Below, piece by piece: positions 1 through 64,000 of a stretch of DNA of 64,000 bases. How positions within the stretch are numbered: the stretch's first letter is position 1; every line of letters starts with the position of its first letter. The notes under the pieces were generated by a model, which made no database searches, was not told the DNA's origin, and worked only from the letters and a program-made list of their open reading frames with translations. The stretch comes from an uncultured virus (IMG/VR IMGVR_UViG_2061766007_000627) (Duplodnaviria; Heunggongvirae; Uroviricota; Caudoviricetes), in the IMG/VR virus record IMGVR_UViG_2061766007_000627; one strand, written 5' to 3'. Both the position numbers and the translations under genes were made by a program.

Positions 1-8
1 GCTAAATT
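1..8 (+). promoter_or_regulatory. Candidate phage late-promoter motif GCTAAATT
   Basis: The same motif (TTGCTAAATT) lies in intergenic DNA at 17273 and 51198, each upstream of structural genes. Confidence 0.4.
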
Positions 9-44
9 TAACATAAGGTGAGATTCTATCTTAAAAGAATAATA

Positions 45-76
45 AGGGTAGATGGAATCTCCGTCTACCCTGTTTT
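45..76 (+). terminator. Stem-loop, terminator-like or 5'-UTR hairpin
   Basis: AGGGTAGATGGA-ATC-TCCGTCTACCCT (12-bp stem, one G-U pair) followed by GTTTT. Confidence 0.6.
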
Positions 77-100
77 AATGAAAAAGGAGTTGATTATTTT

Positions 101-853
101 ATGACAGCAGATGCTCGTATCGCTGAAACCTTTACCTTACCGTCAAGAGGACTTATTTATGAAGAAAAAGTAAACCCAGAAGTAGTTTTGGGTAGTATGA
201 AAACTAAACACGAAATGTTAAGGCTCTCTGCATCTGAAAACAGTAATAAGATAATGGCAGACATTATTGATGATTGTCTTACTACTGATGTCGGTATTTC
301 TTCTTATGATATGTGTCTTGGTGATTTCCAGTTTTTAATGTATAAGTTAAGAACTGTTACATTTGGACCTGAGTATGAGATGTATGGCATTTGTCCTTAT
401 TGCGGGGCAGACAATACAGTAACAGTAAATCTTGATGAATTGGAAGTTTATGAGTATACAGATGAATTAAGCGACCTGCTTACGCTTACTTTACCTGTTA
501 GTGAAAATGAAATTACATTGACTTTACAGACACCAAGAATACTCGATAAGATACATAAGAAAGTAAATGAATCGAAGCGAAGAAGGCGTGCAAATGAAAA
601 TCCATCTTTGCTTTATAATATTACTACATCAATCACACACATTGATGGGGAGATACCTAATCAATTCACATTAGAAGAATTCGTTAAAAATCTTCCGATG
701 AAAGATACCAACATGTTACTCAATAGAATAAACGAGATAAATATGAAGATTGGTGTTCAATTAGAAATTGATGCCGTGTGTTCAGAATGTGGCAGGTATT
801 ATGCTGCGCCCTTTCGTATCCAGTCAGAATTTTTTAGACCTGGTAATATCTGA
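101..853 (+). CDS. Tail/baseplate assembly chaperone (T4 gp26-like)
   Basis: N-terminal TLPSRG, two CxxC pairs (CPYC, CSEC), C-terminal EFFRP, AGGAG RBS, located just upstream of the tape measure gene. Confidence 0.7.
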   Translation: MTADARIAETFTLPSRGLIYEEKVNPEVVLGSMKTKHEMLRLSASENSNKIMADIIDDCLTTDVGISSYDMCLGDFQFLMYKLRTVTFGPEYEMYGICPYCGADNTVTVNLDELEVYEYTDELSDLLTLTLPVSENEITLTLQTPRILDKIHKKVNESKRRRRANENPSLLYNITTSITHIDGEIPNQFTLEEFVKNLPMKDTNMLLNRINEINMKIGVQLEIDAVCSECGRYYAAPFRIQSEFFRPGNI

Positions 854-1043
854 TTACGGCGCTAAAACAAGAATTTTAGAAAATCTTGTTAAAGAAAGAT
901 ACTACATAACCAAGTTTCTGCATACCTCATATTTAGATACCGATGAGATAACACACATTGAAAGAAACATGTTGTTGAAGTTTATTAAAGAAGATAAAGA
1001 GCAAGAGATTAAGCAGATTAAAAATGTGCGAAATAGAACTTAA
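768..1043 (+). CDS. gp51-like chaperone segment, probably a frameshift extension of 101..853
   Basis: Open +1 frame overlapping the end of the previous gene, with no RBS or ATG after the stop at 853. A T6 run lies at 830-835. The sequence LENLVKERYY...EITHIERNMLL resembles gp51/GT-type tails. Confidence 0.55.
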   Translation: MMPCVQNVAGIMLRPFVSSQNFLDLVISDYGAKTRILENLVKERYYITKFLHTSYLDTDEITHIERNMLLKFIKEDKEQEIKQIKNVRNRT

Positions 1044-1051
1044 AGGATTAT

Positions 1052-3694
1052 TTGATGGCTGATACCCCTAATTTAACTTCTAAACAGTTTAAGCATAGCA
1101 GTGAGATAAGAAGAATGCTTCGTAAATCTTCAGATATGCCGTCTATTACTGATTCTGATATTAAGCGATATAAGGCTATTGCAGAGTCGCTTAATAAAAC
1201 TTTGCGTGATTCTCTTACTAAGCAACAGCAGCTAAAAAAAGAAGTTGCGGCAGGAAATGAAAAAGCGGCAGAGCAACTTACAATACAGCGTGAGTATGCA
1301 CGCAATCTGCAAGGCAGTATTGAGCATTATAAAGAACTTGCTAGTGCGCAAGAACATATAAATGAACTTGAACGCTTACGTGAAAAGAGAATACAAAAGC
1401 GTATAGAAGACATCCAGTCCGAAGTAAAGTTTGTTCATGCAGGTGCAATACAAGAATTTAATTACAACATACAACGTATAAAGGATGAGAAGAAACTTTT
1501 TGATGCAAAAAAAGCATTTTTTGATTTAGAAGAAACTTCTTATACTGCAACACGAAGGTCGCTTAAACAAGAGATTGAATTAAATGAGCAAATTTTATCA
1601 TCGCAAGTAGCTACTGATGAAGAAAAGCGACAAGCACTTGAAGATGTTATTAAACAGCAAAAAGAACTTAATGATTTAGAAGAACGGCGTGAAAAGCGTA
1701 CTTCTGAAGCAAGTATGCGTATTTATGCCGCTAATCAAGTATCTGAGGAAAAGGAAAAAGAAGGACCAGTATCTAAAATAGGCACACTTTTTTCTGATAT
1801 GAAATCTGCATTTGCAATAAATAAAGATGCAGGTATGTCGCCAATAAAAGCGATATTAAGTGTAAAAGATACTATTAAAGAAGGTAATTCTAAATCTACT
1901 CAAACATTAGAAAAACTCGGCGGTATTCTTACGAGTGGGTTTAACTCAATGAATGCCATGATAGACAATGCCGCGCGTGTTGTTGAAGCTGGATATGGTT
2001 CTGTTACTGCCGCTATTGATGGTACTGGGAAAACATTTGAAGATATAAGAGAGAATTTTCTCGGTGGCATAAAACAACCTGGTGTCGGTATTTCTACACT
2101 TGTTAAGCAAGAAGATTTATTAAAAGAAGTTACAAATCTTGCAAGAGATGGTATCTCAACCGATTTAGAGTCTATTTCAATTTTATCTACCATCAGAGAT
2201 AAAACAGTTGCTTCGTTCCAAGTTACAGATGGTAATCTGCGTAGATTAATTAGGTTAAACCAAAATCTTGGAAATCTTACTGCGAAGCAGTTTGGTCTTG
2301 CCGCTGTTCTTCGTACAGAATTAAATGCCGCCTTTGGTGATTCTTCATATATAGGCAGAATGTTCCAGCAGTTGACAGGAACTCTTCTTGACGCTGTTTC
2401 TGCAAATGCACTTAAAGGAAGTACAGACAGCACGAATTTCTATGCTGTTATGGAAACTTTTGCCGCAGGTATGTATGAAGCAGGCGTAGATGAGGGAACA
2501 GTATCTTCAATTGCACAAGGACTTAATTACCTCGGTAGTGGTAATATAAATGCTTTATCTGGAAATAAGACATTACAAAACTTACTGCTGTTGAGTATGG
2601 ATAGAGTTGGTATGGACTATGCCACTATCTTACAGCAAGGTTTAACTACTGAAGATACAGCCGATTTACTGCAGTCTATCATAGACTATCTCGCACAGAT
2701 AACAGAGCAGAATTCAAAGAATAATGTTCTTCAATCGTCCTATGCAAATCTGTTTAATCTTTCAATAACAGATATGGCGGCTANNNNNNNNNNNNNNNNN
2801 NNNNNNNNNNNNNNNNNNNNNNNNGATAACAACTATGCTATGTCTATGGCGATAGAAGAACTCAATCAGGTTTCTAATCGTACAATATTCAGTGAGAAGA
2901 TGAATAATGTATTTGAGAACTTGAAGTTTACTATGGGGTCTGGCGTAGCAAGCAGTAAGTGGGCGTATCCTACAAACTTGATTTCACGACTTGGTGTTCA
3001 AGCAGGACAAATGATGCAAGATGTCGGAATGACCATCGCAGGTAAAGTCACAAAGATAGCAAGTGGTATCGGTTATGCTATTTCGCTTCTTGGTGGTGTT
3101 GATGATGTTCTTGCTGGTCTTGGTGCAGGAATTAACTCAATAAATAATGGTTCTACAAACACATTATCGAATTACTTTACCACTACGTTTAGTGATAACG
3201 GCGGTATTTATGATTTGGGAATGATGCCATCGTCAGTGGAATATTCTAAACAAGGTTCTGGTAGTTTCAAAGGCTTTGATGACGGCGGTGATTATGAACA
3301 ACGGACAAAGCAGAAAGAAGTCTATAAAGAGTCTGAAAAGTGGGAGCAAGAGCAGAAAGAATCTGAGGAAGACCCAAATACAAAGATATTAAAAGAGTTT
3401 GAAAAGACTTTAATGAAGGCGAATGAGGGTGATGGTTACGCATTTGCCGTATCATTACAAGGCATGAGTGATGGAGTATTGAGGTCATTTGCTTCTATCT
3501 TCGCTGATGAAGATGCCATGATGGAAACCTTGACGGGTAAGAATAATGCTCTTGAACAGAACAATACATTTATAGATTATGTAACTGATACATCATCAAA
3601 GAGGTCTGCAAACAGTTCATCTTCAACGAACAGCAGTAAATCAGGAAATGTATCGAATGCTACTGCAAACGCAGTCCGTGCCGCAAATAGATAG
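1052..3694 (+). CDS. Tail tape measure protein
   Basis: About 880 aa, coiled-coil N-terminus, Ala/Gly-rich helical body, located between chaperone and baseplate genes. Spans an N-gap. Confidence 0.75.
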   Translation: MMADTPNLTSKQFKHSSEIRRMLRKSSDMPSITDSDIKRYKAIAESLNKTLRDSLTKQQQLKKEVAAGNEKAAEQLTIQREYARNLQGSIEHYKELASAQEHINELERLREKRIQKRIEDIQSEVKFVHAGAIQEFNYNIQRIKDEKKLFDAKKAFFDLEETSYTATRRSLKQEIELNEQILSSQVATDEEKRQALEDVIKQQKELNDLEERREKRTSEASMRIYAANQVSEEKEKEGPVSKIGTLFSDMKSAFAINKDAGMSPIKAILSVKDTIKEGNSKSTQTLEKLGGILTSGFNSMNAMIDNAARVVEAGYGSVTAAIDGTGKTFEDIRENFLGGIKQPGVGISTLVKQEDLLKEVTNLARDGISTDLESISILSTIRDKTVASFQVTDGNLRRLIRLNQNLGNLTAKQFGLAAVLRTELNAAFGDSSYIGRMFQQLTGTLLDAVSANALKGSTDSTNFYAVMETFAAGMYEAGVDEGTVSSIAQGLNYLGSGNINALSGNKTLQNLLLLSMDRVGMDYATILQQGLTTEDTADLLQSIIDYLAQITEQNSKNNVLQSSYANLFNLSITDMAAXXXXXXXXXXXXXXDNNYAMSMAIEELNQVSNRTIFSEKMNNVFENLKFTMGSGVASSKWAYPTNLISRLGVQAGQMMQDVGMTIAGKVTKIASGIGYAISLLGGVDDVLAGLGAGINSINNGSTNTLSNYFTTTFSDNGGIYDLGMMPSSVEYSKQGSGSFKGFDDGGDYEQRTKQKEVYKESEKWEQEQKESEEDPNTKILKEFEKTLMKANEGDGYAFAVSLQGMSDGVLRSFASIFADEDAMMETLTGKNNALEQNNTFIDYVTDTSSKRSANSSSSTNSSKSGNVSNATANAVRAANR

Positions 3695-3705
3695 AGGGTT
3701 AAATA

Positions 3706-5295
3706 ATGCAAGAGTTTAATAAAGTTTCGACAACTTCAAACTTCATAAAACAACTGTTAAATACAACATATCTTCCAGTAGTCAGAACTGTTCAAGCAGG
3801 AGATTATATTGTAGAGGGCAGAGATTATTTATATAAATGTGAGATAATCAGGTGTGATAAATCCGGATATATTATTCCGTATGTCGGTGCAGATTTATCA
3901 CCCTCTGCCGCTTTTCATCGAATAGGGGAGTATACTTTCGGAGAAAAGAATGGAAAACTCTGTACTAATTTTCAATCAAATCACGAAGGTTATGACGCAT
4001 TGACACACGAGCGTTTAGGTGATTACTGCCGTGCGTTGCGTGACATGTATGGTCTTAACCTTATGCCTTTATATAATTGCTTTTCAAGAAACTCGCTTGG
4101 GCAGTATCATATATTTACAGATAAAATAGTCAAGACAAACTATAACTACCATACAAAGGTGTATAAGGTTCCGATTAGGTTTAATACCGACTACACTATC
4201 TGTATTGAGAATGTTGGGAAAACAACTTTTGCTCCTGCGTTCATTAGAAATGACCATCTTGTATATCTCAACAAGACAGCAATAGGTGATAACATTGATG
4301 TCACAAACAGATACATCTCATTACATACGAATGATGTTATTTCTACATATAGTGGACTGCGTTTCTTTGACCCAATAGTTATCAGATATGATAACATTCC
4401 TGAAACGAAAACGGTCAAATACACGGTAAACACATCTTCATATGAGTATGAGAAAATAGAAGTATCTGAAACTGAATTGTTAAATTATTTTACTGCCGTA
4501 CAGCCAGCGCAAGAAGCATTTGTAGGTAATGAAAGTATGTTTTATATTCGTACCTCAACTTCTCCGTTTTTAAGAACTTGTGTGGCAGGCGATTGGGATA
4601 GTACAGCGGGTGCAACCAATATTTTCTATGTAAGCAAAATAAACCCGTCAAGTGCTGGCTGGTACGAACACACTAATCCAGATACTTGGAGTGCAAGTAC
4701 AGACACACAAATAACCATTAGTAAAATTTTGCCAAATAGCCCACAGGGATATTTTATAAAGAGTAGGGTGCAAAATACATCGTCATATACTTATGATATA
4801 GAAGATGTGCATTGTGCTATGTATGATGCGATTGAAGATATTTTTTACATGCTTATACAAGTGCCTGATTCGTTTGATTCTAATATTGTAATCTTGGAGG
4901 GTGATTATCGCAATACTCAGTCTGATAAGTATTTTAACGAAACAGATTTGAATAAGTACCCGGAGAACTATCTTGATAAACTTTTTACACACGATATTCG
5001 TTTGATGAGAATGAACGTGCCAGTAGTCACACCGTTTTCAGATTCGCTTGTACAGTTCTTATTATGGCATGTAATTTGCGGTCTTGATACCATCAATCTT
5101 GATATGGATAGACTTCTCGCATCAATAAGAAATCTGTACATGGATATTGATGATAAATATTATGCAAACTATTGGTACTTCAGATATAGAGAACTTATCA
5201 GTCGATATGCAAAGCACAATCGCTATGAATATATAGACGATAACTTTGGATACGTTACTACAGAAATTGAAGATTTACTGAATAGGAGATGGTAA
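3706..5295 (+). CDS. Hypothetical virion/baseplate-associated protein
   Basis: 529-aa ORF in the tail operon. Contains NPSSAGWYE...STDT, a repeat unit shared with the wedge protein at 17693. Confidence 0.55.
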   Translation: MQEFNKVSTTSNFIKQLLNTTYLPVVRTVQAGDYIVEGRDYLYKCEIIRCDKSGYIIPYVGADLSPSAAFHRIGEYTFGEKNGKLCTNFQSNHEGYDALTHERLGDYCRALRDMYGLNLMPLYNCFSRNSLGQYHIFTDKIVKTNYNYHTKVYKVPIRFNTDYTICIENVGKTTFAPAFIRNDHLVYLNKTAIGDNIDVTNRYISLHTNDVISTYSGLRFFDPIVIRYDNIPETKTVKYTVNTSSYEYEKIEVSETELLNYFTAVQPAQEAFVGNESMFYIRTSTSPFLRTCVAGDWDSTAGATNIFYVSKINPSSAGWYEHTNPDTWSASTDTQITISKILPNSPQGYFIKSRVQNTSSYTYDIEDVHCAMYDAIEDIFYMLIQVPDSFDSNIVILEGDYRNTQSDKYFNETDLNKYPENYLDKLFTHDIRLMRMNVPVVTPFSDSLVQFLLWHVICGLDTINLDMDRLLASIRNLYMDIDDKYYANYWYFRYRELISRYAKHNRYEYIDDNFGYVTTEIEDLLNRRW

Positions 5296-5958
5296 ATGGC
5301 TATTCAAGTAAAAAAGAAATTAAGTATACCAGAAGAAAATTACATTTATTTTCATCATACGGGGCTGGGGATAATAATTCCAGTTGACCCCGATGCGATT
5401 TCAGACAGCACAAATGCTTCATTCCCATCACAAACACCTTTAAGCAGAAGTGCCCCGATTTATTCGTATCAAAATTCTGGTCCGAGAACTGTCGGTGTGA
5501 ATTTCACATTACATAGAGATTTATGTAATGAGTATAACAATCTTGGATATGATGCAGTAGATTTACTTATAGACAATCTTGACCAAGCAGTTTTGCCTGA
5601 TTACAATTCAGCAGGAAAGATAGTAAATCCACCGATTGTATCTCTTAAACTTCGTGATGAGATATTTATTAAAGGCGTTGTTAGCATGATGTCCCACACG
5701 TTTAGTTTACCGATTATAAACTATGGCGGAAAGAATAAGTACGCTGTAGTTGGGTTTAACTTTTCTGTGAGTGAAGTAACTCCGTATAGTGCAAGCATAC
5801 TTCCAAATATCGGACAATACAGAAATACATCTGGAATTAGCACAAGTGGTGCGGCACTTTCGTCACTGGGTGGAATTGCTGGTGCTATTAGTGGAATGAC
5901 AAATTCTAATGGCATCGCTTCTGGTGGCGCTGGTATTACTACTATGATGACGAGGTAA
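5296..5958 (+). CDS. Tail tube initiator / baseplate hub-like protein
   Basis: SRSAPIYSYQNSGPRTV.V.F.L and PPIV.L motifs typical of contractile-tail tube-initiator proteins; located before the LysM gene. Confidence 0.6.
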   Translation: MAIQVKKKLSIPEENYIYFHHTGLGIIIPVDPDAISDSTNASFPSQTPLSRSAPIYSYQNSGPRTVGVNFTLHRDLCNEYNNLGYDAVDLLIDNLDQAVLPDYNSAGKIVNPPIVSLKLRDEIFIKGVVSMMSHTFSLPIINYGGKNKYAVVGFNFSVSEVTPYSASILPNIGQYRNTSGISTSGAALSSLGGIAGAISGMTNSNGIASGGAGITTMMTR

Positions 5959-5967
5959 TTTATACGC

Positions 5968-6750
5968 ATGGCAACTATGACAGGTTTTGTACACACGCTT
6001 GATTGTAATGATAAGCCGATTGAGATTATACCGATAGCAGATTTACATATAGGTGACCCTGCATGTCAAATGAATGTGGTGAAATCTTTAATCAATGATT
6101 TGTCGGAGAACGACAATAGATACACAATACTTATTGGCGACTTAATGAATACCGCAATAGCAGGGTCAAAGAGTGATTTCTATGGAGAAATACTTAAACC
6201 CTCTGAACAGTTACGCAACTGTTACGAGATATTTGAACCAGTTAAAGATAAAATATTAGGTATTGTTTCTGGTAATCATGAAGAGCGTATATCTAAATCC
6301 GTTGGCGTTGATATGACACAACTGCTTGCATCAGAGTTAGGACTTTCACATTTATACTCCGACACAAGCAGTCTAATCTTCTTACGTTTCGGACAGCGTA
6401 AGGATAACAAGAAACATAAAATAACATACAGTATTTATGTTAATCATGGACATGGCGGTGGCAGACGACCTGGAGGTAAAATAAATGCACTAGCAGATTT
6501 TGGCTCAATTATAGATGCAGATTGTTTTATCGTTGGACATACTCATTTACCTGCAACTTTTAAAGATAGAGCATTTAGGATTGTTTCTCAATCAGGTAGT
6601 GCTATTCTTCGTGAAAGACTTTTCGTTAATACTGCTTCCGCATTAGATTATTCTGGATACGGCAATAGAAAAGGGTATCAGCCTGTATCGAATAGTTATC
6701 CTATTATCACATTGAGTAACACATCGCATCACATGACAGTATCAATCTAA
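5968..6750 (+). CDS. Calcineurin-like metallophosphoesterase
   Basis: Complete motif set: DLH, GD, GNHE, HGH, GHTH. Confidence 0.85.
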   Translation: MATMTGFVHTLDCNDKPIEIIPIADLHIGDPACQMNVVKSLINDLSENDNRYTILIGDLMNTAIAGSKSDFYGEILKPSEQLRNCYEIFEPVKDKILGIVSGNHEERISKSVGVDMTQLLASELGLSHLYSDTSSLIFLRFGQRKDNKKHKITYSIYVNHGHGGGRRPGGKINALADFGSIIDADCFIVGHTHLPATFKDRAFRIVSQSGSAILRERLFVNTASALDYSGYGNRKGYQPVSNSYPIITLSNTSHHMTVSI

Positions 6751-6761
6751 AGGGAATTGTT

Positions 6762-7085
6762 ATGGATATATTGACAAATAAAACAGCAAAAACAAGTCCA
6801 TATTATTCAAGATATAATGGTCTTTACTACTATTATAATAAGCGTGATAAAAAGAATCAGATGGCGACTTCTCGTTGGTTAAGTCAGAATAATACATATT
6901 CTACTTATACAGTACAAGAGGGCGATACTTACGATTCTATTGCATTGTGGTTTTACAACAACCCGACTTATTACTGGATAATTTGTGATTTCAATAGGAT
7001 ACTCGACCCATTAAAAAAACCTGAAGTTGGAGATGTGCTGTATATACCAACAATGGGAAGTGGCTTTAAGTATGAGGAATACTGA
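6762..7085 (+). CDS. LysM-domain baseplate protein (P2 gpX / T4 gp53-like)
   Basis: YTVQEGDTYDSIALWFY...YWIICDFN...GDVLYIP. Confidence 0.85.
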   Translation: MDILTNKTAKTSPYYSRYNGLYYYYNKRDKKNQMATSRWLSQNNTYSTYTVQEGDTYDSIALWFYNNPTYYWIICDFNRILDPLKKPEVGDVLYIPTMGSGFKYEEY

Positions 7086-9661
7086 TGGGAGTAAAATTTG
7101 TTCCTAGAACATCTGCGCCAAAACTTACTGCATTAACTAAGGATTATTTCGATGCACGCAATAATCCTTGGGGTATAAGTCCAGCGGCAAAAATAGCATG
7201 TAGAGATTCTCGTATCTATGCTTGGTGTAGATTTTATGAACTTCACAATCAAAAGCCTGTAGGATTTCCTGATAAAAATGTTCCTGCGAAAGATTGGTAC
7301 AAAAAAGTTTCTGATAAGTATAAGCGTGGCAGTACTCCGAAATTAGGTGCGATACTCTGTTTGTCTGGCGGTAAAGATGGTGCAGGAAAAGTTGCTATTG
7401 TTGAGCAACTTTTGTATGATAAGTCACTACAACTTATCGGTATCAAGACATCAGAAGCGAACAGTAGCACTAATTTTGATATTGTACAGCGTGGGAAATC
7501 CCTGCAGTATGTGTCACTTTCAGAAAGCGTTACGAAGTACCCGTATAAATTTATAGGGTTTATCTATCCTACTGTAAATTTTGATGACCCGATTTTAGTA
7601 TTTACAGATACTGGTCAGGCGATACAAAGAGCCACTACCACAGCATCTTCAGCAGTTGGGTCAACAGTTTCTAATGCCGTATCGCAATCTGCGTCTGCAC
7701 AAACATCATCTGGTCCTAAATTTGTTCCTCGTTTAAGTAAACCTGATTATTCTAATAAATATTATCAAGCGAAGAATAATCCATGGGGATACAGCCCATT
7801 AGATAGTGGGAATTGTACTACATACGCATGGTGTAGATTTCATGAGATACTAGGGTCATTGTCAGATGCACCTGGGTGTCATCTTTCTACTTCTCATGCA
7901 GAATACTGGTTTGATGGCACGACTGGATATAAAACAGGTAAAACTCCAAAATTAGGTGCCATTCTTTGTTTGCGTGATGGTAATTTTTCTGGTTTAGGGC
8001 ACGTTGCTGTTGTAGAAGAAATAAAAGAAAATGGTGACATTGTTACTTCAGAAGGTGGGTATAATGCTTATACTTTTGAAGTTAAAACTAGACCAAAATC
8101 TCAAAATTATGTTCCTTATGGTGGGTATGGTTTTCAAGGTTTTATTTATTCTCCAATAGATTTTAGCGGAACGGGTCTGCCTACTGAGGGCGAAACCGAA
8201 GAAGAAGCAGGAATTGATTGGCAGAAGCGTGCATCCAAACTTATATCTTCAGATAACTATACTTTTATAACTGTTGAGGAAGAAGAAAAGAAAGAAACAC
8301 CAAATAGTACGGCTTCTTTGTTTAAGAGTTCATTAGAAAATCTGCAGAAGCAAACATACCAGTCAGTAATAACTAATGTTTCAAACTCGTTACTCTCTAT
8401 TATTAGTGATACATTTGCACAAGCAGTCAGCAAAGTAGTTCAGTCAGTACCAAGAACGGTACATAAAAAACAAGCATTTCTTTCTTTGGGGGATAATACT
8501 GTTGAAGCTCCTTTTATTGAATTAGAGATAGACGGATACAAAATTGGTTCATATGGTGGTACTTTAGATAACTATCCTAACTATGTGACGGAACTGCAGG
8601 TTAGCAAGCAGAACGGTGTTATAAATCAGTATACGATACATTTAACACATCAAGTGCGATATGGAGATGACCCAAATCTGTTAGATGAACTTTTATCAAG
8701 AGTGAATTATGATAAAATTTCTATCAAATATGGCGATTGTAATACAGGAACTTACTTTCAAGATACTGAAGCAATCATAACGAATGTGTCTATGAGCAGA
8801 AGTTATACGAATATGAATATATCATATACAGTAGAAGCCACTTCTGCGGGGGAACTTGTTAAAACATATACAACAACTTTCCCAGCCGTGACGGATAGAC
8901 CATCCNNNNNNNNNNNNNNNNNNNGAACAAGCCGTATATCACAAGCGATTCAATCAGCATTTCCTGGAATGAGGAATAAAACTTTTGTAGACAGTAATAA
9001 TCTTCTTCCGAATAATGACGCAGTTGTAAGTCTTGACGCACAGCATAACGTCAATGCAATTGACTATCTAAACTATCTTGTTGCAAACATGAGCAATCAG
9101 GTAGTTGATGGTGTGATACGTCAGTCTACTTACTATATGACTTTTATTGATAATGACCCCAACAATGAAGATGGGGCGTATTTCAAAGTTACAGAGGTAT
9201 CATCTGATTTAGACCCTTATGCAATAACGGATAAGGTGTATAGTATCACAGTGGGATATAATGATGATATTGTATACAACTTCTCTGTTGATAGCACAGA
9301 TGCGTGGGAGTTGCTATATAACAACAGTGAGAAGTCTACAGAATATTTTTATTCAATCAGCAATAGCGGAGATGTAGAAAAAACATTTTCTCCCACACTT
9401 GTGTCTTCTGTTAATGCTATGAGTGAAATAGGAAAGAACTGGTGGACACAAATGGTAAAGTTCCCGATAACAGCATCGCTTACGATTAAGGGACTGTTAA
9501 AACCAATTATGCTGATGGACTATATTAATATTGATGTGCTATTTTACGGAGTACCGCATATTACAAGTGGGGTCTATGCTATAGTTGGGCAGACGGATAG
9601 ATTATCGGGTATAGGATATACTACAACCTTATCTTTAATTAGAGTTGGAAGTAATGTATGA
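7085..9661 (+). CDS. Baseplate hub paralogue 1 with two N-terminal CHAP domains
   Basis: CHAP motifs NCTTYAW...GHVAVVE in repeat 2, degenerate in repeat 1. C-terminal ~385 aa (VEAP...SG.Y...QTD.LSG.GYTTTLSL.R) is gp27/gpD-like. Confidence 0.8.
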   Translation: MGVKFVPRTSAPKLTALTKDYFDARNNPWGISPAAKIACRDSRIYAWCRFYELHNQKPVGFPDKNVPAKDWYKKVSDKYKRGSTPKLGAILCLSGGKDGAGKVAIVEQLLYDKSLQLIGIKTSEANSSTNFDIVQRGKSLQYVSLSESVTKYPYKFIGFIYPTVNFDDPILVFTDTGQAIQRATTTASSAVGSTVSNAVSQSASAQTSSGPKFVPRLSKPDYSNKYYQAKNNPWGYSPLDSGNCTTYAWCRFHEILGSLSDAPGCHLSTSHAEYWFDGTTGYKTGKTPKLGAILCLRDGNFSGLGHVAVVEEIKENGDIVTSEGGYNAYTFEVKTRPKSQNYVPYGGYGFQGFIYSPIDFSGTGLPTEGETEEEAGIDWQKRASKLISSDNYTFITVEEEEKKETPNSTASLFKSSLENLQKQTYQSVITNVSNSLLSIISDTFAQAVSKVVQSVPRTVHKKQAFLSLGDNTVEAPFIELEIDGYKIGSYGGTLDNYPNYVTELQVSKQNGVINQYTIHLTHQVRYGDDPNLLDELLSRVNYDKISIKYGDCNTGTYFQDTEAIITNVSMSRSYTNMNISYTVEATSAGELVKTYTTTFPAVTDRPSXXXXXXXTSRISQAIQSAFPGMRNKTFVDSNNLLPNNDAVVSLDAQHNVNAIDYLNYLVANMSNQVVDGVIRQSTYYMTFIDNDPNNEDGAYFKVTEVSSDLDPYAITDKVYSITVGYNDDIVYNFSVDSTDAWELLYNNSEKSTEYFYSISNSGDVEKTFSPTLVSSVNAMSEIGKNWWTQMVKFPITASLTIKGLLKPIMLMDYINIDVLFYGVPHITSGVYAIVGQTDRLSGIGYTTTLSLIRVGSNV

Positions 9662-11694
9662 GTGAAGAGATTAAAGGCGTTATATATAGGCAATATGACT
9701 CACAGTGGGTTTGTACACCTGGTGCGGCGTGGAATCTGCCCAATAATGGGTGCGGACCTACTTCTGTTGCAAATATTGTTGCTAACTCTATCAATCCTAA
9801 AATAACACCTGTACAAACTTGGAATTATATGAACAGTCACAACTATATTTGTGCTGATGGTTCATATCATAGTGGTGTTACTGCTTGCTTAAAAGAATTC
9901 GGTGTAGAGTCTATTTATGCGTCTGGTCCGTCTGCTTCAAAAGTTTTTGAACTTATGAAAGACCGTAAGTATTCAATCTTGTTATTCGGAGGCGGTACTC
10001 AAGGCGGTGTTACATGGACATTGGGCGGTCACTTTGTTGCCGCAACAGATTATAAAATAGAAAACGGAAAGCACTGGTTTTTTACTCGTGACTCTGGCGG
10101 CAGGAAAAATGATGGCTGGCATTGTTATGAAGATACAATGAGCAGATTGCTTGCCGCTATTTATGTTTGTACTGACTTAAAGGGCGGTGCATCGTCTGGT
10201 GGTTCAGTTGTTGATACAGGGCAGGCTATCGTATTAGAAAAGCAGATAGCAAAACTGTATAGTTCTGATAACTACACTTTCATACATATAGACGAAGAAG
10301 AAAATACAAAGCCAAAATCAAATGCTATTACTGAAAAATTTAAGGTAGCACTGAGCGGGTTATCTCAGCCTGTTACAGAAAATTCTGCGAATGAGATTTT
10401 ACAGCACAAAGAAAAAACAAAGAGTTCATTGCTGGCTGTAATTGATTCAATGTTTGACAGTATTGCTGGCGGTGTTAAGCAGGTAACAAGGGAAGTTGTA
10501 TCTAAAACACCCGGAACTTTATTGTCTTATCCGACCCTAGTAGAAGCACCAGTTATTGTTCTGAATATGAATGGTGTAGTAATTGGGGGTTATGGTAACT
10601 TTGGCGACAGATACCCTAATTACATCAATTCTATGACAGTAGACAAAACAAGCGGGAAGATAAATCAGTACAAAATAAATCTTGTACATCAAGTCAGATT
10701 TGGTGAGGACCCAAATTTCATTGATAAACTGCTGAGCAGAACAGGCTTCACAAACAAGATTCAAATATTGTACGGTGATTCTAACGGAAGTAAACTGTTT
10801 AGAGATGATGAGGCACTTGTTACAGATGTCACATTTACTGAAAATGTTGCGACAAAAAGTATCAACTATACGATAACGGCTATCTCTTCGATAATATCAG
10901 CTTCGAGCATTACTTCAAATTATCCAGCACAAACAGATAAGCCTTCAAATTTGATACTTGATTTGTTTTATTCGTTGAACGATACAAGCCGTGCATTGTT
11001 ATCAGCCTTTTCAGGTATGGCAAATAAGACACTTGTAATGAGTATGGGATTGATTCCTACGGACGATGCAATCGTTAGAACACAGCCAATGGTCAACACT
11101 TCTGCGCTTGCAATGCTAAATTATTATGTGAGCGGAATGTATAACGAATATACCAATTCGATATATTCACTGACATATCACGATGATACAAAGAATGAGT
11201 TTGGCGGGCCATATATAAAAATAAATTCAATTGGAGATACCGATACAAGCACATTAGATGGCAGATATTTTGAAGTTGATGTTGGGTACCCTGGTGATAA
11301 TTTTGTAATGGACTTCTCTATTGACAATAGTGTGTATTTTCCGTTGGTGTACAAATACAATCAAGATTTACCGAAATGGGTATATGATATTGATAATGAT
11401 GGGAATGTTCTCAAGACGCAAACAAACTCACTCGTGACAAACAATAGATTTGATAGACCTAATGTAATCATGTCAGAATGGTGGAAGCGCGTTACAGAAT
11501 ATCCTGTATCAGCAACACTTACACTTAAAGGTCTTATGAAACCCATAATGCTTGGTTCATATATAAGAGTTAATGTGCTATTCTATGGAAATCAAGATTT
11601 AGCATCTGGGTTATATGCAGTTATGGGACAGACGGATAGTATTTCAGGAAGCGGTTATTCTACAACTTTATCTTTGTTAAGAGTAGGAAGTTAA
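9658..11694 (+). CDS. Baseplate hub paralogue 2 with N-terminal C39-like cysteine peptidase
   Basis: Q.D..W...GCGPTS.A...GHFV motif set; C-terminal hub domain paralogous to 7085. Confidence 0.8.
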   Translation: MSEEIKGVIYRQYDSQWVCTPGAAWNLPNNGCGPTSVANIVANSINPKITPVQTWNYMNSHNYICADGSYHSGVTACLKEFGVESIYASGPSASKVFELMKDRKYSILLFGGGTQGGVTWTLGGHFVAATDYKIENGKHWFFTRDSGGRKNDGWHCYEDTMSRLLAAIYVCTDLKGGASSGGSVVDTGQAIVLEKQIAKLYSSDNYTFIHIDEEENTKPKSNAITEKFKVALSGLSQPVTENSANEILQHKEKTKSSLLAVIDSMFDSIAGGVKQVTREVVSKTPGTLLSYPTLVEAPVIVLNMNGVVIGGYGNFGDRYPNYINSMTVDKTSGKINQYKINLVHQVRFGEDPNFIDKLLSRTGFTNKIQILYGDSNGSKLFRDDEALVTDVTFTENVATKSINYTITAISSIISASSITSNYPAQTDKPSNLILDLFYSLNDTSRALLSAFSGMANKTLVMSMGLIPTDDAIVRTQPMVNTSALAMLNYYVSGMYNEYTNSIYSLTYHDDTKNEFGGPYIKINSIGDTDTSTLDGRYFEVDVGYPGDNFVMDFSIDNSVYFPLVYKYNQDLPKWVYDIDNDGNVLKTQTNSLVTNNRFDRPNVIMSEWWKRVTEYPVSATLTLKGLMKPIMLGSYIRVNVLFYGNQDLASGLYAVMGQTDSISGSGYSTTLSLLRVGS

Positions 11695-13679
11695 TGTCGA
11701 GCAAATCAGAATTAATAGCAAAATATGCTAATGAAGCACTTACATATTACAATCTTCGTGCGTTGAAGTGGACGCATAAAGGTACTTGTGCTGTAATGGG
11801 CAATATCAATCAAGAGTCTGGATTTAGAACAGATGCTATTTCTTTTGATGGGTACGGCTCGTTGGGTATTTGTCAATGGACATTCAGCAGAAGAACTAAC
11901 TTGGAAAATTTCTTGAAAGAAAGAAGTTTGCCACTTAATTCTTTGTCAGGACAGTGCGCATTTCTTGATTACGAAACTAAATCGAATTATCCAAAACTGT
12001 ATGATTGTTTAGTAAAGGATACTGAACTTACATTAATTGAGTTAACAGATAAGTTTTGCAGAGAATGGGAACGCCCTGCGGAAGCATACGCAAATTATCC
12101 AAGAAGAGAATCATCAGCAGAACTTTATTACGAGAGATATAAAGGCACATATGTAGGTGGAGATGACCCAGAAGAACCATCGTCTGGCTATGCGATTGAT
12201 TTTAATAAAACAACTGCGAAGCTATCCTCTTCGGATAATTTTGAATACTTACAGCAAGATGCTGAAGAAGAAAAGCAGGTTGCGTCAGGCAGCTCGACTA
12301 CGCAAACCATAAAAGATATTCTTAACAACAGTGCTTTATCGGGTTCATCCAATGTTGCAGGAAATGTTGCAAGCCTGTTAGAGCGAGCAGTTTCTTCTGT
12401 CAATGTAAAGTTAAAACAAACACCTAAAATCTCTACTTTTGGCGAGGAAGTACACGGCTCATTACTCCCTGTTTATCCAACATTAGTAGAAGCACCCTTT
12501 GCAGAAGTAACAATCGGTGGAGTTACATTTGGAACATATAGTGTTCGTAAGAATTATCCATCTTATCCTAACTATGTGCAGTCAGTCGAGATTATCAAGA
12601 CGAATGGTACGATAAATGAATACACAATTAATTTAGTGCATCAGGTTTCGCCAGGGGATAATCCAAATTATATAGCAGAACTTTTATCTGCAACTGGATA
12701 TAATGAGATACAGATTTCATACGGAGATGCAAATTACGGAAAGTATTTTCGAGATGTGAAAGCACTGCTGATAGGAGTTAAAACATCATTTGATTTTGCA
12801 AGTTGCAACATACGATACACGCTTAATGCTACAAGCCTTTCATACTTGATGTCAACTACGAGAATGAACTTTCCTGCCGTGACAGACAAACCTTCAAATG
12901 TTATACTTGACTTAGTAGAAAAACAATCTGAACTAATTACAAGTTACTTCACAGGAATGAGAAGTGTTACTGAAATCATAGACCGAGGTCTAATTCCTGC
13001 TAATGATAAAGAAGTTGAAATCGAAGCCGTAAAAGATAAAAATATACTTGAATACATTTCTTATCTCACCTCATTGATGAGAGATGAGAATGATGAGATA
13101 GCAGATAAATCTTCCTATTACTTAACAGTAAATGATGAGCAATACGGAGAACTTGGAAATACATTTAGTATTAAAGAAATCATTTCTGATAACATAAAAT
13201 CAAGTAGTCTTGTTTACGAAGTAGATGTTGGTTACCCCGATGACAATTTAGTATACGATTTTACTATCAATTCAAACTATGCGTGGGCGGCTACTTATTC
13301 CGAAGCAAACAAGATTACAAATTATGTTTACGATATTGATAATGATGGTGATTTAACAAAGAAGAAATCGTCTACACTACTTGCTTCTACATTAAGTGCT
13401 AATGAGTTTGCGATAGATACTAATATGTGGAAACAACTGACTAGATTTCCTATAACAGCCACTCTTACTTTGAAGGGTTTGATGGCACCGATATTGTTAC
13501 TCACATATATAAAGATAAATAACTACTACTTCGGCAATAAACGAATTACGAGCGGGCTGTACATCGTAACAGAACAGCGTGACAGCATTTCGGGAAATGG
13601 TTGCACAACAGCACTTGGACTTACAAGAGTTGCAAGTGATGTAGAGTCTATAACAATTGATGGTAGAGTAAGGACATAA
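11694..13679 (+). CDS. Baseplate hub paralogue 3 with N-terminal phage tail lysozyme (Phage_lysozyme2-like)
   Basis: AVMGNINQESG...GICQWT..RR..L...WERP; C-terminal hub domain paralogous to the two preceding genes. Confidence 0.8.
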   Translation: MSSKSELIAKYANEALTYYNLRALKWTHKGTCAVMGNINQESGFRTDAISFDGYGSLGICQWTFSRRTNLENFLKERSLPLNSLSGQCAFLDYETKSNYPKLYDCLVKDTELTLIELTDKFCREWERPAEAYANYPRRESSAELYYERYKGTYVGGDDPEEPSSGYAIDFNKTTAKLSSSDNFEYLQQDAEEEKQVASGSSTTQTIKDILNNSALSGSSNVAGNVASLLERAVSSVNVKLKQTPKISTFGEEVHGSLLPVYPTLVEAPFAEVTIGGVTFGTYSVRKNYPSYPNYVQSVEIIKTNGTINEYTINLVHQVSPGDNPNYIAELLSATGYNEIQISYGDANYGKYFRDVKALLIGVKTSFDFASCNIRYTLNATSLSYLMSTTRMNFPAVTDKPSNVILDLVEKQSELITSYFTGMRSVTEIIDRGLIPANDKEVEIEAVKDKNILEYISYLTSLMRDENDEIADKSSYYLTVNDEQYGELGNTFSIKEIISDNIKSSSLVYEVDVGYPDDNLVYDFTINSNYAWAATYSEANKITNYVYDIDNDGDLTKKKSSTLLASTLSANEFAIDTNMWKQLTRFPITATLTLKGLMAPILLLTYIKINNYYFGNKRITSGLYIVTEQRDSISGNGCTTALGLTRVASDVESITIDGRVRT

Positions 13680-13680
13680 T

Positions 13681-14790
13681 ATGATTCAAAAAGCAATAAT
13701 TGAAGCCATTGAAAATGATTATCAAGTAAAGGTGCGAATACCTAAATATGATAAAATGTCATACGATGGGGCAGGGTACGATGAATTATCAACAGGAATA
13801 ATTTGTTCCACTCCTGGTACTCTTGTTAATTATTCTGTTGGAGATGTTGTGCTTGTTTCTTTTGAAAATGACGAGATAAGCAAACCTGTAGTGCTTGGAC
13901 TTCTTTACACCGATAAAGCAACTGAGTCATCTGTCAAACTGCCCAGCATTTCTACTGAATTAAGTAGCATTAGTGAATCCCTCGGAAAGATAAAAAATGC
14001 ACGCCCATATGTTCATATAAAGTATTCTAACGATGGTGGAACGACTTTTACTTCTTTGTATGACTATGCAGACGCTACAAAGATGTCTGATATGCACTAC
14101 ATCGGGCAGAATATTCCAATTAACATCAAATCAAAATACTTAGCGTGGAACATCGTAGATAAAAATAACGTCAATTCTATTGATAAGTTTAACCTTTCCG
14201 TTTCGATTTCAGCAATGAAAGGAAATGAGATACTAGGCGGTGAACCACTTAAATCTTCTGATGCTGTGGTCAATATCCCAGATAGTTACAACTATTGCGA
14301 TAGTTTGCTCGTGTCATATGATTTATCCGTGTATCAAGGCAAGATTGAAGATTATTATATCTCACTCTTTACAGATAAAGACCCAATTGGAAGTATTGCT
14401 GGCGACTATATCGGCATTTATTATTCAACATCAGAAGTGCCGTCTGCTAACCCCATTGATTATTCTTGGGCATCTTTGAAATTAAGAATACAAGAATTTA
14501 TTGATGAAGCGTATGAAAAATTACGCCATAGGGTAAGACAGAATGAAGAATACTTATATGGCAGATGGGACAGTACAGATGAAGATTATGCAACCGAAAG
14601 CCCGCATACAGAAACAGGTATTGATTCTGCTGTGTCCGTGTCACCAAGTGTTTTTAACATTAGTAAAAAATCACAGATAACATTGTCTGCAAAGAGTGCA
14701 ATCAAAGTTGATACACTTTCAAACTCATTGTTTTTCAATAATATAAAGTTAATTGCAAGTTCAGATGGTCATTTAAAAGTGCAAATTTAG
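13681..14790 (+). CDS. Baseplate spike (gpV/gp5 OB-fold N-terminus)
   Basis: VKVRIP...VGDVVLVSFEN....PVVLG; also a YVHIKYSNDGG...DYIGIY...NP.DY.W tail-protein motif. Confidence 0.75.
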   Translation: MIQKAIIEAIENDYQVKVRIPKYDKMSYDGAGYDELSTGIICSTPGTLVNYSVGDVVLVSFENDEISKPVVLGLLYTDKATESSVKLPSISTELSSISESLGKIKNARPYVHIKYSNDGGTTFTSLYDYADATKMSDMHYIGQNIPINIKSKYLAWNIVDKNNVNSIDKFNLSVSISAMKGNEILGGEPLKSSDAVVNIPDSYNYCDSLLVSYDLSVYQGKIEDYYISLFTDKDPIGSIAGDYIGIYYSTSEVPSANPIDYSWASLKLRIQEFIDEAYEKLRHRVRQNEEYLYGRWDSTDEDYATESPHTETGIDSAVSVSPSVFNISKKSQITLSAKSAIKVDTLSNSLFFNNIKLIASSDGHLKVQI

Positions 14791-14799
14791 GAGTAGAAA

Positions 14800-17268
14800 A
14801 TGGCAACCACATTAACATGGTCATCACCAGGTTCAACATCAGATTATGTAACAACTTCACCTTATTTAGCGGGCGCAATAAGTATTTCAGTTAGCAGAGC
14901 ATCTGTATCAAATGCGGCAGTAACCGTATCCTGTACTGTTAAACTCGGCTTTGGTACATATAGTGAAATTTCTGATGGTAGTTCGTATGGCTCACGCACA
15001 AGTGAGGGGTTTACTACAAATTTATATGCGTCAAGCGTTTCAGGAAGTCCGTTAGCCTCTGGTACAATAAATCCTAATAATACTTCTTGGTATAGAAATT
15101 CTAATACTGCTACGACAATGATAAGTGGCATACCTCAAACTGCTTATCCACAAATTAAAGGTGTCACTTTAACATATACATATTCCAGTTGGACATCTGG
15201 CAGTAAGACTTTTGCGGTAAATATACTTCGTGCGGGGTCTTCTAAAGTGACACGCACTTTCACATTGGACTGTCCTACCTATTCTTCTACACAGTATACA
15301 TTGACATTTAAGCCTAATGGTGGTTCTGGTACGATGCCCCCGCAGTCGTACTATTATCAGGCTTCTGGTACAGATAACTATATTACATTAAATAGAAATA
15401 CTTTTACTCGTACTGGTTATACGTATAAGGGGTACTGGACATATACTACAGCAGATGTTGCTTCTGATTCTACAGATAAAATAGCAGATGGCGGTAAGTA
15501 TTACAGACACAATAAAGGCAATAAGACTTTATACGCACAATGGACTGCTAACACATATACGATTAAGTATGATGCAAATGGTGGTTCAGGAAGTATGTCA
15601 AATACTTCTATGACATATGATGTTGCTAAAAATTTAAGGGCAAATGCTTTTACACGTAGTAATTATAGATTTTCTCATTGGAACACAAAATCAGATGGTA
15701 GTGGCGACTACTCATTTGAAGATGGTCAGTCTGTAATTAACATTCCGCCATTCAGTGGCACGATAACACTATACGCAATTTGGGTAAGGCAATATACTGT
15801 TTCTTATAATGCTAATGGTGGTACTGGCGCGCCCGCAACATCTAATCCAATAGATACAGGTTCTCAATACACGATTCCTGCACCCCCAGAAACGCCACTA
15901 CCGACACGTACTGCTTATATTTTTGATTGTTGGTATAGTAATTCGAGTGGTACAGGTGGTACTGCATATAATCCTGGACAAACGATTACTATTACTTCAA
16001 ATAAAACTCTGTATGCTAAATGGAAGCAACAATTTACATTAAGATATTATTACTGGAATAGTAATGCTTCTCCACAACAGCAAATTGCGTATGAGCAAAT
16101 AATTGATTCGGGCAGTACAGATTTATGGTCGGGTTCAACTGTTCCATCTATGACTATTTCGGGAATTGAATATGTATTTTCTGGATATTGGGAAAGCATT
16201 AGTACTGCACCTGCGAATAGTCAAGATTCATATAGAAGAACTGACTGTATTACTGATACTTTTGTTGCTCCTTATGATAATGTTGCAGGCGGCGAAAAAT
16301 CTGGCATTACAACTGATTTGATTTACAAAGCAGTTTATCAACCAAAGTCCGTATTAGGAACAACTACTTTTTCAGACGCAGTATTTATACGCACTGACCG
16401 ACAGATTTCATTTAGTGCATTTAAGCAATTAAGTGAAGAAGAATTTAGGTCCTTAAGTAGAGATAATGGAAGTTACATCTGTGGGTATGTGAAGTTTGCA
16501 TCTTCGTATTCGTCAAATTCAACCATTAGATTGCTTTCTGGTCCAAATAAACCTGTGAGTGGTTTAGTTAATGCTAGTGGTAATAGTTATAAAAATATAA
16601 CAATTGACGGAACTGATAGTTACGGAAATACTGATAATGCAGAGGTATATTTCAACGGCAACAGTGTTTATGCTTATTATTCAGTAAGCGGTATTTCTGA
16701 AACTATAACCTACTATGCAAAGACGCTGTTTAATGAAATTAGGAATGATTATGGTGCAACTGTTTCTTGCCAGAACACAGTAGTTTTGCCTGGTATATAT
16801 TATATTGCAGATATAAGTAGAGATGGCAAGATGGTGGCTTTTGGCGGAACAGCATTTGATAATGTTAGTACTGCTGACCCGCTTCCTATTTCAAAATACA
16901 CAGACAATGATTATCCTGAAGAGGGTGTAACAGATGCACACCCTGCTAAAACACAAATTGCTTCTGATGTATTCGCAGTATACAATCAGTTTTATGTAGC
17001 AGATGAGAGTAAGACCTTAGTACCTGCTATTACAGATGGTATTATTGAAGATGAAATCGTTTTAGATTCAAATACACTTATTACTTGGAAACCGATTTTA
17101 TCTGGTGGTATGCCTGCTCCTGGTGGGGTAACAATAACATCATTAAATGTTACAAGTAATGGAACATATACGGCTCCAGTAGGGCAAGCATTTTCACCCG
17201 TAACAGTAAATGTTCCAAGCGGTGGGTACACACCGACATATTCAGCGGGAATATTGATTTTTGAATAA
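14800..17268 (+). CDS. Virion protein with Listeria-Bacteroides (InlB B / Flg_new) repeats
   Basis: Three YTxxYxxNGGxG...TLYAxW repeats at about aa 165-410; Ser/Thr/Tyr-rich. Confidence 0.75.
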   Translation: MATTLTWSSPGSTSDYVTTSPYLAGAISISVSRASVSNAAVTVSCTVKLGFGTYSEISDGSSYGSRTSEGFTTNLYASSVSGSPLASGTINPNNTSWYRNSNTATTMISGIPQTAYPQIKGVTLTYTYSSWTSGSKTFAVNILRAGSSKVTRTFTLDCPTYSSTQYTLTFKPNGGSGTMPPQSYYYQASGTDNYITLNRNTFTRTGYTYKGYWTYTTADVASDSTDKIADGGKYYRHNKGNKTLYAQWTANTYTIKYDANGGSGSMSNTSMTYDVAKNLRANAFTRSNYRFSHWNTKSDGSGDYSFEDGQSVINIPPFSGTITLYAIWVRQYTVSYNANGGTGAPATSNPIDTGSQYTIPAPPETPLPTRTAYIFDCWYSNSSGTGGTAYNPGQTITITSNKTLYAKWKQQFTLRYYYWNSNASPQQQIAYEQIIDSGSTDLWSGSTVPSMTISGIEYVFSGYWESISTAPANSQDSYRRTDCITDTFVAPYDNVAGGEKSGITTDLIYKAVYQPKSVLGTTTFSDAVFIRTDRQISFSAFKQLSEEEFRSLSRDNGSYICGYVKFASSYSSNSTIRLLSGPNKPVSGLVNASGNSYKNITIDGTDSYGNTDNAEVYFNGNSVYAYYSVSGISETITYYAKTLFNEIRNDYGATVSCQNTVVLPGIYYIADISRDGKMVAFGGTAFDNVSTADPLPISKYTDNDYPEEGVTDAHPAKTQIASDVFAVYNQFYVADESKTLVPAITDGIIEDEIVLDSNTLITWKPILSGGMPAPGGVTITSLNVTSNGTYTAPVGQAFSPVTVNVPSGGYTPTYSAGILIFE

Positions 17269-17272
17269 TCTG

Positions 17273-17282
17273 TTGCTAAATT
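17273..17282 (+). promoter_or_regulatory. Candidate late-promoter motif TTGCTAAATT
   Basis: In a 32-bp intergenic gap, upstream of the GGAGG RBS of the gp25-like gene. Confidence 0.5.
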
Positions 17283-17300
17283 AAATGATATGGAGGATAT

Positions 17301-17678
17301 ATGTATTCGATTGCATTTCCTAATATTTTCAATGGTTCAAAGGTTTTCTTATACAGAGATTATGACGCTATAAAAAGTAATTTGACAGCGTTGCTTTCTT
17401 CTGATAAGGGTGCATTGTTTGGTGACCCGTTTTACGGCACCAGACTTAAAACTTTATTGTGGAGTCAGGCATATGACCCGATTGTGCGTGATTTGATTAA
17501 AGATGATATATTTAACGCAATTTATTCTTATATGCCACAGCTAACAGTACATAGAAATGATATTGTTATTAATATCGTAGATAATGTTGTTACGGCTTCA
17601 ATTAAGGTCACAAGTAGTTCAGGTATTGAATCAAACTTGTACGAAATAACATTATTAACTGGTGCTGAAGAAAATTAA
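17301..17678 (+). CDS. Baseplate wedge subunit (gp25/gpW-like)
   Basis: AIKSNL..LL...KG....DPFYGT.L..LL; 125 aa; precedes the J-like gene. Confidence 0.85.
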   Translation: MYSIAFPNIFNGSKVFLYRDYDAIKSNLTALLSSDKGALFGDPFYGTRLKTLLWSQAYDPIVRDLIKDDIFNAIYSYMPQLTVHRNDIVINIVDNVVTASIKVTSSSGIESNLYEITLLTGAEEN

Positions 17679-17692
17679 GAGAGGAAGAGTTA

Positions 17693-20600
17693 ATGGCGCA
17701 AGATATTGTAAATGAAAACCAGAGTTTATCATATACTAATTTAGACTTCTCATCAATTTACACAGAAGTCTTAGATATGGTAAAACAGCTAACTAAAAAA
17801 TGGGACCCCTCGATTTCTGATGAGTCAGACCCAGGTGTAGTTCTCGTAAAATTATCAGCATTGCTTGCTGATAAGATGAACTACAATATTGACAAAAATA
17901 TTTTAGAGGCTTTTCCGCTATCAGTTACGCAAGATTCTAATGCAAGGCAGTTATATGAACAACTCGGTTATTATATGCACTGGTATAATGCCGCAACTGT
18001 TCCTGTGACATTAAGTTGGAAAAATACAACTGTCGATGAAAATGGAGATGCTATCGCATATACAATTCCTAAATTTACCACAATTACTGATGAGGACGAA
18101 ACTGTTGTATACTCTCTTGTAGGTACTTTAGGTGAAGATGATGTTGTTGTTTCTGATGGCATTCTCTACACAGACAGCAGTAGAAATCTTAATATGCTCG
18201 CATATGAGGGAATTCCTGTTCAGTATACATTCAATGATAGAACAACTATCACTCCGAACATGGTAGATAACAACAATAGACTTTATTTGTCTACTGCATA
18301 CGCCTTTGAAAACGGCGTGTTTATTAAAAATGTTGAGCAGGATAATTACGCCGAGTGGCATAGAGTTAATAATCTGTACGAGTACTCTTATGATGAGCAT
18401 AGATATAAGTTTGGGTATGACAGTGCATCTAATCTTTGTTATCTTGAATTCCCCGATAATTATGCCGAATTATTCGGTAGTGGTATCGAGTTAGTTTATC
18501 TTACTTTTGCAACAGATGAAAGTTACTCTGATGTTCCTACACAGTTCCTGTCAAAGTTTTTAGCGACAGTTACTGTCGGGGATAATAATGAGATTGTACT
18601 CTCTCCTGATAATGTTAGTATTTCTAATACAGAGCCTGCAACCGGGCATGCCGAAAAAGAAGATATAAACGATGCGTATAAAAACTACAAGAAAACTGTC
18701 GGTACATTCCACACGCTCATTACATTAAGGGACTATCTTAATTATATTACTTCGCAAGAAGTTGATGTTTGTTCCAATGCTTTTGTTACGGACAGGACAA
18801 ATGATATACAATCTACATATAAGATTATTTCAAAACATAATGGTGTTGATTCACTTATTACCGAAGTAGAGAACGATGAGTCCATCGCACGTTTTGTCAA
18901 AACAAAAGACCAAGATGTTATGACGGGCAAAGATTACTTTATCTGGAATGCACAGTTAAGCAGTTTTAGTAAAGTAGACACGCCACAAGTAGTAGATTTA
19001 CCTTCATATTATGAGTTTGTCGGTGAAGATATGATGTCACCGTTCTCATTAAAGTTTTATCTTTTACAGAAAGCGATTGCGTTAACCGCTCGTGGTGCTT
19101 ATGACAATACCTTTGAAATGTCACATAGTGATGATTTAGATATTGAGGCGTTACTGGGTAATACTTCGCATCTTGTGCATAACTTTGAAGAAATTGAGCC
19201 TATTGGTGTTGGTGAGTATGTTGCGTCTGAGGATTTAGAACCTGCAGACAATACGATTTATTATTTCTATAATGGTGAGCATGAACGCTATGAGCCAGTT
19301 CCTGTTACCTCTTTAGACTATCAATCATTTAATCCACGAGCGATGAGTTTGTATGAATTAGATGAATATTATCTTCGTTCCACCGACACACAGTGGTATC
19401 AGGGGGTAGATTATTATTACTATTATAATGATACATACACTCTTATTGACCCAGAAGATTATGATGACCACGGGGCATCTCCTGCTATTGCACCCAATGT
19501 TTATGTTAAAATAACTGAATACTCTTTAACGGAAGATGTGAACATTGACAGCAGTAAAACATATTATAAAAAAGACCCATCTACGGACACCTATGTTGAG
19601 GCAGTTTTGCCTGAGGATACCCCAAGTTCATCGGTAAATCCAAGTGAGTTAGGTTTATATGAGCAATCAAAAGAACCGCTACTCTCACATATCGTATTTT
19701 TGAAAAACAAATATCCGATAACTATGAGCGTTTCTACTTACAATACTGCCAATAAAATAGTCAGAGATGAGATACTTACAAATATCATAACAGCTTTTTA
19801 TAATAACCTTGATAGTTCAAATATTGATTTTGGTGATGCAATTTCTCTTGATTACCTGACTGAGATTGCAAAAAATTCAGATACAAGAATTAAGAATGTT
19901 GCTTTCGATGCACTTACCTATACTACCTTTGCAATCTATTGGGACGAACATCAGCAATCATTTGTTGAGATTGAACTTCCGTCATCATCAACAAACGTAG
20001 GTTTATCAAATATAGTTGCGTATCCTACATATGATAATGTGACTGCATATCTGTTCAGCAAAGAAATTATTTGTAAGTCAATTCTCGCAGGTGTCACACA
20101 ACTGATTGTTCCTGATAATACTTTTGCTTATCACCTTAATCAGAAGTATATTGCGCAAGTAGAAAATATTAAGTACATCACTGGCGAAGCAACTATTGAT
20201 ATGAATATGCAGGAACCGCACTATCTCATTTCAGAAGACTCACCTGCACTTATGAAATCATATGTTCTTCAAGAGAATGAAACTATATCATTGTTCAGGC
20301 CATCAATTTCAGATGTTGAAACATACACTTCTGGAATACATTATGAGTATTTGGTACACTCAAATATTCGTGGCGGGCAATCAAAACAATTAGGCATCAA
20401 TGAGTGGTTTATTTTCTATATTTCAAATATAGATAGTGATGGTATATTACAGAGTTTCAATGTTTATGTGTATGGGCAGGGCGCAATTATTCGTCCAACA
20501 TTTGATATTGAAGCAAGAGGAAGTTTAACAACTTATGGAAGCATAGCCGTTGGTATGGCATCTTCAGAGGGTGCGATTTCAGAAACTTCCGTTGATACAA

Positions 20601-23578
20601 AAGTTTATTCATATACTGAATCCAGAAATGCACAAATAAGCCAAATCAATAACGACACATCAATTAACAACACAAAGATTGGCACTAATGAATCTATCTC
20701 TGCTCAAAAGTTAGATAGGTTTACATTAGAAGAATCAGATGGATATAGATTGATGTGGCATCTGAATACGCCTACTTATGACGGCTCACTTAAACAGTAC
20801 CAGTTATTCGGTTCGTATGACCCATCTAACCCTGAAAATTCTACGAATACGGATAATATTAACTCTTACACATTGAAGAGTGGTGAGTATCTATATTATA
20901 CTGACGCTTCATTATCTAATCTTGGTATACTTGGAGCAGGTACGACTATATATCGTGAGTGTGGTACATCTACTTATACTATGTCAGATATGGATATTCC
21001 TCCTATTGTATATGTTGAATGGACAGAAGCAAAATCACTCGGACAGTTTAGTGAGTTTGCCAATAATCCGAAAGATGCAGGGTTATTTGAACAAAGCGGA
21101 GGCACTTTTGTGCGTTCAGATGATGACGAAGCGTTTGTTCCAGGAAAATCATACTATGTACTCCTTATGAAGGATGTGTCGGGCTGGTATATCAAAAATG
21201 CAGATAATACATACACACGTACTTCTGCGCCTACAACAACCGTGTTTGACACGATTATTCCATCTAAAGATTATGCCTATACTGCTATTAACCCAAGTTC
21301 TATGGGTTGGTTTGAAAAGGTAACGGCAGGTGATGGTTCAGAAATACTTGATACATATTTAATGCCGACTAAATTATGTACTACAGATGATTATTCTGAC
21401 AGCGATTACAGGGGAGATATTGCTACACTTCCAAGATATACAAAAACTGCTGATGAAACAACCTTTACTCGTGAATTCATAAAAGATAACAGAAATATAT
21501 ATCTTATATTAGGTAATGCAAGCACGTATGGTAGTTTTTGGTCAGATGGTGTAAGTGCTTCTATTACAATTTCACCCGATAGTGATGAATATTTCCCATA
21601 TGCACATAATTGGGTACAAGTAGATGGCACAAGTGTGACACCTGCCAGCACTGCAGATTCGTTATTTATACAAGAAGAATACGACTACGAAGAGGATATA
21701 GACGCTGGAAGATACTTCAAGTTTAGTGCATCTGATAGCACCTATTATTCTAACGGGGCAGATGCAACACGTTCTTATTTTGAAACCACGAATGCACAGA
21801 TTACATCTTTGGTGACAGTGTGGAGCAATTACAATGATTCGGGTATAGCCACACCAGAAAATGTAGATGCCGCTTGGCATGAATTATATAGTGTTGATGC
21901 TGACCCATCAGAGTTCAGACTACAAAAACTTTCTTCGCAATCTGCTGGCGTAAATTGGGGCAGTGATACATTGATTGGAAAACTTGTTCCATTAGAGGTG
22001 GATGATGTTGCTAATACATCTGTAGATGTGTGGAACAGAATAAGTAATGATATTGTTTTTGGTATTGATGGCTCGAATGTTTTCCGCTGTTGCTTATCAG
22101 TTACTAGTGCAAATCATAATCTGCCTGTTGGTAAATATGTTTCAACTTATTCTGTGACTACCGTGTATGTGCAGAATACATCTACACCATTCCAAAGTAT
22201 CGTTGCATATAATTATTCTGATATAATGACAGGTCTAAACACATTTGTACGTGCGTTAAATGCTAAGTCAGATGCTGTTTGGAAAGTATCTGTCTATTAT
22301 CAACCTTTATGGTACACCTTTGATAATTGGTGGGCTTATCTTAATAAAGCATATTATGTTCCTAATCAATATGCTTCAAAAGCATTTAGAGCAATTGACC
22401 CACTTGTTTGTCCTGCGATTGATACATTAGATTTAACGAGCAACCCATTACAAGTAATGCGCAAGTTATTCCAGAGTGTTCAGACAAATACAGCATTAAC
22501 ATTTACACGTAATGAAGTTTGGACTATTTCGCAAGGCGATACAATTTACTTCCAGGCTCCAACGAGTACAATTGCTGAAACGATACTTCCGACATTTACA
22601 AATACAGAAGTCATATTAGATTTAGATAAGTATGATATTTCATATAAACGTGTTGGAGATGACGCTGTTACACTGGATAACATTACTATTGACGATTGTT
22701 TCTGGCAGGGTTATTCAAATCTGCAACTTAATACAAACAATGCAGACGGACAACATCTTTTAGAAAATCATACATTGACTGTGTATGGTGCTGAAACTGA
22801 AGATAATGTAATGCCAGAACCTATGTACAGCGTTGCAGGTACAGAAGATACGAATATACATTTCCAACTGCAGTACCCAGTTGTAAATAAAACAGGGTCA
22901 TTTATACAGGTAGATACGCATACGATGACAGAGGAAGAGATACTTAATATGCTTTATGTATACAATATTTCTTCCGATGGTGCAGACTACGCACATTCCG
23001 CTGAAAATCATAATACATATGTGTACATTAAGAAATCAGGTGCATCATTACAAAATGAGGGTACAGTCAGCATACCGAATATAGGTCTTGCTTCTGGTTC
23101 ATACCTTATACCTGTAAATGGTTTTGCAGATAAGAGAATTTGTTTATCTTATGAGGACAATCCTCTGCCGTCATATGTAGATGGGAAAACATATTTCCTC
23201 GGTGACAGACTGCATTTCGCATACCTTAACCTTGATGAAAATACAAACGGAACACTTGAAGTAACAGTTTTAGATAAAACAGGGTCAACGCTTACTAATA
23301 TAGATATATCAGAAGCAATAACTGTTGTATTAGGCGATATATTCAAGTTTAATCCTAATAACACATTTAATAACTGCTATGATGAACTGCGTCAAAAGAT
23401 TGCAGAATTAGATATTAATCAGCAGTATGATTATACACATGTACCAACAGACGATGACCTTATTCCAGACCCATTAGTGCCAAAATCGTTCTGGGATAAG
23501 AACCATGTGTATAATCCGTTTACGATTGCACAACTTAATGCTGATAACATTGCGCGTGACGCTCGGTTTATTACTTGA
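17693..23578 (+). CDS. Large baseplate wedge protein (gp6/gpJ-like) with inserted repeats
   Basis: YTNLDFSSI...W....ESDPGVVLV.L...D.MNY.ID N-terminus and TLITLRDY motif; 1961 aa. Confidence 0.8.
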   Translation: MAQDIVNENQSLSYTNLDFSSIYTEVLDMVKQLTKKWDPSISDESDPGVVLVKLSALLADKMNYNIDKNILEAFPLSVTQDSNARQLYEQLGYYMHWYNAATVPVTLSWKNTTVDENGDAIAYTIPKFTTITDEDETVVYSLVGTLGEDDVVVSDGILYTDSSRNLNMLAYEGIPVQYTFNDRTTITPNMVDNNNRLYLSTAYAFENGVFIKNVEQDNYAEWHRVNNLYEYSYDEHRYKFGYDSASNLCYLEFPDNYAELFGSGIELVYLTFATDESYSDVPTQFLSKFLATVTVGDNNEIVLSPDNVSISNTEPATGHAEKEDINDAYKNYKKTVGTFHTLITLRDYLNYITSQEVDVCSNAFVTDRTNDIQSTYKIISKHNGVDSLITEVENDESIARFVKTKDQDVMTGKDYFIWNAQLSSFSKVDTPQVVDLPSYYEFVGEDMMSPFSLKFYLLQKAIALTARGAYDNTFEMSHSDDLDIEALLGNTSHLVHNFEEIEPIGVGEYVASEDLEPADNTIYYFYNGEHERYEPVPVTSLDYQSFNPRAMSLYELDEYYLRSTDTQWYQGVDYYYYYNDTYTLIDPEDYDDHGASPAIAPNVYVKITEYSLTEDVNIDSSKTYYKKDPSTDTYVEAVLPEDTPSSSVNPSELGLYEQSKEPLLSHIVFLKNKYPITMSVSTYNTANKIVRDEILTNIITAFYNNLDSSNIDFGDAISLDYLTEIAKNSDTRIKNVAFDALTYTTFAIYWDEHQQSFVEIELPSSSTNVGLSNIVAYPTYDNVTAYLFSKEIICKSILAGVTQLIVPDNTFAYHLNQKYIAQVENIKYITGEATIDMNMQEPHYLISEDSPALMKSYVLQENETISLFRPSISDVETYTSGIHYEYLVHSNIRGGQSKQLGINEWFIFYISNIDSDGILQSFNVYVYGQGAIIRPTFDIEARGSLTTYGSIAVGMASSEGAISETSVDTKVYSYTESRNAQISQINNDTSINNTKIGTNESISAQKLDRFTLEESDGYRLMWHLNTPTYDGSLKQYQLFGSYDPSNPENSTNTDNINSYTLKSGEYLYYTDASLSNLGILGAGTTIYRECGTSTYTMSDMDIPPIVYVEWTEAKSLGQFSEFANNPKDAGLFEQSGGTFVRSDDDEAFVPGKSYYVLLMKDVSGWYIKNADNTYTRTSAPTTTVFDTIIPSKDYAYTAINPSSMGWFEKVTAGDGSEILDTYLMPTKLCTTDDYSDSDYRGDIATLPRYTKTADETTFTREFIKDNRNIYLILGNASTYGSFWSDGVSASITISPDSDEYFPYAHNWVQVDGTSVTPASTADSLFIQEEYDYEEDIDAGRYFKFSASDSTYYSNGADATRSYFETTNAQITSLVTVWSNYNDSGIATPENVDAAWHELYSVDADPSEFRLQKLSSQSAGVNWGSDTLIGKLVPLEVDDVANTSVDVWNRISNDIVFGIDGSNVFRCCLSVTSANHNLPVGKYVSTYSVTTVYVQNTSTPFQSIVAYNYSDIMTGLNTFVRALNAKSDAVWKVSVYYQPLWYTFDNWWAYLNKAYYVPNQYASKAFRAIDPLVCPAIDTLDLTSNPLQVMRKLFQSVQTNTALTFTRNEVWTISQGDTIYFQAPTSTIAETILPTFTNTEVILDLDKYDISYKRVGDDAVTLDNITIDDCFWQGYSNLQLNTNNADGQHLLENHTLTVYGAETEDNVMPEPMYSVAGTEDTNIHFQLQYPVVNKTGSFIQVDTHTMTEEEILNMLYVYNISSDGADYAHSAENHNTYVYIKKSGASLQNEGTVSIPNIGLASGSYLIPVNGFADKRICLSYEDNPLPSYVDGKTYFLGDRLHFAYLNLDENTNGTLEVTVLDKTGSTLTNIDISEAITVVLGDIFKFNPNNTFNNCYDELRQKIAELDINQQYDYTHVPTDDDLIPDPLVPKSFWDKNHVYNPFTIAQLNADNIARDARFIT

Positions 23579-23588
23579 TGAGGGGTAG

Positions 23589-24056
23589 ATGATGATAAAG
23601 TTTAATAAAGAACCAAAATTAAATGACAAAGAAAAAAAATATGTAATAAAACGTTTGAAGCCACTTCTTAAACAAAATAAAACAATGGAAGTCAGGGACA
23701 TGTTATTCGAGGATAGTAATCATATCCTTAGTGATGATGAGTATGATAGTATTGCATATTTTTTATTATATCATTTGCAGGATGATTATTTTAGAGATAG
23801 TGATGAAATATTTTGGAATGAGTTTATGAATATGCAAGGAATACTTAGCATATCTATACCTAATTGGATAACAAGGATAGATGGGAGTGCTTTTTCTGGG
23901 TGTGAAAACTTGAAAGATGTAACAATTCCTAATAGTGTGACAAAGATAGATATGGAAGCATTCCATGAAACTGCCCTAAAACGTGTAGTTATTCCAAAAG
24001 GTTGTGATGTATCTTATGATGCTTTTGATGAAGGTGTCGAGATAATAATAAAATAA
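23589..24056 (+). CDS. BspA-type leucine-rich-repeat (LRR_5) protein
   Basis: ISIPNWITRIDGSAFSGCENLKDVTIPNSVTKIDMEAF...LKRVVIP. Confidence 0.8.
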   Translation: MMIKFNKEPKLNDKEKKYVIKRLKPLLKQNKTMEVRDMLFEDSNHILSDDEYDSIAYFLLYHLQDDYFRDSDEIFWNEFMNMQGILSISIPNWITRIDGSAFSGCENLKDVTIPNSVTKIDMEAFHETALKRVVIPKGCDVSYDAFDEGVEIIIK

Positions 24057-24072
24057 GATATTGGAGTAATAT

Positions 24073-24810
24073 ATGATTAGATGTCAAGAATTAGTACCTG
24101 ATTACTATATAGAGCAGTCAAGAGATTTTCAAGTTTTGTGCAGGCTGACCGATTATACTTTTAACGCTTTGAAGTATAATATGGATACGATGACTTCCAT
24201 TACTAATACGGAACTTGTGAAAAATACGATTCTTCCATTAGTAGGAGATAAGTTTGGTATTTATGATAAGCAGTCATATTCAAATAGGGAACTTCTTACT
24301 GCTCTTCCAAGTGCAGTACATTACAAAGGTTCATTGAAAAGTATTTTAATCTTACTTAACGCATATCTTGATTCAATGAATATCTTTGATTATGCAGTAG
24401 CTTATCATGCTACCGATGAGAAGTCGGCGCAAGAAATATCTACTTTACTTGCAAGAGAGATAAAACCATATACGATTGTAATTGTTTTATCTACTGCACC
24501 TTCGCTCGTAGATTTACATGTGTTAGATGAGTATTTGCGAATGGTTGTGCCATGCGGAATGCTTATTGAGTATGCTTTTGGTGTATCATCTTCGTTCCTC
24601 GATAAATTCAAATATAATGAACACGTATTCTTATTCTACATCAAAGATAATTCAGCAAGCATACTTGCTACAAGACCTGGACAATACAAGTTGGGCGATT
24701 ACATAATTACAGAAGACACACCGCAGTTTATTAAGAGAGTTGTATCAAATATTGATTTACCAACAGTTGGTACTGCAACTGTTACCACAGCACCTGAAGG
24801 AGGAGAATAA
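24073..24810 (+). CDS. Baseplate wedge / tail protein (P2 gpI-like)
   Basis: LVPDYY...SRDF, LPLVGDKFG, YKGS..SI, and VPCG motifs; follows the J-like gene. Confidence 0.65.
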   Translation: MIRCQELVPDYYIEQSRDFQVLCRLTDYTFNALKYNMDTMTSITNTELVKNTILPLVGDKFGIYDKQSYSNRELLTALPSAVHYKGSLKSILILLNAYLDSMNIFDYAVAYHATDEKSAQEISTLLAREIKPYTIVIVLSTAPSLVDLHVLDEYLRMVVPCGMLIEYAFGVSSSFLDKFKYNEHVFLFYIKDNSASILATRPGQYKLGDYIITEDTPQFIKRVVSNIDLPTVGTATVTTAPEGGE

Positions 24811-25397
24811 TGCCAAAAGAAACTACACGCTATCGTGGCAAAGTAGATATTGCGATTAAAAAGGGGAAGAAAACGGTTAAAAAATCTACGCACAATGCAG
24901 GACTTCCCGATATGGCATATTTATTTTCCAAAGCAATTACTGGTACTATGGACTACACAACAGACATACCCAGATTATTAGATATTGGCTATGTTGTTCC
25001 TTCAACCGAATCTCCTATAAATGTAGGAGATTCGGGTGTGTGGATGTCCATACTTAACAACCCTGTTACCATTAGCGGCAGACAGTATAAATTTGATACC
25101 GACTTAAAAAATTGGGTAGGCATACTCACAACTACGATTTATGCTGATGATTTGAATGTTGCATTACTGCCCAGCGTGCTTGCAAATGTAAGTAGTGGTA
25201 ATTATGAACTGCAAGTGCGTATGTGTTCATACAGTAAAAAGAACAGAAAGTATTTTGCCGATATTTCTGTAGATGAAAATTTTATATCAAGTTTAAGAGA
25301 TTCTACCTCGGCAATAATCACTTGGTATGCAGAATTGTTATATAATGAACCAGATACTTCGTCTACTGTTTCTGGAACAGTAGCGGAAAATGAATAG
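24810..25397 (+). CDS. Hypothetical baseplate/tail protein
   Basis: TAATG-coupled ORF with AGGAG RBS in the structural operon. Confidence 0.55.
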   Translation: MPKETTRYRGKVDIAIKKGKKTVKKSTHNAGLPDMAYLFSKAITGTMDYTTDIPRLLDIGYVVPSTESPINVGDSGVWMSILNNPVTISGRQYKFDTDLKNWVGILTTTIYADDLNVALLPSVLANVSSGNYELQVRMCSYSKKNRKYFADISVDENFISSLRDSTSAIITWYAELLYNEPDTSSTVSGTVAENE

Positions 25398-25406
25398 GAG
25401 GAATAG

Positions 25407-26221
25407 ATGGCTAATAGCACAGCATTCCATATTCAGCCGAATATGGTTTTTCCGTCAACAAAGATGGAAGCAGTTAATAAACTCNNNNNNNNNNNNNNNN
25501 NNNNNNAATCAATAAACTTATTGATTCAAACTCATACATTATTCCGATGAGTACACTTAATTTTTCTGCTGTAAATAATTCGTTGCCCAATGAAACTCTC
25601 GTTGTTGTTCCCGCTAATTCAGCGACAGAGCATTTAGAATTTATAATAGACGGATATTATTTTGATTTAGGCGAGCTGTCTTCCGTTATGAGTACAACTG
25701 AATGGCAACAAGCAACTGCCCCAGTTAAACTCACGGCACAGATACTTATAGACACTACGGTAGAAAATTATCCTGAATTATTCGGAGAAACAGACACAGT
25801 GCATACAGAAACGGTTTCTGGTTCAATTAATTTTGGAACAACTGCAATTCCTTCTAACCGTAGACCCGATGCTATGAATATGTCGATATATAAAATCACA
25901 TCTGTTGGAAGTGATGCCGTTACATATGAGTTATCTTACGATTCTACAAGTTATCTGTTACTCAATGATGGTGTTCCAGAGGGTATCACTTTTACTAGTG
26001 GTTACACTGTCGAGTACCGAAACTACGCAAACATTATAAACTTATATATTTTAGATGTTGATGGAGAAGCACCCGCACCAGAACCAAGCGGTGTAGAAAG
26101 TTATTCCGTGTACAATTTAGATTTGTTATATAAATTATCTGATGGTGCATATTTTCCAATGAGCAGTTTTGTGAAGTTTGCTTCCCCATCAATACGTTCA
26201 ATAGACGGTGGAATAATTTAG
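25407..26221 (+). CDS. Hypothetical structural protein (spans an N-gap; true start probably 25407)
   Basis: GGAGG RBS then ATG at 25407 (MANSTAFHIQP...). The frame is open up to the gap at 25484-25506 and continues into ORF 25547..26221. Confidence 0.55.
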
Positions 26222-26229
26222 TGTATTGC

Positions 26230-26256
26230 AAAAAGAGGGCAAAATGCCCTCTTTTT
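26230..26256. terminator. Intrinsic terminator (bidirectional form) closing the tail module
   Basis: AAAAAGAGGGCA-AAA-TGCCCTCTTTTT, a perfect 12-bp inverted repeat. Confidence 0.85.
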
Positions 26257-26259
26257 ATA

Positions 26260-26290
26260 TTTACATGATATGATTTTGTGTTAATATAAT
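26260..26290 (+). promoter_or_regulatory. SigmaA-type promoter
   Basis: TTTACA-N16-TAATAT with TG extension; TATAAT overlaps at 26285. Heads the replication block. Confidence 0.6.
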
Positions 26291-26305
26291 ATCATAAAGG
26301 AGATA

Positions 26306-26602
26306 GTGTGTATGGAAACAATTATTACTTGCCCCAACTGTGGGGCAGAATACTTACCTGCTGAAATATACTATCCAGATGATTTTTTCGGCAGACCTAT
26401 GAATATTGAAAAAGATTTTCGTGGAAAGATTCAGTTCTACAAAGGAAAAAGTCTAACGACAAATGAATCTTATACTTGTGACTATTGTAAGCGTAAAATT
26501 CATGTGACGGCAGATGTTGTGTTCAATACAGAGATACAACCTTTTGCACCACAGCATGTCACAAAGTTTAAAAAGCCTGGATTGTTTATGGACGAGAATT
26601 AA
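26306..26602 (+). CDS. Small zinc-ribbon protein
   Basis: CPNC...CDYC; AAGGAG RBS. Confidence 0.65.
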   Translation: MCMETIITCPNCGAEYLPAEIYYPDDFFGRPMNIEKDFRGKIQFYKGKSLTTNESYTCDYCKRKIHVTADVVFNTEIQPFAPQHVTKFKKPGLFMDEN

Positions 26603-26616
26603 AGGATGTGAATTGA

Positions 26617-28290
26617 TTGATAACCTGTACCGAGATTACTCCGATAAAACTGTCTGGATTATCTTCTTTTAAAGTTGAGTTTGATTATCGGGCAGAGATT
26701 GTTGATGTACTTAAACAAGTACCGAGTGCCATTTATCATAAAAATTTAAAGTGCTGGGAAATCCCTATAACGAGTTTAGCGAGAGCTGTAGAGTTGTTAC
26801 ATAATTATGACTCTATCACGCTAAACTTTTTATCTAGCACGATAGAAGATAAACAGGTCGAATACGCACTCTCTGATTATAAAACGAAACCATATCATTA
26901 TCAAATCGAGGGCATTCAATACGGGTTGAATCACCCAAAATTTCTATTGCTTGATGCTCCCGGACTTGGCAAATCATTACAAATGATTTATCTTGCACAG
27001 GAACTCAAACAACGTAAAGGTATACGGCACTGTCTTGTTATCTGCGGTATTAACACACTTAAATATAATTGGAAGAAAGAGATTGAAACACACTCTGATT
27101 TATCTTGTAGGATACTCGGACAAAAGTTCAATAAAAAAGGTGAGTTAAAAATCGGGTCCGTGCAGGACAGACTTAATGATTTAAAGTCACCGATAGATGA
27201 GTTCTTTGTTATCACAAACATCGAAACTCTGCGAAACGAACAAATTATAAAAGAGTTAACAAAGGGCAAATCAAATAAGTTTGATATGATAGTTGTAGAT
27301 GAAATGCACACATGCAAATCTCCGACTTCACAGCAGGGAAAAAATCTACTTAAGTTATCAGCAGATTATATGGTGGGACTTACAGGTACATTGCTACTCA
27401 ACAACCCACTTGACGCATTTGTTCCTTTGAAATGGATAGGTGTAGATAAATCAACATATACTAATTTTAAGTTTTATTATTGCAACTATGCCGGGTTGTT
27501 CAACAATATTCTGACGGGTTACAAAAATCTTGATGTGCTTAAAGATGAATTGTCAAGCTGCACTTTACGCCGTAGTAAAGAACTACTTGACTTACCACCT
27601 AAAAATATAATACATGAATATGTAGAACTTGACGGAAAACAAGGGACTCTTTACTCAAATATTGTAGAGGGCATAACAGAAGAAGTTGATAAAGTAGAAC
27701 TTAACACTTCAACTATACTTTCTATGGTTACGAGATTAAGACAGGCTACGGCTTGTCCGAGTGCTCTGACTTCTGAAGATATAGAATCAGCAAAGGTGAA
27801 CAGAGCAATAGATTTAGCAAAACAGATAATAGAGGGTGGAGATAAAGTAGTCATCTTTTCTGTCTTTAAGGAAACGCTAAATAATATAATGAAGGAACTT
27901 GATGAATATCGCCCATTACTCTGCACAGGTGACACCACCGATGACACCATCGCAAAGAACATTGAAGCGTTCCAGAATACCGATACTAATAAGGTTATTT
28001 GTGCAACAACAGCAAAGATGGGAACGGGTATTACTCTTACAAGAGCCTCTTATGCAATCTTTATAGATGCACCCTGGACAGCCGCACAATGTACACAATG
28101 TGAAGATAGAATATATAGAATAGGAAGTAAAAGTCCTGTATTCATATATTACTTGTGGGCAAAGGACACAATTGATGAAAGGGTAAAAGAGATAGTAGAA
28201 GATAAAGAAGCGATTGCAGATTTCATTATTGATAACAAGATGTCGAAGAAATCTATGGAGAGTTTGAAAAAATATATACTTGACTTGTGA
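26617..28290 (+). CDS. SNF2-family helicase with N-terminal HARP-like domain
   Basis: PGLGKS, DEMH, LTGT, GTGITLT.A, Q.EDRIYRIG; N-terminal F.Y...IVD.LKQVP...Y......WEIP. Confidence 0.85.
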   Translation: MITCTEITPIKLSGLSSFKVEFDYRAEIVDVLKQVPSAIYHKNLKCWEIPITSLARAVELLHNYDSITLNFLSSTIEDKQVEYALSDYKTKPYHYQIEGIQYGLNHPKFLLLDAPGLGKSLQMIYLAQELKQRKGIRHCLVICGINTLKYNWKKEIETHSDLSCRILGQKFNKKGELKIGSVQDRLNDLKSPIDEFFVITNIETLRNEQIIKELTKGKSNKFDMIVVDEMHTCKSPTSQQGKNLLKLSADYMVGLTGTLLLNNPLDAFVPLKWIGVDKSTYTNFKFYYCNYAGLFNNILTGYKNLDVLKDELSSCTLRRSKELLDLPPKNIIHEYVELDGKQGTLYSNIVEGITEEVDKVELNTSTILSMVTRLRQATACPSALTSEDIESAKVNRAIDLAKQIIEGGDKVVIFSVFKETLNNIMKELDEYRPLLCTGDTTDDTIAKNIEAFQNTDTNKVICATTAKMGTGITLTRASYAIFIDAPWTAAQCTQCEDRIYRIGSKSPVFIYYLWAKDTIDERVKEIVEDKEAIADFIIDNKMSKKSMESLKKYILDL

Positions 28291-28298
28291 TTTATGTC

Positions 28299-28327
28299 TT
28301 TACATTTTGTACGCAACTTGTTACAAT
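28299..28327 (+). promoter_or_regulatory. SigmaA-type promoter, extended -10
   Basis: TTTACA-N17-TACAAT with TG at 28319. Confidence 0.75.
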
Positions 28328-28358
28328 GATACTGTGAAAATGATACTTATGGAGGTTT

Positions 28359-29072
28359 GTGGGTATGTTAGTTGATGTTTTAAGTTTACGAAACTATCAG
28401 TCTTATAATGTTTTGCTGGCGCAGAAAATCGGACTTAATGCGTCTATCTATCTTTCAGTTTTACTCGACCTTTATCAGAAAGCATCAGAAACAGAAACTA
28501 TTGTTGCAGATGATTACTTTTGGGTAGACCGAGAGTATGTTAAATTACGCACAACATTCACAGTAGAAGAGCAGTTGAAGTTAGAGGAAACTCTTATTTC
28601 AATGGGATTTGTATTCTTATCTGATGATAAAAAGTATGTACGGCTTGAACTCAATACGATAACGGGAATAGCAACTACGCTTAATGAAGATGTGATTGCC
28701 TGCTTCGATACAGTTAGAAAACAAAGTAGCAGAGTAGATAAAAAGCGTGGGCAGTTGATTGCCGTAGGAAGATTGATTAGAGCAGACTATCCAGGAAATT
28801 TGAAAGAAGCCTTGCGGGAGTGGCTTAAAACCATATCCGACAAATACGGATATGTGAACAAACAGATGTTAGAAAAGGCACAAGAGAAATTAGACCCCAT
28901 TGTGTTCTCTGATTTAACTCGTGCATTAGATATAGTACAGATAGCAACAGTACAGGCATATCGAGATATGACTTGGGCATTGACAAGATATGATGAGTTG
29001 CATAAAAATGATACAGTAAAAACAAATGTGCAGATAACAAACACACAATCTTTGAGCAACGATTACTTTTAA
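28359..29072 (+). CDS. Putative replication initiator (winged-helix)
   Basis: YN..LAQKIGLNASIYLS.L N-terminus typical of phage replisome organisers; directly upstream of DnaC- and DnaB-like genes. Confidence 0.55.
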   Translation: MGMLVDVLSLRNYQSYNVLLAQKIGLNASIYLSVLLDLYQKASETETIVADDYFWVDREYVKLRTTFTVEEQLKLEETLISMGFVFLSDDKKYVRLELNTITGIATTLNEDVIACFDTVRKQSSRVDKKRGQLIAVGRLIRADYPGNLKEALREWLKTISDKYGYVNKQMLEKAQEKLDPIVFSDLTRALDIVQIATVQAYRDMTWALTRYDELHKNDTVKTNVQITNTQSLSNDYF

Positions 29073-29075
29073 GAA

Positions 29076-29777
29076 ATGGAAAAGAAACTTATTACAAATG
29101 CAGAGTGCTATGTGCAGGAGGGGTGCAAGAAGTTTAGACAGAATACTTGCAACGAACTTTTCTGCATACGGCTGTACAAGTTAGATGAATTGTATAATCA
29201 ATCTCTGCTTTCGCAAGACCAGAGAAAACCTATTCGGCTTCGTCTTGATGAAGATAGAATAGACGAAGTGCCGTTTGTGCAATTAAGGGAATATCAGCAA
29301 GATATTCTTGACTTTGTTGCACAAGGAAAAAATCTGTATATTTACTCGGCTAATACTGGCAACGGCAAAACAAGTTGGGCAATTAAACTTATTCAAGCAT
29401 ACATATCAAAGATATGGGCTTCTTCTGATTTGACTTGCCGTGCCTTGTTCATTAGTGTTCCAAAGTTTATGCGAGAACTCAAACTCAACATAGACCGAAA
29501 GAGCGACTACATACAACATATCAATAATAATGCTATTGACGCTGATTTGGTTATATGGGATGATATTGCTACTAAATCAGCGAGTGAATATGAACATGAA
29601 CAAATGATTTCGATTATAGATTCAAGAATTGATAATAAGAAAAGTAACATCTTTACCTCTAATATTGCCCCGTTAGATTTGACTGATTACCTTGGTGCAA
29701 GACTTACAAGCCGAATTATAGGTATGTCAACATCTATTTGTTTCAACGGAGCAGATAAGAGGGGGTGGGTCGAGTGA
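29076..29777 (+). CDS. DnaC/IstB-like helicase loader ATPase
   Basis: TGNGKTS, DLVIWDDI, IDSR...KSNIFTSN, RLTSRI. Confidence 0.85.
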   Translation: MEKKLITNAECYVQEGCKKFRQNTCNELFCIRLYKLDELYNQSLLSQDQRKPIRLRLDEDRIDEVPFVQLREYQQDILDFVAQGKNLYIYSANTGNGKTSWAIKLIQAYISKIWASSDLTCRALFISVPKFMRELKLNIDRKSDYIQHINNNAIDADLVIWDDIATKSASEYEHEQMISIIDSRIDNKKSNIFTSNIAPLDLTDYLGARLTSRIIGMSTSICFNGADKRGWVE

Positions 29778-31030
29778 TACAGGAGCAGTTCCTAAACTAT
29801 CTTCTTGCGACAAAAGACAATTCACTAATTACATTAAACAATCTTACTGATGAGTTTTTCTCTGACTACGAGAAAGAGTTTAACTTCATTAGTCAGCATT
29901 ATAATGAGTATGGGGTTATTCCTGACCTCACTACTTTTGTTGCCGAATTTCCTAACTTTGATGTTATGCAGGTGAACGAGCCTGCGAGTTATCTCATTGA
30001 TAAACTGTATGAAGATAGGAATTCACGCAAACTTGCTGAACTGTTTAATAAGGTCAGAGATGAGTTTATCAAAGGCAATATAGATAATGCCACTAATCTT
30101 TATCTCAATTCTATGTCAGATATTGCGAGAGCAAGACACATAGAGAGCATTGATATTCTTCGTGACACATCACGATATGATGCTTACATAGATAGAACAG
30201 AAGATTGGAAGAAATACTTTATTAAGACAGGCTTTCCAGAACTCGACCAGATAATAGGGGGTTGGGACAGACAAGAAGAACTTGCTACGATTGTTGCTCG
30301 TTCTAATATGGGTAAGTCTTGGATATTGATTAAGTGTGCTTGTGCCGCCGCTGAACAAGGATTGCGTGTCGGTATCTATTCTGGCGAAATGAGTGAACGC
30401 AAAGTAGGTTATAGAATAGACACGCTTATCGGACACATCTCAAATACTGCCCTTACAAAAGGAAAACGAGAGATACAGAACGAATACAAACAATTTCTTG
30501 ATTCGCTTCCGCAGAAATATTCAGGAGTTATGAAAGTTTTAACTCCTAATATGATAGGTGGTCCAGCGGGGGTAACGGCACTTCGAGCATTTGTTGAAAA
30601 AGATAACCTCGATGTACTCTTTGTAGACCAACATTCACTTCTTGAAGATGATAGAAAAGCAAAGAACCCAGTAGAGCGGGCAAGCAACATTTCAAAAGAT
30701 TTAAAGAACTTGCAGGTACTTAAACAGATTCCGATTATCTCTGTATCACAGCAGAATAGAACAAGTACGGAAAATGGAGTAGGACTTGAACATGTAGCGC
30801 AATCTGATAGAATAGCGCAAGACAGCACTATTGTACTTTTCTTTGAACAGAAAGACGGCATAATTAAGATGCACTTGGTCAAGTCAAGAGATAGTGCAAA
30901 TATGAAAGACTTATCTTATGCCGTAGACTTTGACCAAGGTATATTCAAGTATATACCTGAAGAAAACAACGCACTTGATGGGCAAGGTGCGGCAGAACTT
31001 ATAGAAGAATATGAAGAGGATATGTTTTGA
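29765..31030 (+). CDS. dnaB: DnaB-like replicative helicase
   Basis: TGFPELD...ARSNMGKS, SGEM, FVDQ, SQQNR, IAQDS, KSR. Confidence 0.9.
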   Translation: MGRVIQEQFLNYLLATKDNSLITLNNLTDEFFSDYEKEFNFISQHYNEYGVIPDLTTFVAEFPNFDVMQVNEPASYLIDKLYEDRNSRKLAELFNKVRDEFIKGNIDNATNLYLNSMSDIARARHIESIDILRDTSRYDAYIDRTEDWKKYFIKTGFPELDQIIGGWDRQEELATIVARSNMGKSWILIKCACAAAEQGLRVGIYSGEMSERKVGYRIDTLIGHISNTALTKGKREIQNEYKQFLDSLPQKYSGVMKVLTPNMIGGPAGVTALRAFVEKDNLDVLFVDQHSLLEDDRKAKNPVERASNISKDLKNLQVLKQIPIISVSQQNRTSTENGVGLEHVAQSDRIAQDSTIVLFFEQKDGIIKMHLVKSRDSANMKDLSYAVDFDQGIFKYIPEENNALDGQGAAELIEEYEEDMF

Positions 31031-31188
31031 TGAAGAAAGACCAGGTTCTGGAAAATTTAAGAAACATAGAAGAAATAATGATGAGAACATCTAGCCGTTC
31101 AGATATATGGCAGGATAGATACATATACTGGATAGCAAAAGCAATCAATGATATACTGACCGATATGTATAGGAAGAAAGATGAATGA
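31030..31188 (+). CDS. Small hypothetical protein (52 aa; absent from the ORF track)
   Basis: ATG overlaps the dnaB stop (TGATG) with GAGG upstream. MKKDQVLENL...RKKDE fills the gap exactly. Confidence 0.6.
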   Translation: MKKDQVLENLRNIEEIMMRTSSRSDIWQDRYIYWIAKAINDILTDMYRKKDE

Positions 31189-31486
31189 AGTAGAAAAATT
31201 TATAATCAAGTTTAATCTGTTTGGCAAGCAGGTTAAAAAGTGCTTTACTGAGGGCAACTGTTACTGGTTCGCACACATATTGCACACAAGGTTTCCAGGC
31301 AGTTATATCATGATTAATAATGTAGAAAATCATTTTGCCTGTAAGATAGAGGATGAACTTTATGATATTACGGGTAAGTGTGCTGATAAATATAAAGGTG
31401 AGTGGGTAGATTGGAATTATTATCAAATGGCTGACCCTACGCACAGTAAAAGAATTATTGAATGCTGTATCGAGAAAGTGAGGTAG
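31181..31486 (+). CDS. Hypothetical protein
   Basis: 101 aa with a GNCYWFA..L...H...YDITG pattern; coupled to its neighbours. Confidence 0.6.
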   Translation: MNEVEKFIIKFNLFGKQVKKCFTEGNCYWFAHILHTRFPGSYIMINNVENHFACKIEDELYDITGKCADKYKGEWVDWNYYQMADPTHSKRIIECCIEKVR

Positions 31487-31490
31487 TGCT

Positions 31491-32051
31491 ATGCCTAAAG
31501 TAGAATTAGTGGGCGTATATGGACTAGAAGAAAGTGTTGTAGGAAGTAAGTTTCCGATGATGACGAACACATCAAAGGCAACACCTGAAATTACGAAAAC
31601 AGTTAATAGCCTTGCTTCTTCAGAAAAGAGTGAAGGACATGACCAGTTCCTTACTGGTATTACCGTTATTTTCGATTTGACTTTTTCTAATAAGGCGTGG
31701 GTAGAAGCAGAAAGGTACACTTTCCTTAACTTCATTTCAAGTCAATCCACTATGCACAAAATGGCGAACTTCGATATAAGATTGTCGTGCAACGATTATG
31801 TTACAGATGCTATCGTAGCGGAGTGCGAAAAGTTGAAGAACATTTATAACATAAATCCTACAAAAGAAAACTACCTTACCTTACTTTATAATATCCCAAG
31901 TGGGTTTGAACTGACTGCAAGAATGGTTACGAACTACAGGTGCTTGAAGAACATATATAGTCAGAGAAGGCACCACAGACTTCCAGACTGGCAGATATTC
32001 TGTGACTGGTGTGAAACTCTACCTTACTTCAAGGAATGGTTTGTAGAGTAG
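31491..32051 (+). CDS. ThyX-like (flavin-dependent thymidylate synthase fold) protein, divergent
   Basis: GHDQFL, ERY...SSQSTMH, P.G......TNYR.L......R align loosely with ThyX motifs, but the canonical RHR is absent. Confidence 0.5.
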   Translation: MPKVELVGVYGLEESVVGSKFPMMTNTSKATPEITKTVNSLASSEKSEGHDQFLTGITVIFDLTFSNKAWVEAERYTFLNFISSQSTMHKMANFDIRLSCNDYVTDAIVAECEKLKNIYNINPTKENYLTLLYNIPSGFELTARMVTNYRCLKNIYSQRRHHRLPDWQIFCDWCETLPYFKEWFVE

Positions 32052-32120
32052 TTTTTTAAATAACTTGCCGCAGCACGCGCTGCAACCGGGGCCAGGAACG
32101 GGAACTTATTAAGAAAACTA
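32049..32120. other. GC-rich structured intergenic element
   Basis: Imperfect 18-bp inverted repeat (32049-32066 / 32103-32120) enclosing a core with 28 of 36 G+C and a GCAGC-ACGC-GCTGC hairpin. Confidence 0.55.
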
Positions 32121-32126
32121 AATGTT

Positions 32127-33107
32127 ATGGAACTGATACTTTACAACAGAATAATAGATGCGGATATAGAAGACATACTCAACAAACTCAAAGTTGAGAG
32201 TGGCGGGAAGTATCTNNNNNNNNNNNNNNNNNNNNNNNNNNNNNTCGCCATCACCTGTCCATTTCATAAAGACGGGCAGGAAAACAAGCCCTCTTGTTTT
32301 GTCTATAACCGAACAGACAACCCAAAAGTTACCTTTGGAACATATAATTGTTTTACGTGTGACGAAAAAGGTGCATTGTATGTGTTAATATCAAAGGTGC
32401 TGAACTGTTCATATGAAGAAGGAAAACAATGGCTGATAGAAAACTTCTCTACTAAATATGAAGATAGGCGACCTTATCTTGATGCTTTCGAGCTAGAAGA
32501 GAAAACGAAAGAGTATTTAGATGAAAGTATTTTAGAGCAGTATTCCTATTTTCACCCATATCAGTTTAAGCGCGGTTTGTCAGAAGAAGTGGTGCGAAAG
32601 TTTAGAATAGGGTATAACGAAAAAACGGATTCAATAACAATGCCCGTCTGGGATGATAGGGGAAATCTTGTAGGCATTACTGAAAGAAGTGTTATTGGAA
32701 AAAGGTTTTTCATACCAAAGGATATGGACAAACCAGTTTATCTTCTTAATTATATAAAACAAGAAGGCATAACTACAGTTGCTGTGTGTGAGGGTCAGAT
32801 AGATGCACTTGTATCTTGGTCGAGGGGGCTTCCTGCAGTTGCACTTCTTGGCGCAGGAACAACAGATAAACAGATTGATTTGCTTAATACGAGCGGCATT
32901 AGACATTTTATTCTTATGTACGATAATGACCTTGCAGGACAGCACGGAGCATTACGACTAAAAAATGGTTTGTCAAAAGACAAGATGATAACAGAAATCA
33001 TAATGCCACAAGGCAAAGATGTAGCGAGTTGTACTGATGAAGAATTTTTTACTCTTTTGCAAAACGCAGGAATAAATTTGAAAAAGTGTATTTACAAGAG
33101 CGAGTAG
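32127..33107 (+). CDS. dnaG: DnaG-type DNA primase
   Basis: CPFH...E.KPSC...YNCFTC zinc domain; TOPRIM motifs VCEGQIDA and YDNDLAG. Confidence 0.9.
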   Translation: MELILYNRIIDADIEDILNKLKVESGGKYXXXXXXXXXXXAITCPFHKDGQENKPSCFVYNRTDNPKVTFGTYNCFTCDEKGALYVLISKVLNCSYEEGKQWLIENFSTKYEDRRPYLDAFELEEKTKEYLDESILEQYSYFHPYQFKRGLSEEVVRKFRIGYNEKTDSITMPVWDDRGNLVGITERSVIGKRFFIPKDMDKPVYLLNYIKQEGITTVAVCEGQIDALVSWSRGLPAVALLGAGTTDKQIDLLNTSGIRHFILMYDNDLAGQHGALRLKNGLSKDKMITEIIMPQGKDVASCTDEEFFTLLQNAGINLKKCIYKSE

Positions 33108-33119
33108 ATATGATATTAT
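33091..33119 (+). promoter_or_regulatory. SigmaA-type promoter, extended -10
   Basis: TTTACA-N17-TATTAT with TG at 33111; upstream of the SSB gene. Confidence 0.7.
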
Positions 33120-33162
33120 TCGATTGTAAGAAAAAACTATTGCCGAACAAAAATCAAAGGAG

Positions 33163-33909
33163 ATGAACATTATGGCAAGACAGACTTATGCAGACGTTAG
33201 TTCTAACAACACAAATTCTAATTCCGATGGGTACAAGGTAGGTTTCTTCAATATCAAAGATGGTGAAGAAGCAATCGTAAGATTTGTACTTAATTCCGTA
33301 GATGACTTTGACATTTACACGGTTCACCCTATTACTGTTGGTCAGTCATCTTATCCTAACAGAAGGGTATCCTGCTTGAGAACAAATCCGAAAACAGACC
33401 CTATGAACATTTGCCCGCTGTGTGCAAAAGGTGAAAAGGTACAGCAAAGAATCTATATCAAGATGATTCAGTATGTGAACGAGGATGGACGGATTGTTCC
33501 TAAAGCAGTTGTTTGGGACAGACCCGCATTTTCGTATGCTCCACAGCTGAAATCATATCTTGATAACTATGGACCGCTGACAAATATTGTATGCAAGATA
33601 GTTAGGCATGGTGGCGGTCTTGATACCAAGTATGACATAATTCCTAATCTCAATCCGCAGATGTACAATGAGCAGCTGTATGTTAAAGACTTTAGTGACT
33701 TTGACAATTTCAATGTACTCGGTGGAATGATTATGAATAAGTCCTTTGAAGAAATAAATCAATTTGTTCTTACTGGAGAATTTCCTGCTTCCCAGAACAA
33801 TTTGGTTGCTACAAGTTCTCCTACCCCTGCTGTACCTCCACAGCAGACACCTAGACAGGAAATTCCTAATGCTCAGCCCACAATGAGCAGACCTGTAAGA
33901 TACTATTGA
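33163..33909 (+). CDS. Single-stranded DNA-binding protein (gp32-like)
   Basis: FF.IKDGE...VRF, H...C...CPLC zinc ligands, R.G.G.DT.Y, and a disordered tail. Confidence 0.7.
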   Translation: MNIMARQTYADVSSNNTNSNSDGYKVGFFNIKDGEEAIVRFVLNSVDDFDIYTVHPITVGQSSYPNRRVSCLRTNPKTDPMNICPLCAKGEKVQQRIYIKMIQYVNEDGRIVPKAVVWDRPAFSYAPQLKSYLDNYGPLTNIVCKIVRHGGGLDTKYDIIPNLNPQMYNEQLYVKDFSDFDNFNVLGGMIMNKSFEEINQFVLTGEFPASQNNLVATSSPTPAVPPQQTPRQEIPNAQPTMSRPVRYY

Positions 33910-33927
33910 TTTATCCTTTCGTTCTTT

Positions 33928-33961
33928 GGGGAGATACGCATAGTATCTCCCCTATATTTTT
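33928..33961 (+). terminator. Intrinsic terminator after the SSB gene
   Basis: GGGGAGATAC-GCATA-GTATCTCCCC followed by TATATTTTT. Confidence 0.75.
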
Positions 33962-33972
33962 CGGAGGTATTT

Positions 33973-36396
33973 ATGGCTAATTTGTGGGGTGACGCTTTTG
34001 AAGTTAAAAAAGTGTCAACGAAGAAAGTTCTTGAAAAGACATCTAATCCGAAACAAATAGAAGTTGTTTCGAGTGATAGAATATTAAAATCTAAAAAGGT
34101 TTCTGATAAAGATAAAATTAAGCTCATTCGTCAAGAAGTAACACGAGTTCTTGGTTCTTATTCCGAAAACACTCTTGTTATTAAGTCTTATGATAAGTTT
34201 AAGTCATATATTGATAAGGCAATAGCAAATGGCGTTGTTGCAGTTGATACAGAAACGAACAATTCATTAGACCCAATTTCCTGTAAATTGATGGGTCTTT
34301 GTTTATATACACCAGGAGAGAAAAACGCATATACTCCAGTTAATCACATAGATATAGATACACGAAAGAGATTTGACTGGCAGGTAACCGAAGAACAAAT
34401 AAGGGAACAATTATATCGGCTTACCGATGTAACAACGGTAATGCACAATGGTAAGTTTGATTATGAGGTTCTTAAATGCACCTGCGGAATATCTTTACAC
34501 ATTGATTGGGATACGCTCGTTGGAGTAAAGATTTTGAATGAGTTAGAACGGGCGGGATTAAAGCAGCAGTATATAGAGAAAATAGACCCAAGTATTGAGA
34601 AGTATTCTATCGAAGGCTTATTTGAAAAGATAGAGTATGCGGTTATTGAACCTGAATTGTTTGCATTGTACGCCGCTACCGATGCCTATATGACGTACAA
34701 ACTTTATGAGTACCAGAAAGAGCAACTTCTGAAGCCAGAAAACGCTCGTCTTTATTCTCTGTTTAGTACAATAGAAATGCCTGTAGTTCCTGTTGTTGCA
34801 GAAATGGAATTAGCAGGAGTTTGCATTGATGCCGAATATGCTAAGCGTTTATCTGCAAAATACCATAAGATGTATGAAGAATTAGAGAAAGAGGTTGCTG
34901 ATGAATTAGCAAAGTATGATACAATAATTGCAAACTGGAGATTGACCCCAGAAGCAAACAAGAAAGAGTTGAAAAATGGCAAGCCACAAAAATCAAAGAA
35001 TGAGCAGTTGGAGAGTCCTGTTAATATTGCCTCTCCAACACAACTTGCTATTCTGCTTTACGATGTTCTTAATGTTCCTATCGTAGACAAGAAATCTCCG
35101 AGGGGTACAGGAGAGCCAATCTTAAAGAAAATAGATTTGCCTATCTGTAAATTGATTTTACAGTCAAGGGGGCTGCTTAAACTTATCAACACATATATAG
35201 ACAAACTTACGGAGTGCGTTTCTCCAGTTGACGGAAGGCTTCACGCACATTTCAATCAGTTCGGTGCTGACACAGGAAGATTCAGTTCTTCCGACCCTAA
35301 CTTACAGAATATACCTTCACACAATAATGAAATAAGAATGATGTTCACAGCACAACCTGGATATGTATTAGTGGGCGGGGATTACTCACAACAAGAGCCA
35401 CGAATTCTATCACACTATTCAGGTGATGAACATATGATAGAAGCATATTCTGAAAATAAGGACTTATATGCTATGATTGCTTCCAAGGTTTATCATAATA
35501 AGTATGAAGATAATCTAGAGTTTAATCCGATTACGGGGGCAATACAGCCAGATGGGAAACAGCGAAGAACATCCTGTAAAGGACTTCTTTTAGGAATAAT
35601 GTATGGTAGGGGAACAGCCTCTATTGCTGAATCCTTGAAATGTTCTTTTGAGGAAGCAGATGAGATAAAAAATGGGTTCTTCAAGGAATTTCCTAAAGTA
35701 GAAAGATGGATAAGTGAAACGCAGGAGTTTGCTAAACAGTATGGATATGTAGAAGATGTATGGGGTAGACGAAGAAGACTTCCAGATATACAGCGAGAAA
35801 AGTATGAAGTTAGTTTTAAGAATCCTTCGGCTACATTTAATCCCCTGTTTGGGGCAACAGGAAAGTATAATCCGAATAACGCTCGACTAATTGAGGAATA
35901 TAAAACCCGGCTTTCTAATTGCAGATATAAAAAAGATGTTGACCAGGTAAAGCAGGAAGCACCAAGACAAGGAATAGTTATTAAAGATAATACTGGTTTT
36001 ATCGCACAGGCAGAAAGGCAATGTGTTAATGCCCGTATTCAGGGTGGAGCTGCTTCTATGAGTAAGCGGGCAATGATAAATGTATCAAAGAATAAGGAAC
36101 TTAAAGATTTAGGATTTAAATTGCTCATAGCAGTACACGATGAGTTGATAGGAGAATGTCCTATTGAAAATGCAGAAAGGGTAAAAGAACTTCTTTCCTA
36201 CGAAATGATACAATCGGCAAAGCCTGATGTATTGGTGCCTATGAAATGTGATACAGATGCTTTTCCTTCGTGGTATTATGATGTGTATAGTGCGGAAATA
36301 AAAAAGGAATATGCTAAATTGAATTCCGATTTTGACCAACTTTGTCAGAATCACACGGAGTGTACAAAAGAGCAACTCGCTAGTATACTAACTTGA
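33973..36396 (+). CDS. polA: Family A DNA polymerase with 3'-5' exonuclease
   Basis: DTET, HNGKFD, YAATD; TGRFSSSDPNLQNIP, DYSQQEPR, K....GIMYG, N..IQG, VHDE. No 5'-3' exonuclease domain. Confidence 0.95.
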   Translation: MANLWGDAFEVKKVSTKKVLEKTSNPKQIEVVSSDRILKSKKVSDKDKIKLIRQEVTRVLGSYSENTLVIKSYDKFKSYIDKAIANGVVAVDTETNNSLDPISCKLMGLCLYTPGEKNAYTPVNHIDIDTRKRFDWQVTEEQIREQLYRLTDVTTVMHNGKFDYEVLKCTCGISLHIDWDTLVGVKILNELERAGLKQQYIEKIDPSIEKYSIEGLFEKIEYAVIEPELFALYAATDAYMTYKLYEYQKEQLLKPENARLYSLFSTIEMPVVPVVAEMELAGVCIDAEYAKRLSAKYHKMYEELEKEVADELAKYDTIIANWRLTPEANKKELKNGKPQKSKNEQLESPVNIASPTQLAILLYDVLNVPIVDKKSPRGTGEPILKKIDLPICKLILQSRGLLKLINTYIDKLTECVSPVDGRLHAHFNQFGADTGRFSSSDPNLQNIPSHNNEIRMMFTAQPGYVLVGGDYSQQEPRILSHYSGDEHMIEAYSENKDLYAMIASKVYHNKYEDNLEFNPITGAIQPDGKQRRTSCKGLLLGIMYGRGTASIAESLKCSFEEADEIKNGFFKEFPKVERWISETQEFAKQYGYVEDVWGRRRRLPDIQREKYEVSFKNPSATFNPLFGATGKYNPNNARLIEEYKTRLSNCRYKKDVDQVKQEAPRQGIVIKDNTGFIAQAERQCVNARIQGGAASMSKRAMINVSKNKELKDLGFKLLIAVHDELIGECPIENAERVKELLSYEMIQSAKPDVLVPMKCDTDAFPSWYYDVYSAEIKKEYAKLNSDFDQLCQNHTECTKEQLASILT

Positions 36397-36424
36397 TAAT
36401 TGTATAAAATTGATTATTTATGTA

Positions 36425-36453
36425 TTGACATTAAAATTGGGGTAGTGTATAAT
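36425..36453 (+). promoter_or_regulatory. Perfect-consensus sigmaA promoter
   Basis: TTGACA-N17-TATAAT with an AT-rich upstream tract. Confidence 0.9.
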
Positions 36454-36493
36454 GTAACTGTAGTTGGGAGATATTATATAAGGAGGTACAACT

Positions 36494-37168
36494 ATGGGAA
36501 CATCTAAACTTGACCCGTTCTGGGACGATTTCTTTGAACAGTTTATTCGTACTCTGCTTGCAGACGGATATGATGAGTTTGAAATCCTTGATAAGATGAT
36601 GAACATCTTTAAGATGGTTCGAGGTTCAAACAACGATGAAGTTGTAGTTGAAAAACCTGAAAATCCAGTTGTAGAGACCGCTCCTATTGTTGAAGCAAAT
36701 GAGGTCGAACAAGAGATTTCAGAAGATGCCACAGATGACATAATCCCACTTATACCTAAAAGTAGGCGAAACCCAAATGCGAAGCCACCGTGTGAGCATA
36801 CGAATTATGATAAAACTCTTTCTACAAAGTTTGAACATGAGCGTGTGTATATTCAGGGGGCAAAGGCAGAAAGTTTGGCTACGATTGAAGTTGGACCAAA
36901 TAATAGGGTGCGTGATGTGTATAAACTTGTTGGCACAGGTGAGGTTTACAATGAGCATCAGTATCTGAAAACCTTTAATCACTATTTCAATCCAGACAAT
37001 GCCGAAGAATGGAAATGGCGCAATAAGGCACGAATTGTGTTTGAGGCAAATCCAAAAGTTCATATGGGCATAGTTAAATCAAACAGATACTATTATAAAC
37101 TTAATTCAATCGAAGATATAAAGAATTTTGTTCCTGATGGTAGGGGCAGAAAATCAAAAACTTTTTAG
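36494..37168 (+). CDS. Hypothetical protein, probably highly expressed early
   Basis: AAGGAGGT RBS directly behind the consensus promoter; acidic linker and basic C-terminus. Confidence 0.7.
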   Translation: MGTSKLDPFWDDFFEQFIRTLLADGYDEFEILDKMMNIFKMVRGSNNDEVVVEKPENPVVETAPIVEANEVEQEISEDATDDIIPLIPKSRRNPNAKPPCEHTNYDKTLSTKFEHERVYIQGAKAESLATIEVGPNNRVRDVYKLVGTGEVYNEHQYLKTFNHYFNPDNAEEWKWRNKARIVFEANPKVHMGIVKSNRYYYKLNSIEDIKNFVPDGRGRKSKTF

Positions 37169-37174
37169 AGGAGG

Positions 37175-38299
37175 ATGTATATGAAAGTAACTCTTTCAAC
37201 ACTTAAAGAAGCCTGTTCAAAACTGACTGTTGCATTAGATTCAGATGGGATAAATCCTATTACTAATGCACTTGAACTTTACGCAGAAGACGGAACTCCT
37301 GAACTGTCAATCAAGTTGACTAACCTTGAATATACAGTTAAGGTAACGATACCGCTTTCTGTTGCAGAAGATTTCCATACTACGGTATCTGCTGACATTT
37401 TTATTAAACTAATATCGCAGCTTACTACAGAAACCGTGGATTTGAGTATTTCTGAAAATGTTGTTGTAGTTACGGCAGATGGTACATATAAACTTCCGAT
37501 TCTTTATGTAGGAGAGCAGATGCTTACTATTCCTACCTTGACTCTTGAAACGGAAACAAGTACCTTCAAAATGCCGATTACTAATATGCAGACCATTAGC
37601 ACATATAACTCTAAAGAGCTTGCTAAAGGCGTAGCAGTAAAGCCTGTACAGAAGATGTATTATCTTGATAAAGAAGGCTGTATCACATTTACTTCCGGGG
37701 CATGCGTTACAGATTTTACTTTAAGCGAAGATGTCAAGATGCTTTTGCCAGGTAAGATAATAAATCTGTTTAAGTTATTTAAGGAAAAAGAAGTTACTTG
37801 GAAATTAGGAACACGCACTGTTTCTGGTAGTGTTATAAATATGCTTTCTCTTACAGAAAAGCAACTTGAAGTTATAGCACTTATTCCGAGTGACGTGGCT
37901 TTAATAAATAGTGTGCCGAAAGACGCTATTCGTACAATGGCAACAGGAGAATATCCATATACACTTTATCTTAATAAACAGAAACTGGCTAATGCGATTG
38001 AGCGTATCTTATTGTTTATGCCGAGAGATATGTACTCCGAACCATATGGTAAGTTTGAATTTGCTACCGACAGCATTTCTATTTATGACCGCAGTAAGGC
38101 TAATGTTGAACAGTTGTCTTATGGAGAAAACTCTATCATTCCTGATGAAACAAAATCTATCGTGTTAGATTTTAATGATGTTAGGGTGGTGCTTGATGCC
38201 ATTAAAGATGAAACAGTAATATTCAAGTTCGGAAATGATACATCTGTTCTGATTCAGCGTTCAGGTGTAACTAACATTATTCCAGAGTGTGTGCTATAA
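37175..38299 (+). CDS. dnaN: Sliding clamp, bacterial beta (DnaN)-like
   Basis: About 374 aa; L....TNLE, F.KLI..L, L...KL.NAI.R and C-terminal IIP patterns; clamp loader genes nearby. Confidence 0.7.
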   Translation: MYMKVTLSTLKEACSKLTVALDSDGINPITNALELYAEDGTPELSIKLTNLEYTVKVTIPLSVAEDFHTTVSADIFIKLISQLTTETVDLSISENVVVVTADGTYKLPILYVGEQMLTIPTLTLETETSTFKMPITNMQTISTYNSKELAKGVAVKPVQKMYYLDKEGCITFTSGACVTDFTLSEDVKMLLPGKIINLFKLFKEKEVTWKLGTRTVSGSVINMLSLTEKQLEVIALIPSDVALINSVPKDAIRTMATGEYPYTLYLNKQKLANAIERILLFMPRDMYSEPYGKFEFATDSISIYDRSKANVEQLSYGENSIIPDETKSIVLDFNDVRVVLDAIKDETVIFKFGNDTSVLIQRSGVTNIIPECVL

Positions 38300-38769
38300 T
38301 GGGTCAGTCAATCGGTAAAAAGTTTGAAGAACGCTTCAAAATAGACTGGGTAAAAACTTTTCCTAACTCAACAATTACCCGCTTGTATGACGTTACAAGC
38401 GGGTATACTGCTATAAATACTATTTCTGATTTTATTTGTTATAACTATCCTAATCAGTTTTTCGTAGAGTGTAAATCGCATAAAGGAGCATCGCTTCCGA
38501 TTGCGAATATCACACAGTATGATAAAATGGTGAAGGAAGTCGGCAAACAGGGTGTTCGTGTCGGTGTGGTATTGTGGTTGATAGAAAAAGATAAAGTATA
38601 TTATATTCCAGTTAGCACTTTAAAGAAGATGAAAGAAGATGGCAAGAAATCAGTCGGCTTAAAAGCAGTTGAAGAAGGTTATCGTATTATTGATATTCCT
38701 GCCAAAAAGTTACTGCGATATATGGAGTGTGACTATTCTTGCTTAATGGAATTAGCGGAAGGGGAGTAA
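38287..38769 (+). CDS. recU: RecU-like Holliday junction resolvase
   Basis: GKKFE, SDF.......FFVECKS, Q, GKKS motifs. Confidence 0.7.
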   Translation: MCAIMGQSIGKKFEERFKIDWVKTFPNSTITRLYDVTSGYTAINTISDFICYNYPNQFFVECKSHKGASLPIANITQYDKMVKEVGKQGVRVGVVLWLIEKDKVYYIPVSTLKKMKEDGKKSVGLKAVEEGYRIIDIPAKKLLRYMECDYSCLMELAEGE

Positions 38770-39321
38770 ATGAAACAGCAGATTGAAGAAAGAATGCCTG
38801 CAATAGAAACGAGTAGTGCAGACATAACTAATATACTTTCTAATGTGGTGTCGCAGTATACGAAAAACCTTGATGAAATAATGTATGGCATAGAACGTGA
38901 TATACTGCAAGTAGCTAATCCTGCTATTTATACGATAGAACAGTATTTTCTTAATCTGTCATCTTGCCTGTATTTTATGTGTGAGCAGGTAGAGAAACTT
39001 GGTGTATACGATTCTATCAGCAAGTCAAAAGCACAGGAAACTTACAACAACAGATACTTGCAGTATCAGTTTGACACGACAGACAAGAAGAAAAAACCTA
39101 CTGTTGCTGAACTTACGGCTATGGCAGAGAACGATGCTCTGTATGACAAGACCGTAAATGACCTTTATAATAAAGCATATAAGATAGTAAAAAATAAAGT
39201 GTCTGCCGCAGAAACTATGATAAGTACATTAAGTAAAATTCTGTCACATAGGGTGCAGGAGTCACAGATGACGATGACACAAACAGGAAGAAGAATACTT
39301 AATGAAGAGGTGGTGTTCTAA
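38770..39321 (+). CDS. Helical protein, possibly a UvsY-like recombination mediator
   Basis: All-helical, K.TVAEL...A pattern, located near recA. Confidence 0.4.
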   Translation: MKQQIEERMPAIETSSADITNILSNVVSQYTKNLDEIMYGIERDILQVANPAIYTIEQYFLNLSSCLYFMCEQVEKLGVYDSISKSKAQETYNNRYLQYQFDTTDKKKKPTVAELTAMAENDALYDKTVNDLYNKAYKIVKNKVSAAETMISTLSKILSHRVQESQMTMTQTGRRILNEEVVF

Positions 39322-39675
39322 ATGCTGAATGTAGGATTTATTTTCCAGCCACATTTTAAGAGTCGCTGTTTTCGTGTGGCGCTACAAGACCAAAGGGGCA
39401 GAGATAATAACTATATAGTAGTTACATGTTCACCCAAGTACAATGGTGTCTGGAAGTATGCTCCACAGAATATTGAAAAATATGATACCTGGCAGAATGG
39501 TAATGTAAAATGTGTTTGTGTTCCCATAACAGATTGTGTTAAAGTAAGAACACTACAGGAGATTATCGACCCAGCGATGAAAAAGAAAATCAAAGAACAG
39601 CAGTCACAGTGGTATGATAATCAGATTAAGAACCGCAATTACAATTATGTAGAACGTCCAGAGTGGATGATTTAA
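39322..39675 (+). CDS. Hypothetical protein
   Basis: 117-aa ORF abutting its neighbours, GAGGTG RBS. Confidence 0.6.
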   Translation: MLNVGFIFQPHFKSRCFRVALQDQRGRDNNYIVVTCSPKYNGVWKYAPQNIEKYDTWQNGNVKCVCVPITDCVKVRTLQEIIDPAMKKKIKEQQSQWYDNQIKNRNYNYVERPEWMI

Positions 39676-39687
39676 GGAGGGTTAGAA

Positions 39688-40044
39688 ATGAGAGTAGGAC
39701 CAATTTCAGAAATAAACATCAATGGTCAGTCATTTAAGGTATCTAATGTATACAAGGTGCGTAACTTTAGTGGCGCACTTCCAAACTCAAATACATACAT
39801 AAAAGAAGTTATCTATTCTGACCCGGCAACCATCGTGTTCTGGAGCGATGAAACTAAAACAGTATGCAAATGTAAATCTCCTGATACCTATTCAGAAGAA
39901 GTAGGATTAGCACTTTGCATACTTAAAAAACTATACGGTGCAACAAATCTCAAAAAACTGTTTAGAGATTGGGTGCCTGAGCAGACAGCATTGTTTGAGC
40001 AGAGAGTGACACTTAAAGATGTAATAAAAAATAATAAGAGGTAG
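39688..40044 (+). CDS. Conserved phage hypothetical protein
   Basis: IKEVIY.DPATIVFW.D.TKTV.KC...D.YS.E.GLA pattern; AAGGAGG RBS. Confidence 0.65.
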   Translation: MRVGPISEININGQSFKVSNVYKVRNFSGALPNSNTYIKEVIYSDPATIVFWSDETKTVCKCKSPDTYSEEVGLALCILKKLYGATNLKKLFRDWVPEQTALFEQRVTLKDVIKNNKR

Positions 40045-40048
40045 TATT

Positions 40049-41245
40049 ATGGCGACAACGCAGAAATCCTTAAATGAAGTATTAAAGGGTATTTCTAAAA
40101 AATACGGAGAGAATGTGGCCAAGTTTGGTGCTGATGAACTCACAATAGATGGTGTGCTTTCATTAGGTTCCCCTATGATAGATTACTGTCTGTATGGTGG
40201 TGTTCCTGAAGGAAGAATAATAGAACTGTCTGGTGCAGAGGGTAGTGGTAAAACTACAACTTCATTTCTTATCGCTGCTTCTTATTGCAGAGAAGAATTG
40301 AAAAGAAATCCTGATAATCCAAGAAGTATTATCTTTCTTGATAATGAGGGTACACTGGACCCAACCTGGGCTTCTGTATTCGGATACAATCTTGAAGAAG
40401 ATGCTCCCGTAAGAACAATCGTAATAAGACCAGAGGGGCAGAACGCAGAAGAAATCTTTGATATGGCACTCGACTTTCTGCGTACTGGTGAAATTGGTCT
40501 TTTGATTTTTGACAGTATTGCCACCCTTGTTCCTGCACAAATAGCTGATGAGAGTATGGAAAAATATCAAATGGGTGGCATCGCAAAATCACTTACAAGA
40601 TTTGCTAATACTGCACTTGGGCTTCTCCGTAAATATAAAGCAACGCTTGTAGCAATAAACCAAGTCAGAGAAAATATGTCTGCTTATGGAAATCCTATTA
40701 TGACCCCGGGCGGTAGAGCGTGGAAACACGCTTGCTCTTCAAGACTTATGTTCAAGCGTGGCGACTTCTTTGATGAAGATGGTAATGTTCTTAAAACAAC
40801 GGCTGAATCTCCCGCAGGACATGTTGTAAATGTTGCTGTGCTTAAAACTAAAACCAGTAAATGGGATAGGAAAAGCGGTTCATACAGATTGCATTATACA
40901 AAAGGCGTAGATATTCTTTCTGATACGATTGAAACTGCCTTGCATTTCGGTTTGATAGATAATTCTGTACAAGGCACTTTCAAAATCATTGACCCAAAGA
41001 CAGGGGAAGTTAAACTTGATGCAGACGGAAAAGAAATAAAAATTCGTGGAAAGAAAAATGTTACTACTTATTTTGAAGAGCACAAAGATGAGTGGAAAGC
41101 ATTGTACGATGAGGTCTACGATAGAATAAAGCAGAAAGAGTCCCCATATATCAAGTCGTTTGAAGAGATGCTCAATCTTAATGCAGAAGAAGTATTTGGC
41201 AAAGACATAATGCAGTCCGTAATAAATAGCGATGGCGAATTATAA
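40049..41245 (+). CDS. recA: RecA/UvsX recombinase
   Basis: GGVPEGRIIELSGAEGSGKTT, DSIA, INQVR, TPGGRA. Confidence 0.95.
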   Translation: MATTQKSLNEVLKGISKKYGENVAKFGADELTIDGVLSLGSPMIDYCLYGGVPEGRIIELSGAEGSGKTTTSFLIAASYCREELKRNPDNPRSIIFLDNEGTLDPTWASVFGYNLEEDAPVRTIVIRPEGQNAEEIFDMALDFLRTGEIGLLIFDSIATLVPAQIADESMEKYQMGGIAKSLTRFANTALGLLRKYKATLVAINQVRENMSAYGNPIMTPGGRAWKHACSSRLMFKRGDFFDEDGNVLKTTAESPAGHVVNVAVLKTKTSKWDRKSGSYRLHYTKGVDILSDTIETALHFGLIDNSVQGTFKIIDPKTGEVKLDADGKEIKIRGKKNVTTYFEEHKDEWKALYDEVYDRIKQKESPYIKSFEEMLNLNAEEVFGKDIMQSVINSDGEL

Positions 41246-41252
41246 AAATGTC

Positions 41253-41281
41253 TTTACATTCTTGTTGTTTAATGCTACAAT
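41253..41281 (+). promoter_or_regulatory. SigmaA-type promoter, extended -10
   Basis: TTTACA-N17-TACAAT with TG; shares ATGTCTTTACATT with the promoter at 28299. Confidence 0.75.
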
Positions 41282-41301
41282 ACTTATAGAGAGATGGAGA
41301 G

Positions 41302-41646
41302 ATGAAAAGTACAAGAGAGATAAGCAAAGTACAAGAAGATAGGGTAGCTAGGAAGTTGGGAGGAATAGCAACTCCCAACTCTGGTGCTGGGTATTTCAAA
41401 AAAGGAGATATTCAGATTATAGATGCTGGACTTCTTGTGGAGTGCAAAACTTGTGCATCGACTAAAAACTCTTTCTCGATTAAAAAAGAGTGGCTTGAAA
41501 AAAACAAGCAAGAACTCTTTGCAAGCGGATTGTCAAATAGCGTAGTAGCATTTAACTTCTACTATGAAGATAAAAATGATTACTATGTTATTGATGATAA
41601 GTTGATGAGGTTTCTGGTGGAGAAACTTCGAGAAGAAAACTCATAA
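41302..41646 (+). CDS. PD-(D/E)xK nuclease, Hjc-like resolvase
   Basis: QE.RVA..LGG...PNSGA....GD.......VECK. Confidence 0.75.
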   Translation: MKSTREISKVQEDRVARKLGGIATPNSGAGYFKKGDIQIIDAGLLVECKTCASTKNSFSIKKEWLEKNKQELFASGLSNSVVAFNFYYEDKNDYYVIDDKLMRFLVEKLREENS

Positions 41647-41662
41647 TTGTGGAGGTGTTACT

Positions 41663-42322
41663 ATGACTATGAAACTGCCGAAAGAAACGATTGAGAGCAA
41701 CAAGGCAACTTTCTGTGAATTGCTGAGAACCTGTGGTCGTGAAGGGGCAAATATTGAGGCACTAATACGCAAACTTGAAAGCTCTGATTTCTTTACAGCG
41801 CCTGCGTCTACAAAGTACCACAACAATGTGGAGGGTGGACTTTGTGACCACTCACTCAATGTGTATTACAATTTGAAAAGCCTTGTAAGGAATAAGCGTC
41901 TTGAAGATATTATTCCAGAAGATTCTGTATTGATTTGTGGACTTCTGCACGATATGTCAAAGATGAACAGGTACGAAAAATACTATCGTAATGAAAAGGT
42001 GTACTCTGAATATGGAACAAAACATGACAACCTTGGAAATTTCGATTGGGTAGCGAAAGAAGCATATAGGGTAACTGATATAGAAAATCAGTTCCTTTAT
42101 GGAAATCACGAAGAAACATCTGAATATATGATAAGGTGTTATATTCCGCTTAAACTTGAAGAGTCTGTTGCGATTATTAACCATGAGTGCGGTATGTGGG
42201 ATGACTGTGTACCAGTTAAAGAAGTTGTAAAGAAATATGACAGATACCCAATTGCCTGCCTGCTTCATACGGCAGATATGATTAGCAGTTTTGTTGACGA
42301 AGGTGCTTGGCGCAATGAATAA
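41663..42322 (+). CDS. HD-domain phosphohydrolase
   Basis: FFTAPASTKYH....GGL.DHSL.V, LLHD.SK, H, LH.AD. Confidence 0.85.
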   Translation: MTMKLPKETIESNKATFCELLRTCGREGANIEALIRKLESSDFFTAPASTKYHNNVEGGLCDHSLNVYYNLKSLVRNKRLEDIIPEDSVLICGLLHDMSKMNRYEKYYRNEKVYSEYGTKHDNLGNFDWVAKEAYRVTDIENQFLYGNHEETSEYMIRCYIPLKLEESVAIINHECGMWDDCVPVKEVVKKYDRYPIACLLHTADMISSFVDEGAWRNE

Positions 42323-42653
42323 ATTTGTTGTAAAAGAACTGCAAAAATGTAGAGTTCCTTTACCAAAGTGGGATAATGATACTACGCAGTTAGTTATCCC
42401 ACTTCATAGTTCTGAATCAGATGCAATGTCTGATGGTATTTTTGATATTAGTATAAAAAACTATATAATACACGAACCACCAAATTTTACACTCTCTATT
42501 GACTGGAACATGGGAACTGTTCCACCTGAAAGCAAAATGCGAGTAAGGTATGTTGATACAAGAGGTAAGATGACTAAAGTAGACGGAGTAGGCATTACTA
42601 CAAATACTCATTGGTCAGGGTGGCTGCCGAATAAAAGTTTTGAGGTTATATAA
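42315..42653 (+). CDS. Hypothetical protein
   Basis: ATG at 42315 with AAGGTG upstream; coupled to the next gene by TAATG. Confidence 0.6.
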   Translation: MNKFVVKELQKCRVPLPKWDNDTTQLVIPLHSSESDAMSDGIFDISIKNYIIHEPPNFTLSIDWNMGTVPPESKMRVRYVDTRGKMTKVDGVGITTNTHWSGWLPNKSFEVI

Positions 42654-43669
42654 TGAAATCGTTAGGTGTTAAGTACCGTCCTTCTGTATGGAGCGAGGTC
42701 ATAGGTCAGGAATCTGTTGTTACTATTTTGAAACAGCAGATTTTTACTAAATCATATAAGAACGCATATATCTTTAGCGGAGCATCTGGTTGTGGTAAAA
42801 CCACTTGTGCTAGAATATTCGCTAATGAAATAAATAATCATTGTGGGAGTCCTATCGAAATAGATGGTGCTTCTAACAATGGTGTTGATAATGTTAGACA
42901 AATTTCTGATAATGCTAATGCCAGGGCGTTAGATTCTGAATACAAAATCTACATTATAGATGAAGCACACGCATTATCAAATCAAGCGTGGCAGGCATTC
43001 CTTAAAACAATAGAGGAAACACCGAAGTACACTATCTTTATCTTCTGCACAACAGACCCACAGAAGATACCAGACACTATAAAGAATAGGTGTATGAGGT
43101 TCAACTTTACAAGGATTCCGTCTTACCAAATCAAATCAAGATTAGAAGAAGTTTGCAAGCAGGAGAGTTATACGAATTATCAAGACGCCTGTGACTATAT
43201 CAGCAGAATATGCAAGGGTGAAATGAGAAATGCGTTAAGCCTTCTTGAAACTTGCGCCGACTATTCTAATGACTTTTGTATTGATAATGTAGTAAAAGCA
43301 CTCGGCAATTTTTCTTATGACACATACTTTGATTTGACTAATGCTATCATAGATGGAGATATGCCGACAGCATTGAACATAATTTCAAAGGTGTATGCAG
43401 ATGGGAATGACCTTTCTTATTTTGTAATCTCATATCTTGACTTTGTGCTTGATGTAACCAAGTATATACAGTGCAAGGATATAGGAGTTACGAAACTTCC
43501 TATCAGCACAGAAGAGCAATTAAAATTTGCAACGGGTATAAGTGATGCTTCAAAATACTATCTGTATATGATAGATAAATTGCTCGAATTGAAGAATATG
43601 ATAAAGAATGATGTTGATGTGAAATCAACAGTAGAAGTTGTGATAACACAGATGTGCAGGCTGATATGA
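42653..43669 (+). CDS. dnaX: Clamp loader ATPase subunit (DnaX gamma-like)
   Basis: KYRP....EVIGQ, GCGKTT.ARIFA, EIDGASNNGVDNVR, IIDEAH.LS, LKTIEE, NRC, G.MRNALSLL. Confidence 0.92.
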   Translation: MKSLGVKYRPSVWSEVIGQESVVTILKQQIFTKSYKNAYIFSGASGCGKTTCARIFANEINNHCGSPIEIDGASNNGVDNVRQISDNANARALDSEYKIYIIDEAHALSNQAWQAFLKTIEETPKYTIFIFCTTDPQKIPDTIKNRCMRFNFTRIPSYQIKSRLEEVCKQESYTNYQDACDYISRICKGEMRNALSLLETCADYSNDFCIDNVVKALGNFSYDTYFDLTNAIIDGDMPTALNIISKVYADGNDLSYFVISYLDFVLDVTKYIQCKDIGVTKLPISTEEQLKFATGISDASKYYLYMIDKLLELKNMIKNDVDVKSTVEVVITQMCRLI

Positions 43670-44481
43670 TAGGACAGACAAAACTATTAAGCAGGATAGA
43701 AAAGTACACATACGAAACTTTCCCACAAGCATCTATATTTGAAGGTGATTTTGGTTGTGGCAAGAAAACTCTCACCTGTATTATCGGCAGAAAGTTTGAT
43801 AATTTGCCGATAGTTGATATGTCGCTTACGGTATCAAATGATACTATACTTGATACCTATACGAGTGCTATTCCCAAGTTGTATGTGATAGACATAAACA
43901 AGGCAGGGCAGAGTAAGAAACTAATTCCGCTTCAAAACTCTATATTGAAGTTTATAGAAGAGCCACCTGCTAACGCTAAAATCATAATATTGTGTGAAAG
44001 TAAAAATCAGTTACTTCCGACTATCCAAAATAGATGTCAACTGTTTTCTTTTGAGAAGTATTCTGCGTCAGAACTTCAGGAGTTTGCAGGGGGGCAAAAC
44101 ATCGAGGTAGAAAATGAATTGTTTTCTTTATATGATACCCCCGGAAAAATCTTATCATTACTAAACACGGAGTTTAACTATACTAAACTAAATGAACTGA
44201 TAGACAACATCATTGATAACATATCAAGAGCAAGTATTCCTAATTTGCTTACGATTGCTGATAAGATAGACTTCGGTAAAGGTGGCTACAACCTTGATAT
44301 ATTTCTAAAACAAATGAGAAACTCACTTGTAAGTAGAATGCAGACAGCCGAAGATTGCTCTATAATAGGTCAGTATGATAGAATAACAGCAGAGTTTGCA
44401 AAGCAATTACGAGCATTAAATATCAACAAAGAAATGTTGTTTGAAAATTACCTGTTGCGGTTAAAGGGTGTGACAGAATGA
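43654..44481 (+). CDS. holB: Clamp loader delta-prime (HolB)-like subunit
   Basis: GCGKKT, QNSILKFIEEPP, LLPTIQNRCQ. Confidence 0.8.
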   Translation: MQADMIGQTKLLSRIEKYTYETFPQASIFEGDFGCGKKTLTCIIGRKFDNLPIVDMSLTVSNDTILDTYTSAIPKLYVIDINKAGQSKKLIPLQNSILKFIEEPPANAKIIILCESKNQLLPTIQNRCQLFSFEKYSASELQEFAGGQNIEVENELFSLYDTPGKILSLLNTEFNYTKLNELIDNIIDNISRASIPNLLTIADKIDFGKGGYNLDIFLKQMRNSLVSRMQTAEDCSIIGQYDRITAEFAKQLRALNINKEMLFENYLLRLKGVTE

Positions 44482-45386
44482 CTATTGAAGAATTCAAGAG
44501 AGCAATAGAAGATAATACATTTTCGTTGCCACTCTTAATTGCCGAGTGTGAGGATGAAACTTCAGAGTTTGTATTCCAGCAGTATCTGCACGAATATATC
44601 AGCGAGAATGATTTATCATTTGAGTTTGTAGATAGCATATCAAATAAAGCACAAATCAATCTGTTTGGAATTGCAGAAACTAACCTAAAAGTTTATTTTA
44701 CGAAGAATCTGACAGAAGTATCCATTCCCAGGAGTAATCAACTCTGGGTACGCTGTAAGAGCATAAGTAAAGAGATAAGTAAAGAGTTTGCACAGTATGT
44801 AGTAAAGATACCTAAACTTGAAGAGTGGCAGATAAAAGACTATGTGTATACGCTTTGTGACGGAGTAAAACAATCCGAACTTGACTATCTGTTACAGGTG
44901 TACGGCAAAAACATTTATCGTATTGACAATGAGATTGCGAAGTTGACTTCATTTCAAAATATAGGACAGATTTATCCTAAAATCAAAGACCAACTATTCA
45001 ATGAAGTTAGCGAATATCAAATATTTGATTTAGTGAATGCTCTTGTCAGATATGATATAATGGCATTGACAAATATATTGAAACAGCTTGATGGTATAGA
45101 TGTAGATGTATTCGGCTTGCTCACTTTGTTAAAAACGAATTTTAGGCGAGTGATAGATATTCAGTTGTCACGGAATCCATCAGCACAATCAATAGGTGTA
45201 TCTGATAAACAATTCTGGGCAATAAAGAAGTATTCGTGTGGAATATATACAAGAACGCAGTTGTTTGAAATCTACACTTTCTTAACCGCCTGCGATTACT
45301 ATATTAAAAGTGGTTATATCAGTACCGATATGATGCTGAATTATATAATAGTTAAGATAATATCTGTTAAGGAGAGATGTGTATGA
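44478..45386 (+). CDS. holA: Clamp loader delta (HolA)-like subunit
   Basis: QINLFG, NEIAKL, IFDLVNAL and D..IKSG match the HolA pattern; adjacent to dnaX and holB. Confidence 0.75.
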   Translation: MTIEEFKRAIEDNTFSLPLLIAECEDETSEFVFQQYLHEYISENDLSFEFVDSISNKAQINLFGIAETNLKVYFTKNLTEVSIPRSNQLWVRCKSISKEISKEFAQYVVKIPKLEEWQIKDYVYTLCDGVKQSELDYLLQVYGKNIYRIDNEIAKLTSFQNIGQIYPKIKDQLFNEVSEYQIFDLVNALVRYDIMALTNILKQLDGIDVDVFGLLTLLKTNFRRVIDIQLSRNPSAQSIGVSDKQFWAIKKYSCGIYTRTQLFEIYTFLTACDYYIKSGYISTDMMLNYIIVKIISVKERCV

Positions 45387-45769
45387 CTATGCTTAAACTA
45401 GGTGAAAAAGAGTATGAAGTTGGTCTTGGTAAAGAACTTGTCATCGAAGACCCAGAAAAGATTTTCGGAAAATGGATAAAGATAACTACGGAGGAATATG
45501 AACTTACAGCAACTCGTACTTCGGTAGTAAATACTGTTGATACTTTTGTGATTGACAAAATACGCTACTTCAATGGGGAAACTCTTGTACTTGAACCTGA
45601 AGTAAAAGAAGAAGAACCTGAACCTAAACACATAAACTTTAACTCATTAAAGAAAGCCGAAATAGTAGATATAGCAGCTGACCTTGGTTTCGATACCTCT
45701 GTCAATAGAACTAAAAAAGAATGGATAGAGATGATTGAATCACTTGGCAATAGTGAGGAGGCGTTTTGA
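45377..45769 (+). CDS. Protein with C-terminal Rho-N/HeH-like motif
   Basis: FNSLKKAEIVDIAADLG......TKKEWIEMI. Confidence 0.55.
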   Translation: MCMTMLKLGEKEYEVGLGKELVIEDPEKIFGKWIKITTEEYELTATRTSVVNTVDTFVIDKIRYFNGETLVLEPEVKEEEPEPKHINFNSLKKAEIVDIAADLGFDTSVNRTKKEWIEMIESLGNSEEAF

Positions 45770-46801
45770 TTGAAACTCGGAATTGTCGGGGATATTCACT
45801 GGAGTAGATATTCTTCTATATTAAGGTTACGAGGAAATAAGTATTCTCATCGTTTAGAGAACTGCATTAAGTCAATCACCTGGGCAGAGCAGATGACTTC
45901 TGACTGTGCTTTGGTAATATATTTAGGTGACTTTTTCGATTCGCCAGAATTAACGGCAGAAGAAATTACGGCAATAAAAGACATAAAATGGAACTCGCAG
46001 GAACACTTCTTTCTCGTAGGAAATCACGAAATGGGGATAAATGACCTTTCGTACAGTTCTTCTCATTTGTTTGATTATATAGACATAGAGAAGGGGGCAA
46101 CGGTTATTGATTCTCCCTGTATGTATAATTTCGGTGGTTGTGCTGTAAACTTTTTGCCATACATACTTGAAGATTCTCGTAAGCCTATTTCTGAATATAT
46201 ACAAACGATTGAAGACACACGCACAATAGTTTTTTCTCATAATGATATTGCGGGTATTCAACTTGGACAGTATGTAAGTAAGGCAGGTTTCGATATTAAC
46301 GATATTGAAGAGCATTGTGATTTGTTCATCAATGGACATCTCCATAATGGTAGCAAAATATCCGATAAGATAATCAACATAGGAAATCTTACGGGGCAGA
46401 ACTTTAGCGAAGATGCGTTTAAGTATGACCATTGTATTTTCATTTTAGATACTGATACAATGCAAATTGCTGTTTATGAAAATCCGTATGCTATAAACTT
46501 CTATAAGATTGATGCTACTGAAACAGATGTTAATCTTACTGAACTAAAACAAAACGCAGTTGTTACACTAAAAGTGCCTGAAGATGCCGATTTAATGCAA
46601 ATCAAAAATACCCTTGATTCTGCACAAAACATAATAACATATCGAATCCTGGTCGTTCCCGGGACAACACAAAAGACTGTTATTAAAAATACTAAAGAAC
46701 TTTTGGCAGTCAATCATCTGACTAAGTTTAGTGAGTATGTGTTGCAGACATTAGGAAAGTCCGATGTTGTTGTTGAAGAACTTGACGAGGTGCTGAAATG
46801 A
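45770..46801 (+). CDS. SbcD/Mre11/gp47-like nuclease
   Basis: GDIH, LGDFFD, GNHE, SH, GHLH; precedes the SMC ATPase. Confidence 0.88.
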   Translation: MKLGIVGDIHWSRYSSILRLRGNKYSHRLENCIKSITWAEQMTSDCALVIYLGDFFDSPELTAEEITAIKDIKWNSQEHFFLVGNHEMGINDLSYSSSHLFDYIDIEKGATVIDSPCMYNFGGCAVNFLPYILEDSRKPISEYIQTIEDTRTIVFSHNDIAGIQLGQYVSKAGFDINDIEEHCDLFINGHLHNGSKISDKIINIGNLTGQNFSEDAFKYDHCIFILDTDTMQIAVYENPYAINFYKIDATETDVNLTELKQNAVVTLKVPEDADLMQIKNTLDSAQNIITYRILVVPGTTQKTVIKNTKELLAVNHLTKFSEYVLQTLGKSDVVVEELDEVLK

Positions 46802-48660
46802 GAATGATTTTCAAATCGGTAAAATTAAAAAACTTTATGTCTTATGAAGATGCTGAACTTGCACTTGACAGGCATGGCTATATTCTTGTTAGTGGAGTAA
46901 ACAACAACCCTATTGATAATGCTAAATCTAATGGGGTAGGTAAGAGCAGTTTGTTTTCTGCTATATCTTGGGCATTAACTGGTTTAACTATATCAGGCGG
47001 AAAAGAAGTTGCAAATATCTATCTTGATGGTACAACTTCAGTTGAGTTGACATTCTCGGTAGACGATGTAGAATACATAGTGACCCGTACAAAAAATCCG
47101 AGCAATCTTAAACTTTTTGTTAATGGGGAAAACAAGAGCGGCAAGGGTATTCGTGATACAGAAAAAATACTCGCAGAGTATTTGCCTGATGTTACCTATA
47201 CATTATTAAGTTCCGTCATCATCTTAGGACAGGGATTACCTCAGAAGTTTTCTAGCAACACCCCAAGCGGGCGTAAAGAAGTTTTAGAAAATTTGTCTAA
47301 TTCTGACTTTATGATTATTGACTTAAAGAATAGAGTAGCAAGTCGTGGTAACTATCTGAAACAGTCTTTGCGTGAAAATGAAAACAGCATTACTGACTTG
47401 ACTGCTCGTGTTGATATTGTTACAAAGCAACTCGAATCTGCACAATCAGAATATGATAAGTTAGATGAAGATGGACTTGAGATTTTAACCCAGGAGTTTA
47501 CCGCTGAACTCGTGCATAAAAAAGATTGTGAAATACAACTTTCAGATTATGACAGTCAAATAAAAGAAAAAGAAGTGAAGTTTAACAGCGTTGTAGAAGA
47601 AATATCTAAACTATCGCTACAACATACCGAAGAAAGAAGCAAGATAGAACTGCATGATGTTACTGAACTTGCTGAAAAAATATCTGCTATTACGGCTGAA
47701 AAGAATCAGCTATCGAAAGAGATATTAAGATTAGATAGTGTTACAGATATTTGCCCGACCTGTGGGCAGAAACTTCCTGATGTTCATAAGATTGATACAA
47801 CTGATAAGAAAATAGAACTACAGAAGTTACAAGATACGCTGGCAGAATACCAGCAGGAAAAACTTGAAAAAGAAAAACTCAATACGAACATTATTAAAGA
47901 GTTTGAAGCGGATTTCTCTGTTGCACAGGAACAATTAAATGCTTGTTACAAGGACTTGAATGCTCAACTGCTTACATTGAGGTCAATGCGTTCTGCGAAA
48001 GAGGGTGAATTGAAATCCTGTGAACTTCGTATCCAGGCAAAACAGGCAGAGTTAGATGACTTTGAAACAAAGAAGTCTGTATTGGCAGATAAAATTTTGT
48101 TGCTTAATGAGCAAATAAGTGATTACAAATCTAAACTTTTGTACTATAATAATAATGTGAAAACTCTGACAGAGCATATAGATGTCAACAACAAGATGTC
48201 TACAATCCTGTCAAGAGATTTCAGAGGGTATCTGCTTGGGAATGTAATTTCATTTATTGCACAGCAAGCAAAGCAATATGCACTTGATATTTTCGGTACG
48301 GACAGGTTAGATTTCCTGCTTGATGGAAATAACATATCAATTATCTACGATGGTAAAGATTATGAGGTTTTGTCAGGCGGGGAAAAGCAAAAGGTGGATG
48401 TCATAGTGCAACTTGCGATTAGAGATATGCTTTGTTCGTTCTTGAACTTCTCATCAAATATACTTGTACTTGATGAGATTACGGACAATCTTGACATACT
48501 CGGTTGTCAGAAGATGTTTAATCTTATCTCAACTAAACTTAATGATGTTGAAGCCGTATATATTATATCTCACCATCAGGACGATTTTGAGATTCCGTAT
48601 GATGACCAGATAAACATAGTAAAAGGAGTTGACAGAATTAGTCGAATAGTTGCCGCATGA
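46798..48660 (+). CDS. SbcC/Rad50/gp46-like SMC ATPase
   Basis: NFMSY, NGVGKSS, coiled coil with CPTCG zinc hook, LSGGEKQ, LDE, ISH. Confidence 0.92.
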   Translation: MRMIFKSVKLKNFMSYEDAELALDRHGYILVSGVNNNPIDNAKSNGVGKSSLFSAISWALTGLTISGGKEVANIYLDGTTSVELTFSVDDVEYIVTRTKNPSNLKLFVNGENKSGKGIRDTEKILAEYLPDVTYTLLSSVIILGQGLPQKFSSNTPSGRKEVLENLSNSDFMIIDLKNRVASRGNYLKQSLRENENSITDLTARVDIVTKQLESAQSEYDKLDEDGLEILTQEFTAELVHKKDCEIQLSDYDSQIKEKEVKFNSVVEEISKLSLQHTEERSKIELHDVTELAEKISAITAEKNQLSKEILRLDSVTDICPTCGQKLPDVHKIDTTDKKIELQKLQDTLAEYQQEKLEKEKLNTNIIKEFEADFSVAQEQLNACYKDLNAQLLTLRSMRSAKEGELKSCELRIQAKQAELDDFETKKSVLADKILLLNEQISDYKSKLLYYNNNVKTLTEHIDVNNKMSTILSRDFRGYLLGNVISFIAQQAKQYALDIFGTDRLDFLLDGNNISIIYDGKDYEVLSGGEKQKVDVIVQLAIRDMLCSFLNFSSNILVLDEITDNLDILGCQKMFNLISTKLNDVEAVYIISHHQDDFEIPYDDQINIVKGVDRISRIVAA

Positions 48661-49523
48661 CTTTTCAAAAGCCGAAAGATGTTAAATATGTAGACATGTG
48701 TATCTTTGTAGATGAGAAAGTACAACAAGAGAGCATTTCTGAAGAAGATGCCTCACTTGTGTACGAGTATTTATATCACATCATCTACATGCTGGCGGTC
48801 AAACAACGCTTTTTTAGTAAAGAAGAATATTATGATGAATTCGCTATTATAACAGCGGGTGATGTTTTTAATCGCTTAATTACCAACCCGAAGTTACAAG
48901 AGGTTACTGAAGACGGCACCCCGAAAATGGCGAAAGTAAAAAGTTGCCTTAATTATATTAAGGCAATTTTATATGGGAGAAAAGTGCATTTTGAGCAGTC
49001 ATACTACTCGCAAAAGTTCTTAACTGCTGACCCCCAGGAAATTCCGTCTACTACTTCATCATTTTCTTATACAAGAGATTCACTCGATTTTAAAATCAAT
49101 CTTAATACAGAGTTATATCTTGATACAATTTCTGGGACAATCAAATCATACATTCGTAATAATTCCCCGTATCGTAAAAATCGTTTGCTAATGAAGAACA
49201 TCTATATTAGTTGTTTGCTTTCAATTCTTAACTCATTAGTTTTTACAGAGGAAGAAAACTTAAATATTCAGCGTAAATATACTACGATGGATGCTAAAGT
49301 ACGGTATTTATATAAGGCGTATAAACTTAACCGTGATAATTGTATTACACTTTATCATCTGCCTGGATATTATCGAAGTTACATCACGGTACTGGTGCGC
49401 CAACTTTATACAGTTATTGGAAAGGACATCAAAGAATTATGTCATTCGGACATTTCAATACCAGAAGATGTGCTGATGAATATTTCGTTTATGGAGATTA
49501 TGGGAAATGAGTATGACAATTAA
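48657..49523 (+). CDS. Putative phage sigma-like transcription factor (gp55-like position)
   Basis: Helical protein right after the gp47/gp46 homologues. YHIIYMLA...FF...YYDEFA...SCLNYIK loosely resembles sigma region 2. Confidence 0.35.
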   Translation: MTFQKPKDVKYVDMCIFVDEKVQQESISEEDASLVYEYLYHIIYMLAVKQRFFSKEEYYDEFAIITAGDVFNRLITNPKLQEVTEDGTPKMAKVKSCLNYIKAILYGRKVHFEQSYYSQKFLTADPQEIPSTTSSFSYTRDSLDFKINLNTELYLDTISGTIKSYIRNNSPYRKNRLLMKNIYISCLLSILNSLVFTEEENLNIQRKYTTMDAKVRYLYKAYKLNRDNCITLYHLPGYYRSYITVLVRQLYTVIGKDIKELCHSDISIPEDVLMNISFMEIMGNEYDN

Positions 49524-49884
49524 GGAAGAACTTAATCACTTAAAAGAAACCGATGTTTACTCAATGCTTCTTTTTGTGTTGTATAAAATGAAGAACATTG
49601 AAGAATATTCTGTGTTAAGTGAACTTGCATACGTTCTTGATAAGCAGGACTTATTAAATTTGTGTGAGTATTTTGGGGGACTTACAATAAAAGTGCCAAC
49701 GATTGATGAGTTAGAATCCTTATTGAACTCCCTTATATTATATCAGTATGTAGAAATTGATGGCTTATCTTATGAAGATGCCGTTAAAAAAGTCGGGTTT
49801 GATTCATATGATTTACGTAAGGTTAAAAAAGATTATCTTAAAATGGTTAACCTGCTGAACAACTATTCATTCAATAGGAGTTAA
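49507..49884 (+). CDS. Mor-family transcription regulator
   Basis: LLNLCEYFGGLTIKVP followed by an HTH-like segment. Confidence 0.65.
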   Translation: MSMTIKEELNHLKETDVYSMLLFVLYKMKNIEEYSVLSELAYVLDKQDLLNLCEYFGGLTIKVPTIDELESLLNSLILYQYVEIDGLSYEDAVKKVGFDSYDLRKVKKDYLKMVNLLNNYSFNRS

Positions 49885-49885
49885 T

Positions 49886-50074
49886 ATGCTTTACATACAC
49901 CTGATGTCGATAAAAGATGACCTTGCACAGCACCATCGAAACCGTGAAGAAGCAATGTCACAATTCATACAGCAACGACTTACAAAATCTTTGATGTCTT
50001 ACTACAAAGATTTAACAAACAGTACACAGTACTTGCTCAATAGAAATCCAGAAAATGTATTAAGGAAGTTATAG
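49886..50074 (+). CDS. Hypothetical protein
   Basis: 62 aa, AGGAG RBS. Confidence 0.55.
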   Translation: MLYIHLMSIKDDLAQHHRNREEAMSQFIQQRLTKSLMSYYKDLTNSTQYLLNRNPENVLRKL

Positions 50075-50076
50075 CC

Positions 50077-50406
50077 ATGCAACAAAATCTGATAAGAGAT
50101 ATATCTGCACTAACGGCAGTATCAAATAAAACGCTAACTAAAATGGTCGGCATCGCAGAGTTGTGCATCTGTGATTATTTAAATGAACTTGATATAGCAG
50201 GAGATGAAATAGTTAATATCAATATTGGTATCGGCACCTTATCGCTACTGATAGTGGAAGATTCTATACAATATCAATTCACACCATCGTATCAACTTGA
50301 ACAACAGATTATCACCACAATAGAAGATAAAAATAGTCCATTAGTGGATGGCATCGAAACCAATCTTGAAAACAAATTACGAGCAACATACAAGGAGTTG
50401 TTGTAA
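50077..50406 (+). CDS. Hypothetical protein
   Basis: 109-aa ORF, tightly packed. Confidence 0.6.
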   Translation: MQQNLIRDISALTAVSNKTLTKMVGIAELCICDYLNELDIAGDEIVNINIGIGTLSLLIVEDSIQYQFTPSYQLEQQIITTIEDKNSPLVDGIETNLENKLRATYKELL

Positions 50407-50846
50407 TGGCGAATAAAATAGACAATACTTTAGCGAAGCTCGAAAAGAAACTTATCAAAGAAGAAAATTTAGATTCTCTCAATGAACTTGTAGAACTCTT
50501 CAATGTAAATCTGCAGAAGAAGAATATCCTTCGTAGTGCAAAACTTTCCGATGTGCAAGATAAAGTCGTTGAGCAAATGTTAGAGCGAATAACATTAGAA
50601 CCTAATGAAATACGAGATGATGATTTAATCAAGTATCACAAAGTAATTCAAGATACACTAAACAAAACCGATACCACGCTTGATAACATTAAAGCTCCGA
50701 GTATACAAATCAATCAGCAAGTTAATGTAGACAAAATGATATTCGATAGTGAAGCCCGTAAAAGAATACTTAGTGCTGTCAATGATATTCTTAATGGTGA
50801 TACTGAAATACTTGATGCCGACTTCACATTAGAAAAAGAGGATTGA
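50406..50846 (+). CDS. Hypothetical helical protein (possibly small-terminase-like)
   Basis: Helices followed by an IQINQQVNV strand and an acidic tail; AAGGAG RBS. Confidence 0.45.
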   Translation: MANKIDNTLAKLEKKLIKEENLDSLNELVELFNVNLQKKNILRSAKLSDVQDKVVEQMLERITLEPNEIRDDDLIKYHKVIQDTLNKTDTTLDNIKAPSIQINQQVNVDKMIFDSEARKRILSAVNDILNGDTEILDADFTLEKED

Positions 50847-50847
50847 T

Positions 50848-51184
50848 ATGTCTGTAAAACATGTAAAAGATTATTACCTGAAAGTAACCGATGATTTCCA
50901 TAGAATGAAAGAAACGCTTGATGAATTAGAGCGGTGCATGACAGAAGAAACAGCAACANNNNNNNNNNNNNNNNNNNNNNNNNNNNNNTTTGAAAGAAAA
51001 CTATATGAGGATTTCTTATATAGTTTATTTGCTTAATATGCCGAATAAGAAAGAGAAGCAGAAAAGGTATATAAAAGAAAAGCAGTCACGTATAAAACAA
51101 ATACCAGACAAAGACACATTTGATGGTGTGTTACATGAGAATAAAGAGATTTTAGATATGCTGTCAAAACAAATGAAAAATTAA
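50848..51184 (+). CDS. Hypothetical protein, one gene split by an N-gap
   Basis: ORFs 50848 and 50990 meet at the gap 50959-50988. Confidence 0.55.
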
Positions 51185-51197
51185 ACGGCACACAGAA

Positions 51198-51207
51198 TTG
51201 CTAAATT
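51198..51207 (+). promoter_or_regulatory. Candidate late-promoter motif TTGCTAAATT
   Basis: Intergenic, at the head of the fibre cluster; identical 10-mer at 17273. Confidence 0.5.
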
Positions 51208-51232
51208 ATATATAATGCAAGGAGTCTACTTT

Positions 51233-51508
51233 ATGGAAGAACTGTTAAGACAACTTTCAATAGAAAACACGGGCAGTATGCAGGGCGGTGTTTATACAAT
51301 ACGTATAGATACGTATGATGAATTTTCTGCTTTATATAATAAACTTGAACAATCTGAAGTAATACAAAAAGACAGTGACCAGTCAACCTTTAATATGGAC
51401 GAGGCACATGTGGTATATCTTTCAGATGAATATGAATTAAATCTCGATGGCGATTTAACCGATGATGTTTATGCACTTATCATTACTGATATAGAGGAAG
51501 AAAGTTAA
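51233..51508 (+). CDS. Small acidic hypothetical protein
   Basis: AAGGAG RBS favours ATG 51233 over 51215. Confidence 0.6.
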   Translation: MEELLRQLSIENTGSMQGGVYTIRIDTYDEFSALYNKLEQSEVIQKDSDQSTFNMDEAHVVYLSDEYELNLDGDLTDDVYALIITDIEEES

Positions 51509-51690
51509 TGGCAGATTTAGGAGATATATCCGTAATCACATTTCCAAATGGAAACAGCGTAAGTATAAAAGATGCAATAGCGAGAACAATGACACTTGAT
51601 GTTACATATACTCCTGGGGCTAACAATACACCAGGAGATTTGGCATTTGAGTTTATTACTGCCGCAAACGCCGATAATGAGGAATTCTAA
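51508..51690 (+). CDS. Small fibre adaptor-like protein
   Basis: ISVITFPNGNSVSIKDAIAR N-terminal motif shared with the fibres; C-terminal ADNEEF. Confidence 0.55.
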   Translation: MADLGDISVITFPNGNSVSIKDAIARTMTLDVTYTPGANNTPGDLAFEFITAANADNEEF

Positions 51691-52487
51691 TGGGCCAAGT
51701 TTTAGTTACAGACACTAATCTTACAAATATTGCTAATGCAATAAGGACTAAGAGTGGCACAACAACTAAATATACTCCTGCAAATATGGCATCAGCTATT
51801 AGTGCTATTCCAGGCGGTGCATTTAACTGGATGGGCGATGGTGTTGAGTGCTTAAATGCAAATTTATATAACACAACTGTTCAATTAGCAGATACGACTT
51901 TTTCTACTTGGACTGCTTCTACTACTGCGAAGTCATTACACTCAACTACAAGTTTATCAACCTTTTCTGCTGATATGGCAAATTATGCTTATTTACTTCG
52001 CTGGGTTACCGTTGCTCATGTTGCTCTTAAAGATACTGCTACGCTTAATACAGTTCCGTGCGGGTTACAAATTAATTTATTTGACCAACAAATAATGCGT
52101 AGACCAAACAGTTTAGTTAATATAGAAGCAAATAACTATAACGGAAATGTATATGTTAATAGTGCAAGTTTAGGCTGGATGCAATATTATAGTACTTCAG
52201 GTTCTAAAACCTATACCTGGGCCTCTTCTTATGGATTTTATGGGAGTGTGCCAACCCCAACTTTTGCAAGTTCAACGGCATCACCTACGGATGTAACACC
52301 AAAAACTCCAATTTTATATACTAGATGTAGTACAACATATTTTGCAACTGCAAGAAAAGGTGATATAGATATAGATAATACTTATTGGACCATTCATGGT
52401 GAATTGTATAGAATGGACCTTACAAAAAATTGTATGCGACAACGGTATACAGATTTAATTGACATTATCAACGATGAATTAGAATAA
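51690..52487 (+). CDS. Fibre/receptor-binding protein
   Basis: LTNIANAIR.K.GTT..YTP..MA.AI N-terminus, then a Thr-rich beta domain. Confidence 0.65.
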   Translation: MGQVLVTDTNLTNIANAIRTKSGTTTKYTPANMASAISAIPGGAFNWMGDGVECLNANLYNTTVQLADTTFSTWTASTTAKSLHSTTSLSTFSADMANYAYLLRWVTVAHVALKDTATLNTVPCGLQINLFDQQIMRRPNSLVNIEANNYNGNVYVNSASLGWMQYYSTSGSKTYTWASSYGFYGSVPTPTFASSTASPTDVTPKTPILYTRCSTTYFATARKGDIDIDNTYWTIHGELYRMDLTKNCMRQRYTDLIDIINDELE

Positions 52488-52500
52488 GGACATTAATTAA

Positions 52501-54258
52501 ATGCCTAATCCACAAATTACAACTATAACTGCTGATGGTACTACTTATGACATAGTAGATACAATAAGCGGGTATGCACCTAAAGCATCTCCTGCTTTGA
52601 CAGGAACACCTACAGCGCCAACTGCTCCGTCTGGAACCGACACTACTCAGATTGCGACAACGGCGTTTGTACAAGATGCTATTGAGGGAATGGGTACAGG
52701 TAGCGTTACAAGTGTTGCTGTTAGTAATGCGACTAATGGTGGACTTTCTGTATCTGGAAGTCCTATTACGACATCTGGAACAATTACTGTTGGTCACTCT
52801 AATGTACTGACATCCGCACAAACTACCCAAGCAGTATATCCAATAAAAATAGATAAAAACGGACATATAAGTGCATACGGAAATGCAGTTACGATTCCAG
52901 TTGTACCAGAAAATACTGGAAATTCTACTACAGGAATATCAATAGCCGACCACAGCACAGGTACTGTTACAGGCGTACAATCTACTACAACATCGGTTAC
53001 TGGTGTTCAGGCTACAACTACAACTGCATCGCATGTAAAAAGCGGAGGAAATGGAACCGCCCCAACATTAGGAACTGCAATAGAAGTTCCTAATGTAACT
53101 GGTGCAAGTGATGTAACAGTTCCAATAAGAGCAGACAGTGCAACTACTGTTCCTGTTGCCGCATCTTCTGCAACAACTGTACCGATTAAAAATGCAACGG
53201 CAACATCTATTCCAAATGTCACAGATGTAGGTTCAGCATCAAATTGGGTCTTTGAGAATATAACAGTTCCTATTAGAAATGATAGTGCAACTACTGTTCC
53301 AACGGCGGCTTCTTCCGCTACGACAGTTCCTATTAAAAATGCGAATGCAACCTCAATCCCAAATGTAACTGCGGCTGGTTCTGGTTCTTTCACACAAGGT
53401 TCATTTAGCGGAGGCTCATTTACACAAGGAACAGATAGTTTTACTGCTAATACACCTACTGTAATAGATACTACTAAATTTAATGCAGGTTCGTATTCAC
53501 ATTCAGGATTTAGCGGTGGTAGTGGTAGTTTTACGCAAGGTTCATTTAGTGGTGGCTCAATTGTAGTTACTAATCATGTCCTATCTTTTACACCTGCTAC
53601 TCACGGAGCGGATTCACATACACATACAGGAGCAACATACGGTACAGACAGTTTCACAGCACCAAGTTTAGGAACAGGATTTTACACAGCAGGAACTGTG
53701 GCTTCGTTTACGCAAGGCGAAGATGAATTTACTCCTGCAACACACGGAGCAGATTCACATACACATACACCGCCAACTCTTGGAACTGCAATTTCAATTT
53801 ATGGCGTACAGTCAAGTACAACATCTGTTACTGGTGTAAGCGGAAGTACATCTATCTATGGTGTAAAATCAGGAACAGGCTCTACAACAACTGCTTCTCA
53901 TGTTGCGAGTGGAGGGAACGGAACTGCTCCAACATTGGGTGACCCGATTTCAATCATCGGTGTTCAATCTTCAACAACTTCTGTTACGGGTGTCAGCGGT
54001 TCAACTTCAGTATATGGTGTTAAGAGTGGAACAAACTCAACTACAACAGCATCGAAAGTTACGCTTGGCACAGCAATAGAAGTGCCTAATGTAACTTCTG
54101 TTGGTTCTGCTTCTAACTGGGTATTTGAAGATGTTACCGTCCCAATTAAGAATGCTTCCGCTACAACAGTACCGATTAAAGATGCTTCTGCTACGACAGT
54201 TGTCACAACTGCAACGCATTCAGTTACAGATAACGGTCACACACACTCATTGGAGTAA
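52501..54258 (+). CDS. Tail fibre with nested repeats and HxH motifs
   Basis: AP.ASPALTGTPTAPT...TQIATTAFV fibre motif; GVQ/TVPIK repeats; three HTH tripeptides. Confidence 0.8.
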   Translation: MPNPQITTITADGTTYDIVDTISGYAPKASPALTGTPTAPTAPSGTDTTQIATTAFVQDAIEGMGTGSVTSVAVSNATNGGLSVSGSPITTSGTITVGHSNVLTSAQTTQAVYPIKIDKNGHISAYGNAVTIPVVPENTGNSTTGISIADHSTGTVTGVQSTTTSVTGVQATTTTASHVKSGGNGTAPTLGTAIEVPNVTGASDVTVPIRADSATTVPVAASSATTVPIKNATATSIPNVTDVGSASNWVFENITVPIRNDSATTVPTAASSATTVPIKNANATSIPNVTAAGSGSFTQGSFSGGSFTQGTDSFTANTPTVIDTTKFNAGSYSHSGFSGGSGSFTQGSFSGGSIVVTNHVLSFTPATHGADSHTHTGATYGTDSFTAPSLGTGFYTAGTVASFTQGEDEFTPATHGADSHTHTPPTLGTAISIYGVQSSTTSVTGVSGSTSIYGVKSGTGSTTTASHVASGGNGTAPTLGDPISIIGVQSSTTSVTGVSGSTSVYGVKSGTNSTTTASKVTLGTAIEVPNVTSVGSASNWVFEDVTVPIKNASATTVPIKDASATTVVTTATHSVTDNGHTHSLE

Positions 54259-54261
54259 TAG

Positions 54262-54966
54262 ATGTCAACAAATTATATAGACCAAATTACAGATACTGCG
54301 GGTACTACCCAAGATATTGCAGAATCTGAATCTACAAGAATATATAGAGCAACCTGTTCAACTGCCGCCTCTACTGCGGCGAAAGTTGCTACGTTAGGAA
54401 CAAGCAATAAAAACTTTTCTTTAACAGCAGGAGTTAGAGTTGCTGTTACTTTCACATATGGGAATTCAGCAACGACTCCTACATTAAGAGTAGACGGAAG
54501 TTCCACAGGAACAGCAAAGACTATTGCATTTCCTACTGCAACCGCAACAAGAACAACGGGAAACGGAACTACATATAACACCTGGGGTCCTTACGAAACA
54601 ATCATTTTTACTTATGATGGAACATACTGGGTACACAGCGGTTCGGGTCTTTCAATTTACAATGCGTATAATAGTACTGGGTCACATACTCATGGAAACA
54701 TAAGTAATGCTGGTGCTATTACTTCTGACACCACGATTGCAACGGGTGATAAACTCGTCATTACGGATAATAGTGATAGCAGTAAGGTAGCGCGTTCACC
54801 GCTTTCATTTGATACAAGTACAGGAAATACAGAGAAGTTTTTATCAAAAGCAGGTACTTGGGAAGATGCACCTCAAACACTGATTGGGTCTACATATAAC
54901 AGCACAGACAAAGAAGTTATTTTAACTATCGGTAGCCTTACCGATGTGGATAATACGGACTATTAG
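54262..54966 (+). CDS. Tail fibre-like protein
   Basis: ATCSTAASTAAKVAT...FTYDGTYW and HTHGNI modules shared with 62106. Confidence 0.7.
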   Translation: MSTNYIDQITDTAGTTQDIAESESTRIYRATCSTAASTAAKVATLGTSNKNFSLTAGVRVAVTFTYGNSATTPTLRVDGSSTGTAKTIAFPTATATRTTGNGTTYNTWGPYETIIFTYDGTYWVHSGSGLSIYNAYNSTGSHTHGNISNAGAITSDTTIATGDKLVITDNSDSSKVARSPLSFDTSTGNTEKFLSKAGTWEDAPQTLIGSTYNSTDKEVILTIGSLTDVDNTDY

Positions 54967-54968
54967 AA

Positions 54969-55079
54969 ATGCCAAAAGTAGCTTTAACAGAACAATATCT
55001 TGAAGATATAGCAGATGCTATTCGTGCCAAGAACGAATCTGAAACTTTATATAAACCGTCAGAGATGGCACCCGCCATT
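54969..55079 (+). CDS. 5' fragment of a fibre protein (truncated by N-gap)
   Basis: LEDIADAIRAK...YKPSEMAPAI, paralogous to the 51690 N-terminus. Confidence 0.65.
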
Positions 55080-55797
55080 NNNNNNNNNNNNNNNNNNNNN
55101 NNNNNNNNNNNNNNNNNNNNNNNNNNNNNNNNNNNNNNNNNNNNNNNNNNNNNNNNNNNNNNNNNNNNNNNNNNNNNNNNNNNNNNNNNNNNNNNNNNNN
55201 NNNNNNNNNNNNNNNNNNNNNNNNNNNNNNNNNNNNNNNNNNNNNNNNNNNNNNNNNNNNNNNNNNNNNNNNNNNNNNNNNNNNNNNNNNNNNNNNNNNN
55301 NNNNNNNNNNNNNNNNNNNNNNNNNNNNNNNNNNNNNNNNNNNNNNNNNNNNNNNNNNNNNNNNNNNNNNNNNNNNNNNNNNNNNNNNNNNNNNNNNNNN
55401 NNNNNNNNNNNNNNNNNNNNNNNNNNNNNNNNNNNNNNNNNNNNNNNNNNNNNNNNNNNNNNNNNNNNNNNNNNNNNNNNNNNNNNNNNNNNNNNNNNNN
55501 NNNNNNNNNNNNNNNNNNNNNNNNNNNNNNNNNNNNNNNNNNNNNNNNNNNNNNNNNNNNNNNNNNNNNNNNNNNNNNNNNNNNNNNNNNNNNNNNNNNN
55601 NNNNNNNNNNNNNNNNNNNNNNNNNNNNNNNNNNNNNNNNNNNNNNNNNNNNNNNNNNNNNNNNNNNNNNNNNNNNNNNNNNNNNNNNNNNNNNNNNNNN
55701 NNNNNNNNNNNNNNNNNNNNNNNNNNNNNNNNNNNNNNNNNNNNNNNNNNNNNNNNNNNNNNNNNNNNNNNNNNNNNNNNNNNNNNNNNNNNNNNNN

Positions 55798-57118
55798 AAT
55801 TAGATTAGTTCCAAGTACATATGCGGTATCATCGACATCATATTTAAGCGTATCTAATGCAAATAATATGTACACAAATGTTGATAGTACCACATATGCT
55901 ACTATTACAAATACATATGCTTCTACTTCATCAAGATATTTATACTTAAGAGGCTTTAATTTTGATGATATACCTAGTGGCGCAACGATTAATTCTTTTA
56001 CAGTAAAAATTAAGGGATATGAAAGTGGATTAGCTACTAGTACTTCATATGCTCCAAGATTAGCAAATGGTACATCTGCTATTTCAAACACAACCGCTTC
56101 TACTAATTTTGGAACTTCAACTAAGACGATAACAATACCAACTGGGTCATTGACTTGGTCTCAAATTGCAGATACTTATGGCTCTAACTTTACCATAATG
56201 GTATATGTTAGAAGAGCTAGTAAAAATACAAAAGGTTATTTCTACTGCTATGGTGCAGAAATACTTGTTGATTATACTATTCCTGTTTATCATAATGTCA
56301 CCGTTACTAATAACACTTCAGCAACGGTAACGGCTAATCCTACAAGTGTTCTTGAAGGAAATTCATCTACAATCACTTCAAACACATTAAGTAATATAGT
56401 AATTACTGATAATAATGTAGATGTTACTAATCAATTTGTTCTTCATAGCGGTACAAGTGGAGATTATTCAACTGCAACAAGAGGTACATATGGATTTGCA
56501 CTTAATGGTAGTGGATATTATGAAAGTCAGAATAAAGGTATAGATAAATCTTGTTCGGTATGTCGTGTGAGTTTTAATTTACCAGTGTCAGCCAATGTAA
56601 CATTTCAGTATATTAACTACGCAGAAGCGACATATGACTTTGGCGTATTTGGTAATGTAGATGTAGCATTGACAACAAATTATTATCCCGCTGGTTCAGG
56701 TGGCGCAACTATATCAGAGACAAGTTATAAAAAAGCATGCAATACATCATCAGATAATACTTCATCGGTACAAACATTGACATATAGTAATGTATCAGCA
56801 GGAGACCACTTCATAGATGTCAAGTTCTCAAAGGATGATGCTTCTGCTTCTAATAATGACACATTACAGTTCAAAGTAACAATAACATATAGTCAATCAG
56901 TTTCATATTATTCATATACAATTAGTAATATAACTGTGGACCATGTAATTGTAGTTAATGCAAGTGGGAGTCAACCGAAAATCTTTGTAAAAGTCAATGG
57001 TACTTGGACGCAATATTCAAAAGTTTATAAAAAAGTTAACGGAGCCTGGGTTGAACAGGCAAGCTCAACTTGGTCTACTTTATTTAATACAAATACGAAT
57101 TATCGGAAAATGTCATGA
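55798..57118 (+). CDS. Fibre tip / carbohydrate-binding-like protein (start lies outside this segment)
   Basis: Frame is open from the gap (IRLVPSTY...); C-terminal KIFVKVNGTW....VYKKVNGAW motif. Confidence 0.7.
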
Positions 57119-57128
57119 GGAATAACAT

Positions 57129-57728
57129 ATGGCAGTAACTAATACTGTAACAGGAAAAATGAACTACCTGACTGTGGGTAGTAATACATATGAAATAGAA
57201 GATAAAAACGCCGCACCGCTTGCTTCCCCCGCATTTACAGGAACGCCTACGGCACCAACAGCAACAGCAGGAACAAGCACGACTCAGATTGCAACGACTA
57301 AATTTGTAATGGATGCTATGTCAGGAGCAGGTGCAGGAACAGTCACATCTGTTGGGATTTCTAACGCAACTAATGGCGGATTGTCTGTAAGTGGTTCTCC
57401 TATTACATCTTCTGGTACAATTTCAGTTGGACATTCCAATGTGTTGACTTCTGCTCAAACAACACAGGCTGTTTATCCTATTAAAATAGATAAGAATGGA
57501 CACATCAGTGAGTATGGTACTGCCGTTTCGATAACTGATGAAAATATGAAATGGACAGCATCTACTAGTTCAAATACATATTATCCATTACAGTCAACAT
57601 CAACCGCAACTACTGGAACAGCTAACACATTAAATTCAGTTAGTTTCTATCAATATTATAATACTGCTGGTGGTTATAGACGATTAATTTTAGGAAATGG
57701 TACTGCATATACGTCTACTGGCGGTGCA
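57129..57728 (+). CDS. 5' part of a tail fibre paralogous to 52501
   Basis: APLASPAFTGTPTAPT and a 53-aa block 50/53 identical to 52501; ends at an N-gap. Confidence 0.75.
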
Positions 57729-57738
57729 NNNNNNNNNN

Positions 57739-59079
57739 ACTATTTCAATTACTACGAATGGCACTCATAATGTTTATAATTATGCCAGTGCGAATGTACA
57801 AGTGTCGTCTACAATAAATAATCAAGATAAAACAGTTAACCCGTCAACATCGCAACAATCAATTACTGCAGACTCTGGGTACACAGGATTAGGCACAGTA
57901 ACAGTAAACGCAATGCCAAGTGGTACTGCGGGCACACCTACGGCAACAAAGGGAACGGTATCTAATCATAGTGTTTCTGTAACCCCAAGCGTAACTAATA
58001 CTACAGGCTATATTACAGGAAGTACCAAAACTGGTACAGCCGTAACTGTTTCAGCAAGTGAACTTGACAGCGGAACAAAAAGCATCACGCAAAACGGAAC
58101 AGGGATAGATGTAGTCGGCTATGCCACAGTAGATGTCAGCGTAAGTGGTGGTGCTGTAAACAACCAAAACAAAACTGTTACTTCATCTGGAACATTACAG
58201 ACAGTAACTTATGATAGTGGATATACAGGATTAGGAACTGTAACTATCAATGCCGCACCAAGTGCTGATATTAGTTCATCTTTTACTGGACAATTTATTA
58301 CAGAAAATAATATCAGAAAATGGCGAGTAACCCCAGGTGCTTATGCAGAAAGTTCTGGCTGGGTAAGTGAAGGTTCTATTCCAAGTGCGACTCCAACCAC
58401 ATATAATGCAATAGCTTCAAATACTACAATAATACCAACTGAATCTGCACAAACTGTTGGTGGACAAAGCTATATGATGGAAGGTGCTGTAACCATTGGT
58501 GCTATCGACTCAGAATATGTTGGCTCATTAGTCCCACGTGTTACAGCCACCGATGTTACAGTATCTGGGCCTACAGTAACTATGCCAAGCGGTTTTTACG
58601 GCACAGAACTTACAAAAACAGTTGCTTCTGGAAGTGCAAGGGGACCATCGTCACTCAGTGGAACATCTGCAACAGTATCAACGGGAACGAACACACTGAC
58701 GCTTACAAAAACAAATGTGAGTACAACACCGACAGTAAGTGCTGGTTATGTATCTTCTGCAACCGCTTCAACAGCAACAGTTACACTCACCGCTTCCGTT
58801 ACAACTAAATCCGCAACAACATATCATCCATCTACTACTGCTCAATCAATCTCTTCAGGAACATACCTTACTGGGGCTCAAACAATTGCGGCGGTCACTA
58901 CTTCAAATTTGTCTGCTTCAAATATTGTAAGTGGAGTTACGATTAAAGTTGGTGATTCTTCAGATGATGATTGCGTGGCGAGCGTAACTGGTAATGTAGT
59001 TTTACAAAATTACTATACTGGAAGTTCTGCTCCTTCTTCCTCAACGGGAAGTAATGGAGATTTATATCTTCAGAGTTAA
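57739..59079 (+). CDS. 3' part of a fibre protein (probably continues 54969)
   Basis: ISITTNGT.NV..YA.A.V.V and two NNQ.KTV...DSGYTGLGTVT.NA repeats; C-terminal GSSAPSSSTGSNGDLYLQ. Confidence 0.7.
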   Translation, partial: TISITTNGTHNVYNYASANVQVSSTINNQDKTVNPSTSQQSITADSGYTGLGTVTVNAMPSGTAGTPTATKGTVSNHSVSVTPSVTNTTGYITGSTKTGTAVTVSASELDSGTKSITQNGTGIDVVGYATVDVSVSGGAVNNQNKTVTSSGTLQTVTYDSGYTGLGTVTINAAPSADISSSFTGQFITENNIRKWRVTPGAYAESSGWVSEGSIPSATPTTYNAIASNTTIIPTESAQTVGGQSYMMEGAVTIGAIDSEYVGSLVPRVTATDVTVSGPTVTMPSGFYGTELTKTVASGSARGPSSLSGTSATVSTGTNTLTLTKTNVSTTPTVSAGYVSSATASTATVTLTASVTTKSATTYHPSTTAQSISSGTYLTGAQTIAAVTTSNLSASNIVSGVTIKVGDSSDDDCVASVTGNVVLQNYYTGSSAPSSSTGSNGDLYLQS

Positions 59080-59106
59080 GGGGGTAGATTATGGCGNNNN
59101 NNNNNN

Positions 59107-59838
59107 ATATGGTGCGCCTGCAACATATTATGGAGATTTAGTTCCCGGAGTATTAAGTACAAGTTCAACAGGAAGATTAACTGCAAATAGAACATGGACA
59201 TTTCCAGATGCAACAGGTACAGTAGCTCTTACTTCTGATATTCCTACTGTTCCATCTGCAACACAGTCTGCAACAACTGGAATTTCTATCGCCGCACATG
59301 GAACAGGAACAGTAATAGGGGTGCAGTCAAGCACAACCTCTGTTACAGGTGTACAATCTACAACAACTACAGCTTCAAAAGTTACAGTTGGAAGTTCATC
59401 TACTGATTATGGCGTTACTGCAACAAATACTCCTACCGTGATAGATACAACTAAGTTTAATGGTGGCAGTTACTCTCATTCAGGATTTAGCGGCGGNNNN
59501 NNNNNNGTGGTGGTTCATTAACTATGACAATGGACACTACTGACACAAAAAAATTAAATATTACATTTACTGCAGCAACACACGGAAATGACTCATTTAC
59601 CGCCGCTTCATATGGCACTGATTCATTTACAGCTGCAAGTTTAAGCAATGGATTTTACACTGCAGGTACAGCGGCGACACTTGGCTCAAAAGTTCCGACA
59701 GTAAGCGCAAGTGATGTAACAGTTCCAATCAAAAATACATCTGCAACAACTGTTCCGATTAAAAATACAAGTGCATCAACATTTGTGACAGGTACTACGC
59801 ACACAGTTACAGATAATGGTCATACACATACACTTTGA
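59107..59838 (+). CDS. 3' part of a tail fibre (probably continues 57129; ORFs 59054 and 59524 are one frame split by a 10-N gap)
   Basis: RTWTFPDATGTVALTSDI, then GVQ, TVPIK and DNGHTH modules paralogous to 52501. Confidence 0.7.
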
Positions 59839-59851
59839 TATATGTTATAAT
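59823..59851 (+). promoter_or_regulatory. Possible sigmaA extended -10 promoter within the fibre cluster
   Basis: TACACA-N17-TATAAT with TG at 59843 (TGTTATAAT). Confidence 0.5.
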
Positions 59852-59867
59852 AACCAAGAGGTAAAAT

Positions 59868-60635
59868 ATGGCAAACTATACAATTGACAAATTTTCTTAT
59901 GGCGGTAACAATTACACACTACAAGATAATACTAAAACGCTCTCTGCGGAATTAAGCACAGATAACGCATTTATCACAACTCTAGGTGATGATGCTACTA
60001 TGCTTATACTTGAAGCGGGTAATAACATCAGTATTAATGCAACTACAGCGGGTTCGAGTGACGTTACATATACTATAAGTGCAACGGGAGGCGGTGCTTC
60101 GTATACAGCAACTTCTCCTATTGATATTACAAATAGTGTTATAAGTCATGAAACAAGCGGCGTTACAGCTGGAACTTATGATGGTGGCGGTGTAAAAGAT
60201 ACTGGTACATATTTTCCATCGTTTACAGTAGATTCTACAGGGCATATTACTTCTGCAACTGACCTTGGTACCTTAATTCCGATAATTGGGACATCGAATG
60301 ATACAACCAGTTATGGAAGTTTATTGAATGCGAGTACATGGTCATTTGCGCTGAGAGGTCTCGGTTCAACATATTATACATTAGCCGCAGGTAATACAAG
60401 TACAACAATAACCATTTCCACAGATACTTATTCTTCATCTTCAAATAAATCAAGATTCAGAGTAGCCGATGTACACGCATATGATATGTCAACTGGAGAG
60501 CGTTTATTTGTGGACTGGAGTACGCCCACAGTAGTAAGTGGTGGGTCATCGCTGACGCTTACTGTATCTATTGCTTCTGCGTGGACACACGCAATAGTTA
60601 TCTTTCCTATTCTTACCTATGCCGCTCTAATGTAA
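59868..60635 (+). CDS. Fibre-like protein
   Basis: L.AGNNISI and ISH..SGVTAGTY...TVD..GHITSA modules; C-terminal domain paralogous to 62106. Confidence 0.7.
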   Translation: MANYTIDKFSYGGNNYTLQDNTKTLSAELSTDNAFITTLGDDATMLILEAGNNISINATTAGSSDVTYTISATGGGASYTATSPIDITNSVISHETSGVTAGTYDGGGVKDTGTYFPSFTVDSTGHITSATDLGTLIPIIGTSNDTTSYGSLLNASTWSFALRGLGSTYYTLAAGNTSTTITISTDTYSSSSNKSRFRVADVHAYDMSTGERLFVDWSTPTVVSGGSSLTLTVSIASAWTHAIVIFPILTYAALM

Positions 60636-60647
60636 TGAGGTAACTAA

Positions 60648-61157
60648 ATGTACTCGAATGGAACCGAAGTAAAAATAGTAACGCAAAATGTATTTGGTGA
60701 TGGCAATCATGAATCAACGCAACTTGTACTTGATGCACTTTATCAGTCCGACCCAAAGGATAAAATAGTTCTTGACATAGGAACAGGAACAGGCGTGCAG
60801 GCAATCTATGCTAAAAAATGGGGAGCAAAAGATGTTCTCGCAGTTGATGTTGATTACTTTGCAATAATGACAGCAAGAGATAACTTCAAACGAAATGATG
60901 TTAAGATAAAATCAAGACTTAATATCTACAATGAATATCTACACACAAAAGCAGATATTACAGTTGCAAATCTTCCTGCTCACAATATAAGAGAATATCT
61001 TAAAATTGCAAAATCAACTATGAAAGAAGATGGAGTTCTCATCTGTTCATTCCCAACACAGTTTAATTTTGCAAACGAATGCGATTTATCTGAATACGAA
61101 ATAGTAAATCAGATTGATGGCATAGAGTATAACGCATATATATTAAGGAGTAAATAA
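60648..61157 (+). CDS. PrmA-like class I SAM-dependent protein methyltransferase (catalytic domain only)
   Basis: FGDGNHEST (PrmA FGTGxHxTT), VLDIGTGTG, AVDVD..A...A..N...N, DITVANL. Confidence 0.85.
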   Translation: MYSNGTEVKIVTQNVFGDGNHESTQLVLDALYQSDPKDKIVLDIGTGTGVQAIYAKKWGAKDVLAVDVDYFAIMTARDNFKRNDVKIKSRLNIYNEYLHTKADITVANLPAHNIREYLKIAKSTMKEDGVLICSFPTQFNFANECDLSEYEIVNQIDGIEYNAYILRSK

Positions 61158-62095
61158 TGAAATATCTTGGAGCGATAACTAGTGATTATGATTTAGTAAA
61201 TAAAAAATATGTAGACGATTCTATCCCCACTGTGCCGACTATTACCCTTAATGGAGGTACAACTTCTTCCCCAAATTTTTACGCACCTTTAGGTGCAGGA
61301 ACATCTGGGCAGTATTTAAAATCAAATGGCTCTGACCCACCATCATGGGCAAGTTTCCCAACTATTCCAAGTATCACACTTAATGGAAGTTCAACTACAT
61401 CTCCGAGTTTCTATGCGCCTACTTCAGTAGGAACAAGTGGATATGTATTGAAATCTAACGGCTCTGGCGCTCCAACATGGACAAGTGCCACATTAACAGA
61501 TACACAGGTCACATCAACAACAGTTACTGCGGCGACCACATTCTATCCTGCAGGTAGTACAAGCAGTTCAACTGCTACTGGAGGATTAAGTAAGCACGCA
61601 TCTATAGTTGCCTATGTGTCTGCTAATACTAGTGCAACGGGATATTCAAGGCTTACGCTAGGAAATTCAACCGCAAGTGGCACGGCAGGCGCCAAATACG
61701 GAGAATTACGTTTGTACCAAGAAGGTGCGCACGTAACATCGTTAAGGGCGACAACTGTTTCCGATGCAGATATAACATCATATTTACCCGCAAGAAGTGG
61801 AACGATTGAAAATGGGTTTGTGAGCGTATCGTCTGTATCTTCTTTCTCTGCAACTAATAACACGTTCACTGCCGCCAGAAATGGGATATTCATATTCAAT
61901 ATGAGGGCGAGTGCGGCGAGTGCTTATATAGGAATACAAGATACCCATGATAGCGTTTATATGGCTCAGCAAACCATTCCTAATAACGGCAACTATGCCA
62001 GCGTATGCTTCCCAGTGCTTTCTGGTAGGCAGTACAAAATTATACAGGCAACAAATTTAACTTCTACCAGTGCATATGTAATATACTTCGGATAA
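61157..62095 (+). CDS. Fibre-like protein
   Basis: D.VNKKYVD motif; two ITLNG..T.SP.FYAP...GTSG..LKSNGS..P.W repeats. Confidence 0.7.
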   Translation: MKYLGAITSDYDLVNKKYVDDSIPTVPTITLNGGTTSSPNFYAPLGAGTSGQYLKSNGSDPPSWASFPTIPSITLNGSSTTSPSFYAPTSVGTSGYVLKSNGSGAPTWTSATLTDTQVTSTTVTAATTFYPAGSTSSSTATGGLSKHASIVAYVSANTSATGYSRLTLGNSTASGTAGAKYGELRLYQEGAHVTSLRATTVSDADITSYLPARSGTIENGFVSVSSVSSFSATNNTFTAARNGIFIFNMRASAASAYIGIQDTHDSVYMAQQTIPNNGNYASVCFPVLSGRQYKIIQATNLTSTSAYVIYFG

Positions 62096-62105
62096 GGAAT
62101 TATAG

Positions 62106-63371
62106 TTGGGTACAATAGGGAAAATAACAGCAGGTGGTGTTACGCATTTATTGTCATCAACTGCTTATGCAACTTGCTCAACAGTTGCAGGAACATCAGC
62201 AAAAATAGCAACTATTCAGGACGGTCAGGACTTCTCATTATTCAATGGAGAAACCGTCCATGTTAAGTTTACTTATACTAATACCGCAAGTTTACCTACA
62301 CTAAACATTAATGGTACAGGGGCGTACCCAATAGCAAGATACGGCAATACTGCAGTAGGCACAACTGTCAGCACATCATGGCAAGCAGGTGCCGTGATTA
62401 CTGTTACTTTTGACAGTGATTCTTTTGACGGCGGATGCTGGCAAATGAATGATTTTTCAGAAAGTGGAAATAATACAACATATTCATTGTCTGGAGAAGT
62501 GGAGTCACACACATTTACAACTACACTAACTCCTTCTTCAGGAGCGTCAACAACATCAGAATTACAACTTTCTGCAGGAACGAACATTACCCTGACAGAC
62601 ACTACTAATGGAATACAAATTGGTGCTTCACATTCTCATGGTGGAATTCAAAATAGCGGTGCATTTTTGCAAAATTCCACAACCACAGCAAATTTTGAAA
62701 ATGCAGATAGACTATTATTTGTAGATGCTTCTTCAAGTAATATGATAAAAGCATCAAATATCACGTTTGGTACAGGTACAAATACCTATTTAAGAAATGA
62801 TGGTACTTGGGCCACTCCTGATAGTGGAAGTTCGTACACAGCTACTTTTCCTATTGACATAACAAACGGAGATATAAGTCATGATATGAGTGGGGTTACC
62901 CCAGGGACATATTCAATTACCGCTGACCCTATGGGTACTGGAGGATATTATGTTCCGTCATTTACTGTAGATGATATGGGACACCTTACAAGTGCATCTG
63001 CCTCATCAGGGTTGCTCCCGGCTGTAAGTATTGTAAACTATACATCGGGGGTACTGTCAGGTGCGCAATATACACGAATACCCAGACTTAGTGCGACTTA
63101 CCGAGCAGAATTTACATTAACCGCAGGTCTTACAACGGGTACATTTACAATATCAGATACATATGGACATCCTTCATACTTTATGATATATGATGTTAAA
63201 GCAAGAGATGCAGTTACAGGAGAGCCATTAGATGTTGGTTGGACAACTGATTATATTAGTAGTGATTCAGGCATGGCTACATCATTAGTATTAACTGTAA
63301 CTTTAAATGAAGCCTATGTTAATAATATCTACTTATTCCCGATGATGTCATACATGAGAGCGGGAATGTGA
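62106..63371 (+). CDS. Fibre-like protein (mosaic of 54262 and 59868 modules)
   Basis: ATCST.A....K.AT, HSHG.I, YLRNDGTWATP, ISHDMSGVTPGTY. TTG start. Confidence 0.7.
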   Translation: MGTIGKITAGGVTHLLSSTAYATCSTVAGTSAKIATIQDGQDFSLFNGETVHVKFTYTNTASLPTLNINGTGAYPIARYGNTAVGTTVSTSWQAGAVITVTFDSDSFDGGCWQMNDFSESGNNTTYSLSGEVESHTFTTTLTPSSGASTTSELQLSAGTNITLTDTTNGIQIGASHSHGGIQNSGAFLQNSTTTANFENADRLLFVDASSSNMIKASNITFGTGTNTYLRNDGTWATPDSGSSYTATFPIDITNGDISHDMSGVTPGTYSITADPMGTGGYYVPSFTVDDMGHLTSASASSGLLPAVSIVNYTSGVLSGAQYTRIPRLSATYRAEFTLTAGLTTGTFTISDTYGHPSYFMIYDVKARDAVTGEPLDVGWTTDYISSDSGMATSLVLTVTLNEAYVNNIYLFPMMSYMRAGM

Positions 63372-63379
63372 GGAAGAAA

Positions 63380-63838
63380 ATGAAATATTTAGGACCAATA
63401 TCTGACCCACTTGATTATGTAAATAAAAAATACGTAGATGCTAATGATGAGGTTTACTACGAAGAAGATTCTGGTGGAAGCGAGGGTATCTACTCTAAAA
63501 CACTTGGCGAAAAAATATATACCGCTGGAGATATTGTTTGGAACCAAATGACATTGAGCGGCACCCAAATAGCATCATTCAGGATTGGTGATGAAGTTAA
63601 AGCAGTCTTTGCCCCAACTTCTGGTGGAAGCTCATATACTCCAATTTTAAGAATGAACAATGTTGACTATGCTATACAGCGATGGGAATATACAACCATA
63701 AGTGGAAAGACTGGAATCAATTTTGTATATCTAGATGGTGCAGATGAAGATACACTGTTTGTGCCAATTACCCCGCCTACACTTTCAATGTCGATAGACA
63801 GCACGGACACGAAAAAGTTGAATATATCATATCTCTGA
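63380..63838 (+). CDS. Small fibre-associated protein
   Basis: MKYLG.I....D.VNKKYVD shared with 61157; C-terminal D.TDTKKLNI shared with the 59107 fragment. Confidence 0.65.
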   Translation: MKYLGPISDPLDYVNKKYVDANDEVYYEEDSGGSEGIYSKTLGEKIYTAGDIVWNQMTLSGTQIASFRIGDEVKAVFAPTSGGSSYTPILRMNNVDYAIQRWEYTTISGKTGINFVYLDGADEDTLFVPITPPTLSMSIDSTDTKKLNISYL

Positions 63839-63848
63839 TGAGGAACAA

Positions 63849-64000
63849 ATGAGTAAATTATTAAACGGCATAATCAATTACATAGGTGCAAATGGTATTT
63901 TCAAAAATAATGATGGGGATATTCCTATAACTTCTGGCAACATCATTTTAGATAATGGTAGAAAGTTGATGTCGAAGAACTCCCAAAATGTTGCTAAAAA
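63849..64000 (+). CDS. 5' part of a hypothetical protein running off the window
   Basis: GAGGA RBS, ATG at 63849, open to the window end. Confidence 0.55.
   Translation, partial: MSKLLNGIINYIGANGIFKNNDGDIPITSGNIILDNGRKLMSKNSQNVAK

Follow-up and report, generated by a model that had tools for sequence, protein, structure and literature searches.

The window analysed here, a stretch of 64,000 nucleotides, corresponds to bases 1-64000 of a 136,989-base virus record that has direct terminal repeats and is rated complete. It encodes a baseplate hub, DNA polymerase, primase, helicases, a clamp loader and SbcCD, and the major capsid, portal, terminase, sheath and tube proteins are encoded elsewhere in the same 137-kb record; the sheath, tube, portal and capsid genes identify the phage as a myovirus. 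The clamp loader set is of bacterial type (delta and delta-prime-like, 43654-45386 and 42653-43669) and is adjoined by a sliding-clamp-like gene at 37175. The fibre genes and the elements of the predicted hairpin are as follows.

51690..63838, plus strand, the run continuing to about 64700: co-oriented cluster of Thr/Ser/Gly-rich fibre-like genes around the hairpin genes
52501..54258, plus strand: fibre gene bearing the predicted hairpin, 585 aa, confirmed by a contig with 0 differences
52501..52929, plus strand: N-terminal part (aa 1-143), whose modules likely serve in attachment and as linkers, with PHROG matches
52930..53574, plus strand: outgoing arm of 215 aa (aa 144-358), with 14 typed blocks
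53560..53589, plus strand: turn, aa 354-363, with a two-residue beta-turn at aa 358-359 in both AlphaFold models
53575..54246, plus strand: returning arm of 224 aa (aa 359-582), with the 14 partner blocks in the opposite order
53617..53625, plus strand: His-x-His at aa 373/375, candidate metal site by analogy to gp37
53758..53766, plus strand: His-x-His at aa 420/422, candidate metal site
54238..54246, plus strand: terminal His-x-His at aa 580/582, candidate clamp at the needle base
57129..57728, plus strand: probable N-terminal part of the paralogue, 57728 and 59107 being joined by contig ends
59107..59838, plus strand: C-terminal part of the paralogue, with a shorter hairpin (from about 59276) and a different turn

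Aa 17-68 of the 585-aa product match tail-fibre PHROGs 2631, 7032 and 454 (E 1e-12 to 1e-9), and with fibre-type modules and a tailed-phage genome around it the protein classes, as judged from sequence, as a phage tail fibre on general criteria. The protein as a whole hits no Pfam family, and aa 136-585 are without match in Pfam, PHROG, the PDB sequences or the phage records searched. Specifically, tblastn against 50,697 phage records gave 0 matches, with no cultured-phage match to the hairpin, and Pfam over 66 aligned family members left the hairpin without a match beyond sub-threshold noise. Among GTDB genome contigs, 70 pattern matches yielded 0 confirmed cases; a cluster look-up of 6 relatives returned the annotation 'hypothetical protein' only, and the ESM Atlas gave no usable feature match and a poor whole-protein model (pTM 0.16).

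Repeats made by assembly were considered and rejected, as the copies have diverged synonymously and a contig reproduces ORF 52501-54258 with 0 differences (one contig, possibly itself source data). Over 36 codons, two outgoing copies differ by 17 synonymous and 4 residue differences, and two returning copies by 21 and 4, a pattern which indicates that the repeat copies are old and have been selected as protein.

The paralogue is interrupted in the window by 10-N gaps. As the earlier note had claimed, each of its arms is shorter, with 2 outgoing and 2 returning blocks, and the turn differs. The 10 Ns of the gap at 59497-59506 represent 23 bases; contigs from two runs (X1 and X2) supply 13 more and restore the frame, and the gap bases encode a Phe-Thr-Arg variant, which is the partner demanded by the facing return block (an after-the-fact check). 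Most of the paralogue stretch is contained in two runs whose label is bovine gut metagenome; both belong to one sample, which may be the source. Through their loose ends, contigs link 59107 with sequence preceding 57729, and 59095 with sequence following 55797. From these joins, the piece 57739-59096 is apparently misplaced and likely belongs in the 718-N gap (55080-55797); the gaps of this apparently misordered part lie at 55080-55797, 57729-57738 and 59097-59106. The paralogue likely starts at 57129, where the ORF begins with the same N-terminal modules as ORF 52501-54258, and a reordered scaffold would, it appears, make the ORFs at 54969 and 57129 longer, intact fibre genes.

Partner blocks in mirror order

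The positions of the blocks in the 585-aa protein are given below.

Outgoing arm, first half (aa): start 144; Gly-Val 158, 168; Gly-Asn-Gly 182; Val-Pro 206/216/226
Outgoing arm, second half (aa): Trp 244; Val-Pro 255/265/275; Phe-Gly 297; Lys-Phe 318; Phe-Gly 344
Returning arm, first half (aa): His 363; Phe-Tyr 389; His 410; Gly-Val 435/445/454; Gly-Asn-Gly 471
Returning arm, second half (aa): Gly-Val 487/497/506; Trp 535; Val-Pro 546/556; end block 573-582

The earlier note had listed modules in mirror order around a turn, and every block was found in ORF 52501-54258 where it had been placed. The eight block types make four partner pairs (Gly-Val/Val-Pro, Gly-Asn-Gly/Trp, Phe-Gly/His and Lys-Phe/Phe-Tyr), either partner of which may occupy either arm, and in the query the outgoing string of 14 tokens equals the returning string reversed and partner-swapped. 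The proposal that GV stands opposite TVP in equal numbers holds, with counts of 2:2, 3:3 and 3:3, as does the opposition of GGNGTAP to GSASNW, which is the Gly-Asn-Gly/Trp pair and fits the 14-block mirror string. One pair was recognised beyond that first reading, a Phe-Gly variant (aa 332) that has a partner of its own (aa 378), and the Gly-Val/Val-Pro pair resolves into three subtypes, each of which also matches across the arms. At the level of residues, Gly faces Pro, Leu faces Asn, Phe faces His and Lys faces Trp.

A search with aa 136-585 retrieved 429 proteins, and the relatives analysed are 120 among the matches listed. Together with the query they provided 91 domains with both end motifs (30 dropped), 87 of them with one recognisable turn (4 dropped), and these 87 collapse to 65 distinct outgoing strings, or architectures. 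Among the matches listed, the code is matched exactly by 58 of the 87 domains and 39 of the 65 architectures, and to within one block by 54 of 65 architectures. Mismatched pairs of arms match exactly in 2 of 4160 cases, and 2000 shuffles of block order gave a mean of 0.5 and a maximum of 3 exact matches among the 65 architectures, compared with 39 observed; a plain-mirror reading gives 0/65. Within the 39 architectures that match exactly, the three Gly-Val subtypes stand opposite the corresponding Val-Pro subtype in 85/89, 32/35 and 37/39 instances, and the two Phe-Gly variants meet their own partner in 10/10 and 16/16. As to the 29 of 87 domains without an exact match (again among the matches listed), we read most of those inspected as misses of the tokeniser.

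The relatives are not independent, and the block alphabet was fixed after the query and some relatives were known. Because of this shared ancestry and post hoc choice of alphabet, we added a hold-out in which a residue-facing matrix, learned without motifs from the 65 architectures, was applied to 109 newly found proteins. The top facing pairs in the matrix are Val-Val (684), Gly-Pro (652), Phe-Phe (306), Leu-Asn (239), Ile-Lys (227), Phe-His (220) and Lys-Trp (91). Forty of the 109 proteins score above all 30 of their block shuffles, where about 3.5 would be expected, and 24 reach a z of at least 4; the 69 that fail to beat all their shuffles include matches through the N-terminal modules only and short hairpins diluted in the 450-aa stretch. 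Five other fibre-like ORFs are indistinct from shuffles (7-59 of 100 shuffles reach their score). The idea of a partner code between the arms is thus sustained by the 14-block match, by the exact architectures and by this motif-free signal.

The family has 1006 representatives at E up to 0.001, some of which are reached via N-terminal modules only. Three loci from a set of 52 (L001, L003 and L007) were read by eye; in L001, a 4.2-copy outgoing array stands opposite a 4.6-copy returning array (79% and 78% matches), with partner blocks of unequal length, 96 and 87 nt. A second fibre family (G000:C1:73911-75503, L001 2917-4554, L003 5477-6943 and L007 4754-5725) has the Gly-Val/Val-Pro pair around a similar turn, without terminal histidines. 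The learned matrix finds no long mirror in it, as 92-100 of 100 shuffles reach the score, and since G000 73911-75503, a third candidate in the present genome, and three relatives lie below the shuffles they are not counted as long hairpins of this code, although a few blocks are common to them. The second family may use another one.

Mirror order could also stem from nucleic acid, as a DNA inverted repeat, an mRNA hairpin, or an old inverted duplication read antisense. One antisense frame of the outgoing arm is indeed a little closer to the return arm than shuffles are (BLOSUM -5 versus -44 +/- 13), a score reached by 0/200 codon shuffles and 6/200 block shuffles, and the hairpin DNA contains two inverted pairs, both weak, one of them 36 nt at 72%. 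The antisense likeness is, however, what arises when Gly faces Pro and Thr faces Val. When outgoing DNA was compared with the reverse complement of the return arm, the score was 179, no better than that of synonymous recodings (181.9 +/- 11.6, with 119/200 reaching it), and on this ground a DNA inverted repeat was rejected as the cause of the mirror; nor would strict pairing suit partner blocks of 96 versus 87 nt. We therefore consider a nucleic-acid origin very improbable as a whole: present-day DNA pairing as the cause is largely refuted, and an ancient inverted duplication at the origin is only remotely possible. Minus-strand ORFs overlie the hairpin at 53007-53393 and 53964-54206 and are likely a by-product of Gly/Pro and Thr/Val codon complementarity.

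Predicted fold of the arms

AlphaFold modelling of the inner 154 aa (aa 281-434, 42 sequences) reached a pLDDT of 91.8. The model comprises seven strand pairs whose ends all sum to 157 (i+j=717), giving a centre at aa 358.5, and its tip is a two-residue turn between strands 69-77 and 80-88; pairing was derived from the symmetry of strands in the secondary structure and not from a contact map. For the 450-aa region (66 sequences) the full-length monomer model is weak (pLDDT 60.7, pTM 0.23), with the turn at aa 358-359, a confident inner part and symmetric outer strands. Construct residues 81-145 and 301-366 lie below pLDDT 50, and these two stretches are mutual mirror partners. Over aa 284-356, the learned matrix is positive at i+j=717 only, among sums 709-727. 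The single clean anti-diagonal at i+j=717 is restricted to aa 284-433; farther out no single ungapped register fits, which implies small bulges in the outer arms. An out-and-back hairpin centred near aa 358 had been anticipated, and the strand symmetry of the AlphaFold monomer about 358.5 bears this out. That the C-terminal 440 residues form an antiparallel out-and-back hairpin is, in our judgement, very likely.

The repeats are rich in Thr, Ser, Gly and Val, as is typical of fibres that fold as a parallel triple beta-helix or a beta-spiral, and the Atlas whole-protein model (pTM 0.16) is uninformative on the point, so that repeats which merely look ordered along a sequential fold deserve consideration. 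Such a fold would give no reason for partners in reverse order or for balanced arms; the parallel reading matches 0/65 architectures exactly, and AlphaFold returns a hairpin. We find a sequential fold barely credible.

A search of PDB sequences with the family profile gave 0 matches to E 10, and Foldseek (PDB and BFVD) and VIA-align, run on both models, gave none at E 0.001, a two-stranded monomer being a poor query. The best fold-search Z is 3.4, and all such rows are non-significant (phi29 collar 2.3, P68 tail 2.9, beta-pore stems up to 3.4). This absence of fold matches does not demonstrate a new fold.

Arm length and its change

Matched shortening or lengthening of both arms, as the earlier note had proposed, is what the family displays. 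Among the matches listed, the outgoing arm varies from 90 to 306 aa over 87 domains, and the return arm minus the outgoing arm lies between -9 and +15 in 85 of the 87. Over the 65 architectures, arm lengths correlate with r 0.917, or 0.994 without the outliers P0005 and P0014, which are the only two of the 87 listed domains whose arms are unbalanced by >20 aa. These two are counter-cases unless mis-assembled; if real, they may be intermediates or side branches.

We propose that length would likely change through exchange of nested inner cassettes at mirrored blocks, with paralogous genes or co-infecting phages as the exchange partners. Because block types recur on both arms and in paralogues, one recombination at two mirrored blocks would swap a whole inner hairpin, and unbalanced products would be removed by selection. 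Two hairpin genes are present in the genome studied here, and two in L003. A contig from run X3 keeps the outer arms of the paralogue and replaces its inner 271 bases by 145; the replacement is in-frame, 42 codons fewer, and its joints read as mirror positions. This contig, of depth 5.5, is the one piece of evidence for a cassette swap.

The main rival retains the trimeric fold-back needle and has its length change stepwise, slippage in one arm leaving a bulge that is later repaired by compensation in the other, with no cassette exchange. Direct repeats within each arm (spacings of 147 and 156 nt, and of 141 and 141 nt) would permit slippage, the two unbalanced domains could be intermediates, and the drifting outer register suggests that small bulges are tolerated. 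Yet only 2 of 87 domains are unbalanced, both possibly mis-assemblies, and one close relative carries an inner replacement with both flanks kept. Moreover, the repeat copies are saturated at synonymous sites in both genes examined, and so show no sign of recent one-arm slippage. We regard stepwise change as doubtful, and favour cassette exchange.

In the distal tail fibre genes of T-even phages, recombination in conserved motifs is known to swap or duplicate segments (Tetart et al. 1996, 1998, as cited in PMC3157838 and PMC9603124). As described in the cited passages, T-even shuffling is an exchange of specificity domains or a single duplication, whereas here each change has its counterpart at a mirrored position, as far as 400 codons off in the same gene.

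Proposed needle model and known fibres

Our preferred reading is that the mirror arms zip into a long hairpin, that three chains likely intertwine as a thin six-stranded needle and that the needle likely changes length by cassette swap; taken together, this is the probable course. The three-chain arrangement itself, suggested by the fibre context, we likewise hold to be fairly likely. Since partner blocks can be used on either arm, each block would determine register locally, much as happens in an RNA stem, and with register fixed in this manner any nested arrangement would fold. The N-terminal modules may attach the fibre, the shaft set its length and the short turn close the needle, which on the virion would form the far end of a multi-gene tail fibre and give it reach. 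Scaled from the T4 needle, the one studied here would be 50-65 nm long, and the family would range from about 20 to 90 nm.

The hairpin could be real and yet form no three-chain needle, existing as a two-stranded ribbon or as side-by-side copies in a wider beta-barrel or sheet, in the manner of the phi29 lower collar. The only rows of the fold searches, all non-significant, are long-hairpin chains of large barrels, and His-x-His motifs are sparse. Z values below 4 carry no weight, however, and tail-fibre families are matched at the N-terminus. The Phe-Phe, Val-Val and Phe-His pairs that face each other would suit a packed narrow core, and the base with its four invariant histidines would, on the analogy of gp37, be consistent with a three-fold metal site, all of which makes a non-needle arrangement unlikely.

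His151, His573, His580 and His582 are invariant in the 66 aligned sequences, where they occupy positions 16, 438, 445 and 447 of the first sequence. As the mirror roughly relates His151 to His573, six histidines from both arms of three chains could plausibly clamp the base, and the putative clamp would probably work through histidine-bound metal. The query has 3 His-x-His motifs in 440 aa; among the matches listed there are 1-5 per domain over 87 domains, 43 of which have two and 7 have one.

An exchangeable tip loop had also been suggested by the earlier note. Among the matches listed, four classes of turn, all short, account for the 87 domains (49, 26, 8 and 4), each found on many shafts, and two shaft strings occur with two tip classes each. 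The tips are accordingly interchangeable yet conserved, which upholds exchange of the loop but only among four conserved short types; a hypervariable receptor head at the tip was rejected for the same reason. With the tip so short and conserved, a role for it in host range is doubtful, and direct binding of a receptor by the tip is a tentative suggestion that we would sooner doubt than accept.

In T4 gp37 the chain doubles back to form a six-stranded trimeric barrel that binds iron through di-histidine motifs (PMC12609058, PMC6957217, PMC9659904, PMC9603124); the stem has 50-64 residues per arm and the tip 28 (PMC6957217), and the T4 needle measures about 150 by 25 Angstrom (PMC3004832). Needles of the Felixounavirus Bas63 vary in length and in number of di-histidine motifs (PMC12609058). 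As far as the cited passages describe them, the gp37 needle (D10-D11, PDB 2XGF) and the Bas63 tips (RBPseg class TC6) resemble the present domain in being C-terminal in the fibre, folded back, antiparallel and endowed with His-x-His motifs. The differences are also considerable. The arms here, of 215 and 224 residues (90-306 in the family), are about four times longer than the 50-64 residues per arm given for gp37 in those passages; the modelled turn has 2 residues, in contrast to a globular receptor-binding head of about 28 residues at the gp37 tip; and the T4 needle, though far shorter, has 7 iron sites as against 3 His-x-His motifs here. Partner blocks that recur and can serve on either arm are not described for gp37 in the cited passages. 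In addition, 3 residues separate the mirrored region from the stop in the query, and 2-12 residues do so in 91/91 delimited domains. Since the mirrored region thus reaches the C-terminus, the protein is without the collar-completing C-terminal residues of gp37, and no match to a collar family was found in the hairpin protein by Pfam, by PHROG or over the 66 aligned members. Similarity to solved gp37-like chains was found neither by sequence nor by fold, a lone monomer model being a poor query. For want of collar completion, globular head and detectable kinship, we do not file the domain as a member of the gp37 needles. By analogy it likely works as the gp37 needle does, and membership of the gp37 family is not claimed. 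Our literature search found no paper on a repeat-coded fold-back fibre; supplements to the RBPseg atlas could contain one.

The most far-reaching interpretation is that this is a fold of its own kind, not descended from gp37, in which a complementary alphabet of peptide blocks serves as a base-pairing code and gut phages retune needle length in one step, through swaps of nested inner cassettes among paralogues, to match the thickness of the host surface layers. We put this forward as a conjecture with somewhat less than even chances. If it were true, rigid needles of about 20 to 90 nm would be made from a small block alphabet, their contacts would be readable from sequence and new nanorods of chosen length could be written. 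Compensating change between distant parts of a chain is a signature of RNA stems, and here it involves whole peptide blocks in hundreds of phage proteins. The family offers testable rules for how antiparallel strands keep register over long distances and perhaps a code for designing protein nanorods, and it assigns a predicted fold to a domain outside the coverage of Pfam, PHROG and PDB. As a natural series of rods of graded length, it would also be a tool for asking whether fibre length sets the host range of gut phages.

Several observations concern the setting of these fibres. Genes at 52501, 54262, 57129, 59868 and 62106 have at their start much the same short motif (alternating Ile followed by Gly, Tyr, Ile, Asp), which is also common among the 120 relatives (among the matches listed) and is possibly a docking module. 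Attachment at the phage head or neck is also conceivable. One relative, P0030, has a Pfam match to BppL_N (lower baseplate protein N-terminal; E 2.5e-7), a weak hint at baseplate attachment. A PrmA-like methyltransferase gene lies within the fibre cluster at 60648-61157 (Pfam PF06325, E 4e-29), and its product might modify fibre proteins.
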